DNA of 64,000 nt from Candidatus Cloacimonadales bacterium (GTDB taxonomy: Bacteria; Cloacimonadota; Cloacimonadia; Cloacimonadales; JAIOQZ01), in the NCBI GenBank assembly GCA_963674825.1, contig OY771587.1, forward strand, positions 3,264,001 through 3,328,000, in the 5' to 3' direction. The position numbers and the translations under genes are program-made. A model generated the notes under the pieces. The model was not told the DNA's origin, ran no database searches, and saw only the letters and a program-made list of their open reading frames with translations. Below are positions 1 to 64,000 of this stretch, one piece after another; the first letter of the stretch is position 1; the number at the start of each line of letters is the position of its first letter.

Positions 1-3000
1 CAACAAGTGTACGACTTTCTTCGGAACAAGGGCGAATCCGAGCCACTTGCCATGTGGTATATGAAGAGCATGGTCAAAGAGGCGAAGATTCAGCCAGCGA
101 GCCGAAGCGTGTCACCGAAGGTGTCCATCGTCATCCCATGTCACAACTACGGACAATACCTGCGTGAGTGCGTCGAATCGGTTCTGTGGCAGACGTTTAC
201 CGATTGGGAAATGATCATCATCAACGATGGTAGCACAGACGACACGCATGAGGTTGCACAACAGATTTTAAAGGCCTACCCCGACTATCGCATCCGCTAT
301 CACAGCCAGGAATGCAAGGGGATCGTGCAGCCGCGTAACTACGGTGTCTCCATCTCGCAGGGGCAATACATTCTTGCCTTGGATGCAGACGACCTTTTGG
401 CCCCGACTTTCCTCGAAAAGACGGTCCCAATCCTCGACAGCAGGCCGGAAGTGGCCTACGTGAGTACGAAAGCGCTATTCTTCGGCATCAGTAACAAAAT
501 CTGGCCGCGCTCGCAGTTCAGTCCGTTGAACCTTCCCGTTACCAACCAGCAGACCAACACGACTCTGTTCCGCAGGGCGATGTGGGACGACCTGAGAGGC
601 TGGGACGAGCGGATGTCGGATGGCTATGTCGATTGGGAATTCTGGGTTCGCGGCACCAAGAAAGGCTGGCTCGGCGAGCAGCTCGACGACTGCCTCTTTT
701 TCTATCGCCGAAAGGGCGATTCGACCGTCATGGCCGCCAAAAACAAGGGTGCCAGGCTGAAGCTGAAAATTATGGCGCTCAATCCTGAAATCTATACCAT
801 CGCGAATGCAACCGAGAACGATCCGCGCCTCGAGCGCAAGAACTACATCGATCCATCGTTTATCAGAAAGGATTTTGTCATGCCCGAACGCAAGACAGCA
901 GAAAGCAGGAAGCGCAATTCGATGATCCTGCGAATCGACCCACAGTCGCAGCCGCAACCGCAAAAGAAAAAACCGCGTATCCTCTTCGTATGCCACGATT
1001 TCCCGCCCTACCGCATGGCCGGCGCACAGCTATACGCTATGAATCTCGCGAAGAAGCTCAACGAAGTGGGGGCGGCCGAGGTGGATGTCCTGTACGCAGT
1101 CTGGCGCGATGAAACGCACCGCGATTACTCGATACGAGAGAGCCGGTTCGAGGGGCTGCGTGTCTATGAACTGGGCAAGATGCCGGTCAATGAGCCGATG
1201 AAGATTTTCGACGAGCGCGTAATCCCCGCCGTCCAGGATTTACTACTCAAAAACGAATACAAAGCAATGCACGTCCACGGGTTAGGGCAGATCACGCTGG
1301 CTCCGGCGATGGTTGCCCATAAGCTCGGGATTCCTGTTTATGCTACGCTGCACGATTACTGGCTGCTGTGCGATCACTGGCATATGATCCGCGAGGACCA
1401 GAGCCAGTGCTCTGGCCCGGAATCGGCTGAGAAGTGTGCTCGCTGCCACATTGAAGACTATATCGCCGACCGGCAACCCGGAATCGAGAAGAAAGCGTTT
1501 GAATACCAGCAGTTCCGCCGCGAGATGATGCGGAAACTTTTTACAACCTACAACCGTGTGTTCGCCCCAAGCAGGTATCTTGCTGAGCGCTTCGCAGAAT
1601 TTGGGTTCAAGGGTATCGAAGTAGCGCCCCTCGGCTTTGAATATGGCGATATCAAAACCGCACGGCCAGGCGATGGACTTTTCCATTTTGGTTATACAGG
1701 ACAACTAATACCACGAAAGGGCGTCAATTTTCTCATCGACGCCTTCATGAAGCTTCCTCATGAGCATGCCCGGCTGGATATCTATGGCCCGGTTGAAGCC
1801 AAGTATGCACTCGATCTTCAGGTACGATCCTCGTCCGATTCGCGAATCAAGTTTCACGGTCGCTATCAGCCCGAGCGCCTCGACGCGATTATGCGCACCT
1901 TCGATATTGCAATGGTGCCCTCCCTAATGGAAAATTACCCGTTGGTGGTTCAGGAAGCTTTCTTGAGGAAGACGCCGGTTATCGCCACTTCCGTGGGCGG
2001 TATTCCCGAGGTTGTTGTCGATGGCGAAAACGGATACATGGTCGAGCCGGAATCGGCTGAGTCCATTCTGGACGCGATGCGACGTGCGATCGAGGATCCC
2101 TCCTGCGTGGATCGATTCTCTCGCAATATCAAGCCTGTTCGCAGGTTGATGCAGGATGCGGAACATTACGCGACGGTCTATTCGGGTAATAAGGTAGAGA
2201 AGCCTGTTGTGCAACCACCGAAGAAGCTGTGCGTCCAGTTTTACATCGAGAAAAACGTGCATCTTCCCATGTTCCGGACGCTGATGGATTACCTTCGAGG
2301 CAAGGAGGAAGTTGAGCAGATCGTGATTTGCATTCCCGATTTCCTCAAGCTTACTTCCACTGATGGAAGATACCAGAATCTGGAAGATATCCTCGCCTAT
2401 CCAGCTACATTCACCAACGATCCCCGTGCGATCCCGGTCGATGTCACGTTCATCGCGGATGCGATCGCGGGTAAAGTAGCCGGTGCGGGAAAAATCGTTA
2501 ACATCGGACACGGCACGATCTCCAAGGGTATCTACTTCAGCGACAGTGTCTGGCTTGAGCGACAGAATTGGGCTGACCTGCTCTGTGTGCCGGGTGAGTA
2601 CGCCCTGAAAGAGGTAGAGAAAGCGCTCGACACACGCGTTGTCGCCACCGGTATGCCCAAGCTCGATCCAGTTTTCTCTGGCAGCATCGATACGCAGGCA
2701 GTTCGTCGGGAACTGAACATTCCACACAGCAAGAAGATTGTCCTCTATGCGCCGACCTTCAATCTCGACCTGAGCAGCCTCTACGATTTTGTGGATCGAT
2801 TCCACGAACTGCGGTCGGACGAGTACGATATCGTTATAAAGCTGCACGGTTCAACGCCGGGTTCCTATTCCATGCAGTATCATCGTATTGCCGAACAAAC
2901 TCCCGGGATTCATTTCTATACCGGAGATGACCTCGCACCGCTCCTGGCGCTATCCGATGTGATGATCTCCGATGTCTCATCTGCCTGGATGGAATTCATG

Positions 3001-5724
3001 GCACTTGATAAGCCGGTGATCCTCTACAGTAATCCCAATGCCTCTCGTTACCACGGCTATGACCGAAACAATATCGAGTGGGCATGGCGCGATCTGGGTA
3101 GTGAAGTGACCAGCTTCGATGAATTGAAACGGCTCCTTCCGGCAATTGTCCGCTCTGGTGATGGCAAGTCCACGATTCGCATGAACTACGCCCGGTTGCT
3201 TTTCGCTGATGTAAGCGGCAAGGCATGCGAAAATGTTTGGAACGCTACGAAGGATGTACTATCTGCTCCTGAACGGGCCAAGCCACCCATTGTGACGCTG
3301 GTTCTGCGATGCGATCGTGAGAATCTGGCGATCCGAAGGGATCAACTTCAGCAGGTTCTAACGCATTCGGTGATGGCAATGCGCCTGTTGATCGTAAGCG
3401 ATGATAGATCACCCGAACTCTCCGAATGGGTGAGTGCGCTGGAACGGGATGGGCGTTTCGTGGATGTGAAGCGATGCCAACGCGATCCCGAAACGCTGGA
3501 TGACGGGCTCTATATATGGATAACCGATGATGCGGAGATTTTTAAGGACTTCGATTATTTCCTGTACCTTACTTTCAAGTCGAATCCGGGTGTGTCGGTG
3601 CTTACCACATGCTCAAACATTGCTGATCGTGGTGGAAGCATCCCAGCTGACATACTTCTGGAGCATCAAACTGACCCGTCCCGATTCGCATTCGATTTCA
3701 TCTATCGTTACAAGGGCAAAGCCGTCGTTCCGTGCGGCGCATCTGATCCCGCTGTGTTGGCGATTGACGCAACCAGGATTCAGGGCAGATATTCTGATAC
3801 TGTGCGTGAGCTTATTCAGAGCGGCATGCTGCCCTGCGCGCTTTCGGTGTATGCGAATATCAATGACGAGCGGATCAAGCCGATGGTCTGGAATTACCTC
3901 TTCCAAAAGGATCGGATGCCAGCTAAGCAACGATATGAATTGGGCATGGGAATCCTGGATTCCATCCACCTTTCCAGCGTTGCGCTGGTAGTGCTGGAAA
4001 CCGCGGTGGAACTGGGTGCTTTTGAGGCACTCGGAAGGCTGCTTTCAATTATCTATCGTGTACGGGCAAACGATCTTGAGCTGCATCGTCACCTGATGAA
4101 GCTCTTCGAGAACCAACCGCAGTTACAGACATTCATCAGGCAGGGGATGCGTATCGCCGAGAAGCTTTCTGAACGAACCGAAGTCACAGAGCAGAAGAAA
4201 CATCGCGCAATGTTCTACTTCTTCAAGAACGTCCATGTGCCGATTCTGATGCAACTCTACCGGAAATTTACCGCAATGGCTCCCAATTGGGATGTGGCGT
4301 TTTCATTCATGCCGTGGGCTCCGCAAATTCGGGCCGGGTTCACGCCGCAACAGATCGAAGCGCTCGACCTGCCGAATGTTACTATCACACGTACACCGCA
4401 GGAGTTCTTGCCAGATATCACTTTTATCGCCGATTCGGCCTATCCGTGGGTGCAGAACTGCGGCAAGCTGGTTCATGTGGGGCACGGCGTGCTTTCCAAG
4501 GGACAATATTATACCAATACCGATATCGCCCGTCGTGACGATGCCGCCGCGCTGGTATGTGTGCCGGGGTCAATCCACAAACAGAATCTTCAGGGCGTTT
4601 TGCGCACCCGGGTTGACGTGACCGGTATGGCCAAGCTCGATCCGTTGTTCTCCGGTGAGATCAGTCGCGAGAAGGCAGCCGCGCAGCTCCGAGTTTCTGC
4701 CGAGGGCCGGTATATTCTCTTTGCACCGACATTCAACGACGAACTTTCCGCGATTCCGTTCGTGCAGGATCGCATCGTCGAAGTGCTGCCGGTGGGCTAT
4801 TCGCTTCTGATTAAGCTGCACGGAAGCGCGAAGCAGGAATACGTACAGATGTACGCTGCACTCGCACGGCGCAATGCCAACGTTCACCTGATCGACGACC
4901 TCACCACCGGTATGGTGCTTGCAGACGTGATGATCTCCGATGTCTCTTCGGCGATGATGGAGTTTGCCGCGCTGGACAAGCCTGTAGTGCTTTTCGACAA
5001 TCCCAGTTGGCGTCAATACGCGAATTTCAATCCGAACGATATCGATTTTCGCTGGCGTGACATCGGTATCCGGGTGCGAAATCTCGAGGAAATGCGCATT
5101 GCGGTGGAGCGTTCGTTGCGTTACCCGGATGAATTTGCGGACAAGCGCAAACTCTACACCGATCAACTGTTTGCCAATAAATACGATGGCAAGGCCTCCG
5201 AGCGGATCGTTGCCTCAGCGATGTCGCTGATGGGGGAGAGGCCCGTTGTGGTGGAAACGGAAGAGGTTGTTGAAGACTCAGGCGTGGTGTTTACCTATGT
5301 TGGGGATTTCTCGAAAGAGCGTGGTGTTCATGTGCTCCTGGATGCTTTTTCAAAGCTGCCGCAGGAGGGTTGGACGCTGAAACTGTATGGCAATCCTGCT
5401 ACTGCCTGGGATATAGCTGAATTTAATGCGATGATGAGCCGGATCAAGCCGGTGCGCATAGCGAAGGATTCACAAGCGCTCAATGGTAGTGATGTCATGG
5501 TTCTTCCATCACGGGATGTTCTGACTCAGTCATTGAAGGCTGGCGTTCCCGCCATCGTGGCGGATGCTGATGGCGTGCGTGATCATATCCGTGATCGGCT
5601 GGAAGGCTTTGTAATTCCATCCGGTGACGCCGAAGCGCTGCACCGAACGGTGAAAATCCTGGTCGGCAATCCGAAAATGATCCAGACGATGAAAGAGAGC
5701 GTTCGCGCCAATCACAGTTCTTAG
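1..5724 (+). CDS. Giant multi-domain glycosyltransferase (GT2 + GT4 + two CDP-glycerol glycerophosphotransferase/TagF-like modules + partial GT-B domain); probably 5'-truncated by the window edge
   Basis: Frame is open from base 1. GT2 motifs VSIVIPCHN/DDGSTD-like/LDADD; GT4 motifs LHDYW, RKGV, ENYPLVVQEA; two modules with GHGxxSKG, TGMxKLDP, YAPTFN/FAPTFN, IKLHG, DVMISDVSS. Confidence 0.85.
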   Translation, partial: QQVYDFLRNKGESEPLAMWYMKSMVKEAKIQPASRSVSPKVSIVIPCHNYGQYLRECVESVLWQTFTDWEMIIINDGSTDDTHEVAQQILKAYPDYRIRYHSQECKGIVQPRNYGVSISQGQYILALDADDLLAPTFLEKTVPILDSRPEVAYVSTKALFFGISNKIWPRSQFSPLNLPVTNQQTNTTLFRRAMWDDLRGWDERMSDGYVDWEFWVRGTKKGWLGEQLDDCLFFYRRKGDSTVMAAKNKGARLKLKIMALNPEIYTIANATENDPRLERKNYIDPSFIRKDFVMPERKTAESRKRNSMILRIDPQSQPQPQKKKPRILFVCHDFPPYRMAGAQLYAMNLAKKLNEVGAAEVDVLYAVWRDETHRDYSIRESRFEGLRVYELGKMPVNEPMKIFDERVIPAVQDLLLKNEYKAMHVHGLGQITLAPAMVAHKLGIPVYATLHDYWLLCDHWHMIREDQSQCSGPESAEKCARCHIEDYIADRQPGIEKKAFEYQQFRREMMRKLFTTYNRVFAPSRYLAERFAEFGFKGIEVAPLGFEYGDIKTARPGDGLFHFGYTGQLIPRKGVNFLIDAFMKLPHEHARLDIYGPVEAKYALDLQVRSSSDSRIKFHGRYQPERLDAIMRTFDIAMVPSLMENYPLVVQEAFLRKTPVIATSVGGIPEVVVDGENGYMVEPESAESILDAMRRAIEDPSCVDRFSRNIKPVRRLMQDAEHYATVYSGNKVEKPVVQPPKKLCVQFYIEKNVHLPMFRTLMDYLRGKEEVEQIVICIPDFLKLTSTDGRYQNLEDILAYPATFTNDPRAIPVDVTFIADAIAGKVAGAGKIVNIGHGTISKGIYFSDSVWLERQNWADLLCVPGEYALKEVEKALDTRVVATGMPKLDPVFSGSIDTQAVRRELNIPHSKKIVLYAPTFNLDLSSLYDFVDRFHELRSDEYDIVIKLHGSTPGSYSMQYHRIAEQTPGIHFYTGDDLAPLLALSDVMISDVSSAWMEFMALDKPVILYSNPNASRYHGYDRNNIEWAWRDLGSEVTSFDELKRLLPAIVRSGDGKSTIRMNYARLLFADVSGKACENVWNATKDVLSAPERAKPPIVTLVLRCDRENLAIRRDQLQQVLTHSVMAMRLLIVSDDRSPELSEWVSALERDGRFVDVKRCQRDPETLDDGLYIWITDDAEIFKDFDYFLYLTFKSNPGVSVLTTCSNIADRGGSIPADILLEHQTDPSRFAFDFIYRYKGKAVVPCGASDPAVLAIDATRIQGRYSDTVRELIQSGMLPCALSVYANINDERIKPMVWNYLFQKDRMPAKQRYELGMGILDSIHLSSVALVVLETAVELGAFEALGRLLSIIYRVRANDLELHRHLMKLFENQPQLQTFIRQGMRIAEKLSERTEVTEQKKHRAMFYFFKNVHVPILMQLYRKFTAMAPNWDVAFSFMPWAPQIRAGFTPQQIEALDLPNVTITRTPQEFLPDITFIADSAYPWVQNCGKLVHVGHGVLSKGQYYTNTDIARRDDAAALVCVPGSIHKQNLQGVLRTRVDVTGMAKLDPLFSGEISREKAAAQLRVSAEGRYILFAPTFNDELSAIPFVQDRIVEVLPVGYSLLIKLHGSAKQEYVQMYAALARRNANVHLIDDLTTGMVLADVMISDVSSAMMEFAALDKPVVLFDNPSWRQYANFNPNDIDFRWRDIGIRVRNLEEMRIAVERSLRYPDEFADKRKLYTDQLFANKYDGKASERIVASAMSLMGERPVVVETEEVVEDSGVVFTYVGDFSKERGVHVLLDAFSKLPQEGWTLKLYGNPATAWDIAEFNAMMSRIKPVRIAKDSQALNGSDVMVLPSRDVLTQSLKAGVPAIVADADGVRDHIRDRLEGFVIPSGDAEALHRTVKILVGNPKMIQTMKESVRANHSS

Positions 5725-6371
5725 TTCAGGCTACTCCGCAGGAGGCTTTCGATCGCGTTTTGCAGCATCTGCCGATAGGGTGGAGGTGTAAAGCTCATCT
5801 CAAGCATGGTCATTGCCTGCTGCTGCTTCAATGTGTGGTGCGTCATGGAGTAAAGACCGCTGGCAACAGCGATCGACGCAAGATAGAAGGTATGCGCAGC
5901 ACCCTCGTCGCGAAAGCTGAAACAGCTCTCCAGTAGTTCAGCGTGTTGCTCCATGATCTGGTGGACCGTCTTCTTGAATTCCACCAGCTTTTCGATGGAT
6001 GCATGCTTCTCCAGCAGGGTGAACGGAAGTGCAACGAGGCGCAGCAACCGGTTGTGTTGCAGTAGTATATCCACCCAGAAACGCGCGTAGTTATCTGGTT
6101 CACAGGGCTTCTGCTGATCGAAATGGTATTCAATATCCTGCCACCATTTCACGATTTCCACCTGCATCAAATGCAGATACAATTCGTCTTTGTTCTGGAA
6201 ATACAAGTAAAGATTTGAGCGTGTAAATCCAGCTTCTTTAGCTACTTGGGCTAATGTGATGTCTTCATAGAGCATTTCGTCGAATAGGGTTCCCGCAGCT
6301 TCGAGTGCTGTGTCAATCCTCTCTTGTTTCTGCAGGTCGCTGCGAGCTCTCTGCCATTTTTCTTTCGTCAT
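5721..6371 (-). CDS. TetR/AcrR-family transcriptional regulator
   Basis: N-terminal HTH ITLAQVAKEAGFTRSNLYLYFQNKDEL; start placed at ATG 6371 after a GAAGGA RBS. Confidence 0.9.
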   Translation of the reverse strand: MTKEKWQRARSDLQKQERIDTALEAAGTLFDEMLYEDITLAQVAKEAGFTRSNLYLYFQNKDELYLHLMQVEIVKWWQDIEYHFDQQKPCEPDNYARFWVDILLQHNRLLRLVALPFTLLEKHASIEKLVEFKKTVHQIMEQHAELLESCFSFRDEGAAHTFYLASIAVASGLYSMTHHTLKQQQAMTMLEMSFTPPPYRQMLQNAIESLLRSSLN

Positions 6372-6469
6372 GATGCGTTTTCCTTCGTTGTTTGAAGATA
6401 CCATGTCATATATTGTCATGGCATATATCTATTTTTCTGTGACCAGAGATCATTATAACAGACACAGTG

Positions 6470-7510
6470 TCATGCTTTGATTAGCTGATAAATCGGATCT
6501 CCAAGGCCGATTTTTTGCGCGTAGGGGAATTGCTTTGACCCACGGAACTTCTTACCACGCTGTGCTACGATGTCGTGGCATGCCTTGTCGATGGAGACCG
6601 GATCTGTCGAAACGAAAATGCCGATGTCTTCCATGAGAAGCTTCATATTGCGCGGTTCGCAGTCGCAACCGGCGGTAATGTTCATCGCGAAGTTGATGTA
6701 GATGTTGCGCTTGCCTTTCTGCCCGGCGTATGCGTATTCAACCAGCTTCTCCTGAAAGTTGTTGCCGATTCCGATGAAGCTCATGGCCGATTTCAGGGAT
6801 ATGATCGATACTGCATTATGAGGGCAAATCGACACGCAAGCTCCGCATCCGACGCACTTCTCAAGATCGATATAACTCTTTTCGCCAATCGTTATAGCAG
6901 ATTCGTTACAGCGCGTGAGGCAAAGTTTACAGCGTTTGCACTTGCGGTTAACGATATGCGGCTTGGTACCTAAGTGCATTGCCATCTTACCACCCTTGGA
7001 TGCGTGGCCCATGGAGAGCTGCTTAATTGCTCCGCCAAACCCAGCCAACCGGTGGCCCTTGAAATGCGATATGACGATCAATTGCTTGTATTTAGAGAAT
7101 TCGCTGCCGATCTTGCAGGTCTTGAACTGTTTCTTGTCGATCTCGATCTCGTCGAATGCCTCGCCCTGATCGCCATCGGCGATAACGATAGGAAGTTGTG
7201 TGAAGCCGTGTTCGGTGGCCGTCTTGATGTGCAGATCCTTGCGGTGTCGCTGTCCGCCGTACATGACGCTCGTTTCGATGTAACACGTATCGATGTTTCG
7301 CTCCTGAAGAAAAGAAATGATTCCCACGTAGTTCTCTGAGCGGAGAAAAGTATGGTTTCCCTTCTCACCGAAGTGGACCTTCAGCGGAATGCTTTGCTCC
7401 AACTCGATGCCTTCCTCTTGGATGATTGTCTCCAGCAATTCTTTTGAAATCTGCTGAATCTCCTCAACGGAGGTGCTGGAATTGACCTCTCTGTAATAGA
7501 CATTCGCCAT
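6470..7510 (-). CDS. DUF362-domain Fe-S protein with 2x[4Fe-4S] ferredoxin domain
   Basis: KVHFGEKGN, SHFKGH and GGAIKQLSMG motifs plus CxxCxxCxxxC twice; GGAGG RBS before ATG 7510. Confidence 0.85.
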   Translation of the reverse strand: MANVYYREVNSSTSVEEIQQISKELLETIIQEEGIELEQSIPLKVHFGEKGNHTFLRSENYVGIISFLQERNIDTCYIETSVMYGGQRHRKDLHIKTATEHGFTQLPIVIADGDQGEAFDEIEIDKKQFKTCKIGSEFSKYKQLIVISHFKGHRLAGFGGAIKQLSMGHASKGGKMAMHLGTKPHIVNRKCKRCKLCLTRCNESAITIGEKSYIDLEKCVGCGACVSICPHNAVSIISLKSAMSFIGIGNNFQEKLVEYAYAGQKGKRNIYINFAMNITAGCDCEPRNMKLLMEDIGIFVSTDPVSIDKACHDIVAQRGKKFRGSKQFPYAQKIGLGDPIYQLIKA

Positions 7511-7663
7511 CGTTACCTCCATATGTAAGTGACGTGATGTCTCTAATTAAAAGACGTGGTGTCAGTTGTCAAGACAAATCTTCTGGATTCACTTTGAGTT
7601 TCATTTATGACAAATAGGTTGACAAAATATGACATATGGGGCAAATGGGATGCGGAGGCTGAC

Positions 7664-8140
7664 ATGAATGACGAAATGATGAGCATCGAACAGACAGCAA
7701 ACATGCTGAGCGTACATACGCGAACCATTCGGCGCTACCTCAAGAGCGGTACGTTGAAGGGTGTCAAGATTGGCGGGAAATGGCACATTCGTCGTGACGA
7801 TATCGTGAAAATGCTGAATCGAAGCGACGTATCTGAGGAGCTGGAATCGACCTGGAATTCACAGGCTGTCGATTTCATCCAGGGAGCGCCGGCACCGATC
7901 GGAAGCCGGTTCCGCGTATGCGCGATCACTGATTGCGATTTCCACAGCGATGAAGAAGCCGCTACGGTGTCGTCGCAGTTACTGGGGGTTATCAATAGTC
8001 GCGATAGCGCTACTTCGGAAGCGCGGTTCCAGTACAACTATCACAAAGAAGCAAAGCAAGGCCGTTTTATCCTGTGGGGAGATCCCGAATTCATCCGGCA
8101 ATGCATGCAGATACTTGAGAAGAAAGGAGAAGAGAAATGA
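7664..8140 (+). CDS. Excisionase/MerR-like (HTH_17) DNA-binding protein with C-terminal extension
   Basis: MMSIEQTANMLSVHTRTIRRYLKSGTLKGVKIGGKWHI; GGAGG RBS before ATG 7664. Confidence 0.85.
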   Translation: MNDEMMSIEQTANMLSVHTRTIRRYLKSGTLKGVKIGGKWHIRRDDIVKMLNRSDVSEELESTWNSQAVDFIQGAPAPIGSRFRVCAITDCDFHSDEEAATVSSQLLGVINSRDSATSEARFQYNYHKEAKQGRFILWGDPEFIRQCMQILEKKGEEK

Positions 8141-8964
8141 GAAACATCATCGTATTGATACTGGTGTTGGCGTTCGCGGGATGTGCGTCGCAGACGGAAA
8201 AGCAAATTAAGCACTTGCAGAAACTTACAGAAATAACCGAGATCTGGCAAACAGCGAAGGAAATTCACCCGGCGTGGGCGAAGCTTTATCCCGTGTGTTT
8301 GATAGATGGAAAGAAATACACCTTGTATACACCGGATGAAAACGGTGAATGGAAACTGACTGGTGCCGGCATCTATCCGAATCCCCTTCCCAAGGGCATT
8401 AAGGCCGCATTTCGGATCCCAGTGAACAATTACGAGATGGCTTGTGTGCTGGACACTAACAGCTTCTCAACAAAAGAAGATATGACGATTGTGTTCCATG
8501 AGTTCGTACACTGTTATCAAGCCTATAGCTGTGAAGAAGATATCAAGTCTGGTCTGAAGGTTGCACAAGAGAATCAGGACACTGGCGGCATGTGGGAACT
8601 TCAGTACCCCTTTCCTTACGATAACGAGCTTGTCGGTAAGACTTACATCGAGATGACTGAAGCCGCCAAAAGAGGGGACCGTGACGAAGTTGTGAGATTG
8701 CGCAGAATAATCCAGCAAAACGTGTCGGAGCAGGATTGGGAATATATGTGCTGGCAGGAATTCAAGGAAGGCACCGCACGATGGCTGCAAAATGTTCTTA
8801 GCGAGCGTCTTGGTGCAAAACCTGCTACATCAGGCCATTCACTGCCGATCAATCGCGTGATTTTCTACGAAGGCGGCGAGATGATTATCCGGCTTCTGAC
8901 GAAGGATAACGAATCGATTGGGGAGGACTTCCCTGGCTTGTGGCAGGAGATTTACCGGCTCTGA
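8137..8964 (+). CDS. Lipoprotein, putative gluzincin-type metallopeptidase
   Basis: Lipobox LAFAGC; HEFVH zinc motif with downstream EG motif (EFKEGTA); ATGA overlap with the upstream gene. Confidence 0.6.
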   Translation: MRNIIVLILVLAFAGCASQTEKQIKHLQKLTEITEIWQTAKEIHPAWAKLYPVCLIDGKKYTLYTPDENGEWKLTGAGIYPNPLPKGIKAAFRIPVNNYEMACVLDTNSFSTKEDMTIVFHEFVHCYQAYSCEEDIKSGLKVAQENQDTGGMWELQYPFPYDNELVGKTYIEMTEAAKRGDRDEVVRLRRIIQQNVSEQDWEYMCWQEFKEGTARWLQNVLSERLGAKPATSGHSLPINRVIFYEGGEMIIRLLTKDNESIGEDFPGLWQEIYRL

Positions 8965-9824
8965 AGTAGCGCTTGAATCTCTTGTGGCGAGTACTCGTAT
9001 TGCTGATCGCAGAAGTGGCATTGCGCAACAACCGGTTCGCCTTTCTCGATCAGCTCTTCGAGCTCTTTACGCCCGAGTGTGAGAAGCGCGCCGAGATATT
9101 TCTCGCGGTTGCAGCCGCAGTTGTAGCGTATGGAAACGCTGTCCAGAAATTGCGGTCTCATGTCCTTCAAAATGTAATTCGACATGATTGATTGAACGTC
9201 GATCCCCATATCGAGGACGTCGGTGAAGTTCGGGAAGTGATTGAGATTTTCTTCCAGCTTCGCGACAATATCTTCTTCTGCGTCTGGCATCAGCTGTACG
9301 ATGAATCCACCAGCACGCCGTATCGATCCATCCGCATCCAGTAGCACGCCTACGCCTACAGCCGTTCGAACCTGCTCGCTCTGTAAGAAGAAATAGGCCA
9401 GGTCGTCTCCGATCTCACCACTGATAAGCTCCACTTCACCGCTATATGAGCGTTCCATTCCTATATCGCGGATAATTCGCAATGCTCCGCTACCAATCGC
9501 GGCAGGGACGTTGATTCCGCGAGCCGTGGGAGGAACCTCGGCTGTTGGATTGTGCACGTAGCCTTTTACATCTCCATTCTTGCCAGCGATAGCCAGCGCA
9601 CCGCCGATGGGGCCGTCCCCATCCACGCGCAGGGTGACCGAATCCGTTTCGCCTTTCAGGTCGATCCCGAGCATGATTGCTGCTGATAAGACCTTTCCGA
9701 AAAGCACTCTTGCTGTTATCGAAAGTTTGTGAATCTCGCTTGCCTGGCGCACGGTCTGGGTGGCGTCGATTGCGAAGAAGCGAATCTGCTTGCTGCTGTC
9801 TGTTCCACGAACTGCTTTATCCAT
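8952..9824 (-). CDS. hslO: Hsp33 redox-regulated chaperone
   Basis: GDGPIG, SGEIGDDLAYFFLQSEQ, CGC...CHFC zinc motif. Confidence 0.95.
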   Translation of the reverse strand: MDKAVRGTDSSKQIRFFAIDATQTVRQASEIHKLSITARVLFGKVLSAAIMLGIDLKGETDSVTLRVDGDGPIGGALAIAGKNGDVKGYVHNPTAEVPPTARGINVPAAIGSGALRIIRDIGMERSYSGEVELISGEIGDDLAYFFLQSEQVRTAVGVGVLLDADGSIRRAGGFIVQLMPDAEEDIVAKLEENLNHFPNFTDVLDMGIDVQSIMSNYILKDMRPQFLDSVSIRYNCGCNREKYLGALLTLGRKELEELIEKGEPVVAQCHFCDQQYEYSPQEIQALLQSR

Positions 9825-9892
9825 AATTACCTAAGCTCCTTGTGGCAATGGAAAGATTGCGGATGAAATCTGTAAAGGAATAAGAGCTGAAA

Positions 9893-9942
9893 AAAACTGA
9901 AAAAAATGCATTGACAGGAAAACGCCCATTCTTAGTTATGTT
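9893..9942 (+). promoter_or_regulatory. Probable sigma70 promoter of the tRNA-Asp pair
   Basis: Perfect TTGACA at 9911-9916 preceded by A-tracts (UP-like); -10 element not clear. Confidence 0.5.
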
Positions 9943-9961
9943 CCCACGTTGAACGCAATGC

Positions 9962-10038
9962 GGGGGCGTAGTTCAGTTGGTTAGAACGCCTGCCTGTCAC
10001 GCAGGAGGTCGCGAGTTCGAGTCCCGTCGCTCCCGCCA
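9962..10038 (+). tRNA. tRNA-Asp(GTC), copy 1
   Basis: Cloverleaf with acceptor GGGGGCG/CGCTCCC, anticodon arm CCTGC-CTGTCAC-GCAGG, GTTCGA T loop and encoded CCA. Confidence 0.97.
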
Positions 10039-10071
10039 CTTTTTCCAACGCATTGTGTTCGATGTCTACGC

Positions 10072-10148
10072 GGGGGCGTAGTTCAGTTGGTTAGAACGCC
10101 TGCCTGTCACGCAGGAGGTCGCGAGTTCGAGTCCCGTCGCTCCCGCCA
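10072..10148 (+). tRNA. tRNA-Asp(GTC), copy 2 (identical)
   Basis: Identical 77-nt sequence 110 bp downstream of copy 1. Confidence 0.97.
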
Positions 10149-10305
10149 CTTTTTTTATCCAAACGAGATTTATAAGCACAATTTAACAGTAATTCCTTAT
10201 ACATGAAATTGCAGAAGCAATAGATTTGCTATATGGGTGAAGTAACATTCACAGAACGCAATAAATCCCTAAATAAACGACTCTACTCCCGGATATTGGG
10301 ATAAC

Positions 10306-11268
10306 TTAATACTCTTCCGTCTTAATCAGCTTGCCGGTGGGGTCGTAGTGCTCCTTGCTGGTTGGTTTACCACATTCGAAGTATTCGATTGTTTTTGCGC
10401 CGTTTTTCTTGATCGACTCTTCTTTGGTCTTTTGTTTGTCGGTGCCGTAATATCGGATAGTGGCAAGATGCCCGTCGCGATCGTAGATTTCGGCGCGGAT
10501 CATATCGCCGTTGTTGTTGAAAAAGCTTACCTTATCGAGCATGCCGTTGCGGTCGAACACTTCCTTGCGACAGATGTCGTTTTTTTCGAAATACTCAATT
10601 GTCTTTCTGCCGGTGCGTGAACAATACTCATTGAGTTTGAGCCGGCCCTTCTCGTCAAACTCTGTAATGCGATGGATATCACCGTCTGGCTTGAAGTATT
10701 CGCGCTTGATTTCCTTTTCCCGCTTATCGAAATACACGTTCTCGGTTTTCAGGCTGTCCTTGTCGAACAGCTCGATCATCTCGATGGATTTGTCTGGACG
10801 GTAATGCTCAATCTGTTTGGGGCTATCGGCCGGGAATCGCTCTACAACATTCATGACGCTGTCAGCGTCGAAATACGAGATAGATTCAATCGTATGGTCG
10901 TCATTGTACCATTGTATACGGTCCACTTTACCGTTTTTATAGAATTCCTTGGAGTAGATCGTTTTATCCGGACGTTCCCATTCTTTGCTGAGGATCACGC
11001 CGTTTTCATCATGGAATGTGCGGTAGAGGTTGCCGTCTTGAAGGAGTGCTTCAGTATAACGTAGGACATCATTTCCATCATAGTATTCGGTCTTGTACTT
11101 CAGGCTTTCTTCGTTCGTGTAGCGAATACCGGATTGGTAATCGGTGCGGACCGTTCTGCCGCCATATTTGTTCTTTGGATCAATCGTCTTGCCGTTTTTC
11201 GCGGAAAGATTCAAACCGAATAGCAGCAGGAATACAAGAAGCAGACTCGATGTACGCGATGTGATCAT
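10306..11268 (-). CDS. Secreted protein with MORN/YwqK-like beta-hairpin repeats
   Basis: Signal peptide; recurring [EY][YF][YF]DxxG motifs along the whole protein. Confidence 0.6.
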   Translation of the reverse strand: MITSRTSSLLLVFLLLFGLNLSAKNGKTIDPKNKYGGRTVRTDYQSGIRYTNEESLKYKTEYYDGNDVLRYTEALLQDGNLYRTFHDENGVILSKEWERPDKTIYSKEFYKNGKVDRIQWYNDDHTIESISYFDADSVMNVVERFPADSPKQIEHYRPDKSIEMIELFDKDSLKTENVYFDKREKEIKREYFKPDGDIHRITEFDEKGRLKLNEYCSRTGRKTIEYFEKNDICRKEVFDRNGMLDKVSFFNNNGDMIRAEIYDRDGHLATIRYYGTDKQKTKEESIKKNGAKTIEYFECGKPTSKEHYDPTGKLIKTEEY

Positions 11269-11571
11269 TGGTTCAACCTCCAGATCGTTATCCCATGAGT
11301 TAAATTCAACTCATCAGTATCGTGATGATTTTGTCAATTAATAGATATATCCAGCTTCGAGGTGAATTACCAGGAACTACATCTTTCGCGTGAATAACCA
11401 CTTGACGTATGAGGTGGATTCCAGCATATGGATGTTGCGCTCAAGGCGCAGATATCTTCAGATGAAGCAATGAAAAGAAAATGATTTCTGTCGATAAAAA
11501 GTGTTGACAGGAAATACCCCTAACCAATTCCTTACCTTTAAGTTGTGATTTAGAAAAAAACGGAGGAATAA

Positions 11572-11853
11572 ATGCCGAATCATAAGTCATGTGAAAAACG
11601 GTTGCGCCAGGATAAAAAGCGCGGAGCTCGTAATCACTACGTAAAAAGCACAATAAACACGCTGTCGAAGAAAATGCGCAGCGAAATCAGCCTTGAAGAG
11701 AAGAAAGAACTGATGAGCGATCTTTTCTCAAAGCTTGACAAAGCCGCCAAGCACAACACGATCCACAAACGCACCGCATCGCGTCGTAAAGCCCGGATCG
11801 CCAAGTATTTCAACAAGCTCACGGCGGAACAGCAGGAAAACAAATCCGAATAA
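11572..11853 (+). CDS. rpsT: 30S ribosomal protein S20
   Basis: MPNHKSCEKRLRQ...LDKAAKHNTIHKRTASRRKAR; GGAGG RBS; TTGACA at 11504. Confidence 0.95.
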   Translation: MPNHKSCEKRLRQDKKRGARNHYVKSTINTLSKKMRSEISLEEKKELMSDLFSKLDKAAKHNTIHKRTASRRKARIAKYFNKLTAEQQENKSE

Positions 11854-11891
11854 CGATCTCTGATCGTCGAGGAATATTACATTATAAAACT

Positions 11892-11921
11892 GGCAGGCAA
11901 TCATTCGCCTGCCGTTTTTTT
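11892..11921 (+). terminator. Intrinsic terminator after rpsT
   Basis: GGCAGGC-N8-GCCTGCC followed by GTTTTTTT. Confidence 0.8.
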
Positions 11922-11940
11922 CTGAAAGAAGGGACAGAAC

Positions 11941-12879
11941 ATGTTAGGAATCTTCAAATCGCTCAAGAAGCGGCTGGCAAAGACTCAGAATCAATTTGTA
12001 GGTAAGATCGCCGAAACCATCAGACTGCGCGGTAAGGTTGATGAAGACCTTATGGAAGAGCTGGAGGAAGTGCTCATTCAGGCTGACGTAGGCGTTGACC
12101 TGAGCATGGAAGTTATCGACAAGCTGCGTGAATATATACGATTACACAAAGAAAAAGATCCGAATGAAGTGGAAAAAGAGCTTATCCGCATCATCAGCGA
12201 AATCCTGATCGAAGAATACGCTGATGAGGAAGTGGAACACCCCATGACGGGAATCAAACCCTATGTAATGTTGTTTGTGGGTGTCAATGGTGTGGGGAAG
12301 ACCACCACCATCGGAAAACTCGCATCCAGATACCGCAGCGAAGGCAAGAAAGTTATGCTGATCGCGGGTGATACATTCCGAGCCGCCGCGATTGAACAGC
12401 TCGGAATCTGGGCTGATCGCTCCAAAGTCGAGATCGTCAAGAGCGAGCAGGGAGCCGATCCTTCCTCGATCGTGTACGACGGTCTTGTAGCAGCCAAGAC
12501 ACGCGGCATCGACGTCGTGCTGATCGATACGGCTGGACGCCAGCATACCAGAGTCAACCTCATGAGCGAACTCGGCAAGATCGACCGTACCATCAAGAAG
12601 GTGATCCCTGAGGCTCCGCACGAGGCAATCCTCGTCGTGGACGCTACGACCGGCCAGAACGCTATAACTCAGGCACGTCAGTTCAATCAGGCATCCTCTT
12701 TAAGCGGCCTGGCGCTTACCAAGCTGGATGGAACCGCCAAGGGCGGTATCGTTCTCGGCATCAAGCACGAGCTTGATATCCCGGTGCGTTTCATAGGCGT
12801 GGGCGAGCAGATCGACGATCTACGCGATTTCAACGCACAGGAGTTCTCGCAGGCGATCTTCGGCGAGCGGGAAGAATAA
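11941..12879 (+). CDS. ftsY: Signal recognition particle receptor FtsY
   Basis: GVNGVGKTTTIGK, DTFRAAA, DTAGR, TKLDGTAKGG. Confidence 0.97.
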   Translation: MLGIFKSLKKRLAKTQNQFVGKIAETIRLRGKVDEDLMEELEEVLIQADVGVDLSMEVIDKLREYIRLHKEKDPNEVEKELIRIISEILIEEYADEEVEHPMTGIKPYVMLFVGVNGVGKTTTIGKLASRYRSEGKKVMLIAGDTFRAAAIEQLGIWADRSKVEIVKSEQGADPSSIVYDGLVAAKTRGIDVVLIDTAGRQHTRVNLMSELGKIDRTIKKVIPEAPHEAILVVDATTGQNAITQARQFNQASSLSGLALTKLDGTAKGGIVLGIKHELDIPVRFIGVGEQIDDLRDFNAQEFSQAIFGEREE

Positions 12880-12984
12880 GCTTTACAAAACCGGAATAAA
12901 TCCGTAGTTCATCATTCAAGGCCCGGTTGATCACACGTGTGCTCAATCGGGTCGATACATCCAATATTCTCCACTGCGAGGTGA

Positions 12985-14475
12985 ATGATGAAAAAAACAA
13001 TCACGATTCTGATCCTTTTGTCTCTGGCACTTCTTTTCTGCCAGGACGACTATGAAGCCTGGAAGCGTCAGCAAGCACAGGAAATCGAGCAGTTCATCAG
13101 CGAGCAGGACGCCGCGTTTGTGGAGTTTCTGGAGAAAGACTGGGTCGGATTCCAGGCAATGGCTGGCCGGAAGCGTTTTCAAGAGCCAAAACCGGAGACA
13201 CCACCCGAGATCGAGCCTGTTCCGGTACCGGACATACCGGAGGGTCGTGAGACCGTGAAAATACCGCTTCCAGAGCTCAAACATGAGGTACGCCCTGTTG
13301 CGCTGGTTCCGGTCGAAGATCCATCCGGAAACGTCTCGATGCGCTCCTTCACCGATCCTAACGATATCCCCACAGCGGAAGAAGAGACCATCACCCTCGA
13401 TTTCTACGGCGTTTCCACGCAGATACGATACAAAGCATCTCAGGACGCTGATCCGATTCAATCCACCGATAAGGACGCCATCGCCGCGTTCTGGAAGAAT
13501 ACCGCTTCTGCCGATAACGACGACACGTTGGCCGATCTGCAAAGTCTGCGGTCCTCTCTTCAGATGAACGATTGGGCCTACATCGTCTATCTGAAAGTCC
13601 TTGGGGAAAACCGCTACGCCGAATCGCCCAACAGCGCGCTGCTGCTGACCTGGTACTATCTGGTAAAATCCGGTTATGGCATTCGGATTGGTTACGACCA
13701 GACAGGCGTTTTTCTGCTGATTGCCGGCAAGCAAAAGATTTACGGCTATCCGTACGTCGATATAGATAACGAAACCTATTACGCCATAACCTTTTCCGGT
13801 TATTCCCCTGAAGAAATCTATACTTATCGGGGCGAATACCCGGACGCGATGCGCCTTGTCGATCTGACGCTGAAGAGTGCGCCGGAATTCAATGACAGAC
13901 AAAACGAACGAATGCTCACTTTCTCCTATAATGATGCACTATACGAGATCCCGGTTCGTTATAACCTGTCTGCCATCGAGTTCTACAAAAGCTATCCGGC
14001 AACCGATCTGGATGTTTATTTCGAGACGCCGCTGACAGTCGAATCGGAAGCGAGTCTCACTGAGAAGCTCAGGCCTTTGCTCGAAGGAAAGAATGAAGCC
14101 GAAGCGCTCAACATGCTGCTTCGGTTCGTACAGACTGCTTTCCAATACCGTACCGACCAAGAGCAATTCGGTGACGAGAAGAGCTTCTTCCCGGACGAAG
14201 CAATCCACTATCCCTATTGCGATTGCGAGGATCGATCCATCCTCTTCGCGCGGCTTGTTCGTAATCTTCTGGGGCGAAAGGTGATCGGTCTCAAATATCC
14301 CGGGCATATCGCTACGGCGGTGCAGCTCGATGGCGAAATCGAAGGTGATACTGTAGAATTCGCCGACACAAAATACCTGATTTGTGACCCAACTTACATC
14401 AACGCCAACATCGGTGTCGCCATGCCCGATTTCAAAGATGTTGATCCCGAGGTAATACCGCTACACAAACTATGA
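12985..14475 (+). CDS. Exported protein with C-terminal transglutaminase-like domain
   Basis: Signal peptide; DCEDRSILF, YPGHIATAV, CDPTY give a Cys-His-Asp triad. Confidence 0.65.
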   Translation: MMKKTITILILLSLALLFCQDDYEAWKRQQAQEIEQFISEQDAAFVEFLEKDWVGFQAMAGRKRFQEPKPETPPEIEPVPVPDIPEGRETVKIPLPELKHEVRPVALVPVEDPSGNVSMRSFTDPNDIPTAEEETITLDFYGVSTQIRYKASQDADPIQSTDKDAIAAFWKNTASADNDDTLADLQSLRSSLQMNDWAYIVYLKVLGENRYAESPNSALLLTWYYLVKSGYGIRIGYDQTGVFLLIAGKQKIYGYPYVDIDNETYYAITFSGYSPEEIYTYRGEYPDAMRLVDLTLKSAPEFNDRQNERMLTFSYNDALYEIPVRYNLSAIEFYKSYPATDLDVYFETPLTVESEASLTEKLRPLLEGKNEAEALNMLLRFVQTAFQYRTDQEQFGDEKSFFPDEAIHYPYCDCEDRSILFARLVRNLLGRKVIGLKYPGHIATAVQLDGEIEGDTVEFADTKYLICDPTYINANIGVAMPDFKDVDPEVIPLHKL

Positions 14476-17165
14476 AGACAATATTATACGACTTCCGTGA
14501 CGACCTGATCCTTCGCGCGATCAAACAAAATCGTGATTCGCACGCAATTCTGGTTTTCACCAACCGCAAAAACCTTGTCCGCGCTCAGAAGATCGTTCAG
14601 CGCGAAGTACCGTTCGGACCACTGAAACTGGTTACGCTGGAGCAACTGACAGAGCAATGCCTGAAAGTGACCTCCCCGGTCTTGCGACGAGACCTTAGAC
14701 CGTTCTTACTCTGGAGCAGCCTGACCCAGGATGACCGCGAATGGCTCAACATCGCGTCGTTCCGCGGAGCGCAGACCTTTACGCGCAGATTCTTCCGATT
14801 GATGCAGGAGTGGCGGGACTACCGTCTTTCGCTTTCGATAGATTGGGACGAGCTGTATGAATCGAAGCTATCATCCGATACGATCCAATGGCAGCAGCAT
14901 ACCTGGGAACGGATTCTCGCGATTCGGGAGGCTTACCGGAAACATCTGACCGCCCAGAATCTTACCGATCCGATCTTTATAGCCGAACTGGAAAAACCGC
15001 ATGACCTGAGAGATTATCGCAAGATTCTGGTAGTCAATCCCTTCCGGTTGACACCGTTTGAGCATCAGATATTAGAGCTGTTCGAAGAGGGTATCGTCAT
15101 GCTCAAGGCAAGCCCAGGGTGGGTGAGAGACGGAGGATTGGTGCCGGAGCGGATCAGCTTCGATACGCTCGAAGAGACAATTACCATCGAAGTGGAGATG
15201 ATCGAACGCACCGACCGTATCTCGCTTGATCTGGCGCTACTCGGTAGGCTTCGAGAGGATAGCCGTGCGATCGTCGTGGATAACCAGATGCAAACGGAGC
15301 CGGTCTATCGCCTGGTTGATACCGTTGTCCTCGCTTCCGAGATGCAGGATCCTATTTCGCTGGATTCGGGCTACGTCTTCTTTGTCTCGATGCGCGATAT
15401 CGCGTCACAACTCGAATATCGGGATGATGATCCAGTGCCTCTATTTCCTGCCTACTTGCTGATCCGTGCGATGGAGTGCGACATTTTCCGCGGACTATTT
15501 TTTAATGGTGATTTCCACGCTGAACTGATACGCAAAGTAAAGAATGACAGTATCCGCGCATTGCCACTTGATTTGAACATCTTCAATGGGATTTCAAGCG
15601 ATTTCCATGATGAAATCAGAGCGCTTCTGTCGCTAAAAAGCATGCGTGATCTGAGCGACTATATCTCGCGAATTGTGCTCCGTATCGCGGATTACCTGAG
15701 CGAGAAGATGCTACGAATTCTTCTGGAAACGGCGTCGATCATGAGCAGGACTTCCACGGACATGAAGGGCGTGCAATTGCTGGATGCCTTTCTCGCCATG
15801 CTCGATACGAAGATGATGCACACTCGACGAGCTGGCGGAGCGTCGCATCTGATGACGCTTGCCGATACGGACAACCTGCCAGCGATGGGTGAGGTGCTCT
15901 TCATGAACATTCAGGAGGGTATCCTGCCGTCACAGAATCGCGCTACATACCTGTTCACCGACAACCAGCGCATGAAGCTTGGCCTTCCGACCGCAGATCT
16001 ACGTCGTATGCAAGAGTTCTATCGTTTCATTGCACTTTGCCTCTCCAGCGACAAAGTGACACTCCTTTTCCGCACCGATAATGACGCAAACCTGCACGTG
16101 AGCAGCTTTGCCGAAGCGCTGATGATCTATCGCGGTGCGAAGATCGCCAAGGCGGGTGATGCTTTCGCCTTTGCGGGTGACTACGCTGCGTATCTGAAAG
16201 GGCTTTACCGGACGCAACGCACCGATAGCGACGAGGTGGAACCGATACGAATTCCGCTATCACCCATGCTCGAAGATGGACGTCTTTCGCTTTCTTTCTC
16301 CGGGTTCCAGACGCTTCATCTGGATCCTGCGGCCTATTGCCTGAAGCATTTGGCGGGACTCAATCCACTGGAGATCACTGAAGAGCGCGGGTTGGACAAC
16401 CTGATCTTCGGCAACCTCGTTCACGAAGTGATGCAGAACCTGTTTCTTGAGTTCAACCGCATGAATCTGCAAGATCAGGATGTTCCGATTGAAGAACATC
16501 GTCTGAACGCGCTGATCGAGCGGCAGTTCGACTGGGTTATGCGCAACAGGAAGAAGTTTTACTACCGCATTCCCTGCGGCTATAGTCGAACCTACTTCGA
16601 GCATATTCTGCTGCCCTATTTGAGGGCTTCCGTAGCTGATTTCGTCGTGCAATTCGCCGCACTGGTACAAGCACCTTCGATTCGTCATTTCCGCTTCCAC
16701 ACCGAGTGCGGAAAGCCGATCTGCAGCATGTATCACAATCCACCGCTGGAGCTGAGGTACGAGGACGAAGACAGATCGCTCACGCTCGATCTCCACGGTC
16801 GAATCGATCTTCTGGCGCAAGACCTCTCGTCGAATCGCTTCTGGATCTTCGATTTCAAGACAGGCACCAGCAGCGGTTTCGATAAGGGCGTTTCACCATA
16901 TCAGTCGAGATTTTACGAGCGCATCCTCTTCGCCGACGAGACGGGGGAACCTTCCGCCCACGGGAGCTACGAATCGCGCTATTACTTTGTGATGGACAGC
17001 AAGCTGCTTCCCTTCAGCGCAAAGACATCCTGGGCAACCCTCAAGGTGATGATTGAAAACGCCTTCTATCCGGTCGTGATGAACGATTTCTTTACAGCTA
17101 CCAGCCGTACGGATGCCCGTAACCTGCCCTACCTGGATCTCTACGGAAAGCGAGGTGTGAAATGA
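14472..17165 (+). CDS. addB: AddB-like PD-(D/E)XK nuclease subunit
   Basis: C-terminal GNLVHEVM...GRIDLL...FDFKTG; coupled to the downstream AddA-like gene. Confidence 0.75.
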   Translation: MKTILYDFRDDLILRAIKQNRDSHAILVFTNRKNLVRAQKIVQREVPFGPLKLVTLEQLTEQCLKVTSPVLRRDLRPFLLWSSLTQDDREWLNIASFRGAQTFTRRFFRLMQEWRDYRLSLSIDWDELYESKLSSDTIQWQQHTWERILAIREAYRKHLTAQNLTDPIFIAELEKPHDLRDYRKILVVNPFRLTPFEHQILELFEEGIVMLKASPGWVRDGGLVPERISFDTLEETITIEVEMIERTDRISLDLALLGRLREDSRAIVVDNQMQTEPVYRLVDTVVLASEMQDPISLDSGYVFFVSMRDIASQLEYRDDDPVPLFPAYLLIRAMECDIFRGLFFNGDFHAELIRKVKNDSIRALPLDLNIFNGISSDFHDEIRALLSLKSMRDLSDYISRIVLRIADYLSEKMLRILLETASIMSRTSTDMKGVQLLDAFLAMLDTKMMHTRRAGGASHLMTLADTDNLPAMGEVLFMNIQEGILPSQNRATYLFTDNQRMKLGLPTADLRRMQEFYRFIALCLSSDKVTLLFRTDNDANLHVSSFAEALMIYRGAKIAKAGDAFAFAGDYAAYLKGLYRTQRTDSDEVEPIRIPLSPMLEDGRLSLSFSGFQTLHLDPAAYCLKHLAGLNPLEITEERGLDNLIFGNLVHEVMQNLFLEFNRMNLQDQDVPIEEHRLNALIERQFDWVMRNRKKFYYRIPCGYSRTYFEHILLPYLRASVADFVVQFAALVQAPSIRHFRFHTECGKPICSMYHNPPLELRYEDEDRSLTLDLHGRIDLLAQDLSSNRFWIFDFKTGTSSGFDKGVSPYQSRFYERILFADETGEPSAHGSYESRYYFVMDSKLLPFSAKTSWATLKVMIENAFYPVVMNDFFTATSRTDARNLPYLDLYGKRGVK

Positions 17166-20100
17166 TGATGACGCGCGTGGTCAAAGCCAGTGCCGGTACT
17201 GGGAAAACCTATCGCATCTCAGTAGAATTCATTGCCACTCTGCTACGGATGGGCTTGCAGACAGGCTATACTCGCGACGACATCTACCGCGAGATTCTGG
17301 TGATAACCTTCACTCGCAAGGCGACTTCCGAGATTCGGGAACGCATCTTCGAGCATCTCGGCATGATCGTTCGTCGCGAAGAGGGTTACCTGGATATCCT
17401 GCGGACAACGCTGGACGAGCAGCAGTTCGATTTCCTGCATCGTGTCTTCGACAGTATGCGCCGAAACAAACATCTGCTCATGATTCGCACCATTGACGGC
17501 TTCACGCAGCTTGTTTTCCAGCAACTGGTAGCGCCGGCCATGCAGCTCGACGATTTCACCGTGATCAACGACAACGACGACGAGGTATATCAGCTCATTC
17601 TGGAGCGGATAATCGAGGATAAACCATCGTTGGATGCCTTCTCGAGCGTCTTCCAGAAATACATCCATCGAGGCAAGGATCTCTCAGCTTACCGCAACCT
17701 TGTCAGGGGTATGATCGATAACCGTTGGCTGTTCGACATACGCAGCATGCTGGCCGCGACGCAAAGCACGGGAAACGCATATCAGCAGTATCGCCTCACA
17801 CTGGTTGATTTCATCGGTACCCGGCTCAGTCGCGATATCGCGCTTGGGGAATACTTCATCAAGAGCGATCTGAGAGCCGCCATCGAGCATGATGGAATCG
17901 ATTGGATGAACTTTGAGACAGTCATTCCGACAGCGCTGAACGATGATATGCTGCGGATTCACGCAGCGGGATTCCTGGCGGAGAAGATTTTCAGCAAACG
18001 TAAGACATCCGACGAACTGCGCGAGGTGTATCACCGGGAGGTGTTTCCGCATTTACTTCGGGGTGTCTTCGATGATATCCGCAAGGAAGAGACCACCATT
18101 CGCGGAATCGCGCAGAGCGTGTTCCACGAATACGATCGCATCAAGATGCAAGCACGCGAATTCACCCACAACGACATCCTATGGTACACCTACCAGATGT
18201 TACATCGCGATGAGATGGGGTTGATCGACCCCAGCAGCAACATGGTCACCAACCTTTTCTACGAGTTCCTCACGCAACGCATTCGCTACATCTTTATAGA
18301 TGAATTCCAGGACACCAGCATCCTGCAATGGAAGCTACTGGAGCCGCTGCTGATCGAATACGCCAGCGGCTATGGAACCGCGAATTACGGTGGGTTCATT
18401 ATCGTGGGCGACGAAAAGCAGGCGATCTATGGCTGGCGTGGGGGAGAGCGGGAACTGCTCGGTAAGATCGGTAGCGTATTCCCAACCGTCGAACAGGAGA
18501 CTCTTTCCACATGCTATCGTAGCCACAAGGGCATCCTTGATTTCGTAAACGGCTACTTCGGAGCAATTTCCCGAACACTCGGCGAGCATATCTGGCAGTA
18601 CGATGCAGTCGATCATTTGCCGTATAAAACCGCCGGCTACGTTGAGGTGCGGTTCGATCATTACAGCTATTCGAAGAACACGCCACGCAGCAAGGATCTC
18701 TGCTATAGCGATTTCGTGCAGAAAATGATTGCACCGCGTTTTGCTGTGGATGCCGAAAAGCCGCTCCGGATGCAGGATTCGGTGATTTTGGCGCGCACAA
18801 ACAAAGACCTCGATCGCATCGCGCTGGAACTGGACAGCATCGGGATCCCCTACATCCACGAATCGAGCGCGTCGCTGGCCGAACATAAGCTGGTCAAACC
18901 ACTGATTTTCCTGCTACGCTATCTTGCATGGTTCGATCTGCTCGATCTGCTGGTGTTCCTGCGCTCGGACTATTTCCTGATGAGCAATGAGCTCCTCACA
19001 CGCATTTTGCTCTGGTATCGCCGGAACAAGGACGGTGAGCACAGCCTCGATTTTCTCCGTAAGCTTGCAGAGGCAGTCGACGATCAATCGTTGAACGACT
19101 TGACTTCTGTCCTGGCCGATCAGATGGCAAAACCGCAACTCTATCGGGTTCTGGCGGAGACTATTGGAAGACATGGTTCCACCGGTTGGAATCAGGTTGA
19201 TCTGCGCAATCTTGCAAAGTTCATGGAGTACGTACAGCGATCCGATCAAGATAGCGTGTATGGTTTCCTGCGAGAGCTGGAGAAGAATAGAGGCGACGAC
19301 GCGCTGAGCCAGGTTGGCCTGGAAGAGGGTGACGCGATTCGCCTGATGAGCATCCACAAATCGAAGGGATTGCAGTTCGATAATACGTTCGTATTTCAGC
19401 AGTTCAGCAATCGTGGCGGCGGAAACGCAGGACTCCTGCGGCTGCAATCGTTCTATAGGCTTTCACCGGAGTCGGTTACTCCCGAAGAGCTGCTTCTATG
19501 CAACAGCGAATATGTCTCGCTCCTGAAAAACTGCCTGGAAGGTGCACATGGAACGCCATTCGAGCAGGCTCATCAGTTGATGCAGCATGATGATCTTGCG
19601 GATTTCACCGACCAGATCAACGCGCTTTATGTTGCGCTTACCCGTGCGAAGAACAACCTCTTTCTCTACGCAGTAATGCAAGCGACGGATATCATGGATG
19701 GAGTGAAGAAGGCACAAATCGAGAGCGGTACTCTGAAATCGCTGGCTGGATACCTGTACCAGGTACTCGAGAACGGAATCGATGAGGAATACATTTATCG
19801 TAGTGGTGAAATCACCGTTACCGGTGATGCTGAAGAAGTTACGCAACCCAGATCAAACGCGGAAGTCGAAACGGTCATGAGGTATTTAAATCGTGCGAAC
19901 GCATATCACGAAGATGTAATCTCCGATCCGCAAAACGCGCATCTGCTGATTGCATCCCATCGAAACGATGCGATCTCCCGTGGTGAAATCGTTCATCTGT
20001 GCCTGTCCATGATTCGGACGGGAACCCAAAAGGAATTTGAAGCTGCAAGGACCGCTGCTTATCGCGATTTCGGTGGCATCTACGGCGTTGAGGAGATCGA

Positions 20101-20386
20101 TAATTTGCTGGATCGGCTTCGCGAATGGGCGAAGAATTATCCTGATATCTTCTCTGCGAAGTGGACGCGTATATTCAACGAAATTCCCATTTTTGACGAT
20201 GATGGCAGCGAATACCGCATCGACCGGCTTCTTATCGATGATGAGGACAAACAGATCCTGATCGTGGATTACAAAACTGGTGGAATTTCTGAAGCCTGGC
20301 AGGAACGAAAATACGTTGAAATCGTTATGCAGATAGTTGGTGGGGAATATACGGTTGAATTCCGGTATGCTGAGGTGAGAGTTTAG
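17162..20386 (+). CDS. addA: AddA/RecB-like UvrD helicase-nuclease
   Basis: ASAGTGKT, TFTRKA, IDEFQDTS, VGDEKQAIYGWRGG, SIHKSKGLQF, YVALTRAK; C-terminal RIDRL...DYKTG nuclease. Confidence 0.88.
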   Translation: MMMTRVVKASAGTGKTYRISVEFIATLLRMGLQTGYTRDDIYREILVITFTRKATSEIRERIFEHLGMIVRREEGYLDILRTTLDEQQFDFLHRVFDSMRRNKHLLMIRTIDGFTQLVFQQLVAPAMQLDDFTVINDNDDEVYQLILERIIEDKPSLDAFSSVFQKYIHRGKDLSAYRNLVRGMIDNRWLFDIRSMLAATQSTGNAYQQYRLTLVDFIGTRLSRDIALGEYFIKSDLRAAIEHDGIDWMNFETVIPTALNDDMLRIHAAGFLAEKIFSKRKTSDELREVYHREVFPHLLRGVFDDIRKEETTIRGIAQSVFHEYDRIKMQAREFTHNDILWYTYQMLHRDEMGLIDPSSNMVTNLFYEFLTQRIRYIFIDEFQDTSILQWKLLEPLLIEYASGYGTANYGGFIIVGDEKQAIYGWRGGERELLGKIGSVFPTVEQETLSTCYRSHKGILDFVNGYFGAISRTLGEHIWQYDAVDHLPYKTAGYVEVRFDHYSYSKNTPRSKDLCYSDFVQKMIAPRFAVDAEKPLRMQDSVILARTNKDLDRIALELDSIGIPYIHESSASLAEHKLVKPLIFLLRYLAWFDLLDLLVFLRSDYFLMSNELLTRILLWYRRNKDGEHSLDFLRKLAEAVDDQSLNDLTSVLADQMAKPQLYRVLAETIGRHGSTGWNQVDLRNLAKFMEYVQRSDQDSVYGFLRELEKNRGDDALSQVGLEEGDAIRLMSIHKSKGLQFDNTFVFQQFSNRGGGNAGLLRLQSFYRLSPESVTPEELLLCNSEYVSLLKNCLEGAHGTPFEQAHQLMQHDDLADFTDQINALYVALTRAKNNLFLYAVMQATDIMDGVKKAQIESGTLKSLAGYLYQVLENGIDEEYIYRSGEITVTGDAEEVTQPRSNAEVETVMRYLNRANAYHEDVISDPQNAHLLIASHRNDAISRGEIVHLCLSMIRTGTQKEFEAARTAAYRDFGGIYGVEEIDNLLDRLREWAKNYPDIFSAKWTRIFNEIPIFDDDGSEYRIDRLLIDDEDKQILIVDYKTGGISEAWQERKYVEIVMQIVGGEYTVEFRYAEVRV

Positions 20387-20410
20387 CGGGATATCGCTGT
20401 TATAGGTTAA

Positions 20411-20692
20411 TTAATAACGGTGTTGAAACGAGTTTCTCGGGCGAGGAGCTCGTTCACGTGCACCGTCAACTTTCAAATTTCTTCCACCGAACATAGAATC
20501 GTTCAGTGCGGTAATCGCGGCCTGCGCACCCTCATCGTCCATTTCGAGGAAACCATAGCCTTTCTTCTTGCCGGTTTCGCGATCGACAATGAGTTTTACA
20601 GATTCGACGGTTCCGTATTGCTCAAACAGTTCCTGAATTTCTTCTTCGCTTGTTTGATACGGTAAGTTGCCGACATACAGTTTTTGACTCAT
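20411..20692 (-). CDS. RRM-domain RNA-binding protein
   Basis: RNP2 LYVGNL and RNP1 KGYGFLEM; AAGGAG RBS before ATG 20692. Confidence 0.93.
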   Translation of the reverse strand: MSQKLYVGNLPYQTSEEEIQELFEQYGTVESVKLIVDRETGKKKGYGFLEMDDEGAQAAITALNDSMFGGRNLKVDGARERAPRPRNSFQHRY

Positions 20693-20954
20693 TCGTAGTC
20701 TCCTTGTAGAGTAAGTATCTGGGTGATTCGCAGGATGACTATAGAAAAATTTCAAAAGGCAATTGTATTATATGCGGCAATTACCGATGAAAACTATAGG
20801 CACCTGGAGATCTACGACATCCCGCTTTTCAAAGAACTCACGCCTAGTAAATTTATGTGTCAATTCCTGTCCATGTTTTTTTTTCAATACCTCAAAAAAT
20901 CTTAAAAACTTAGCCGGATTATACCTTATTGTTTTCCAGACCGTTATAGACATC

Positions 20955-23312
20955 TCACTCACCTATGTATCGTTTCAGGAACTGGATGTACTCCGCGATG
21001 AGGTGTAAATGCGTCTCACGTGCCCGGTAGCTGTGATCTTCCAGTGGCAGTTGAAGATAACGGCATGTTCCGCCCAGCTGTGAGATAGCGTCGAAGAGGC
21101 GCTCGCTCTGTATCGGATAGGTCCCTGAATTGGTATCTTCCATGCTGTGGATAAGCAGCAGTGGTTCGTTGATTTGGTCCGCATATAAAAATGGTGACAC
21201 ATTCAAATAAAGGTCTCGTGCTTCCCACAGTGTTCGGCGTTCGCTCTGAAATCCGAATGGTGTAAGCGTGCGATTGTACGCTCCGTTTTTCGCAATACCG
21301 GCAGCGAAAGCATCGCTGTGCGCCAGCAGATTGACAACCATGAATGCACCATAGCTATGACCGATAACCGCTACGCGTGTAGGATCGATTATACCAAGAC
21401 TGTCAAGGTAACTGACGGCTGCTTCCGCACTGGAAGTCACCTGTTCGATGAAGGTCTCGTTGACCGTCTCCGGGTCGCCTACGACGGCGATCTTGGCACC
21501 ATCCAATACCACATAGCCTTCAAGGCAGAGATAAAGCGGAGAATCACCCCAAAGCCAGGTATAACGGTTCTGCTTATTGACAGTCTGCGAGGCCACATCT
21601 TCGCCTGTGTATTCTTCCGGATACGCGGTCAGAATCATTGGGTAGCGTTTGTTCGGATCGTAATCAGGCGGGAGATAGAGCATTCCGTCCAGATCAAGCC
21701 CATCTTTGCGCTTATATCGGATTTGTCGCTTCTCAAGCTGGTTAATCTCGCGGAAGGGATCGTCGAAGTACGTAAGCTGTTGCGAAGAGCCATCCTCGAG
21801 AGAGTATAGGAAGTAATTGGGTGGGTCGTTCGGAGATTCGTTACGATAGATCAGGTGTTGGAGATCAGCACCAAAGGGACCAAGCATTTGCTGGTAAGAA
21901 TCTCTACCGGATTGCCAGATGCGCGTTTTCTCCCAAGTGTCGAGGTTGACACGGTCAAGGAAAGGATAGGTTCCGTCCTCCTCAAAGCCGTTTCCGTACA
22001 AAAAGATCGAATTGCCATCGCGGAGCGCAACTTCGAAGCCTGCATCGGTTTGCGTGGTAACGACCGATCCAGGATGCCTGTACTTCTCGGATACACTGAA
22101 ATCGTGGAAGACATGCTTGTCGCCGGTTTCCAGATTCAAGAAGTAACCGGTTCTCCACCGTTGTTTTCGATCGTACTCATAAACGATCAGTTCATTCTTT
22201 GACACGCAATCGAGGCTGCTGAAACGCTCTTCTGTCTTCAGGTATTCCTGCATTTTGCCCGGATAGTCGCAATAGAGAATATGATCACGATGCGGGACTG
22301 TGGCTTCCGGATCACCTCCGTCCAGAGCTTCGAGAGCGAGGATACGGTGCGGATAGAACGGATGCCAGAAGAAGTATCGCAGTCCGGGCTGCACGCCGCC
22401 GAGAGGGATGTTCTCGCTGGAAGGAAGCTCGGAAAGCACTTCGACTTTCTCGCCTGTCCTGTCCCATAGCTCGTAATGGTTTGGGAAACCCCAGTAAGGT
22501 ACTTTCCGTGAGAATGGATGATCGACGATGCGTACGAGGAAATAATCGCCATCGGGTGATGGCGTAATCCAGCGGATCAGATCAGCATCGCCAAACTTCT
22601 TGTATTTGCCGGTGCGAACGTTCAGCTTGATGAACTGTGTGGTGCCATAGAAGGTGAAAAGCTCTTCGTCACGCTGGTTTTTAAGCAGATTGCGATAGGT
22701 TCGGAGCTGGCTCTTTTCGCCCGATGATTCAAATACCGTTGGTCCGATTGGAAGTTTATCCGGTTTGGGCTTTTCCTCGAAATCATCGGGTACTGCGCGA
22801 AGCAGGATGTGCTCATTGTCCGGCAGCCAAATGAAGTCGGAATCGAACGCTTGGTTGGAGCGTCCTGTAAAAATCTTCTTCACATCGCCGGTTATGCTAT
22901 CCCAGCGCCAGACGGTGATCCGGTCCGGCTCGTATTGATTCATGACGGCATAACGACCGTCGGGTGAGAAAGATGCGGAGCCGAAGAAGCCATCCAGGCC
23001 GAGTTTGGTGGTTTCACCGGAGGCAATATCAAGGATGCGTGGATTCTTTAAGAACGATCCGCGGATTCTTGCTCGGTTCTGCGGGGTAATCTCGATCCCA
23101 CCGAGTTCGAATTTTTCAAGAGAAAGCATCTCCAGCGGCATGTAAGATTCTCGATCCCAGATGACAAGCTTGCCAGCTTTACTTTCGTAAAAAACACTGG
23201 GTGGACGCTCGCGGTTGAATATCTCCGTTATCTCGTCAGGCGGAAGCTGGTATGGGATCTGAGCCGAGATGACCACAGTCCAGAGCATTATGAGTGTAAG
23301 AAACCATTTCAT
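20955..23312 (-). CDS. S9-family (prolyl oligopeptidase-like) exported peptidase
   Basis: Signal peptide, beta-propeller region, GHSYG nucleophile, GAYNRTLTPFGFQ, catalytic Asp/His region. Confidence 0.9.
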   Translation of the reverse strand: MKWFLTLIMLWTVVISAQIPYQLPPDEITEIFNRERPPSVFYESKAGKLVIWDRESYMPLEMLSLEKFELGGIEITPQNRARIRGSFLKNPRILDIASGETTKLGLDGFFGSASFSPDGRYAVMNQYEPDRITVWRWDSITGDVKKIFTGRSNQAFDSDFIWLPDNEHILLRAVPDDFEEKPKPDKLPIGPTVFESSGEKSQLRTYRNLLKNQRDEELFTFYGTTQFIKLNVRTGKYKKFGDADLIRWITPSPDGDYFLVRIVDHPFSRKVPYWGFPNHYELWDRTGEKVEVLSELPSSENIPLGGVQPGLRYFFWHPFYPHRILALEALDGGDPEATVPHRDHILYCDYPGKMQEYLKTEERFSSLDCVSKNELIVYEYDRKQRWRTGYFLNLETGDKHVFHDFSVSEKYRHPGSVVTTQTDAGFEVALRDGNSIFLYGNGFEEDGTYPFLDRVNLDTWEKTRIWQSGRDSYQQMLGPFGADLQHLIYRNESPNDPPNYFLYSLEDGSSQQLTYFDDPFREINQLEKRQIRYKRKDGLDLDGMLYLPPDYDPNKRYPMILTAYPEEYTGEDVASQTVNKQNRYTWLWGDSPLYLCLEGYVVLDGAKIAVVGDPETVNETFIEQVTSSAEAAVSYLDSLGIIDPTRVAVIGHSYGAFMVVNLLAHSDAFAAGIAKNGAYNRTLTPFGFQSERRTLWEARDLYLNVSPFLYADQINEPLLLIHSMEDTNSGTYPIQSERLFDAISQLGGTCRYLQLPLEDHSYRARETHLHLIAEYIQFLKRYIGE

Positions 23313-23315
23313 GAA

Positions 23316-24619
23316 TCAATCCTTTTGAATGTAGAGTGACCACGCATCACGGCATAGATCGCACTGGTGATGCCGGCAAAAGTCGCTATGAAGTTGGATC
23401 ATCCCCTGCTGATGAACGCTCACGGACTTTGTCATCGAGGGTAGGAATCTGCGCATGTTTCTGGTCACACGGTTTTCCGCCTGCGCCTGATATGCGCGAA
23501 AGCAGTGTTCGACGGCTTCCTGCAGGGGTAGATAACCCATTTGACGACTGTAGAGCAACATGATTGGGAGCAGAATATTGACAAAAAAATATCGATGCGG
23601 GATTCCCCAAGATGGTATTTTTCCGGCAACCAGCCTTGCGAATCGAGGAATAACTTCAATACACGTTCGCGCATGGTGGTCACGCTGAATTTTCCCTGTG
23701 GTTGTGAAAAGCAGGCTGCAAAACGCTGGAACAATGAACCGTCGAACGAATCCCAAAGCAATTGAGCAACTTGCATTATACGGATTCCCGGGTGGTTGAC
23801 CGGTCGCTGACGGAAGAGCTTCCACGGAATATCACGCAGGATGTCCATCTCGTCCGGGATCTCTGCCAGTTCGCGCCATTTGGAAATCCAGATCATGGGG
23901 AACGTTGATGGAAGCCTCTCCAGAAGACCGCTGAGGGTAAGAACTGTTCCCAGCATGGCATCGCGGGATTTGCCGGATGTCTTGAACTCCTTGAGGTAAT
24001 CGTAGGTCAGATGCCGCGAGAGGCGAAGCATCTGGAACTTGTTATGGCTATAACCGAGCGATTCGGCCATGCCTTGCCACAGGACCTGATCGTAATCGTT
24101 GTAAATGAGTTCCGCGGCAAACCGATTGCTCTTTTTCCTCAGGCGTGTCATGCCGAGGTTTTCGAAAAATTGCTGAGGATGGCTGAGTTGTTGCAGGAAT
24201 TCGCATTCTTTGTCGCAGGGCGTGAAATCAACACCTTCATAACGCTGTAAGAGTTTTCCGAGCGATGAATCGAGCTGCTTTCGAAGCTGCATGATTTCAA
24301 CGGTGTGCTCCGAGTGTGTTCGAGTGAGAGTGTCACCGGTGTTGTGATCCAGCACAACATGCAGAATGACGTTACGGTAATCGGGGTTGTCGGTGTGGCC
24401 GTGGTTGCACCAGTCGGATGTCTTTACATGGATCTCCACATCACCATGTAAAATCTCATTGCCCACGCGAACAACCGCACCAAGGAAATCTGGCCCGGAA
24501 TCAGTGTTCCACTGACCGTTATACAGTACTTCGAGCTCGTTTCCGGAGACAGTCTCCATCTTCTTCTGCAGATGTCCGGCATCCCAGATGTAATAAAGAA
24601 ACCGCTCCGAAAACTGCAT
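23316..24619 (-). pseudogene. DUF2851-family protein with a frameshift at a T7 run (23583-23589)
   Basis: N-terminal GPDF...GDVEIH...GH..NPDYRNVILHVV in one frame; family-like C-terminus (VNILLP...AENRVTR...QGMIQLHSDFCRHHQCDLC) in the -1 frame, ending 3 bp before the S9 start. Confidence 0.75.
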
Positions 24620-24626
24620 AAGCTGT

Positions 24627-27600
24627 TTATATCTCCTTCAATATCTCCTCGATGGCCCGTTTGAGCTGGACATCATCGTCCTGAATGATCTGCTCAGGCG
24701 TCATCTCGACTTTGATGTCTGGCTGAACGCCATTTCCTTCCATGTTCTGTCCGTCGATCGAAAACCATCCGTTGCTTGGCATGCGCATACTGGAACCATC
24801 CATAAACGTGATGTGTCCGGTTCCGATAACTGAGCCGCTGGTCGGCATACCGACGATTTTCCCAAGCTTCAGGTGCTTGAACAGGAATGGGAAGATTTCG
24901 CCATCGGAGAAGGATCCCTCATCGATCAGAAGGATGATTGGCTTTTCCCAGAGATTATGGGGTGCTGGATGCTGCTTTGCGCCGTAATAGCGACTATATG
25001 ACTGTGCATACGCCTTACGGGTGAGTGCTTCGATCATAGAATCGTGTGTGTTACCACCACCGTTTCCGCGGAAATCGAGAACCAGTGCTTGTTTATCGTA
25101 GTTTTGCGTGAAGAGATCGTCCATGAATTTCTGATACGTGCGCCAGTTCATTGCCGGAACGTGGATGTAGGCAACGCGGCCGTCGGTGAGTTCTTCAGTT
25201 GTCCTGCGGCGGTCTTCCACCCACTGCGCCTGGGCAAGATGGTATTCCTGCCAATAGCTGAGGCCTTTGATAATCGCCTCTTTCTCACCATCGTCGGTAT
25301 CGAACATCAGCTTGATCTTCTCCCCGACCTTGTCCATCAGGAGTTTATCGATATCCGTATCCCGATCAATCTCGACACCGTCGATAGATAGCAAAATATC
25401 GCCTTTGCGAATACCGAACGGCTCATAGAGTTTCCCTTGATAGAACACGCGATCGATGCGAATACCTCTCTTGAGCGGATCCTTGTAATCTAAGACAAGT
25501 CCAAGTGTGGCAGGCTCCATGACCTTGAAGGTATTGTCTTTGCGCGGATAGAAACCGGTATGCGATGCGTTGACATCACCGATCATCTCATCGACGATCG
25601 AGGAAAGCATGTCGGGCGTGAGTGCATCATCCACATAAGGCGCGTACAGCTCGAATTCGTGATTCCAATCGACGCCATGCATCTTAGGATCGTAGAATCC
25701 TTGCCCAAACTCGTACCACACACGCTCGAAGACGGTGCGGTTGAGTTCATGTCGGTTCCAGCTATATTTGTAGTTGTTGTCGATAGGCGTGGATTTCTTC
25801 GATTTAATGTCGAATTTCGAGAGCTTCTTGTCTTGTCTCAAATAATATACATCGTTCGCTTTGTTGTAGTTGAAGTCGTTGACTTCGCTCTCGAAGGTGT
25901 GGATCGATTTATCGTCTTTACCCTTATAATCAGTCTTGCGGAGCGTTAGCTCTTCGTCGTAGCTGTTGAAGTAGTAGAATGTTGAATCGCTGTCCACGCG
26001 CACGATGAAATTCTCGCCGTCGCGTGAAACGATGGTCTTGATCCGGTCGCGCATGTTGTTGAGATCGAATTCGATAACGATCTCCTCATCGGCTTCCTTC
26101 TCATCATCTTCGTCGTCATCTTTATTCTTCTTCGAGCTTTCTTCTTCCGGTTCCAGGATTGCTTTCCAATTATCATCTTCTTTATAGTAGTCGTCCTTGG
26201 GAACGAGATCAAGGCGACTGATATTGCTATCTTTCGTGAAAAACACGGTCTTACCATCAAGGCCCCAGTTGAAGCCGTAGAGATAGCTGCCAGACTGGAA
26301 CAACTCGTAATCTTGCTTCTTCTCGAGATCGTACATATGAAGTACCCAATCCCAGATTCCTTCGACCTTGGTGGGGAATAGGAGGTATCGTTCGTCGGGA
26401 CTGAGTGCAAATTGAGGCTCAACGGTCTTGTCGTAGATCGTGGTGAACTTGCTGGCATTACTGTCGGCAATGGCGATCTGGCTGCGAACTTCATCCTTGC
26501 TGAAGAAAACCAGCAACTGATTGGTGGGAAGCCACTCGACCTGATCGACAGCCTTGCCTTTGCTCCACTTTACCAGTTCGATTTCGCCAGGTGTCTTTAC
26601 ACTTGTGCGGAATAGTTGTGGCGCGCCTTTCACGAACGAGGTGAAATAGATCGTGGTGCCATCGTTCATGATCACGATATCGTCAATACCGGCTTGGTCG
26701 TGAGTAAGCTGCATTACCTCGCCGCCTTTTTCCGGCATGGCGAAGAGGTCGTAGTACCCTCTGAAGGCAATGAGCTTGCCGTCGGGCGATACCGCGAATT
26801 CGTCGAAGCGGTTTTTTACATCCTTGTGAACGTTGAAGTCGTCGTGGAACTGCTCCTTGATCTCGATCGGAATCGCTTTGGCTTCTCCTGTTGCGGGATC
26901 GTAACTGCCGATTCGATCGAAGTATTCATACACGATACGGTCGTTGTCCCGAGCGATCATCAGATCGCGTGCGGACCACGTGTCGAAGTGCGTGAGCTGT
27001 TCACGCTGACTCAATTCGTTCATCGGAGCTTTGAATATCTGGAATATCTCGCCGTCCGAATAACAGAAATAGACGTCGTCCGTCTGGCGAGAGATGGCCG
27101 GATAGCGCTCGGTAAGCTCCGTGTCAGTCAATTTTGTGTAGGTGTCGGTATCGAGATCGAGTTGCCAGAGTTCACCGTTGATACTGCCCCTGTATTTTTC
27201 GCGAAATGGCTCACCGTGCTGGCAATAGATGATCTTCTTGTCGTCTTTGGATATTGCCGACTGCACGTTGCCAATGCCGCCGATCTCGACGGGTCTGCTA
27301 CCATCAAGATATACTCGATAATTTGCCCACCCTTGTTTCGGAACTGAGCGAACTACCAGGATCGACTTGCTATCGGAAAACCAGTCGACAACCCAGGAGA
27401 ACTGAGTTGCTACGAGCTTGGCAAGTCCGCCTTCGGCCGGCATGATGTAGGTACCGGGAAAGCCCTCGAAATTCGAATAATAAGCGATCCATCTGCCGTC
27501 CGGTGAATATGCGGGAGATGCGTCCGCGCCTTCGGTGGCGGTGAGGCGTTTGGCTGTTCCACCCTCAAAGGGTACGGTCCAGAGATCGCCCATATAGCTG

Positions 27601-27713
27601 AAGCAAACGGTATTGCCGTCAGGAGAAATAGCTGGATCGATCATGAAGTGCGGTTCGTAGGCCGTGAGGTTAACAATAAGGAGCAGGATCAGTGCTGCAA
27701 GTGTCCATTTCAT
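24627..27713 (-). CDS. Tricorn protease homologue (S41)
   Basis: PD40/propeller repeats (SPDG), ASHTG, PDZ, DFRGNGGG, SFSDGE catalytic Ser. Confidence 0.92.
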   Translation of the reverse strand: MKWTLAALILLLIVNLTAYEPHFMIDPAISPDGNTVCFSYMGDLWTVPFEGGTAKRLTATEGADASPAYSPDGRWIAYYSNFEGFPGTYIMPAEGGLAKLVATQFSWVVDWFSDSKSILVVRSVPKQGWANYRVYLDGSRPVEIGGIGNVQSAISKDDKKIIYCQHGEPFREKYRGSINGELWQLDLDTDTYTKLTDTELTERYPAISRQTDDVYFCYSDGEIFQIFKAPMNELSQREQLTHFDTWSARDLMIARDNDRIVYEYFDRIGSYDPATGEAKAIPIEIKEQFHDDFNVHKDVKNRFDEFAVSPDGKLIAFRGYYDLFAMPEKGGEVMQLTHDQAGIDDIVIMNDGTTIYFTSFVKGAPQLFRTSVKTPGEIELVKWSKGKAVDQVEWLPTNQLLVFFSKDEVRSQIAIADSNASKFTTIYDKTVEPQFALSPDERYLLFPTKVEGIWDWVLHMYDLEKKQDYELFQSGSYLYGFNWGLDGKTVFFTKDSNISRLDLVPKDDYYKEDDNWKAILEPEEESSKKNKDDDEDDEKEADEEIVIEFDLNNMRDRIKTIVSRDGENFIVRVDSDSTFYYFNSYDEELTLRKTDYKGKDDKSIHTFESEVNDFNYNKANDVYYLRQDKKLSKFDIKSKKSTPIDNNYKYSWNRHELNRTVFERVWYEFGQGFYDPKMHGVDWNHEFELYAPYVDDALTPDMLSSIVDEMIGDVNASHTGFYPRKDNTFKVMEPATLGLVLDYKDPLKRGIRIDRVFYQGKLYEPFGIRKGDILLSIDGVEIDRDTDIDKLLMDKVGEKIKLMFDTDDGEKEAIIKGLSYWQEYHLAQAQWVEDRRRTTEELTDGRVAYIHVPAMNWRTYQKFMDDLFTQNYDKQALVLDFRGNGGGNTHDSMIEALTRKAYAQSYSRYYGAKQHPAPHNLWEKPIILLIDEGSFSDGEIFPFLFKHLKLGKIVGMPTSGSVIGTGHITFMDGSSMRMPSNGWFSIDGQNMEGNGVQPDIKVEMTPEQIIQDDDVQLKRAIEEILKEI

Positions 27714-27723
27714 AGTGATTCCT

Positions 27724-30423
27724 TTATTCGTTTTTCATGTTAATCTGATTGATGCGCTTGTTGCCTTGGTACAGGTTGATCTCCAGCAAATCTCCATTGC
27801 CGAATCCGAAATGAAGATACTGGCTGTTCTGTGAAGTAGTACCTTTAGCGCTTGAGAGCTCACGAATAAGCTTTCGTCTCCCTGCAGGATAGCTTTTATC
27901 GTAATATACCAATTCGACACGTGTGCCCCAGCCAGGCGTGTTGGGCATATAACGTCGCCACCCATCGCGAGCGACCATCGAGAGATTTTCCATGTTCCAG
28001 AATGGCTTGATGAGGGCAGAACGATTGCTGTTCTTCGTGGTATTAAGAAACAGCTTGAAGCCGCTTCCGCTTCCGACACAGATATCGAGCTTCCCATCCA
28101 GATCGATATCGGCGATGGCATTCCCCCAGCCGTTGTAGCTGCGGCATCCACTAAGCCATGTGATATCGGTGAAAGTACCGTCGCCGTTGTTGCGGTATAA
28201 GTAGGATCGGTCGTTCTGGTAGATAGAGGTCATGAAGAGATCAAGGTCGCCATCGTTATCTGCGTCGAACCAACTCGGATCGGAGTGCAGCTCGTCGTAG
28301 GTAATGCCGGCTTCCCGTGTGACATCGGTAAACTGTGTGTACGTAACTTCTTCTCCATCAATGATTCTGTACGTCTGGCCGTCGTTTCGAAGCAGCATAC
28401 TGACATCGGAAAACTCGATGTAGCGGGGGTGTGCGAGGTTGCACATGAAGAGGTCGAGATCGCCATCGTTGTCATAGTCACCCCAGTCGGCACCGATGGT
28501 GTGACCATACCAGCCGCCGACATTGTGCCCGGCAAGTCCCTCAAGTGCGGCGATATCGGTGACTTTACCGGTCTTGGGATCGTAGTTGAAAAGAAAATTG
28601 CGATCGAGGCGGTAGTTGCACACCAGAATTTCCTGCTCGCCGTCGTTATCGTAGTCTGCAGGCGCGATGCCACGTCCGGCCTGGGCGTCCAGGGAGTCGT
28701 TGTATTGTGTCCTGAAGCCAAGGATGTCTGTCATATCGATCATCTCGCCGTTCAGATTATCGTAGAAGTAATCGGGCAGACCGATGTATTCGCCTGCTAC
28801 TTCGTAGCTTGCCATATAGAGTTCGGGATAGCCGTCCCAATTGAGGTCGGTCCAGGCAGCGCCTTCGGTAGGGTAGGGGTCGCTGATAGTCGTATCGGCT
28901 TTGGGATAGAATCCCACGCCCATTGCGGGGTAGAGTGCGTCGCTGGAATTGGATGTCACGACAATATCGAGATACCCATCGCGGTTGTAGTCTGCCCACA
29001 GGCCACCGGTTGCTCCCTTTGGTTTGAATGAGGCTTTTTCGGTGATGTCGGTGAAGGTTGCATCACCGTTGTTACGCCAAATCTTCCTGCCGGAAAGAAG
29101 CAGATCGTCGTCGCCGTCGTTATCGAAATCGCCAAACGCGACGCGCGATTCATGGCAGTCACCCAATCCTGCTTCAATGGTAATATCGTCGAACTGGATG
29201 TCGTAATAGCCCACAATTTCTCTCACCCACTGCATCGTCGGTGTGAAGATCTCATGGTCGATGAGGATTCCTTCCAGCAGCTCATATGCCTTCTCGTCGT
29301 AGCGCTTGCGCGGCGCACCGAGGACAAGGCACTCGATCAGGGACTTGGCGGCTGTGTATTCGGATCCAACCTCGCGGCTCATGGAAAAGATGCGACCGTT
29401 CCAGAATGCTATTTCGGCAAGTTGACCGGTATCATTGATATCGTAATGGATCTCGCTGAGGATTTCGCTCGCTTCGCGGATTGTCTCCTCCCGTTCATCC
29501 GATCCGATAAGATCGTACTTGAGCTTGTAGTAAGTCAGTTGCGTGCGGAGCAGTCCGATTTTTTTGTCGAATTCATCCGGTGAATAACGATCGTACATGA
29601 ATCGTACTTTTTCGGGTTTCGCGTCCGATTCACCCATCTGATTGATGATGAATTCAGCGTTCTCGAGAAAATCCCGTAGTTCGTTCCGCTGTTGCAGTTC
29701 GTCGAGTAGATCGCTGTTTAGCATAGCTCTGACAATCGCATATCGCTCAATGTCATCTCGAGCAGGTATCCTGACCAGCGCTTCCAGAGCGGCATCGAAC
29801 TTTTTCTGGTTTAAAAACGAATTAACCCGTAGATAGTGAAGCGAAGGCGTCCACTGCGATTCGGGAAGCATTTTAAGCAGCGCATCGATTTGGACGATAC
29901 GCAAGCTGTCGTTGCGTTCAACGGCAATGTCATCTACCTTCTGTTTGGCGAATGATTCCAGGATGACATTTGCTTCGCCGTAACGCCCCAGCAAGTTGTC
30001 AATACGATTCTGGCGCAAAGAATCATTCTCGATGGCGTCGATGGCAAGCTGAATGACCTGCTGCTCGTCTGGCAGGGTAAACTCGATGTCGCGCAGGAAG
30101 GTCGATTGGGTTTCATGATTGGGATCGCGTTTTTCGAGGGATACGTAGCTGTAGGCAGATTCCAGATCGTGAAGGTTCCGGGCTCTGTCGAAAAGCGTAA
30201 GCGCGTAATGGACCGAGTCGTCGATAGCCCGGTAGTAGTCCAAGAGGATGGTATAGAGGTACGTGTCATCTGGAGCGTTATGTAACTGCTGGCTGATCTG
30301 TGGGAGGTTGCGTTCGAGGATATTCCAAAGTTCGTGTTGATGGACGAATTCGAGTTCGGTACGGGTTAATGAAAAAAGAGCTGAAATCAGTAGCGTGAAC
30401 ACCAGCAGAAACCGTTTCCGCAT
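27724..30423 (-). CDS. Exported FG-GAP/CRTAC1-like repeat protein with helical N-terminal region
   Basis: Signal peptide; repeated D[FY][DN]NDGDxD and NNGDxTFTD[IV]T motifs; C-terminal LHFGFG; AGGAG RBS before ATG 30423. Confidence 0.8.
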   Translation of the reverse strand: MRKRFLLVFTLLISALFSLTRTELEFVHQHELWNILERNLPQISQQLHNAPDDTYLYTILLDYYRAIDDSVHYALTLFDRARNLHDLESAYSYVSLEKRDPNHETQSTFLRDIEFTLPDEQQVIQLAIDAIENDSLRQNRIDNLLGRYGEANVILESFAKQKVDDIAVERNDSLRIVQIDALLKMLPESQWTPSLHYLRVNSFLNQKKFDAALEALVRIPARDDIERYAIVRAMLNSDLLDELQQRNELRDFLENAEFIINQMGESDAKPEKVRFMYDRYSPDEFDKKIGLLRTQLTYYKLKYDLIGSDEREETIREASEILSEIHYDINDTGQLAEIAFWNGRIFSMSREVGSEYTAAKSLIECLVLGAPRKRYDEKAYELLEGILIDHEIFTPTMQWVREIVGYYDIQFDDITIEAGLGDCHESRVAFGDFDNDGDDDLLLSGRKIWRNNGDATFTDITEKASFKPKGATGGLWADYNRDGYLDIVVTSNSSDALYPAMGVGFYPKADTTISDPYPTEGAAWTDLNWDGYPELYMASYEVAGEYIGLPDYFYDNLNGEMIDMTDILGFRTQYNDSLDAQAGRGIAPADYDNDGEQEILVCNYRLDRNFLFNYDPKTGKVTDIAALEGLAGHNVGGWYGHTIGADWGDYDNDGDLDLFMCNLAHPRYIEFSDVSMLLRNDGQTYRIIDGEEVTYTQFTDVTREAGITYDELHSDPSWFDADNDGDLDLFMTSIYQNDRSYLYRNNGDGTFTDITWLSGCRSYNGWGNAIADIDLDGKLDICVGSGSGFKLFLNTTKNSNRSALIKPFWNMENLSMVARDGWRRYMPNTPGWGTRVELVYYDKSYPAGRRKLIRELSSAKGTTSQNSQYLHFGFGNGDLLEINLYQGNKRINQINMKNE

Positions 30424-30454
30424 ATCCTCTCCTTGCAGCGAATCAATAGCGTAT

Positions 30455-30490
30455 AAAAAACAAAAGGCGGTTTTAATACCGCCTTTTGTC
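30455..30490 (-). terminator. Intrinsic terminator ending the rplM-frr-ferredoxin operon
   Basis: ACAAAAGGCGGT/ACCGCCTTTTGT 12-bp stem followed by a T run on the minus strand. Confidence 0.8.
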
Positions 30491-30507
30491 AATGTATTTC
30501 GTCCGGA

Positions 30508-30681
30508 TCAACCGCCGTTTCCGCGTATCGCGTCAACAGGGCATATCTCCTGGCATTTTCCGCAGTCGATGCAAGCGTCAGTTATTTCGTGCATGCCGTC
30601 GCCTTCAACAATCGCCGAAACGGGGCATACATCGACACATTCGCCGCAATTAACACATTCTGATGTAATCACAAAGGGCAT
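30508..30681 (-). CDS. 2x[4Fe-4S] ferredoxin, 57 aa (absent from the ORF track)
   Basis: Hand translation MPFVITSECVNCGECVDVCPVSAIVEGDGMHEITDACIDCGKCQEICPVDAIRGNGG; GAGGA RBS. Confidence 0.93.
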   Translation of the reverse strand: MPFVITSECVNCGECVDVCPVSAIVEGDGMHEITDACIDCGKCQEICPVDAIRGNGG

Positions 30682-30690
30682 ATTTTCCTC

Positions 30691-31248
30691 TTAGATTTCC
30701 ATGATCTCTTTTTCTTTGTGATCTGCAACTTCAGAGACTTTCTCGATCCATTTATCGGTCAGTTCCTGAATATCCGAGAGAAGCTTCTTCTCATCGTCTT
30801 CTGTGATCTCACTGTTTTTTTTCATCTTTTTGCCGATTTCGTTTCCGTCTCTCCGGATATTCCGGATCGAGATTTTAGTATCTTCGGCAAGCTTCTTGAT
30901 CTGTTTGACGATGTCTTTACGCTTATCTTCGGTAAGCTGCGCAAAGGGAAGACGAATCACGTTTCCATCGTTTTCCGGTGTGATGCCGAGGTTGGCAGCC
31001 AGGATTTCTTTTTCGATATCGCCAAGGGTCGTTTTGTCCCAAGGCTGAATCACGATCAGTCGTGGCTCGGGTATCGAAACATTACAAAGCTGCTTGATTG
31101 GCGTTGGTTGACCGTAATAATTTACACGGATATCGTCGAGAATCGCGACGCTGGCACGGCCGGTGCGCAGTTTCGCGAATTGATGAAGCAGGCTCTCCTG
31201 AGCCTTCTGCATCTTCTGGTCCAATTCCTTTTTCAGCTTTTCCATCAT
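30691..31248 (-). CDS. frr: Ribosome recycling factor
   Basis: LRTGRAS, YYGQPTP, IRNIRRD. Confidence 0.97.
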   Translation of the reverse strand: MMEKLKKELDQKMQKAQESLLHQFAKLRTGRASVAILDDIRVNYYGQPTPIKQLCNVSIPEPRLIVIQPWDKTTLGDIEKEILAANLGITPENDGNVIRLPFAQLTEDKRKDIVKQIKKLAEDTKISIRNIRRDGNEIGKKMKKNSEITEDDEKKLLSDIQELTDKWIEKVSEVADHKEKEIMEI

Positions 31249-31265
31249 ATTACTCCTGTTTCCGT

Positions 31266-31985
31266 TTACGGATGAATAAACGTACCCATAGTTTTCGACA
31301 TAATCGCCTTCTGAAGACTCCCGGGCTGATTGAGGTTGAAAACCTTCAATGGAATCCCATAGTCACGGGCAAGCGAAAACGCCGTCATGTCCATTACCTG
31401 GAGCTTACGAGCGAGAACCTCGTCATAGGTAATTTCGGGAATAAATTCGGCATCGGGATTTGTCACCGGATCATCGGAATAAACACCATCGACTTTGGTA
31501 CCTTTAAGGACCAGGTTAGCGCCAAGTTCCGTCGCTCGGAGCACCGCAGCGGTATCCGTAGTAAAATACGGATTGCCTGTTCCAGCGCAGAAGATACAAA
31601 TCTTGCCTTCGCGGAGCGACTTCTCCGCACGGTCATGGGTATAGAACATCGCGACCTTATCCATCTGTACGGCAGAATAGATATCGGCATGGTAGTTACG
31701 GTTACGAAGATATTCAGCCAGCACGAGCGCGTTCTGAACAGTCGCCAGCATTCCGATGTGGTCAGCGGTGACGCGACGCACTTCGGCTTCAGCCTGGCCA
31801 CCACGGTAGATGTTACCACCACCCAGGACGAGTCCCAGGCTCAGGCCGTCACGACGAACCTGGATGATATCTTCCGCGATACGGATCAGGACTTCATTGT
31901 CGTACCCAAACGATTTCCCGCCGGCAAAAACCTCGCCGCTTACCTTGACGATGACGCGATGTATCTTTTCCGGTGAATAAAACAT
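31266..31985 (-). CDS. pyrH: UMP kinase
   Basis: KVSGE, GGGNIYRG, GTGNPYFTTDTAAVLRA; start set at ATG 31985. Confidence 0.96.
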   Translation of the reverse strand: MFYSPEKIHRVIVKVSGEVFAGGKSFGYDNEVLIRIAEDIIQVRRDGLSLGLVLGGGNIYRGGQAEAEVRRVTADHIGMLATVQNALVLAEYLRNRNYHADIYSAVQMDKVAMFYTHDRAEKSLREGKICIFCAGTGNPYFTTDTAAVLRATELGANLVLKGTKVDGVYSDDPVTNPDAEFIPEITYDEVLARKLQVMDMTAFSLARDYGIPLKVFNLNQPGSLQKAIMSKTMGTFIHP

Positions 31986-31987
31986 GC

Positions 31988-32584
31988 TTATGCCTCGCCC
32001 AGAGCCCAACGAACGAAGCGAGCGACCTGGATATTCTCTCCAAGCTTGGCGACGGCTTCGGTTACGATGTCGCCGACGGTCTTTTCCGGATCCTTCACGA
32101 ATTCTTGCTGAAGCAGGCAATTCTGTTGGATGTACTTCTTGACCTGTCCATCAACGATACGATCGACGATGTTTTCGGGCTTGCCGTCGTTGAGGGCTTT
32201 ATTGCGATAGATTTCTCTTTCGTTTTCAACTTTCTTGAGATCGATACCGTTTTCATCAACAGCCATCGGATTGCTTGCTGCGATGTGCATGGCGATATCT
32301 TTGCAGAGATCCTGGAAAGCATCGGTGCGGGATACGAAGTCGGTTTCGCAGTTGACTTCGACCAGTACGCCGATTCTGCCATTGGTGTGGATATAGGAAT
32401 AAATAAGTCCTTCGCTGGTGGAGCGATCTGCTTTGGCTTCAGCTTTGCTGATGCCTTTTTCACGCAGGTATTTTACCGCTTTTTCCATATCGCCGTCAGA
32501 CTTGGACAGGGCTTTCTTGCAGTCCATCATGCCGACGCCGGTTTTCTCGCGTAACTCTTTTACCATTTGTGCTGTAATATTCAT
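31988..32584 (-). CDS. tsf: Elongation factor Ts (short form)
   Basis: VKELREKTGVGMMDCKKAL, EVNCETDFV. Confidence 0.97.
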   Translation of the reverse strand: MNITAQMVKELREKTGVGMMDCKKALSKSDGDMEKAVKYLREKGISKAEAKADRSTSEGLIYSYIHTNGRIGVLVEVNCETDFVSRTDAFQDLCKDIAMHIAASNPMAVDENGIDLKKVENEREIYRNKALNDGKPENIVDRIVDGQVKKYIQQNCLLQQEFVKDPEKTVGDIVTEAVAKLGENIQVARFVRWALGEA

Positions 32585-32633
32585 TTGTCCCCCAATTATG
32601 AAGAGCTGTACAGTTAATATATGTTTCAAATGA

Positions 32634-32658
32634 AAGGGAGAGACAGCGTCTCTCCCTT
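32634..32658 (-). terminator. Strong hairpin between rpsB and tsf (weak terminator or processing element)
   Basis: AAGGGAGAGAC-AGC-GTCTCTCCCTT perfect 11-bp stem with only a weak U tract. Confidence 0.6.
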
Positions 32659-32667
32659 CACAAAGGA

Positions 32668-33576
32668 TTATTCGCTGGCCTGAACTTCAGGTTTTCTACG
32701 TTTCGGTTTTTCGGTCTTTTCGCGAGGTTTCTTTTCCTCTTCATCAGCGTCGTCCGGCTTTTTGCGAAGACGTTTCTTTGGTACATCTTCATCATCGGTC
32801 ACAACGACTGCTTCTGTATCTTCTTCTGAATCTTCACTCAGAAGGTCAGCTGCATTTTCGGGCATTTCTGCCGCATCCGCTGCGCCTTCAGCATTCGCCT
32901 GACGTCCTTCGATGACGGCCTGGCCCATAATGCCGGCGATCAGGTGGATCGCACGGATGGCGTCGTCATTGGAAGGAATGACATAATCGATAACGTCTGG
33001 ATCACAGTTGGTGTCAACCATACCTACGATCGGGATACCGAGAACGTTCGCTTCGTGAACGGCAATTTCTTCACTCATGGTATCGACAACGAAGATTGCG
33101 CCCGGCAGACGGTCCATGCCACGGATACCGCCGAGAGCCTTCTCGATCTTGTCGTGTTTGCGACGCATTCTGGTCGCTTCCAGCTTGGTGAAGTTCTTTA
33201 TTGTTCCGTTTTCTTCGATTTCTTCAATGTATTCCATTGTTTCAACGCTGTTGCGGATCGTCTTCATGTTCGTGAGCATTCCGCCGTACCAGCGATGATT
33301 TACATAGAAAGCGCCACATTTCTTGGCGGCCTGCTCGATCGCATCGGCGGCCTGTTTCTTTGTTCCCACGAAGAGGACGTAGTCGCCCTTAGCCGAGGTT
33401 TCTTTCAAGAACATGTAGGCTTCGTTGATGGCATCCACGGTCTGCTTGAGATCGAGAATGTGAATACCGTTTCTCTTTATAAAGATGAACTTCTTCATCT
33501 TGGGGTTCCATTTGTGGGTCTGATGACCGAAGTGGACACCCGCTTCCAGCAATTGTTTCATGCTGACTACTGACAT
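32668..33576 (-). CDS. rpsB: 30S ribosomal protein S2 with charged C-terminal tail
   Basis: [43 protein letters not shown]. Confidence 0.97.
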
Positions 33577-33681
33577 TGTTTCTCCTTTGATACGGTTTCT
33601 TCCAAGAAAGGGATTTCCGCAATACAATCCCGGATCAACGGGACACCGCTTTGCAACTCCCTCTCCGATTCTGTTTACAGA

Positions 33682-34068
33682 TTAGCGTTTCGAGAACTGG
33701 AAGCGCTTACGGGCTTTCGGGCGACCCGCCTTCTTGCGTTCCACCATTCGCGGATCACGTGTAAGCAGTCCGTTTTTCTTAAGGACGCCCCGGAGCTCTT
33801 CGTCGTATTTACACAATGCGCGTGAAATACCATGACGAATCGCACCTGCCTGCCCAGACAAGCCACCGCCTGTCACATTGACGCGAAGATCGAATTTGTC
33901 AGACATGCCGACCAGCTTGAACGGCTGTTCCACGATCATTTCCAAAATCTCACGGGCAAGGTAATCCTTCATCGGCTTGTCATTGATAATGCGTTTGCCG
34001 GTGCCGGGGGTTATGCGTACGCGTGCACTTGCATTTTTTCTTCTGCCTGTTGCATCGAAATATTGCAT
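33682..34068 (-). CDS. rpsI: 30S ribosomal protein S9
   Basis: [29 protein letters not shown]. Confidence 0.97.
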
Positions 34069-34079
34069 CCAATTTCCTC

Positions 34080-34508
34080 CTACAGTTCCCAAACCTTAGG
34101 CTCTTGAGCCACGTGCGGGTGTTCGGGTCCGGTGTAGACTTTCAGTTTCTTGTAGATTTTTCTTCCTAATGCGTTCTTGGGAAGCATTCCCTTGATCGCG
34201 TGCTGTATTACGTGTTCCGGTTTTTCTTCCATAACACGACGAATCGGGGTCTCTTTAAGACCACCCGGGAAACCGCTGTAGCGCTGATACGTTTTATGAA
34301 GCAGCTTGTTACCAGTCAGTTTGACCTTTTCGGCGTTGATAATGATGACATAGTCACCGTTATCCAAGTTATGGGAGAAGAACGGTTTGTGCTTACCACG
34401 CAGGATAGCAGCGACCGTTGAGGACAGTCTTCCCAAAACCTGATCGGTGGCATCGATCACGTACCAGTTGTTCTCCAACTGATTCAGTTTTGGCGTAAGT
34501 GTTCTCAT
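34080..34508 (-). CDS. rplM: 50S ribosomal protein L13
   Basis: WYVIDA, LGRL, LRGKHKP, KGMLPKN, HPHVAQ. Confidence 0.97.
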
Positions 34509-34623
34509 TTCAACTCCTTTCGATATATTACACGAAAACGTGACAAAATATTGACACGCCCGTTATCGTGTCAAGATAAATACAACGATTTCAATCTATA
34601 AATCCGCATTCGTGTCCGCAGCC

Positions 34624-35127
34624 CTATTCATAAAAGCTCATGCGGAACGTGTAGCTCATCTCTTTTTCCACATCCAGATGCCAGCCTTTGACGATTGCCT
34701 CAACTTCTGATATAAAGCTTTTCGTAAAGCTACTCTCTGCATCAGGCTCGAGTGTTGCAGATTTCACGTCGCCATTTGAAGCGAACACGACCGTGATTCT
34801 CATGCTGCCTTGCATGGGCACAACCTGACGTCTTTGTTTGTAAAGCCGCTGAATCTTCGGTTTGAACGCTTGCACGTAGCGAGGCAGATCTTCTTCTTTA
34901 ATAGTGCCTTTCTTGGTGACGGTTTGCTTTCGTGGTTCCGGTTTGGGTGCCGGACGCTTCTTCGGTGCTGGCGGAACGGGTGGTTTGGGTGGGGCAGGTG
35001 GTGCCAAGGGCGCGACGACGGCAACGGTATCCTTCGCTGCAGACTCTGCCTTCGGCGGTTTCTTGCCACAGCCGGTAACGACTGCGCCGATAGTGATGAT
35101 AGATATTATCCATATCGCAATTCGCAT
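34624..35127 (-). CDS. Proline-rich lipoprotein with TonB_C/AgmX-PglI-like C-terminal domain
   Basis: Lipobox VVTGC; PAPPKPPVPPAP linker; C-terminal beta-beta-alpha-beta pattern. Confidence 0.55.
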   Translation of the reverse strand: MRIAIWIISIITIGAVVTGCGKKPPKAESAAKDTVAVVAPLAPPAPPKPPVPPAPKKRPAPKPEPRKQTVTKKGTIKEEDLPRYVQAFKPKIQRLYKQRRQVVPMQGSMRITVVFASNGDVKSATLEPDAESSFTKSFISEVEAIVKGWHLDVEKEMSYTFRMSFYE

Positions 35128-35208
35128 GAATCCTCCATGTAATTCGAATAAGATTGTCATGATACATAATGGATAGATTGGGTCAATCAAAAAGGTAACG
35201 GAAAATAC

Positions 35209-35928
35209 TTATAGTTCGAACTCGATTCGAAGGGTGCTGCCGTTTGCATGGACATTGCTGCTGAAATGGTGGATTATATCGATACCGTGCTGTCGGGCTT
35301 CATGGGAAGGCTCTGTTCTGCGGTAGATGTTTTGGAGGTCGCAATCTTTGCCTTCATCGCTCACTTCCACAAAGAGCTTGTTTGAATTCCCGTCCACAAT
35401 CAGCGAAAGCTCGACATTCTTGCTGCAATCAGATTTATTGCCGTGTAAAATGGCATTTGCGATAACTTCACGCAGAACGAGCGAGATTCGCATCAGGATG
35501 ACTTCGCTGGATACTTTGTGCAGTTGGCGTAAGAAACCGAGGGCGCAATTGAGGAGGTTCTCCGTTTCAGAAAACACACCTGAAATTCGACAATGCAAGG
35601 AGCTATGAGAGTTTGTGCTCAGGTCGAGAACATTGCGGACCATTTTACTCAGGTAAATTTCGTTAGGGTTACCGGAGTAGATGAAGTGCAGATTCTTCTC
35701 CAGGCTACGTCGGTTAGAGAAGAGCTCGCGCAATTCATGGATTTCCGCGAGAATAAGCCTTGTGTTCACAGATGAATCGGGAGCGTCTTCGAGCATGGAT
35801 GGTACGTCGTCAAACAAAATAACGTGGTAATCACCAAATGCGGATGTACGTCCGCGAATCGGATAATCTGCATCACCGACGATGCGATTGAAGTACGATC
35901 TTGTAACGTTCAGCAGTATCTCACCCAT
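35209..35928 (-). CDS. RsbW-like HATPase_c (anti-sigma factor kinase) domain protein
   Basis: EVIANAILHGN, VEVSDEG, degenerate RQHGIDII box. Confidence 0.7.
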   Translation of the reverse strand: MGEILLNVTRSYFNRIVGDADYPIRGRTSAFGDYHVILFDDVPSMLEDAPDSSVNTRLILAEIHELRELFSNRRSLEKNLHFIYSGNPNEIYLSKMVRNVLDLSTNSHSSLHCRISGVFSETENLLNCALGFLRQLHKVSSEVILMRISLVLREVIANAILHGNKSDCSKNVELSLIVDGNSNKLFVEVSDEGKDCDLQNIYRRTEPSHEARQHGIDIIHHFSSNVHANGSTLRIEFEL

Positions 35929-36090
35929 AATCTTTCCTGTTCGAATCCTCTACTATAGAAGATACCCCATTGGAAGCGGCCCCAAAATAAAAAAACGAAC
36001 TTTAATAACACGATTGGAAGAGGCTGAGGAAATGACTTGACATCAATGATTGACCGAACAGAATAATTGTATCACGAGAAGAGCAGGGAG

Positions 36091-37521
36091 ATGATGAGCC
36101 GTCTGATTGTTATATTTGTAATCTTTTTCGTACTTTCTGTCACATGCACTGTCGCCCAGGATACCATCGAAGATCTGATGGACAGGGAACGTATGCGCAC
36201 AAGCAATGATCGTATTAACCAGGTTCTTGACCTATCCGATGTCTATATTCAGACAGATCCGGCAAAGGCTTCGATGCTTGCCGAACAAGCGCTGACGCTA
36301 TCGAAGAAAATGTCGATTCAGGAAGGCGAGGTTGGCGCTCGAGCCAATATCGGGCTTTCATACTATTTCAAAGGCGATAATCAGATCGCGGTTGATAATA
36401 TCCTTCAAGCGCTGACCATTGCGAAGGAACTCAAGCTTTATCGGCAGGAATCGCTCCTTATGAAGTACCTCTCCGTTATCTATGAGAAGATGGGAGAGAA
36501 GGATAAAGCGCTCGAAATGCGGATTCAGAGCGTTGCTGCCGAAGAAAGCGCGATCAAACAGGAAGCCATGCGCAAGGCGAGTAAGTTCGATACGGTCGCT
36601 ATCGCCAAGGCAATCGACGACACGTTACTATCGAAAGTCAGCCAGAAGAAGATGGATGTCCTCAAGGATAAATACGAGTATGAGATCCATAAGATAGAGA
36701 CAAAGACGGACCTACTCGAGAAGCAGGCTGAGAAAAAGAGACGCGAGATCGATTCGATTATGGTGGAGAAGCAGGAAAAGGAAAACAAGATCAATTACCT
36801 GGTTCAGGAATCGCAACTGAAGGAACTCGAGCTTTCGCGGCAGCGGACGATGATGTTCACGTTCATCGTTGTAATCGGGTTGATCATGATCCTGTTTTTC
36901 GTGCTGCTCAGTCTTTACCGTTTCAAAAACCGCGCTCTACGAGAACTGAAGTATGCCAACATGGAGATCAGCCTTAAGAATGAAGAGCTGCTCAAGGCTT
37001 ATGAGAAGCTGGAACAACTGGCTCGTACCGATCCATTGACCGGCCTCTCGAATCGTCGTGATATGCTTGAGAAAATCGAGTACGAGAAGCGCAGATGCGA
37101 TCGCTCGGGCAATCCCTTCGTGTTATCGATCGGAGATATCGATCACTTCAAGACAATCAATGACACATACGGCCATGATGCGGGTGACTATGTGCTTACC
37201 GAGATCTCCAAGCTGATGACCACCATGCTGCGTAAACAGGACATCGTGGGTCGTTGGGGTGGCGAAGAATTCCTTTTATTCTTCCCGGATACACCGCTTG
37301 AAGGTGGGCATATCGTTACGGAAAAAGTCCGGGGAGCGATCAATGAGCACACGTTCGAATTCAATGGACAGATCATACAGGTCTCTATGACACTTGGTGT
37401 TTGCCAGTACGATAAAGGAATGACGATCGATGGTTGCCTCAAGAAAGCCGACCAGGCACTGTATCATGGCAAGGAACATGGCCGTAATCAGGTCGTTCTT
37501 TGCGCACAGGAGACAGTTTAG
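36091..37521 (+). CDS. Membrane diguanylate cyclase with extracytoplasmic TPR-like/coiled-coil sensor
   Basis: TDPLTGLSNRR, DIDHFKTINDTYGH, RKQD I-site, RWGGEEF; one TM helix before the cyclase domain. Confidence 0.92.
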   Translation: MMSRLIVIFVIFFVLSVTCTVAQDTIEDLMDRERMRTSNDRINQVLDLSDVYIQTDPAKASMLAEQALTLSKKMSIQEGEVGARANIGLSYYFKGDNQIAVDNILQALTIAKELKLYRQESLLMKYLSVIYEKMGEKDKALEMRIQSVAAEESAIKQEAMRKASKFDTVAIAKAIDDTLLSKVSQKKMDVLKDKYEYEIHKIETKTDLLEKQAEKKRREIDSIMVEKQEKENKINYLVQESQLKELELSRQRTMMFTFIVVIGLIMILFFVLLSLYRFKNRALRELKYANMEISLKNEELLKAYEKLEQLARTDPLTGLSNRRDMLEKIEYEKRRCDRSGNPFVLSIGDIDHFKTINDTYGHDAGDYVLTEISKLMTTMLRKQDIVGRWGGEEFLLFFPDTPLEGGHIVTEKVRGAINEHTFEFNGQIIQVSMTLGVCQYDKGMTIDGCLKKADQALYHGKEHGRNQVVLCAQETV

Positions 37522-37725
37522 ATTACCCTGAAGCGTATCTAAAGCAATTTCACGTACCGAATATAGAACCCGAAATAGTAGATTCGTACCTCACAATTCC
37601 CCTGTTCACGATTGTTGGAGAATTGAGAGAACGCATCCTGTCTATCGTGAATTTCTCATTGACAAAATGTTCGGTCGAGAAGGTCATGTTTAATTGTTGC
37701 TATAAAGCTGAAAGGAAGGAACCAG

Positions 37726-38745
37726 ATGCCGAAGATTATGCTTGTAACCGGAGGTGCGGGATTTATCGGGTCAAACTACATTCGCTATCTGCTCAATAAC
37801 CGTGCCGATCTTAAGATCATCAACTTCGACAAGCTGACCGCAGCAGGAAATCTTTCCAATCTTTCCAGCCTGGCCAATCACCCAAATTATTATTTTGTGC
37901 GCGGTGACATCACCGATCATCGCGATGTGGAAGACGTGTTCGATCGCTTCAATCCTGACATCGTGATGCATTTCGCGGCTGAGATGTACACCGATCGATA
38001 CATTGCAAATCCCGATTCCTTCGTTCATACGAACATCGTAGGAACCCACAACGTCATTTTGCAGATCCTGGCGCATTCACCACAGAAGTGCATCTACTTC
38101 TCTACGGAAGAGGTCTATGGCGCATCATCCGGACAGCATCGGTACGGTGAAGATTCCGCGCTGTCGCCCATCAATGCCTATTCCGCCAGCAAGGCATCTG
38201 CTGAGATGCTCTGGCACGCTGTGATCGAAGACGACAACCTGCCGGTGAACATCGTGCGCTGCACCAGTGCGTACGGACCATTTCAGTTTCCGGATAAGCT
38301 CATCGCGGCGATTATCTGCGGCGTTCTGAAAGAACAGGAAATCCGGTTGGTCGCTAACGCGATGACCACGCGCGATTTCATCCACATCTTCGATGTCTGT
38401 TCCGCGCTTGATATGGTGCTGGAACGCGGCGAAGATGGCGAGACTTACAACATCGGCACCGAATCGGAGATCGAAATCGCGGTGCTAATCCGCAAGCTAC
38501 TGACAATGCTCGATGAACCGGAGCATACGGTAAGCTATATCCGTAAAAAAACTCCGCTTCCGCAGCGTTTTGCAATCGATACGACAAGAATTCGCAGATC
38601 GCTGGGCTGGAAGCCTCGTATATTGCTGGAGGATGGACTCCTGCAAACCATCGAATGGTATCGAAATCACACTGAATGGATTCAAGAGCTTGAATCCGGA
38701 AGATACATGGAGTATTATGACCTTTATTACAATCAAGAAACCTGA
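37726..38745 (+). CDS. dTDP-glucose 4,6-dehydratase-like SDR (divergent active site)
   Basis: VTGGAGFIGSN, DKLT, YSASK, GPFQFPDKLI. Confidence 0.8.
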   Translation: MPKIMLVTGGAGFIGSNYIRYLLNNRADLKIINFDKLTAAGNLSNLSSLANHPNYYFVRGDITDHRDVEDVFDRFNPDIVMHFAAEMYTDRYIANPDSFVHTNIVGTHNVILQILAHSPQKCIYFSTEEVYGASSGQHRYGEDSALSPINAYSASKASAEMLWHAVIEDDNLPVNIVRCTSAYGPFQFPDKLIAAIICGVLKEQEIRLVANAMTTRDFIHIFDVCSALDMVLERGEDGETYNIGTESEIEIAVLIRKLLTMLDEPEHTVSYIRKKTPLPQRFAIDTTRIRRSLGWKPRILLEDGLLQTIEWYRNHTEWIQELESGRYMEYYDLYYNQET

Positions 38746-40255
38746 TCGAAAGACAATCCTTCAATATCTTGTCGCAATCTCGTTAATTCTGCTCGTTACA
38801 GCCTGTTCCACTGTGAAAACCTACTATCGATCGATGACTGAAGAGGATCAATCCGAGGCTGAGTTGGTCGACGAAGAACAACCAATCGAAGAAGAATCTA
38901 CCGATAGCGTGGCGGTCGTGGATGAAAACGCCATCCTGATCCAGCAATTGCAACGCATGGTTGACAGCCTTCAGTTTCAGGTGGATTCATTGAGCCTGGA
39001 ACTTGAGACCTCAAACAGCCGCGTCGCTGTCTGCACGGATTTCATGATTCCGGATTCCATCGTGTTTGCCGGTACAACGTTTAACCTCCACAACGAGCGC
39101 ATTTACGCCAAATTCGAAGAAATTTATCAGAATGAGCTGAAGTCGGCGCACCGGTTTATCCCACGCAGCGGTAAGTATTTCCCGGTGTTCGATTCCATCT
39201 TCACCGAGCAGGAAGTTCCGCTGGATGCGAAATATCTGGCGATCGCGGAAAGTGGCTTGAACACGGTTGCGCAATCATGGGTTGGCGCGATGGGGCCATG
39301 GCAGTTCATGAAAACCACCGCGAAGGGTTATGATCTCAAGATCGACAACTTCGTCGATGAGCGGCGAAACGTTTTCAAATCCACCGTCGCTGCCGCAAAG
39401 TACCTCAAGAACGCGAAGAGAATGCTCAGTGAACAGGGCGCGGATGACTGGCTTCTGGCCATGGCCGCTTACAACGCGGGGCCTGGTGCGATTATCCGTG
39501 AGGTCAAGAATCAGGGCGGGAAGGACTTCTTCAGCCTGATCATGCGTGTCGATGAGACGAATCGCTATGTGTGGCGCGCAGTGGCGATCAAGATGATTTT
39601 CGAGAATGAAGAGGCGATTTTCGGTAAGAAATTCGAGCGCGAGACATCATTGCTGGACGAAACCCGCAGCGTAAAGCTCAACCTGAAGGGACATTACAAG
39701 ATTGACGACTGGGCAAAAGCGCAGGGTACGACGGTCAGCAAGGTGTGGGAATACAACCCATGGATCGAGATCTATCAGACCAAGCGGACAAAGTACACGC
39801 CAATCAACGAAGTGGTGCTGCCTCCGGGTGAGTTCGATATTCTTCTTCCCAAGGAAAGCGTTCCGGACACGGGCGAGATTGCGAAAATCGAGAAGAAATT
39901 CCTGGAAAAAAATAGTGGTTACTTCAAGTATCACACGGTACAGGCAGGTGACAACCTTTACAACATCGCGAGGAAATACAAGACGACGGTCGCGAATATC
40001 AAAGCGATCAACAATCTGAAGAACGACACGATCCATCCAGGACAGAAGCTCAAGCTCCACGGGACTCCCGGAAGCGGTGGAAGCTCCTCTTCAGGCGGTG
40101 TTTACGTGGTGAATAAGGGTGATTCAATCAGCTCGATCGCCAAGCACCTCAAAGTGACTTCGAGCCATCTGATTGCGAAGAACAACCTCAAGGTGAAAGA
40201 TAACGGCGGCTCGAAAGTAGTGATCATCTATCCAGGGCAGAAGCTGAAATACTGA
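38717..40255 (+). CDS. mltD: MltD-like lytic transglycosylase lipoprotein with two LysM domains
   Basis: Lipobox VTAC; AIAES, GPWQFM, AAYNAG, ETNRYV; LysM HTVQAGDNLYNIA and YVVNKGDSISSIA. Confidence 0.85.
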   Translation: MTFITIKKPDRKTILQYLVAISLILLVTACSTVKTYYRSMTEEDQSEAELVDEEQPIEEESTDSVAVVDENAILIQQLQRMVDSLQFQVDSLSLELETSNSRVAVCTDFMIPDSIVFAGTTFNLHNERIYAKFEEIYQNELKSAHRFIPRSGKYFPVFDSIFTEQEVPLDAKYLAIAESGLNTVAQSWVGAMGPWQFMKTTAKGYDLKIDNFVDERRNVFKSTVAAAKYLKNAKRMLSEQGADDWLLAMAAYNAGPGAIIREVKNQGGKDFFSLIMRVDETNRYVWRAVAIKMIFENEEAIFGKKFERETSLLDETRSVKLNLKGHYKIDDWAKAQGTTVSKVWEYNPWIEIYQTKRTKYTPINEVVLPPGEFDILLPKESVPDTGEIAKIEKKFLEKNSGYFKYHTVQAGDNLYNIARKYKTTVANIKAINNLKNDTIHPGQKLKLHGTPGSGGSSSSGGVYVVNKGDSISSIAKHLKVTSSHLIAKNNLKVKDNGGSKVVIIYPGQKLKY

Positions 40256-40698
40256 TGATAGAAATTCGTAGTATGACCGAAGCCGACTTGGAACAGGTTA
40301 TGCAAATAGAAAAGGAGTTGTTCAGTAATCCGTGGTCGGTGCAATCGATGCGCGGAGATATTCAGAGCAACACCAGTTGGGTAATGACGGAGGGCGATAT
40401 CGTCCTCGGTTATGTATGTGCGTACAAGGTTCTGGACGAGTGCCAGATCGCCAACGTCGCGATCCGCAAAGATGCCCAGCGCAGAGGGCTTGCAAGCAAG
40501 TTCCTTACATGGCTTATCGAACGCGAACATGCTTTGGGAAGCCGCTACTTCTTTCTCGAAGTGAGGTGTAGCAATATCGCCGCGAGAGGGTTGTACGAAA
40601 AGCTCGGCTTTGTCGAAGTGGGCGTTCGCAAAGGGTACTATGTGCGTCCGAATGAGGACGCGATTGTAATGATGCTGAACACGATTGAAGATGTTTAG
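40255..40698 (+). CDS. rimI: Ribosomal protein S18 alanine N-acetyltransferase
   Basis: GNAT motif QRRGLA, LEVRCSN, RKGYY..PNEDA. Confidence 0.9.
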   Translation: MIEIRSMTEADLEQVMQIEKELFSNPWSVQSMRGDIQSNTSWVMTEGDIVLGYVCAYKVLDECQIANVAIRKDAQRRGLASKFLTWLIEREHALGSRYFFLEVRCSNIAARGLYEKLGFVEVGVRKGYYVRPNEDAIVMMLNTIEDV

Positions 40699-40715
40699 CA
40701 TGAAAGGAAATTTCT

Positions 40716-42314
40716 ATGAAATGTTTTGATTTTCTTGTAATTGGCAGTGGTATTTCCGGCTTGGTTTACGCCGAGGAAGTGGCAAAATTCGGAAAAGTTG
40801 CGCTGCTGACTAAGAAGACGCTCGCCGATGGCGCAACTGACTTTGCTCAGGGCGGCATTGCGGCAGTTGTCAGTGAACTGGATACGTTCGACGAGCATAT
40901 CGTCGATACTTATAAAGCTGGGTCCGAGTTGGGAAAGCTTCCCATTATTCGGACAATCGTTGAAGAAGGCCCCACGGCGATCGACTACCTCATGAAGATC
41001 GGCACGAGTTTCACCATGGTCGATGATCATATAAAACGCTCGGTGGAGAATCTTGACCTGACTCGTGAAGGCGGTCATTCGCAGAAACGCGTGGTTCACT
41101 ATGCCGATTCAACCGGTCACGAGATCATGCGGGCTTTGATCAGGACGGTCAAGGCAAATCCCAATATCACCATCTTCGAAAACTATACAGCGATCGATCT
41201 TATCACGCAGCATCATGTTTTAAATGAAAAAGGATTTATCCCGGGTGTCTCCTGTTGGGGTGCTTACGCACTCGATGAGAAGACGGGTCACATTGAAGCA
41301 TTCCGCGCTCGGAAGACAATGCTGGCGACCGGGGGCGGAGCACAGGTTTACGCGCATACAACCAATCCGGAAGTCTGCACCGGCGACGGTTTCGCGATGG
41401 CGAAGCTGGCGGGTGCGAGGCTGGTCAACATGGAGTTCATCCAATTCCATCCAACCGTATTCTATTCGTTGATCGGGCAACCGTTCCTGGTGACAGAAGC
41501 GCTGCGTGGGGAAGGGGCTGTCCTGAAACTGAACGATGGCAGTACCTTCATGCAAAATTACCATGAAATGGGCAGTCTTGCTCCGCGTGATGTGGTATCA
41601 AGAGCGATGGACTTCGAACTCAAAAAGAGCGGCGCAAAGCATCTCTACCTTGACGCGACCGGCCTGCCTGAAGAGAAGATCCACAACCATTTCCCGAATA
41701 TCTATCGCAAATGCCTGGAGCAGAATGTAGATATTACAAAGCAACCCATTCCTGTTGCGCCGGCTGCGCATTACTTCTGCGGTGGTGTTCTGACCACGCA
41801 GGATGGCCTGACAGATGTGAAGAACCTCTTTGCCGCCGGCGAAGTGGCTTGTATCGGACTGCACGGTGCGAATCGTCTTGCCTCAAATTCGCTTCTGGAA
41901 GGGCTGGTCACAGCGCTCAGAGCGAGCCGGCATTCATCCAATCACGAAGAGGTCGATTTCCCGGAAATCCCCGAATGGCAGGATGTCGGTACGTACAACG
42001 AAAACGAATGGGTTGTTATCTCGCACAATCGCCAAAGCATCAAGAACATCATGCAGGGCTACGTGGGGATAACGCGCTCCAAACGGCTCCTCAAGTACGC
42101 GCGCCACAGGATGTTCAATATTTATACCGAGATTAACAACTTCTACAATCACAACAGCGTACGGCGAGAGGTGATCGAAACGCGTAACATGGCGATTGTC
42201 GCCAGCGCGATCATCCAGTCAGCGCTTGCTCGTAAAGAGAGTCGGGGCTTGCACTGCAACGTTGATTACCCTAACCGTGACGATGCGAACTACAAGAAGG
42301 ATACGATCATCTGA
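40716..42314 (+). CDS. nadB: L-aspartate oxidase
   Basis: AQGGIAA, TREGGHS, QFHPT, TEALRGEG, GLHGANRLASNSLLE, ESRGLH. Confidence 0.95.
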   Translation: MKCFDFLVIGSGISGLVYAEEVAKFGKVALLTKKTLADGATDFAQGGIAAVVSELDTFDEHIVDTYKAGSELGKLPIIRTIVEEGPTAIDYLMKIGTSFTMVDDHIKRSVENLDLTREGGHSQKRVVHYADSTGHEIMRALIRTVKANPNITIFENYTAIDLITQHHVLNEKGFIPGVSCWGAYALDEKTGHIEAFRARKTMLATGGGAQVYAHTTNPEVCTGDGFAMAKLAGARLVNMEFIQFHPTVFYSLIGQPFLVTEALRGEGAVLKLNDGSTFMQNYHEMGSLAPRDVVSRAMDFELKKSGAKHLYLDATGLPEEKIHNHFPNIYRKCLEQNVDITKQPIPVAPAAHYFCGGVLTTQDGLTDVKNLFAAGEVACIGLHGANRLASNSLLEGLVTALRASRHSSNHEEVDFPEIPEWQDVGTYNENEWVVISHNRQSIKNIMQGYVGITRSKRLLKYARHRMFNIYTEINNFYNHNSVRREVIETRNMAIVASAIIQSALARKESRGLHCNVDYPNRDDANYKKDTII

Positions 42315-42946
42315 TGAAAGAGAAGAAAGGCTTGTTCATCACCTTTGAAGGTATCGAAGGCTGTGGCAAATCGACTCAATCGAAGATGTTGCGGGATTAT
42401 CTCGAATCGTGTGGAAAGAGCGTGCTCTTGACCCGTGAACCGGGCGGACCGCTTATCTCTGAGAAGATACGCAGTTTGTTGCTCGATCCCGAGAATTCCG
42501 AGATGTTGCGCGAGACCGAACTCCTGCTCTATATGGCGAGCAGAAGTCAGCATACTGGGCAATGGATTATCCCAGCGCTCGAAGAGGGGAAGTACGTAAT
42601 ATCTGATCGATACAACGATTCCTCCATCGCCTATCAGGGCGCGGCACGAAAGCTCGATCTGAGCCAGATAGACGGCATTACGCGCTTTGCTACGTTCTCA
42701 TTGGTACCAGACATCACCTTTCTGATCGACCTCCCTGCAGAAAATGGACTTTGCAGGATCCAGCCGTGCGTTGCGGACCGGATCGAACAAGAGGATATCG
42801 AGTTCCATAAAAGGGTAAGACAGGGCTTTTTGGATGTTGCGAATAGAGAGCCGGGGCGTTTCTGTATTATAGATGGTCGCGGTACCATCGAAGAAATCCA
42901 TGTAGAGATTATCCGAAAAATGGATATATTATTGGAAACTGAGTAG
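42314..42946 (+). CDS. tmk: Thymidylate kinase
   Basis: FITFEGIEGCGKSTQ, TREPGG, SDRY..SSIAYQG. Confidence 0.96.
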   Translation: MKEKKGLFITFEGIEGCGKSTQSKMLRDYLESCGKSVLLTREPGGPLISEKIRSLLLDPENSEMLRETELLLYMASRSQHTGQWIIPALEEGKYVISDRYNDSSIAYQGAARKLDLSQIDGITRFATFSLVPDITFLIDLPAENGLCRIQPCVADRIEQEDIEFHKRVRQGFLDVANREPGRFCIIDGRGTIEEIHVEIIRKMDILLETE

Positions 42947-42964
42947 TAATCAATAACCGAGGTA

Positions 42965-45127
42965 ATGAAATTGAGAAAGAATAAAGCAGCTCTGATTGCC
43001 CTGACAATACTGGTCGCAGCCACTGCCATCTTTGCAGTGGAGGTGACGGATCGCAACAAGATCGTCATGATCGAAACCATGAAATACGTTAACCAGATCC
43101 ACTATAACCCACACGAGATCGACAACGAACTTTCCGAACGGGTTTTCGATATGTATCTTGACCGCTTGGACTACCGCAAACGGTTCTTGTTGAAATCGGA
43201 TGTCGATAAATTCGCAAAGATGCGGGATGAGATCGACGATCAGATCAATTCTAAGGATCTTTCCGATAAGTTCGAGTTCTACGTTGACGTAAATAAAGCG
43301 TTCGAGGAACGGCTCGATCAGGTCGATTCGTTCTATAAGGAACTGCTGGCAAAGCCTTTCAACTACTATGATAAGGACTCACTCGAAACCGATGGCGATA
43401 AAAGCCAATGGTGCAGCGATATGGCGCATCTGAAAGAGCGCTGGAGAAAGCTTCTTGAGTATCAGACGCTTACACGCTATTTCATGCTGAAAGAGACTGC
43501 CGACTCCATTGGGACCGATGAAGACGAGGTGGATGAAGACCTTATGGCGCTTTTCCTGAAGAATGGCAAGCTTGATCCCGACCTGGAAAAAGAGGCACGC
43601 CAAAAGGTTGAGAAGGCCACGGAAATGATGATCAAGAGATTACGCGACCAGAACACCGACGATCGTTTTGCCATCTACATGAATTCGATCCTGAATTCGC
43701 TCGATCCACATACGACCTACATGCCGCCAAAAGCGGAAGAAGATTTCAACATAGATATGACCGGCCAGTTCGAAGGTATCGGTGCACGGCTCAGTCAGGA
43801 AGACGGCTACATCAAAGTAACCGAAATCATCCCCGGCAGTGCGTCCTGGAGACAGGGCGAACTGGAACCGGAAGACCTGATTATCAAGGTTGCTCAGGGC
43901 AACGAAGAGCCCATCGATGTTGTTGACATGCCCGTCGATGACGCTGTGACCTACATCCGTGGTAAAAAAGGAACCGAGGTCCGGCTTACGGTCAAGAAAG
44001 CCACCGGTGAGATCAAGGTTATACCGATCATCCGCGATGTAGTGGTGATCGAAGAAACCTACGCCAAGGCTGCTGTGCTTAATGACACGCAGCGCAACAA
44101 ACGTTATGGCTACGTTCGTCTCCCCGGATTCTATCGCGACTTCCAGAACAAGACAAACCGCAATTCAACCGATGACGTGGCACAGGCAATCGACCTGCTC
44201 AAGGACGAAGATATCGACGGAATGATCCTCGATCTTCGCAACAACGGCGGTGGTGCGTTACAGGATGCTGTGAGCATAGGCGGATTGTTCATAGAGCAGG
44301 GTCCTATCGTACAGGTTAGCGACAAGATTCGCGGAACTCGCGTGCATGCAGATTTCGATAAACGTGTGCAGTACGATGGTCCGTTGGTCGTGTTGGTAAA
44401 CCAGTTCAGTGCGTCTGCTTCCGAGATCCTCTCCGCAGCGCTTCAGGACTACAACCGTGCGGTTATCATCGGCCCGAAGAGCTCCTTCGGCAAGGGAACC
44501 GTACAGAATCTGAACGACCTGGACCGCTATGTCAGCCCGATCTTCGAGTATCTCAAACCGCTTGGATCGCTGAAACTCACCATCCAGAAATTCTATCGCA
44601 TCGACGGCACGACTACCCAGTACAAGGGCGTTATCCCTGATGTCGTGGTACCATGTCCGTATGATTATATCGATATCGGCGAGAGAGAATACGACTATGC
44701 GCTTCCCTACGACACCATCGAACCGGCGAAGTACGACCTATGGAAAAAGGGCAAGATGAACGACTCCGTCGTTTCGCACAGAAGCCAGGCTCGCACCGAA
44801 GAGAATGAAGCGTTCACCTACCTCGAAAAGCGTAACGAAGCGCTTCGTGAGGAGCGTGAGCAGACCAGGCTCAGCCTGAATGTGGTCGATATGATTCAGG
44901 AACGCCAGAAGAACAAAGAGTACCGCAAGAAGATGGAAAGCTATCTGGTCGAGCGTGAGGGACTCGATGTGACCTTGAAAGACCTCTATCCACCAGAGGA
45001 AGAGAAGGACGCAAGCCAGCTCGAGCAGGAACAGAACTTGATTACCAATCTCAAGAAAGATATTTATGTGACGGAAGCCACGTTCGTTCTGGATGACCTG
45101 AACGAATACAAGGCCGCCATGAAGTAA
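42965..45127 (+). CDS. prc: Carboxy-terminal processing protease Prc/Tsp (S41A, long form)
   Basis: LDPHTTY, GIGA PDZ loop, DLRNNGGG, SASASEI, FGKGTVQ. Confidence 0.9.
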   Translation: MKLRKNKAALIALTILVAATAIFAVEVTDRNKIVMIETMKYVNQIHYNPHEIDNELSERVFDMYLDRLDYRKRFLLKSDVDKFAKMRDEIDDQINSKDLSDKFEFYVDVNKAFEERLDQVDSFYKELLAKPFNYYDKDSLETDGDKSQWCSDMAHLKERWRKLLEYQTLTRYFMLKETADSIGTDEDEVDEDLMALFLKNGKLDPDLEKEARQKVEKATEMMIKRLRDQNTDDRFAIYMNSILNSLDPHTTYMPPKAEEDFNIDMTGQFEGIGARLSQEDGYIKVTEIIPGSASWRQGELEPEDLIIKVAQGNEEPIDVVDMPVDDAVTYIRGKKGTEVRLTVKKATGEIKVIPIIRDVVVIEETYAKAAVLNDTQRNKRYGYVRLPGFYRDFQNKTNRNSTDDVAQAIDLLKDEDIDGMILDLRNNGGGALQDAVSIGGLFIEQGPIVQVSDKIRGTRVHADFDKRVQYDGPLVVLVNQFSASASEILSAALQDYNRAVIIGPKSSFGKGTVQNLNDLDRYVSPIFEYLKPLGSLKLTIQKFYRIDGTTTQYKGVIPDVVVPCPYDYIDIGEREYDYALPYDTIEPAKYDLWKKGKMNDSVVSHRSQARTEENEAFTYLEKRNEALREEREQTRLSLNVVDMIQERQKNKEYRKKMESYLVEREGLDVTLKDLYPPEEEKDASQLEQEQNLITNLKKDIYVTEATFVLDDLNEYKAAMK

Positions 45128-45148
45128 CCGAGAATCAACGGATAAACC

Positions 45149-46732
45149 ATGATGAAGATTACCCGACGCAACAAGCTGGTACTGATCGCGCTTGTTATGC
45201 TGTGGTTCGCACTGGGCGTATGGGCGTTTACCATCGCCGGAACCGATCCCGAATCCACCCATGAACGCGACACTGCGTACGAGAAAATCCGCCTCTTCAA
45301 CGAAGTCCTCTACAGTCTCAACCAGAATTACGTGCAGGACTTATCCATTGAAGAGCTCATCGATGCCGCCATCGACGGCATGCTGGAAGAGGTCGATCCG
45401 CATACGGTCTATTTCCAGACTGATGAATTCAACGACTTCCAGTCGAACTCGCGTGGAGAATTCGAAGGCATCGGGCTTTCCGTGGATAAAAAAGACGACT
45501 TTATCACCGTTGTCGCGCCAATAGAAGGTACCCCTGCTTATCGTCAGGGAATCCATGCCGGTGACCGGCTGGTGGAGGTTGATGGCGAGAGCATTATCGG
45601 GATCAGCACAGACGATGCAATTAACCTGATGCGTGGCCCGAAAGGGTCTTCGGTATATCTTGTCATCGATCGTCCGGGCTACGACGACCCGATCGAATTT
45701 CACATCGTACGCGACGTCATCAAGATCAAGAGCGTTCCGTATGCGTTCATGTTAAACGACGAAATTGGCTATATCCGAATCAGACAATATAACGCGAACG
45801 TTTCTGAAGAACTCCAGGAAGCGCTGGATATGCTCGAAAATCAGGGTATGAAGGGCTTGTTGATCGATCTCCGATTCAATCCCGGTGGTCTCCTCGATGA
45901 AGCGGTGGATACCGTAAACGAGTTCATCGGTAAAGGTAAGCGTGTCGTTTATACGCGAGGTAGGGCAGCCGGAACGTCAAACGAATTCTTCACGCAGATT
46001 CCGCGCAAACGTAGCGGCTACACGGTTGTCGTGCTCATCAACGAAGGTACGGCCAGTGCCGCGGAGATCTTTGCGGGAACCATGCAGGATTACGATCAGG
46101 GACTCGTCGTAGGCGAGCAATCCTTCGGCAAGGGATCCGTGCAGCAATTGTTCCCGCTTTCGGAAGGCGGGATCAAGATCACCACATCCAAGTACTATAT
46201 CAATTCGGGTCGATGCATCCATAAAGATCTGCAAGATAAGGAACTGAAGGGGAAAAAGGTCTCCGAGGAAGAGGTCAAGGCTGCCGAAGAAAAGACAGAA
46301 GAGGTTTATTACACGCAACACGGACGCATCGTTCATGGTGGTGGGGGTATCACACCGGATATCGTGATCGAGCAGAAGCCTCTGACCGACCTGGAAAGCC
46401 GCATCAAGCAGGCGAACCTTTTCTTCCGTTTCGCGGTGGATTTCCTCATCGATAACGGAAATGGAGTAACACCTGATTTCACCGTTTCCGATGCGATGTA
46501 TAGTCAGTTCGTCAGAACAATCGACGCAGACGAAATCAACTATCTTGCCGATGAGTTATCTGAATCCGAAAGCTGGATTCGGAACAGCCTTGCCAGCGAG
46601 ATTATTGCACAGAAACTTGGTGAGGTAGAGGGGTATCGAGCCTCCTTGAAAGAAGATATCCAGCTACAGAAAGCAGTGGAGCTTTTTAACAAATATCCAA
46701 GCCTGGATGCGATGTTCTCTGCGAAACAATAG
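45149..46732 (+). CDS. Carboxy-terminal processing protease CtpA-like (S41A)
   Basis: DPHT, GIGL, DLRFNPGGLL, TASAAEI, SFGKGSVQ. Confidence 0.9.
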   Translation: MMKITRRNKLVLIALVMLWFALGVWAFTIAGTDPESTHERDTAYEKIRLFNEVLYSLNQNYVQDLSIEELIDAAIDGMLEEVDPHTVYFQTDEFNDFQSNSRGEFEGIGLSVDKKDDFITVVAPIEGTPAYRQGIHAGDRLVEVDGESIIGISTDDAINLMRGPKGSSVYLVIDRPGYDDPIEFHIVRDVIKIKSVPYAFMLNDEIGYIRIRQYNANVSEELQEALDMLENQGMKGLLIDLRFNPGGLLDEAVDTVNEFIGKGKRVVYTRGRAAGTSNEFFTQIPRKRSGYTVVVLINEGTASAAEIFAGTMQDYDQGLVVGEQSFGKGSVQQLFPLSEGGIKITTSKYYINSGRCIHKDLQDKELKGKKVSEEEVKAAEEKTEEVYYTQHGRIVHGGGGITPDIVIEQKPLTDLESRIKQANLFFRFAVDFLIDNGNGVTPDFTVSDAMYSQFVRTIDADEINYLADELSESESWIRNSLASEIIAQKLGEVEGYRASLKEDIQLQKAVELFNKYPSLDAMFSAKQ

Positions 46733-46964
46733 TCTGAAAGTAACCAGCATAATCTGATTCAAATTGTATTGTTCTCACGACCAGAGGCGGATTGATGATC
46801 AGATTCTTCTACAAAAGAATTGAGAAAATCCCTCCTTCCATAAAAGTTCATTTCAGGAAGTGGTTCTGAATTCAGACATGCCCCAATTGACTGCTGTTCA
46901 TATGTATATGTTCTCTGATAATGAACGCATGTGAGTAACTTGCTGTCGATAAACCAATATTTAA

Positions 46965-46992
46965 TTGACATTCTCGATTCATTTGCTAAAAT
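46965..46992 (+). promoter_or_regulatory. Sigma70-type promoter of the SNF2 gene
   Basis: TTGACA-16 bp-TAAAAT with a TG extended -10 (TGCTAAAAT). Confidence 0.6.
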
Positions 46993-47038
46993 TCTCTTTC
47001 TGGTTTGAAGACTGGAAAAACCAGCGAAGGGTAGGTAT

Positions 47039-50000
47039 ATGGCAAGATTGTTTGGTAACGAGTATCACGAGCATTCCAATACCTGGTATTTCAGAAGCTC
47101 CGTTAAAACCCTGAAACAAGATGAACTCGAGTATAGCCTATACAAAGACGAGAACGGGCACATTGTTTTCAATTTCTCGGCTGTCTCCGAGGACAATCCT
47201 CGATTCCCCGGTAAGATCACAATTCTATACGATGCAGAATCGCGGAAGATTCTTTCTCACGAGTGCACGATTTGTAGTCAGGATGACACTTGTCCGCATT
47301 ATCTCACCATTCTGGAATACACCTATCGCTTTCTCTCAACCGATATTCTTCAGGAACGAGTGATACAGACTTATCAGACACGCCTGCTTCAATATAACGA
47401 GTATTGGCAGCGGATCTTGCTCAACACGCAGATATCCGTCTCCGGCATCTATGATACCAACGATAAAGTACGCTTCTATTTCCGCTATTATAAACCGATC
47501 GATATCCGGCTCATCTCCATGATCGTGGCCGATAGGGACCTGAAAGACGCGACACCGGAAGAAATCGAACTCGCGAATACACAAATGGATGCCTTCACGA
47601 ACGAAGAACTCACGCTGCTGAAGATGCTACAGGAATACAAGTGCTCGTTCAGCCGTACAAGCAATTTCTTTACGATCTACAAGCGTGATTTCTATCACTT
47701 CATCCCAATGATGCGCATCCTGCAAAGCAAGATCTTCGTGAAAGAAACCGGTGACCGTATCCTGTTTGAGAACGAGCCATATCAAATCAGTTTCCTCATC
47801 TCGCCGATCGATCAGGACTCGTTTCTCTTCAGTATCGCCCCTGGTGAGACGATCTCGGCTTATTTCGTAAATCGCCTTGCGTATATATTCATCAAGAACA
47901 CCCTTCACCACATCCAGCTTCCTTTTAAAAAGGAGATTACCGAAAAGATATTAGGTGACGGATACATACTTCGCAAGGAAGACCTCGTCTATTTCGCTTC
48001 GGTGGTAACGCATCAGCTCAGCCTGATACGTTGCTATCTTGATTTCGATGAGACCATCGAGCTTCCCGACCTATACGACGGGGCTCCGGTTCCGACTTTT
48101 ATGCTCAGCAAGCTGGATAACAGCATCTTGATGGAAGGTATCCTCAACTACGCCGAAAACGTGCCGGTCCCCATGTCGGTAATCTATTATCCTGCAGAAT
48201 TGGTAAGATACGATCAGAATCAGCGCGAAACATGGTTCTATATTCCACCGCAGATCCGGTATCAGATCGATCGCTTTCTGGAGAAACTACCACAGGCGAG
48301 CGCAGAGGAACGCGATTTTGAGCTGAAAATGCGATTTGAGGGCGAAGAAGAGATCGATATGCTCAAGAAAACGATCTTCGAGGAGACCGATCCGAGCTGG
48401 AACATACAGCTTTCCGAGGAACTCAAGAAAGAGTTTATTTACAAGGTGACGCTTCAGCCAACGATTCGTGCGAAGACTACCGATCAGATCGACTGGTTCG
48501 AGTACGAAGTGACCTACCAATATAAGGACCTCATATTCACACACGAAGATCTGAAGAAGTTCTTCAAGCGCAAAGAGAAGTTCCTGAAATTAGAAGATGG
48601 CAGATTGCTTTATTTCACCAATCAGGATACATTCCGTGATGTCGAGCGCCTCATGAAACGGAGCCAGAAATCCGGTAATGAGTACTACAAGCTATCTGTT
48701 TACAATATTCCTTATATCTATCAGCTAACATCGATCCGCGAAGGTATCCAGATTCAGGGAGATGAGTATCTACAGAACATGTTCGAGGCGATACTTGCTC
48801 GTAAGCTGGACGATGACGCGCCGATTCCAAGAGCGCTTTCTCCTGTGATGAGAAGCTATCAGAAGTCGGGATTCCATTGGCTGAAGATGCTACAAAACTT
48901 CCATCTTGGTGGCATCCTGGCAGACGATATGGGTTTGGGAAAAACCATTCAGGCGATCTCGATTCTATCTGAACTGCCGACGAACTCCATGTCGCTGGTG
49001 ATTTGCCCTAAAACGCTGCTCTTCAACTGGGCAGCCGAGATAGAGAAATTCAATCCGAGCCTGAAGTATATAATCTACGAAGGAAACAAGGAAGAACGTG
49101 CCGCGCTGCTCGAAAACAGTAATGTGCAGGTCTTCATAGCTTCCTATTCGATCATCATGAACGACCTGGAAGAGCTCCAGTCCATCTACTTCAACTACGT
49201 GATTCTGGACGAAGCACAGCACATCAAGAATGCCGGCGCACTGCGCTCCAAGGCGATCAAGAAGCTTAACGCACGTTTCCGACTGGCCCTCACGGGTACC
49301 CCGATGGAAAACAATCCGACCGAGCTGTGGTCGATCTTCGACTTCCTCTTGCCCGGCTATCTTCCATCACCGCGGAAGTTCAAGGCCGAATACGTCTCGC
49401 CGCTACTGGAAAAGCACGAAAAGCATGAGCATCTGGCCGCGCTGATCTCGCCGTTTATCCTCAGGAGGAAGAAGAAAGACGTGCTCATCGAGCTCCCGGA
49501 CAAGCAGGAACAGATATCATACTGCCGTATGTCAACGCTTCAGGAGAAGCTCTATGTCGAGGTGATCGAATCGGTGAAGAAGAATTTCATCAATCGGTTC
49601 AACCAGATCGATACAGGCAACTACATCCATGTCCTTGCAGCGCTGACCAGACTTCGTCAAATCTGTAATCACCCCGCACTGGTTCAGAAGGATCTGAAGT
49701 CGCAGGCCGATCTGTCCGGAAAGATGGAGCAGCTTATGATCATCCTGGAGGACGCGATTGAAAGCGGACGCAAGGTGCTGGTCTTCAGCCAGTTTGTCGA
49801 AACGCTCAAGCTTATACGGCAATACCTCTCCCGCAAGCGGATTGTGTTCGAATATATGGATGGTGACACCAAAGCGCGCCACAAGAGGGTTGATAACTTC
49901 AATAATAACGCCAATGTGCGTGCGTTTCTCATCAGCCTCAAGACCGGTGGCTTTGGCCTTAACCTGACCGCTGCCGACACAGTTGTACTGGTCGATCCGT

Positions 50001-50257
50001 GGTGGAATCCCATGGGGGAGAACCAGGCAATTGACCGGGCGCATCGTATCGGGCAGACGAAGAAGGTTAACGTCTATAAGCTGATTACGCTCGGGACAGT
50101 TGAGGAAAAGATTCTCAACTTGCAGCGTGATAAGATCGAGATGTTCGAGAACATCATTGAGGGTGGACAAAACATCCTGCGTAAACTTGATGTCGAGGAA
50201 CTGAGAAATCTTTTTGAATATACGGCAGGGGAGGGGCATCATGAAGAGCTTTCGTAA
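47039..50257 (+). CDS. SWIM-SNF2 family helicase
   Basis: N-terminal CTIC...[42 protein letters not shown]. Confidence 0.93.
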
Positions 50258-50657
50258 GGAATTATGGTTTGAAACTGACACGCGTCGAAAAATGGTGCAC
50301 ATTACGCCGCAGATCAAGGAGTGTGTGCGCGAAAGTGGAGTTCAAGATGGACTCTGTCTTGTCAACGCCATGCATATTACTGCGAGCGTATTCATCAACG
50401 ATAACGAATCAGGTCTGCACTCCGACTACGAGAAGTGGCTGGAAAAACTCGCTCCGGAGAAGCCTTACAGCCAATATGCTCATAATGGATTCGAAGACAA
50501 TGCCGACGCGCATCTGAAGCGAACGGTCATGGGGCGGGAGGTTGTGATAGCGATCACAGACGGTAAGCTTGACCTTGGTCCGTGGGAGGCGATATTCTAC
50601 GGAGAGTTCGACGGAAAGCGCCGTAAGCGTGTACTGGTGAAGATTATCGGTGAATAG
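50241..50657 (+). CDS. yjbQ: YjbQ (UPF0047) family protein
   Basis: [32 protein letters not shown]. Confidence 0.9.
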
Positions 50658-50724
50658 TGTGTGATTTTTCCGAAAAAAAACTTGTCAATCCAGCGTCGAT
50701 TTTCAAATTGGTGTTCTCTTGCGT

Positions 50725-50802
50725 CGGGATGTAGCGCAGTCCGGCTAGCGTACTCGAATGGGGTTCGAGCGGTCGCAGGTTCAAATCCTGTCATCCCGAC
50801 CA
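50725..50802 (+). tRNA. tRNA-Pro(GGG)
   Basis: Acceptor CGGGATG/CATCCCG, anticodon arm CTCGA-ATGGGGT-TCGAG, GGTTCAAATCC, encoded CCA. Confidence 0.96.
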
Positions 50803-50847
50803 TTTTTATTATCTAAATCCATTGTTTGCAGCAACTTACGCAACTCC

Positions 50848-51021
50848 TGTAAAGTGACACCTACATTTTCCACTTTGTGACAGCATGTTTTCCTTAATTC
50901 CACTTCTTGAAGTGACAGGAAATGCCTTTAACTCCCGCACCATCTATCACATCAATGCAGTCACTTTCCCAAGTTGCAAGTGACGGCAGTCTTTCCTTCC
51001 AGTGACGGCAGTTTTTCCATC
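50848..51021 (+). mobile_element. Candidate transposon end (Tn7/Tn5053/CAST-like) or integrase arm: TGT terminus plus six [AT]GTGAC-core repeats
   Basis: TGTAAAGTGAC at 50848; cores at 50853, 50876, 50911, 50979, 51001 (direct) and 50960 (inverted); consensus roughly AGTGACRGCA-N-TTTTCC. Confidence 0.5.
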
Positions 51022-51058
51022 AAGGAAATCATGCTGGCACTTTTCGTGTTCAAGAGCT

Positions 51059-51406
51059 GTGGTACCCGTCGTCACTTAAAGGGTTCATGTTGTAGTCGTC
51101 CTCGAGTTCTTTGCCGCCACCGGTGAACTTGGTTTCGGGGTCGTCGTACACGCTACACAGGCCGGGCATTTTCATCCCGAACGGGTAGATAATGGTCTTC
51201 CTGCATGATGTCAGGCCCGTTGGCTGCTGGTTTGAAGCTCACACGCGTATTCCCCAGTTCGCTTTGCTTTCATCAAATGACCGTGGTTTCATGCGTGGAG
51301 TTATTATTATCGTTGGTCATTTGATGCCTTTGATGTCGTAGACAAAGCCGTATGTCCGACTGTTTTCATCATACGCGATACGCCCTTCCGGTGTAATGAA
51401 ATTGAA
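51059..51406 (-). pseudogene. Decayed second Rhs-associated core fragment without toxin domain
   Basis: 51059-51257 aligns to 52793-52990 (81 bp identical: 51108-51188 = 52842-52922); extra base at 51189; ~70-bp interruption; 51329-51406 encodes FITPEGRIAYDENSRTYGFVYDIK. Confidence 0.85.
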
Positions 51407-51497
51407 TACGCAATTCCTTAACGTATTTGCATGTATTTGCTATTTGGTGGTTGAATCAGCCTTTTTTTTAATTAAGAGAATTGGAAATCGCATTCCA

Positions 51498-52142
51498 TTA
51501 CGTTTTGAGACTGAGAGCACGTTTCCAGCTTCTATTTTCGCGTTCGCTATATGTGAAATAAACCCTTCCTTTATGGATTGAGTGTAGAAGTTTCAATATG
51601 GGGAAATTTCTAGGCATTACAGTAATTGTGTAATTTTCATATTCCACTCGAACAAGGCAATACGGGTGTCGTCTGTTAATAACTATGTGAGGTTCTTTGT
51701 CAGTACTACCCGAGATTATTGACTTTATGCAAGCCGGCAATTCCTCATCGTCAAATACAGTATAGCTCACAGGTTCAAGATTATTGATGTTGCTTTCTAC
51801 TAAAAGATCTGAACATTGCATTAACTTGTCGAGGTTCCAAAACTGCTCAATTCGTGTTTTGAACCCATAAGTACGAATTTTATCTCCGATTGGGACCATG
51901 ATAACGGCAACAATGATTGTGATAATTGTAAACCATGTAGCTACTAAAGCTGCTTCCTTTTTCTTCTTTCTTATTCCAGCTATACTCAAATACAGCACAA
52001 CAAGATAAATCAAGGGAAGAAAGCAGAAGTCAATGCTATATCTCTGTGAATCATTTAGTATATTATAACCATCATAAAACAGTAGTGAAGCTCTGAGAAT
52101 CTGGAAAATCGTAGTCGCAATTATAGCACGTATGATGATCAT
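51498..52142 (-). CDS. AT-rich membrane protein, candidate immunity protein
   Basis: Starts 8 bp after the Rhs stop; three N-terminal hydrophobic segments; AT-rich like the toxin tip. Confidence 0.55.
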   Translation of the reverse strand: MIIIRAIIATTIFQILRASLLFYDGYNILNDSQRYSIDFCFLPLIYLVVLYLSIAGIRKKKKEAALVATWFTIITIIVAVIMVPIGDKIRTYGFKTRIEQFWNLDKLMQCSDLLVESNINNLEPVSYTVFDDEELPACIKSIISGSTDKEPHIVINRRHPYCLVRVEYENYTITVMPRNFPILKLLHSIHKGRVYFTYSERENRSWKRALSLKT

Positions 52143-52150
52143 TTTCCTAT

Positions 52151-53311
52151 CTACTTTGTTTTGTACCGATAACCGTATTTTGCCCAATATATTGCTCCTG
52201 AATTTGCTGGAAACTCACGATACTTAAAGATATGAGTAAGCTTCCATAAGTGAATATCAGTCACCATATCGAACTCAGTCAGAATCAGATTCTCACGGTA
52301 TAGTGCGCCTATACCAATATAGTTAATTTGATCAGATCGATACCATTTCCCCATGTCAGCGACCACATAATGAACTTTGTTCTCGGCAGGAATATCAACA
52401 TTTTCATGGAAATCGCTATCAGCCTTCTGTGCTATAAACCAGAAGCCAGGGGGAATGTTTTTCCAGGGATCTTCACTATATAGCCTATCAAAATCATTGC
52501 GAAGCTCTTCTACTTCGGCATTGATATCATCTAGATTAATGAATGCCATATTTATCGTTGAAGCATCAACTCCCTGTTCAAGATAATCATCTTCATAAGC
52601 TCCCCATTCAGGTCCAATACCATCATCTTCATAATAATATGTCCCATCATTTCTGAGAACCGTTGTTGACCCATCTGGATCAATACAGTTTACGGGATTG
52701 TTTCGGCAATACAGGTATGGACTATGAAATTCCTGCACCGGATCGACCTGCTGCCATCGGCAGAGCTGCGGGTCGTAGTAGCGTGCGCCGTAGTGGTACC
52801 CATCGTCACTCAAAGGGTTCAGGAAGTAGTCATCCTCCAGCTCTTTGCCGCCACCGGTGAACTTGGTTTCGGGGTCGTCGTACACGCTACACAGGCCGGG
52901 CATTTTCATCCCGAACGGGTAGTAGTGATCTTCCTGTATGATATCAGGTCCGTTGGCTGCTGGTTTGAAGCTCACACGCGTATTCCCCAGGTAGTCTGAT
53001 ATGTCGTAAACAAACTCATATACTTTGTTGGTATCATCATACGTAATGCGCCCCTCGGATGTAAAGAGATATTTCAGAGCGCTGTCTTCGTACACGGCCT
53101 TTCCGTTGTAATACGTTGAACCGGTGAGGTCTCCCACTTTTATGTCGTAAAGCGCGTCGTTGTAAAGATTCTTCCGTAGCTTCGCGCCACCCCAGGCATA
53201 TTCGTACTCGATACGGTAGTCTTCGTAGGGAGTTTTTCTGAAGGTGATGAGCTTGGGGAGGTTAAGCTTGTTGTATTCGAGATCGATGCCCTTGTTCTCG
53301 TCGTGGATCAT
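52151..53311 (-). CDS. Orphan Rhs C-terminal cassette (Rhs-associated core plus polymorphic toxin tip)
   Basis: YNKLNLP, DYLGNTRV, HYYPFG, YHYGARYYDP, SPYLYCRNNPVNCIDPDG, then ~170 aa AT-rich tip. Confidence 0.85.
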   Translation of the reverse strand: MIHDENKGIDLEYNKLNLPKLITFRKTPYEDYRIEYEYAWGGAKLRKNLYNDALYDIKVGDLTGSTYYNGKAVYEDSALKYLFTSEGRITYDDTNKVYEFVYDISDYLGNTRVSFKPAANGPDIIQEDHYYPFGMKMPGLCSVYDDPETKFTGGGKELEDDYFLNPLSDDGYHYGARYYDPQLCRWQQVDPVQEFHSPYLYCRNNPVNCIDPDGSTTVLRNDGTYYYEDDGIGPEWGAYEDDYLEQGVDASTINMAFINLDDINAEVEELRNDFDRLYSEDPWKNIPPGFWFIAQKADSDFHENVDIPAENKVHYVVADMGKWYRSDQINYIGIGALYRENLILTEFDMVTDIHLWKLTHIFKYREFPANSGAIYWAKYGYRYKTK

Positions 53312-53326
53312 CAATCTTCACAAAAT

Positions 53327-53503
53327 CTACATCATTATCTGTTTCAGATACTGGTTGATTATATTGATTTCGATATTCTCTGGATCAAATCCATCTCCAA
53401 ACCATTCGCGTAAGTCATCAAATCCTTCGTTCCGCTCATCAGACTTGAGTATCTCTTGGATTTGAGAATACTCAACCACGCCGCCGCAGTTTTAAGGTGA
53501 ACA
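53327..53503 (-). pseudogene. Remnant of a pRiA4b ORF-3 family gene (C-terminus only, in-frame stop)
   Basis: Hand translation CSP*NCGGVVEYSQIQEILKSDERNEGFDDLREWFGDGFDPENIEINIINQYLKQIMM* resembles the family pattern PPEDCGG..GY...W.G..FDPE.F....IN..L. Confidence 0.6.
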
Positions 53504-53537
53504 AACTTGCAAAGAAGCAGTTCCGTTGTATATACAG

Positions 53538-56500
53538 CTACTCCCCGACCTTTTTCTCCATTCCCTTTCGCACTCCCACGGTCGTTTGATCGGTTGACGT
53601 TACGTAGTACCAGTATGAGAGAGCTGTGGCTGCGGAGATATCGGTGAAGGATGTAGTGAAAACAGGCCCGGCGACAACGGAGAATGGGCCATCGGGATTA
53701 TCGGCGCGGTACACTAGGTAACTCGTCGCTCCAGGTACGGAATTCCAGGACAGAACGACATCGAAGCCGCTGATATGCAGTATTACGTCAGTCGGTGATT
53801 CAAGACTCGTCAGATCGCCTAAATCATGAGGATCGGTGCCGTATGCAATCGCGAGTCCGTCGTATAGTGGACCACGATCACCATGGAATGTATAACAAAT
53901 CCCTTGGGAGCCATCGCTGCTTTCGATACCGACAACGCACTCGTCCAGTACAATGTCCTCATCGAATGACAGATATTGCATCTTGATTTTACCTGTATCG
54001 TACAGGATAACCTGAGCCGTCAGATTTCCCGGACCTTCTCCGGGGTATTCATGATAGTGAATCATGGAAATGACAAAAATCTGATTCACTCCCGAGGTGG
54101 TAGTCTGGTAATAAACATGGGTATCATCATCAGGATTGTCTTCGGGATCCATGTCATCCCAGAACCAGGCAATCAGGTCGTTGGGATCGTTTGAGCTGGG
54201 CAGTATGCTGTTGTTGTAGTAGCTGGAGCCGATGGAGCCATCGAAACTCAACCACCCATTGGAGCTGAAGTAAATCTCGTTATAGGAATTCCCGAAATAG
54301 GGAAAAGCGAATCCGATAGAAATGGGCGTATCGACAAATTCGTCATCGTCGGGAATAGACATTTCCGTACCAGTCGCGCTGATGTCGATCCAGTTGAAAG
54401 TGGGATAACTGGCAGCGCCGACCGCGCCAAGGCTGCTGTTGGAGAAGTAGTAGTATCCAGAATCTTCTGTCCCTCCGCCATAGGAGTAGTTCACACCCGT
54501 TGCGGTCAGAGGATAACTATGAACAACGCGTCCCTGATCGTCGGTGATGTCGAGACTGGCGTTTTTTTCTCCTTCGGTCAGCGGTGTGCAAGATACGTCG
54601 ATCTGGAGTAGTTCGGTGGTCAAACTGACGGGAATCGACAGATTCATCGTGAAATCGAAATCCCCGGAGTCCTGGCCGCTGATGGACACGCCATTGATGC
54701 CGATCGCGCCTAATCCGTCATTGTGAACCGAGAACGAAACCGGAGTGCTGGTCACATGCAAATCCACAACTCCGAACGCCGCCTGATTCGGTGTACAAAC
54801 GTAGTTTGGCGATGCCGGTGCCGACTCGATACTGACATCATCCATATAGTAGTTATATTGCGCCTGGGGAGAGTCTCCGTGCCAGCCAATAAAATAGGGT
54901 CCTGAAGTTTCCGGGATAAAAATGCCCGAATTCTCTGTCCACACCGTTGTATTCTGGATGTAACTGGCCAGATGGTGAACTGTAGCATCTGGATCCTGGG
55001 CATCCATAATCCAGACATCCAGATGATGAGGCGTGTGATAGGTTGAATAATCCCGCCCCCACCAGGACACTCGATATCCCAAGCCTGCATCCAGCCAGAC
55101 AGGTTTGCTATACAGCCAGTCATCGATCGGGCTGAGTTCGTAAGGCCCTCTCAACCAGGCGACCATCGTACCGGAATGCGCGTTAACGCTGAGGCTATTC
55201 GAAGACCAAGTTTTACCGTCAGCGTTCACGTCATCGACAATCCAACCGTTGGGAAGATCGGGAGCGATAAGGGCGTCAAAGTTTTCGAGGTAGGGTACGG
55301 TAGCCGGTGGGAGTGCAGTACCAGATAGAGGATATGTATGAGGCGTTCTAAGTATGGTGTCGGATATCTCCAGGCTGACAGTCTTCGCACCTTCGGAATG
55401 CGGTTGGAACCAGACTTCGATATCCAGATAACCGGTTTCGGGGATTGATGTCGGTAACGTCTGGTCATAAGCCAGTTTGAAATCCACTGTGTCGGCTCCT
55501 GCAAGATGGATGTTGTCGATGTCCAGGCTACCGCTTCCGGCATTTACGATACGAAAAAGCGATGGATCGGAAGATTGCCCTACAAACCACGGCCCGAAGT
55601 CATCGATTCCTACTTCACATGAATACATGGGTACGGTCGGTGTTTCCTCGATTGCGAAATCGTCGATTGCCATATCGCTGAGATTTCCCGGTACCAGGAA
55701 TCCCACAAATCGAATCCGCACAATACCCTGATACCCGTCAAGAGAAGCCAGACCGCGGTGCCACTGGTTACCCTGATCGCCACTCATGCCCCATACATCG
55801 GTCCAGACCGTGGATGCATATTCGTTGACCTGCACTGTCAACGATCCCATGTCTGCGCCATACATATGGTACCAGAAACTGATCCGTGGTATCGAGAGTG
55901 TGGATACGTCAATGTATGGACTAACAAGAATGGCATCTTCGTAGTTCGAACTTTCAGTCTCCGTGTACAAGTACTTTCCACCGCCGGTCATGTCATCCGA
56001 TGGTCCTGTATCTGGTGTTGGAGTGGAGTATTGGTTTATAATCCAGTCTAGGTTGTCATCCGTCTCCTGCACCCATCCGTCGGAAACGATTGTTCCAGGG
56101 GGCCAGGTATCGAAATTCTGGCTGTAGGGCGCTAGCTCGTGAGGAGCATAGACCGCGTTTCCTATCAGAGGAACAGTATGCACGGCTCGTATCATCGTAT
56201 CGTTTCTGTGTGCTGTGCGAGTCAGGTAGCCTGCATTATTCGGAGTTCGGGTCATGTTATCGGCAATCTGTAAGGTAGCGGTTTTTTCTCCGAGACTTTG
56301 CGGTGCGAAGGTTACATGCAGCGTATCGGTTTGCCCGGTGTTCAGCTCGATAGGAAAGGTTATCGGCTCAAGGGTATAATTACCCTCCGGATCATCGACA
56401 ATGGATATAGAACCTTCGTTGATGGTGAGGGTTCCTCCACCTATATTGGTGATGATGAAGTCCTGCGACTCGGTATCGATTGAGGGGACATCACCAAAGT

Positions 56501-59500
56501 CGTACTGATTGGGAATCGCGGCGAACACAGGTACATCCGCAGTATATTCGAGGGAAATATTATCGAAAGCTCTTCCTCTTAGTGGCAGGAATGCCCACCC
56601 TACCCGGCCAAACCGGAGCTGAAACTCGTCGCTGAATTGTTGTCCCGCATCAGCAAGAGTCTGGCTGACATTCAGACCTGTCACTTCGATCCAAGTGAAA
56701 TCCACGGGAGTATCATCGATATTGATAATCTGTATCCAGTCATCGGAAGTCGAACCTCGAACCCAGACACCATCTCCATACCAGTCGTCTTCCGCGTTAT
56801 AGTGCCAGAAACTGAGACTCACCGTGCCTGTATCGGTACTGTAATTGCTCAGATTGAGGCTGGCAGTCAGATAGTTGGTCCCCGGATCTCTAGTCCCATT
56901 GCAATCCATAGCCGCACAGTGCATCCCATTTTGCGCTGCGAAATAGGGGCAGGCAAACTGGAGTCGTGCGAGGCCTTCATGGAAATATTCCCATACAGGC
57001 AAACCATTCAAGATCACTTCTGATTCTTCATACAATTGCTGTGGGCCAACAGATTCGAAATCCTCGGTCCAGGGAAGAATCAGGGCTGTGTCTGGCACGC
57101 GCAGGGTCGTGAACGAGAAGGTGTCAGTGCGAATCCACTGAGTGCCGTCGAGAGTGGTTTCCGCTTGCCAGTAGTATCTTGTCAGGGGAGCCAGACCAGG
57201 CGGATACCAGGGAATGGATACATTCGAATATAGTGGGTTATTCGCCAGGTCCGGATCCTCCCCAAACCGGATGTTGATCTGGTTTGGTGTTTCGGCCATA
57301 TCCCAGCTCAGTGAAGTGTCGAGTGGTTGCTCCGAACTTTTATCGGCAGGCAGGAGATTGGTGTAATAGGGTCCCGTGGAGAACTCCCACGCGTCTCCCA
57401 GCCGGAATAGAGGCGGATCGAGTGTAGTGTTCCAACCCACCACATACCACTGGTAGTTAGTCAGATAGTCCACATTACATACGTAAGCGCCGTTTCCGCC
57501 TGGCGTAGCAGAGCCACCTGCTACGACCTGAACCAGATTGCCTGGCTCACCCAACCAGAGATCATAAGCGTCCGTATCCGGGCCAAATACCCACTCAAGT
57601 GAACAATCTACATTCTGGTTGCCGGCCCCGAAGACGGGAGCGATGAGTTGAGGAATTCCGGGGGTTCCCGCCTGGTATTGAAGGAAGCGTACATTAGGTA
57701 CATCCTTTAACACATACATGTGTTGGGCTGGAACCTGGGGGTCGAGCGTTGGATTGATGCCGCCATCGCTTTGCCAGGAGCAAGACCTGTTTGAATTCGT
57801 ATGCGTCGAATTGATTTCGGGTGAGTATGAAAAAGCGCCAGGCTCGTTCCACATACACACGTCGACGACGACATTGTCGACACCGTTCCAAATGAAAGGC
57901 GTGGTGAAATTCACGCCTGCCCATCCCTGGGATACGTTGAAATAGACAGGACCGGAATTGAATACTTCGATCAACCCGTCTCTGAGAAAGTAGTTATAGT
58001 AGTCAGCATGATAGTATTCTGGATAACCGGTGTGGCCAAGTCGAACACAGTATTGATCCTCATCCAATGCTGGAGCATGAGTCCAGTCCCATTGTATCCC
58101 TTCAATTGGTTCTCCTGCCACCATTCCCGCCGCCGTCAACTCACTGGCGTAATAGGTGGTTTGAGTGCGTCGGTTCAACCAGTAACCATGTGCGATGCAG
58201 TAAAAATCGGTCGTACCGTCACCGATTTCGAAATAGCCGTCTGTGGGCATGCTGGCCGTTCTAAGCAGCCTGGTTTCGCTATAGCTGATACCAGCGTCGT
58301 TGATAGCGTAGGCCCGATAGTGATAATCGGTGTCCGGTGTCAAACCCGATATGTTTATCATGAAGGGACCGTTTCCGAAACATCCAGAATCTTCAGTGAT
58401 GTTGTCCGTGATATCAGGCAAGTCGTCATGACTGTAACAGAAACCCCGCGCGTAGCAATCGCCAACGCCAGTGTCGAAGACAACTCCGCTGATATCGGCT
58501 GAAATGGTCGTGATGTTTTCGGCTCCGGAGGCAGCTACAAGTGGGGTTAAAGTGAAAACCGAAGAACACCAGTTGGAGGTGGTCCCTGTCATTGCGAAAT
58601 TATTGAGCGTTCCTTTATAGTTACCCGCATAATCAATGAGTTCATTAGGCAGGCCAGTGTTATCCTGCCCTGCGTTACCCTGATCAAAGCGATAAAAGGC
58701 TACAAGGCCGGGCTCATCCCCGGTTAACAAGGTGTTCATGTTGTTTTGTATCTGAGTCGGAGTCCGGCTTACGTTCCAGACACGAACATCATCAATTTGA
58801 CCCCGGAAGAAATGACCACTGTAACTGGCGTCCCGACCGATACTTGTTTCCATATTGAATTCAACCATTGCATGAGGCACGTTATGAGATACACCATATC
58901 CGTTTAAAAACACCGTTGCTCCCTGAGGAGAAATGACCAGCGCAACATGGTTCCATTCATTGTCCGTTAGATAGAGCCCTGTGGGAAACCCCGAATTCTC
59001 ACTATCCCAGTCATATCTCAATTCGTTATCGCTTCGCAGGAATATTCCTGCAATTGCCGTATCTTGGTGATAATTTTCTGTTCGGGAAATGATAATGCCT
59101 GCATTGTCACTCTGGACTCCGTTGGGCTTGACCCAGGCTTCCATGGTTATCGTGTAGGATTCCAGGTTCAGGTCCGGAAGGCTGACGTAATCATTGCCAC
59201 CATCAAAATCCAGACAGTTACCGGAAGGAAACCCCGCCGTGGTATACTGTTGGGTTTCTCCATAACTGATACCACTGCCATTGACAGCATATGCCCGTGT
59301 ATAATAGGTCGTTCTGATGTCCAGACCATTTACCGTCAGAGTAAAGGGTCCGGTGCAAAAGCTGCCGTTTTCCTGAACGGTGTTGTCTCCGATAGTAGGA
59401 CAATCGCTTGTGCTGTAACAAACCCCACGTGTCGTAACGTCTTCGGAGCCGATACTGAAGATCTCGCCGCTGACCTGAGCGGAAAACGCTCCGATGTTTT

Positions 59501-60932
59501 CAACCTCGCTAGTGGTTAGAATGGGCGTAGTGGCCAAGCCGGTGAAACACCAGTTGGAGGTAGTGCCGTTCAATGCAAAGCCGTTCAGGGTTCCCTTATG
59601 ACTTCCGGCGTAATCGATGAGTTCGTTGGGCAGGCAGGCGTTATCCTGCCCGGCATCACCCTGGTCAAAACGATAACCGGCAATAAGACCGGGCTCGTCC
59701 CCATTTATCAGGGCGTTCATGTTGTCCTGAATTTGGGTTTGGCTTCGTGCGGTGTTCCAGAAGCGGACTTCGTCCATCCCCGCTCTGGCGAAATCCTGTA
59801 GCGAGCCGTTGAAATTCCGGCATCCGAGGTTAATCGGGTCGGAATTGGTATTCAACACCCCGTTCTGGGCGTCGGAATCCACAAGGTTTCCATTTACATA
59901 CAGATTCTGGAATGCACCATCATAGGTGAAGGCGATATACTGCCAGATACCGGCGGTCAAGTATGTTCCTGAAAAAACTCTCGCTGGGATGAAGGTATCA
60001 GCGGTCAGATAGACCCCATCAAGATACAGGCGGAATGTGGCCTCCGAGGCGACTTCGTTGTATTTCGTGATTAAAAACTGTAAGCCGGAATCCTGGGGTT
60101 TCAGCCAGAATGAGATGGTGAAGGTGTTAAAATTCAGATCGTCCATATGGTCGATTGAAATATAATCGTTGCCGCCATCAAATTCAAGGAAGTTACCGGA
60201 TGGCGAAATAAGCGGAGCGGTGGAGTCTGTCCAGGCATCGGGTAGTGTGAAGTTGTTCAAAGTTCCATCATTGTTGTGGATAGTAAGGTCCTCCAAAGTA
60301 GTTCCTCCGGATTGATCGAAACGGTAATAAGCGACCAGACCGGTTTCGTCAGCATCTATCGGATGTTGCATGTTCTGCTGGATTTGGGTCTGGCTACGGG
60401 CGATGTTCCAGATGCGGACTTCGTCGATCTGACCGTCAAAAAAGCCATAACCTTCAAGATGACCAATATATACCTGATCGGCGATATCACCGATGGAAAA
60501 GCTGCCAGACAGTCCAGAACCCACCTCCTGGCCGTTCAAGTAGATGCGTTGAGTGACGCCGTTATAAGTGGTTGCAAGGTGAATCCAAGTGTTTGTAGGC
60601 AGGATTTGTGTCGTTGGATTGTAGAAGTGGCGGGTTCCGTCCGTTTCCTCCAGTTCAAACCAGATTGTTCCATCGATACGGATCTGGATGCTGTATCCAC
60701 CGTTGGTTTCATAGCCTTTGGCGATGATGCCAGGGTAGCTCGTCAGGTTTTCCATCCTGATCCAGGCCTCGAGCGTAATCTCTGTGACGATGTCCACGGA
60801 AGGGCTATCGGGCATTGAAATGAAATCCTCGCTACCGTCGAAAGAGAGGCAGTTTCCTGCCTGGGCGAAAAGACTGGTAAGACTAAAAGTTACCATGATT
60901 AATAACAAGAAATTGCTTAGGTCTCGATTCAT
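53538..60932 (-). CDS. 2464-aa secreted multi-domain surface protein (3 LamG-like, FN3-like, MAM, choice-of-anchor D/J-like, nidogen-like and C-terminal FN3-like domains)
   Basis: Signal peptide; FDGxxD[YF]...G.IDEVRIWN three times; MAM TGPSDD...GGKYLYTE...FWYHMYG...AIDD; Ig-like F.I.N.G...L.I modules; IAWFWDDM. Confidence 0.85.
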   Translation of the reverse strand: MNRDLSNFLLLIMVTFSLTSLFAQAGNCLSFDGSEDFISMPDSPSVDIVTEITLEAWIRMENLTSYPGIIAKGYETNGGYSIQIRIDGTIWFELEETDGTRHFYNPTTQILPTNTWIHLATTYNGVTQRIYLNGQEVGSGLSGSFSIGDIADQVYIGHLEGYGFFDGQIDEVRIWNIARSQTQIQQNMQHPIDADETGLVAYYRFDQSGGTTLEDLTIHNNDGTLNNFTLPDAWTDSTAPLISPSGNFLEFDGGNDYISIDHMDDLNFNTFTISFWLKPQDSGLQFLITKYNEVASEATFRLYLDGVYLTADTFIPARVFSGTYLTAGIWQYIAFTYDGAFQNLYVNGNLVDSDAQNGVLNTNSDPINLGCRNFNGSLQDFARAGMDEVRFWNTARSQTQIQDNMNALINGDEPGLIAGYRFDQGDAGQDNACLPNELIDYAGSHKGTLNGFALNGTTSNWCFTGLATTPILTTSEVENIGAFSAQVSGEIFSIGSEDVTTRGVCYSTSDCPTIGDNTVQENGSFCTGPFTLTVNGLDIRTTYYTRAYAVNGSGISYGETQQYTTAGFPSGNCLDFDGGNDYVSLPDLNLESYTITMEAWVKPNGVQSDNAGIIISRTENYHQDTAIAGIFLRSDNELRYDWDSENSGFPTGLYLTDNEWNHVALVISPQGATVFLNGYGVSHNVPHAMVEFNMETSIGRDASYSGHFFRGQIDDVRVWNVSRTPTQIQNNMNTLLTGDEPGLVAFYRFDQGNAGQDNTGLPNELIDYAGNYKGTLNNFAMTGTTSNWCSSVFTLTPLVAASGAENITTISADISGVVFDTGVGDCYARGFCYSHDDLPDITDNITEDSGCFGNGPFMINISGLTPDTDYHYRAYAINDAGISYSETRLLRTASMPTDGYFEIGDGTTDFYCIAHGYWLNRRTQTTYYASELTAAGMVAGEPIEGIQWDWTHAPALDEDQYCVRLGHTGYPEYYHADYYNYFLRDGLIEVFNSGPVYFNVSQGWAGVNFTTPFIWNGVDNVVVDVCMWNEPGAFSYSPEINSTHTNSNRSCSWQSDGGINPTLDPQVPAQHMYVLKDVPNVRFLQYQAGTPGIPQLIAPVFGAGNQNVDCSLEWVFGPDTDAYDLWLGEPGNLVQVVAGGSATPGGNGAYVCNVDYLTNYQWYVVGWNTTLDPPLFRLGDAWEFSTGPYYTNLLPADKSSEQPLDTSLSWDMAETPNQINIRFGEDPDLANNPLYSNVSIPWYPPGLAPLTRYYWQAETTLDGTQWIRTDTFSFTTLRVPDTALILPWTEDFESVGPQQLYEESEVILNGLPVWEYFHEGLARLQFACPYFAAQNGMHCAAMDCNGTRDPGTNYLTASLNLSNYSTDTGTVSLSFWHYNAEDDWYGDGVWVRGSTSDDWIQIINIDDTPVDFTWIEVTGLNVSQTLADAGQQFSDEFQLRFGRVGWAFLPLRGRAFDNISLEYTADVPVFAAIPNQYDFGDVPSIDTESQDFIITNIGGGTLTINEGSISIVDDPEGNYTLEPITFPIELNTGQTDTLHVTFAPQSLGEKTATLQIADNMTRTPNNAGYLTRTAHRNDTMIRAVHTVPLIGNAVYAPHELAPYSQNFDTWPPGTIVSDGWVQETDDNLDWIINQYSTPTPDTGPSDDMTGGGKYLYTETESSNYEDAILVSPYIDVSTLSIPRISFWYHMYGADMGSLTVQVNEYASTVWTDVWGMSGDQGNQWHRGLASLDGYQGIVRIRFVGFLVPGNLSDMAIDDFAIEETPTVPMYSCEVGIDDFGPWFVGQSSDPSLFRIVNAGSGSLDIDNIHLAGADTVDFKLAYDQTLPTSIPETGYLDIEVWFQPHSEGAKTVSLEISDTILRTPHTYPLSGTALPPATVPYLENFDALIAPDLPNGWIVDDVNADGKTWSSNSLSVNAHSGTMVAWLRGPYELSPIDDWLYSKPVWLDAGLGYRVSWWGRDYSTYHTPHHLDVWIMDAQDPDATVHHLASYIQNTTVWTENSGIFIPETSGPYFIGWHGDSPQAQYNYYMDDVSIESAPASPNYVCTPNQAAFGVVDLHVTSTPVSFSVHNDGLGAIGINGVSISGQDSGDFDFTMNLSIPVSLTTELLQIDVSCTPLTEGEKNASLDITDDQGRVVHSYPLTATGVNYSYGGGTEDSGYYYFSNSSLGAVGAASYPTFNWIDISATGTEMSIPDDDEFVDTPISIGFAFPYFGNSYNEIYFSSNGWLSFDGSIGSSYYNNSILPSSNDPNDLIAWFWDDMDPEDNPDDDTHVYYQTTTSGVNQIFVISMIHYHEYPGEGPGNLTAQVILYDTGKIKMQYLSFDEDIVLDECVVGIESSDGSQGICYTFHGDRGPLYDGLAIAYGTDPHDLGDLTSLESPTDVILHISGFDVVLSWNSVPGATSYLVYRADNPDGPFSVVAGPVFTTSFTDISAATALSYWYYVTSTDQTTVGVRKGMEKKVGE
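58568..59780 (-). repeat. Internal tandem duplication of a LamG+FN3-like block in the surface-protein gene
   Basis: ~58568-58790 and ~59548-59770 encode FDQGNAGQDNTGLPNELIDYAGNYKGTLNNFAMTGTTSNWC and FDQGDAGQDNACLPNELIDYAGSHKGTLNGFALNGTTSNWC. Confidence 0.8.
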
Positions 60933-61171
60933 CGAAGTCTCCTATGTTTTGCGTGTCTTATGTCTTCTTCTCTTGAGCTTATTGGTTCCGAAAGTTTCAC
61001 GAGTTTTTCGTGTTTTTCGTGTATCATTTGAATGACATGCACCCGAGTGGATTCCGTAAAATTCTCTACCACATTTTCGAAGCAACCATCTTCATACATC
61101 ACGGTAAATCCGATTGATTTATTTTCTGAGTTTTCATTCGTGAAAACAGCGCTTACGTTTTTGATCTTCAT
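60929..61171 (-). CDS. Hypothetical 80-aa protein coupled to the surface-protein gene
   Basis: GGAGGTG RBS before ATG 61171; its TGA overlaps the next ATG (ATGA). Confidence 0.6.
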   Translation of the reverse strand: MKIKNVSAVFTNENSENKSIGFTVMYEDGCFENVVENFTESTRVHVIQMIHEKHEKLVKLSEPISSREEDIRHAKHRRLR

Positions 61172-61193
61172 TTTCACCTCCATCCCCGAACAT

Positions 61194-61359
61194 AGGAAAT
61201 TCGATGCCAAAGCTCCATGCCGTCAGCCACGAAAAGCCATAATGTACTTATAAACAATAAATTAGACAATTTCTCTCTGCAATGCCGCGATTCGAGATTC
61301 CTTGAATACTAGCAAGAATTGCATTTTTGCAATTGACAGAATACAATTCATTTTTGCAT
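61194..61359 (-). promoter_or_regulatory. Putative sigma54-type promoter with IHF-like site and upstream activator sites
   Basis: TGGCATCGAATTTCCT (minus, 61209-61194; -12 GC imperfect); AAACAATAAATTA 61252-61264; palindrome AATTGCA-TTTT-TGCAATT 61317-61334 and a degenerate copy at 61345-61359. Confidence 0.5.
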
Positions 61360-61383
61360 CGTTCTTATACAAAGGAGGATGAA

Positions 61384-63600
61384 ATGGTGCGGCTGATTCT
61401 GGACAAATTTAGCAACAAGGTAGGCTATCCCATCTCCACTAAGGAGCAGTTTGAACGCCTGAGAAAAATCCAGTCTACACGAGAAGAAGAACAAGTTATC
61501 GACATCCTGGAAGTGCAGCTTCTCATTTTCCAGGGAAAACTGGATCAAGCTGAAGAAAATTTGCAAAATATTGGAAATCGGCTGGAAGGATCTGATACAA
61601 TGCTTCTTCAGGATTTAATATTATACAAGATGTGCAATATCTCAAATTCTCGTGGCGATGTGGATGTTTTCCTCGAACAAATCCAGGCTTGCTGTAAACA
61701 AATAGACAATCATGATCCAGGATTTCTTCCTGAGCGATACCATGTTCTTGGTGTCGCCTATATGATAAAACGAATGTATAAAAAATCCGAGGATGCATTT
61801 CTCAATTTTCTAAGAGCAGGACGCGAACAACATAATGATTGGATTATTGCACAAGCAATGGGTGATCTGGGACAGCTTTTTCTCCGCCAGGATTTGTATC
61901 ACGAAGCCCGAGAACATCTGAAGTATTCCATCGAGGGATTCCGGAAACTCGACAGGAAGGATTACCTCATTCAACCTCTGAATGACTATGCTCTCGTGCT
62001 TACGAACACGGGGGAGCCTGAGTCGGCTATCAGTGTGTTCGAAGAGCTTTTGGAGCTTTCCCGGGATCAGGAAGATAGGGTCAACCGAGGTAGATCGTTG
62101 TTCAATCTCGGTCTCTGCCACCAGAAACTCGATCATTTCGAGACAGCCCTGTCCTATTATCATCAGGCCATGGAGGAGGAAGAACTTCATAGAAGTCCCG
62201 CTCTTCAGCAGAAAGTACACAACAATCTCGGTCTGGTCTACGGCAGTTTGAAGAAAAACAATCTGGCGATCCAGCATCTCCAGCAGGCGTATGAGCTTGC
62301 TCGCAGGCAGGAAGACGAGTTTCAGCAACGAGTAGTTTGGAACAACATCCTGTATTATAAACTTCTGAACAACCACTTCTCGGAAGGGATGAAGGACGAA
62401 ATTGAAGAAATCATCGCGTGGTTCGAAAAAAGCGATTCTCCGAAGATGCTTATCCGTAGCATGCGTGTACTGGCCTTGTACTACAGGCAAAAAGGTCAAT
62501 TCGATCTTGCCTTCAACACGTTGGACAACAGTATTGTCAAACTCGATGATTTCTACAATGGACATCTTCAGGAACAAAACCGGGAATTCGCAAAACAACT
62601 CAAGGAATCAATGTCGCGGCGTGAGCGGATTCGTGACCTGCTGGAACCCGATCTTCAGAAGAGTGTGCAGCATAACATGATTGGTAACAGCGATGCCATA
62701 CGGAACGTTGTCGATATGGCAAGGAAAGCATCGAAGATTTCCGGGGTGAATGTGTTGATTACTGGTGAATCGGGAACGGGGAAAGAGATTTTATCCCGTT
62801 TGATTCATTTCAACAGTGCCAGAAGTAAAAACAGGCTTGTTACGGTTAATTGTAACGCAATCACCTCTACACTTGCAGAAAGCGAGTTCTTCGGTCATAC
62901 AGAAGGTTCATTCACCGGGGCTGTTTCAAACCGGATTGGCTTCTTCGAGCAAGCTTCCGGCGGTACTCTTTATCTCGATGAGATTGGGGACATGCCGCTG
63001 GAGATTCAATCAAAACTGCTACGAGCAATCGAAACGGGAAAAATCCAGCCCGTAGGCGGAGAGCATGAAATCGAGGTTGATGTTCGCATCGTTGCTTCAA
63101 CAAATAAAGATCTCGATGACTTGATTCTGCAAAACCGCTTTCGGCTTGACCTTCTTCACCGTATAAACGCAATTCACATCCGAATACCTCCTCTGCAGGA
63201 TAGAGAAGGCGATCTCGAATTGCTGATTGATCACTTCATCAAAGAGATTTCCAAGACCATGAATAGAAGGGAAGTTGTCGTTGATCCATCGTATATGCAA
63301 GCGCTGAAATCATACAGTTTTCCGGGAAATGTCCGTGAATTGAGAAATATCGTAGAACGAAGCCTGATTCTTGAAAACACAAATACACTGACCGCTGATT
63401 CTCTTCCAGAACTCAAGAAGGGAAAAGGAGATGTCATGGTAAATCATTTTGGCGTCTTGAACCTTGCTGAAGTCGAGAAGATTACTATCTTCAAAGCTCT
63501 GGAGAAAACAGAAGGATCTCAGATTCAAGCGTCCAGACTATTAGGGATCACCGAAAGTACGCTTAGTAGGAAGCTGAAAAGACTCAGGAGTAATTCATGA
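61384..63600 (+). CDS. Sigma54-dependent activator with N-terminal TPR array, AAA+ domain and Fis-type HTH
   Basis: TPR motifs (NLGLCHQKL..FETALSYY, NNLGLVY); ITGESGTGKE, GSFTGA, LDEIGDM, FRLDL, FPGNVREL; AAGGAGG RBS. Confidence 0.92.
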   Translation: MVRLILDKFSNKVGYPISTKEQFERLRKIQSTREEEQVIDILEVQLLIFQGKLDQAEENLQNIGNRLEGSDTMLLQDLILYKMCNISNSRGDVDVFLEQIQACCKQIDNHDPGFLPERYHVLGVAYMIKRMYKKSEDAFLNFLRAGREQHNDWIIAQAMGDLGQLFLRQDLYHEAREHLKYSIEGFRKLDRKDYLIQPLNDYALVLTNTGEPESAISVFEELLELSRDQEDRVNRGRSLFNLGLCHQKLDHFETALSYYHQAMEEEELHRSPALQQKVHNNLGLVYGSLKKNNLAIQHLQQAYELARRQEDEFQQRVVWNNILYYKLLNNHFSEGMKDEIEEIIAWFEKSDSPKMLIRSMRVLALYYRQKGQFDLAFNTLDNSIVKLDDFYNGHLQEQNREFAKQLKESMSRRERIRDLLEPDLQKSVQHNMIGNSDAIRNVVDMARKASKISGVNVLITGESGTGKEILSRLIHFNSARSKNRLVTVNCNAITSTLAESEFFGHTEGSFTGAVSNRIGFFEQASGGTLYLDEIGDMPLEIQSKLLRAIETGKIQPVGGEHEIEVDVRIVASTNKDLDDLILQNRFRLDLLHRINAIHIRIPPLQDREGDLELLIDHFIKEISKTMNRREVVVDPSYMQALKSYSFPGNVRELRNIVERSLILENTNTLTADSLPELKKGKGDVMVNHFGVLNLAEVEKITIFKALEKTEGSQIQASRLLGITESTLSRKLKRLRSNS

Positions 63601-63645
63601 TTATCTGCCGATGTATAACCTGGCACGGGAATTCGCGATGTTCGA

Positions 63646-63999
63646 CTATCTTCCCTCGGCAATGACTGCCCGGACGATATAGAACAGGCGATTATTAGAC
63701 AGTAGCACCTGACTGTGCGTGCAGGTCGTACCGGTTACGAACCCGAGAAGCTGATAATCGTCCGCGCTGCCACCGGGGATATCGCTGTAGAGCACATTAT
63801 AGCCGTTCGGTGCGATGGGGTTGCCGTCGATATTGGTGGTAACCGGATCCCAGCTCAGGATCACATCGTTGTCTTGTAACTGGATCGTGACGTTCTCCGG
63901 CGCGGATGGTTCGGAAACAATCCCGATTCCGCTGAGCGCAATGGACATGGTTTCTGTGTTGCAGGCATCCGAAACGATACAGAGTGTATCGACGATAGT
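63646..63999 (-). CDS. 3' end of another secreted surface protein (runs off the window)
   Basis: Frame open to the window edge; Ig-like end (IALSGIG) followed by PSAPENVTI...VILSWDPVT...FYIVRAV. Confidence 0.7.
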   Translation of the reverse strand, partial: TIVDTLCIVSDACNTETMSIALSGIGIVSEPSAPENVTIQLQDNDVILSWDPVTTNIDGNPIAPNGYNVLYSDIPGGSADDYQLLGFVTGTTCTHSQVLLSNNRLFYIVRAVIAEGR

Positions 64000-64000
64000 T

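Follow-up and report, generated by a model that had tools for sequence, protein, structure and literature searches.

The segment from 50848 to 51058 of the window, by which we mean the whole 64,000-nucleotide stretch of DNA analysed here, is the orphan right end of a lineage of Mu-like transposable prophages of the Cloacimonadota. The reading that accounts best for our data is that this lineage prefers sites after tRNA and tmRNA genes, which it would reach without TniQ/TnsD or a CRISPR guide, and we give it a probability of about 0.7. A previous sequence-only reading had placed a transposon end at this same position next to a tRNA-Pro gene, and coordinates and sequence agree with it in this respect. 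The features of the region are the following:

50214-50657, plus strand: yjbQ (UPF0047; PF01894, TIGR00149), host gene 5' of the tRNA, syntenic before tRNA-Pro in G002 and G003
50725-50802, plus strand: tRNA-Pro(GGG), the RNA gene preceding the phage end (ARAGORN)
50803-50847, unstranded: host spacer of 45 bp, ending in ACTCC, a potential target-duplication half for which no partner was found
50848-51058, plus strand: truncated right end (attR) of a Mu-like prophage, inward from the terminal TGT, by similarity to the G001 ends; the prophage would be on the minus strand
50851-50893, plus strand: outer pair of putative transposase-binding sites, 50851-50870 and 50874-50893 (profile scan and motif map)
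50909-51043, mixed strands: inner putative binding sites 50909-50928 (+), 50948-50967 (-), 50977-50996 (+), 50999-51018 (+) and 51024-51043 (-) (profile scan)
51059-51257, minus strand: orphan RHS-core fragment adjoining the truncated end, at the breakpoint of the remnant; 93% identical to 52793-52990
51498-52187, minus strand: 229-aa ORF after the RHS gene, a possible immunity protein by position; no Pfam or NCBIfam family at cut-off
52151-53314, minus strand: RHS repeat-associated core protein of 387 aa whose C-terminal domain is unassigned, putative antibacterial polymorphic toxin (TIGR03696, 51.7 bits, cut-off 32.5)
53538-60932, minus strand: 2464-aa LamG/MAM/Ig surface protein (domain searches), of a family present at 15 loci in the genome
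61327-63600, plus strand: TPR-sigma54 activator paired with the surface-protein gene (domain search)

The end starts with TGTAAAGTGACAC at 50848, 45 bp past the CCA of the tRNA and directly after ACTCC. GTGAC cores begin at 50854, 50877, 50912, 50980 and 51002, with an inverted core at 50960; two spacings are of 23 and 22 bp, and TTTCC closes four of the copies. All these elements had already been recognised in the sequence-only reading, in which the preceding A or T was counted (50853, 50876, 50911, 50979 and 51001), and the profile scan added a seventh, inverted site at 51024-51043. The architecture expected of a DDE-transposase end, with multiple putative binding sites of about 20 bp, was therefore borne out. 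This cluster of cores is not a product of chance, since the genome, a single contig of 3.89 Mb that is 99.6% complete, contains 1862 (A/T)GTGAC cores but at just three places four or more of them on the same strand within 200 bp, all three being phage ends: the one in the window, a second copy of the same end and an end of a sister phage. Two further copies of the end are found in the genome (89% over 149 bp and 86% over 174 bp), one located 61 bp after tRNA-Val(CAC) and one lying directly against a cas2 gene of which only the 3' half is present. The end is present in 10 of 40 relatives at E<=0.001; in another search 13 of 14 matches were to Cloacimonadales/Cloacimonadota genomes, and a metagenome contig in run X1 matches window positions 50847-51058. 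The same tRNA-Pro(GGG) bears the end in G001, G002, G003 and G006, and stands without it in four of the five further relatives compared (G004, G005, G007 and G016).

The closest counterparts of the end are in G001, namely an end at tRNA-Pro (91% over 211 bp) and the right end of an intact prophage of 34,853 bp (90% over 174 bp). The left end of that prophage starts with TGTAAGTTGACACCC, and its genes follow from there in the order S24 repressor, a small ORF that we take to be Ner-like from its position, DDE transposase A, AAA+ ATPase B, a tandem winged-helix ORF, DUF3164, terminase small and large subunits, Mu-F, cargo, portal, an XkdF protease fused to a capsid-like part, methylases and tail-like genes. 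The A and B genes are known from such relatives, none being contained in the remnant in the window. A matches PF09299 with 67.6 bits and phrog_310 with E 2e-92, B matches AAA_22 and phrog_296 (E 2e-25), and the candidate catalytic residues D286, D353 and E401 are conserved in 29 to 31 of 31 A sequences. The best GenBank phage matches of A are annotated transposases of 22-33% identity. When A sequences shorter than 450 aa were excluded, A and B of the elements chosen by protein similarity (see below) formed one clade each (support 94/99 and 98/97). Members measure 30.5-34.9 kb, with the repressor at the left and virion and packaging genes between the ends. The prediction that elements of this kind make 5-bp target duplications proved right for the family, an exact duplication being present in 6 of the 14 elements with both ends mapped and absent from 8, a count in which two elements were scored with two alternative ends each. 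By the three features tested, that is, the A/B proteins, gene content and size, and the short duplication, the lineage belongs to the transposable phages, but it departs from them in its target pattern. The head module, with its XkdF-type protease fused to a capsid-like domain and its PF04860 portal (L035:6742-8478), is unusual for a Mu-like phage and is conserved in this lineage and in its sister.

No cognate A was found in the genome of the window, the only A/B genes there being those of the sister lineage (A 47% identical), which has different ends. Three Mu-like prophages of the sister lineage reside in it (G000:C1:990529-1025458, about 2869000-2902922 and about 3775100-3811199), the first being bounded by a TCTGA duplication and carrying the defence-type cargo BrxL, DUF7863 and PAPS reductase. 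A mosaic prophage in G002 (G002:C19; L110, L109), located off tRNA genes, combines an A and a right end of sister type with a B that is 70% identical to that of the tRNA clade, and no winged-helix ORF was detected in it.

A census with a right-end pattern free of tRNA sequence, run on 232 genomes of the phylum, rendered 29 matches in 14 genomes, or 27 sites once two stacks were merged. At 15 of the 27 sites the right end lies at most 250 bp downstream of a tRNA or tmRNA gene of the same sense, and at 17 of 27 at most 800 bp, while such tRNA-downstream positions make up 0.14% of the genome of the window. A tRNA in any other arrangement within 1.5 kb was seen at none of the 27 sites. As controls, none of 11 right ends of the sister lineage and none of 21 left ends follow a tRNA, one of the latter having a tRNA cluster that reads away from it; the nominal Fisher p values, 0.002 and 2e-6, are overstated because the genomes are kin. 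Since the census pattern was derived from ends already seen, many of them at tRNAs, elements were also chosen by A/B protein similarity. Of the ten elements so chosen whose right end was mapped, eight follow a tRNA or tmRNA at 41-712 bp (six at 41-205 bp and two more at 359 and 712 bp) and two do not; the 41-bp case is a viral contig in which the tmRNA was recognised by 12 nt matching its 3' end. A looser pattern gave 24 matches in viral contigs, 23 of them unrelated, and in another pattern search 5 of 25 matches lacked the terminal T(G/A) and look like chance.

At 17 sites the outermost recognisable end is found 28-87 bp from the 3' end of the RNA, in 8 cases at 42-50 bp. Counting the distance from the terminator was also tried and abandoned: three hairpin-bearing sites have longer distances (72, 76 and 87), but a fourth has 42. 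At least seven RNA genes are used, including tRNA-Pro (GGG, CGG, TGG), Val(CAC), Asn, Arg(CCT) and tmRNA, so that of the proposed homing to tRNA-Pro the recurrence downstream of tRNAs holds and the specificity for tRNA-Pro does not. The spacers, mostly 62-80% AT, measure 45, 50, 63, 65 and 48 bp at the Pro-GGG sites and differ in sequence too, which indicates that several of the insertion events were separate. Truncated ends are stacked at five tRNA sites, which merits attention since Mu avoids inserting beside itself (PMC7350765).

The remaining 10 of the 27 sites have no tRNA in the available flank. Three of these have a different inner sequence and probably represent another subfamily, as judged from the sequence; at one the flank is limited to 171 bases, another adjoins a left end, two are located inside sequence resembling the left end of the sister lineage, and one is the cas2 copy of the genome of the window (copy C). 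Two full prophages with duplications, G031a and G134a, are likewise off tRNA. A search with Rfam of 17 loci for other RNA landmarks at off-tRNA sites detected tRNA and tmRNA only.

Several loci have peculiar arrangements. In G031 (L083:14438-14639) a right end follows a duplicated tmRNA 3' end at about 165 bp, the intact tmRNA lying 9.6 kb away, and in G006 right ends are found three times (L155, L156, L157) 40-200 bp inside sequence resembling a sister left end. In G004 (L171:1579-1800) tRNA-Pro(GGG) is followed by tandem repeats resembling its 3' end, and G007 (L170) has, upstream, several tRNA-Pro-like matches at intervals of about 270 bp. In G003 a left and a right end stand head to tail with a 2-bp spacer (ACA GC TG) on two occasions (L041:3877-3880, L044:1659-1662), a junction of circle type or else the product of an insertion that fell 2 bp outside an older end and duplicated GCTGT.

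The census sees resident prophages only, not fresh insertions. Among these residents the near-random target choice that is a trait of Mu-like phages is not observed, given the proportion within 250 bp after a tRNA, and the oriented insertion downstream of a conserved site that is a trait of Tn7-like elements is observed loosely. Our results point to a lineage that probably prefers to insert 30-90 bp downstream of tRNA and tmRNA genes, the right end facing the RNA gene. The combination of many tRNA species and loose distances fits a feature shared by tRNA loci rather than a reading of the TnsD type. B could be loaded next to something common to these loci, be it sequence conserved in the 3' arm, a structural feature of the DNA or a protein of host or phage bound there, and A would then insert roughly one B-oligomer footprint away. 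To judge from the distances and sites, such an aim would be leaky and imprecise, and later copies would enter earlier ends and give rise to the stacks.

It could also be the case that the same phage inserts near randomly, as Mu does, and that survival makes the pattern. DNA after tRNAs would be harmless and AT-rich, as the spacers mostly are; read-through from a tRNA into a left end would switch on the early A/B operon, with death of the lysogen, whereas transcripts entering a right end would be antisense to the late genes, and recombination between copies would then pile up remnants. The sampled elements are indeed all long-term residents, off-tRNA insertions with duplications exist, the distances are loose and reach 205, 359 and 712 bp, and insertions of Mu itself are more frequent in the leaders and trailers of tRNAs than in the mature part (PMC7350765). 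Killing by read-through could moreover account for the orientation, but not for the contrast with the sister lineage, which has the same gene order, resides in the same genomes and follows a tRNA at none of its 11 right ends. The several-hundred-fold enrichment in the narrow 28-87 bp band is also hard to derive from harmlessness, given how much more intergenic DNA there is elsewhere, and the stacks show that the same spot was entered repeatedly. We therefore consider survival alone an unlikely explanation, one that still has to be taken seriously beside a preference at the step of insertion.

The identification as one end of a tRNA-Pro-homing Tn7/CAST-like transposon, with toxins and surface proteins as cargo, has become highly improbable. 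The TGT terminus, the multiple sites, the fixed orientation and the adjacency to tRNAs do resemble Tn7 homing, B has a weak match to TniB, and non-autonomous mini-elements with cargo exist (6.7 kb at the tRNA-Val of the window's genome and 1.4 kb in G036). Nevertheless, the intact members carry A/B as well as genes for heads and packaging and are thus transposable prophages, and TniQ, TnsD, TnsA and Cas remained unmatched in the 109 ORFs of two duplication-bounded members as well as in the scanned ORFs of the G001 member. Whole-genome searches for PF06527 (TniQ) and for TnsA were empty, searches in which the controls were silent as well. The genes that follow are likewise doubtful as cargo. 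Homology to right ends stops at 51058, with no left end or duplication after it, and the counterpart in G002 of the 3238-aa LamG gene located beyond the window lies outside the left end of the element present in that genome. Genes of LamG type occupy 15 genomic loci, 11 of them more than 50 kb from any such phage end, and three of the five RHS cores follow tRNA-Pro(CGG), where no phage end was detected. The 6.7-kb mini-element at tRNA-Val (L006:3147-9835, G000:C1:1663147-1669835; 85% conserved in G002) carries RelA/SpoT-RyR-TPR, NUDIX and DUF4062-AAA-TPR genes, possibly a defence module.

The other identity suggested, an arm of a tyrosine-integrase att site at tRNA-Pro, agrees with the tRNA adjacency and with repeats in both orientations, and can be practically dismissed, as the 3'-terminal 14, 17 and 20 bases of the tRNA are single-copy in the genome, the nearest of its three integrase genes is about 600 kb away, and relatives have 5-bp duplications and a DDE transposase. 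Guidance by RNA was also considered: with 59 tRNA/tmRNA queries against seven elements, the best matches were of 14-16 nt (E 0.016-0.047), equally so in the sister lineage, and none was above chance. No Cas effector, array or homing spacer was found in the scanned members, and the 20 CRISPR spacers of the window's genome do not match these phages.

That genome has a CRISPR operon of the Type I-E-like kind (L007:127-4700, G000:C1 about 1820100-1824700) with a Cas5-HNH fusion (PF09704 + PF01844), cas6, cas1, cas2 and 18 repeats; a Cas5-HNH of a Cloacimonetes bacterium has already been described (PMC10910872). Copy C (L007:17500-18070, G000:C1:1837500-1838070) directly borders the 3' half of another, diverged cas2 that has a leader and a four-repeat array, the 5' half of this cas2 being absent from the genome. 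At G000:C1:1974546-1974801, about 1 kb after tRNA-Arg(ACG), a cas6 fragment, one repeat and an end-like TATAAAGTGACAC are found.

The end in the window retains 211 bp of a full end of about 530 bp, which in G001 has 12 site matches, and its homology ends against the orphan RHS fragment. As anticipated from the window, no second end is near. Neither a left end for this copy nor an ACTCC partner was found in the complete genome, which leaves the proposed ACTCC target duplication without its other half; within 200 kb there is one ACA-ACTCC candidate, without end sequence, and the one left end that the genome contains belongs to the tRNA-Val copy. A look-alike of TGTAAACTGACAC, located 34 kb downstream, was rejected as second end, being inside a coding region, with no further sites and no matching duplication. 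The DNA after the tRNA-Pro end corresponds to a different host region in each of G001, G002 and G003, which fits a breakpoint arising from deletion or from recombination between copies. We infer that the end in the window is a rearrangement breakpoint and that this copy would have lost its body through an adjacent deletion or through recombination with another prophage copy.

Concerning the genes beyond the breakpoint, the 387-aa RHS protein leads in the Atlas to clusters in which 17% of the members have Ntox44. Three more RHS-core cassettes stand directly after tRNA-Pro(CGG) (G000:C1:707444-710475), with no phage end, so that RHS arrays gather behind tRNA-Pro genes in this genome. On the other side of the tRNA, two tandem S41 tail-specific proteases are encoded upstream of an SNF2 helicase (window:42965-46732).

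Mu, the D3112/B3 group, KS10 and the Leptospira prophages share with this lineage the repressor-ner-A-B order, DUF3164, terminase, Mu-F, portal, a size of 30-35 kb, a short duplication and TG or TA termini, TA termini being described for the Leptospira prophages (PMC8705779). The transposable phages described integrate near randomly (PMC8705779, PMC5977238), whereas most residents of the present lineage follow a tRNA or tmRNA, right end first, and the head module differs too, in its PF04860 portal and in the fusion of its XkdF-type protease with a capsid-like part. The closest precedent among phages is the Pseudomonas saltovirus Ab30/2P1, likewise a Mu-like phage at a set distance from a host landmark, which inserts 55-61 bp from a conserved palindromic host element (PMC5977238); in that case, however, hotspots take 5% of the events, there is no orientation bias and the landmark is BIME/REP, not a tRNA. 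The tRNA-homing Tn7-like elements PmcCAST, McCAST and CyCAST, with a TnsD of TniQ domain, insert at 29 +/- 1 or 30-33 bp (PMC9881144, PMC10293859). They resemble our lineage in their position downstream of tRNA genes, single orientation and stacking, and differ from it in that here no TniQ is found, many tRNA species are used among close relatives, the distance varies and we are dealing with a phage. CasMu-I and CasMu-V combine Mu-type A/B with a proposed target selection, with an HTH gene in CasMu-I, and a homing site is reported at 68 bp from their right end (PMC10910872). The lineage is not CasMu: its scanned members have no cas gene or array, and the seven elements compared have no guide-like tRNA match above chance. 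No tRNA-targeting transposable phage was found in the openly available articles searched.

The gene right after B encodes two winged helices; 11 of the 15 members of the clade have it in frame with DUF3164. Its position recalls that of tniQ, which in Tn7 lies after the ATPase gene. The structural model has a pLDDT of 80-93 over the winged-helix part, its best match (Z 10.7, rmsd 2.0, 65 aligned residues) being to generic winged-helix chains, and no TniQ fold appears among the listed matches. The split form of the winged-helix/DUF3164 protein is found in both full off-tRNA prophages, but also in G001 at tRNA-Val, and the gene occurs in lineages that are not at tRNAs as well. The tandem winged-helix protein is a weak candidate for the selector. 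It is possible, if doubtful, that the clade evolved, apart from Tn7, a homing in one orientation behind many tRNA and tmRNA genes that is free of TniQ and CRISPR and in which the small phage-encoded winged-helix/DUF3164 protein recognises a feature that tRNA genes have in common and loads B.

Mu is the classic example of random insertion. It has been described as having dropped the target-selector partners kept by Tn7 (PMC7350765). Oriented landing behind many tRNAs without TniQ or a guide would represent a new route of target choice in the MuA/TnsB family and, if so, a compact system of three genes (A, B and a small DNA-binding protein) able to move 30-35 kb. The sister lineage, near-identical, present in the same genomes and not at tRNAs, offers a ready comparison. 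Moreover, remnant ends would account for rearrangement breakpoints at tRNA loci in these bacteria. If homing through the winged-helix/DUF3164 protein were true, this would be a phage that joins lysogeny at safe sites, as in Tn7-like elements, to the spread of Mu.
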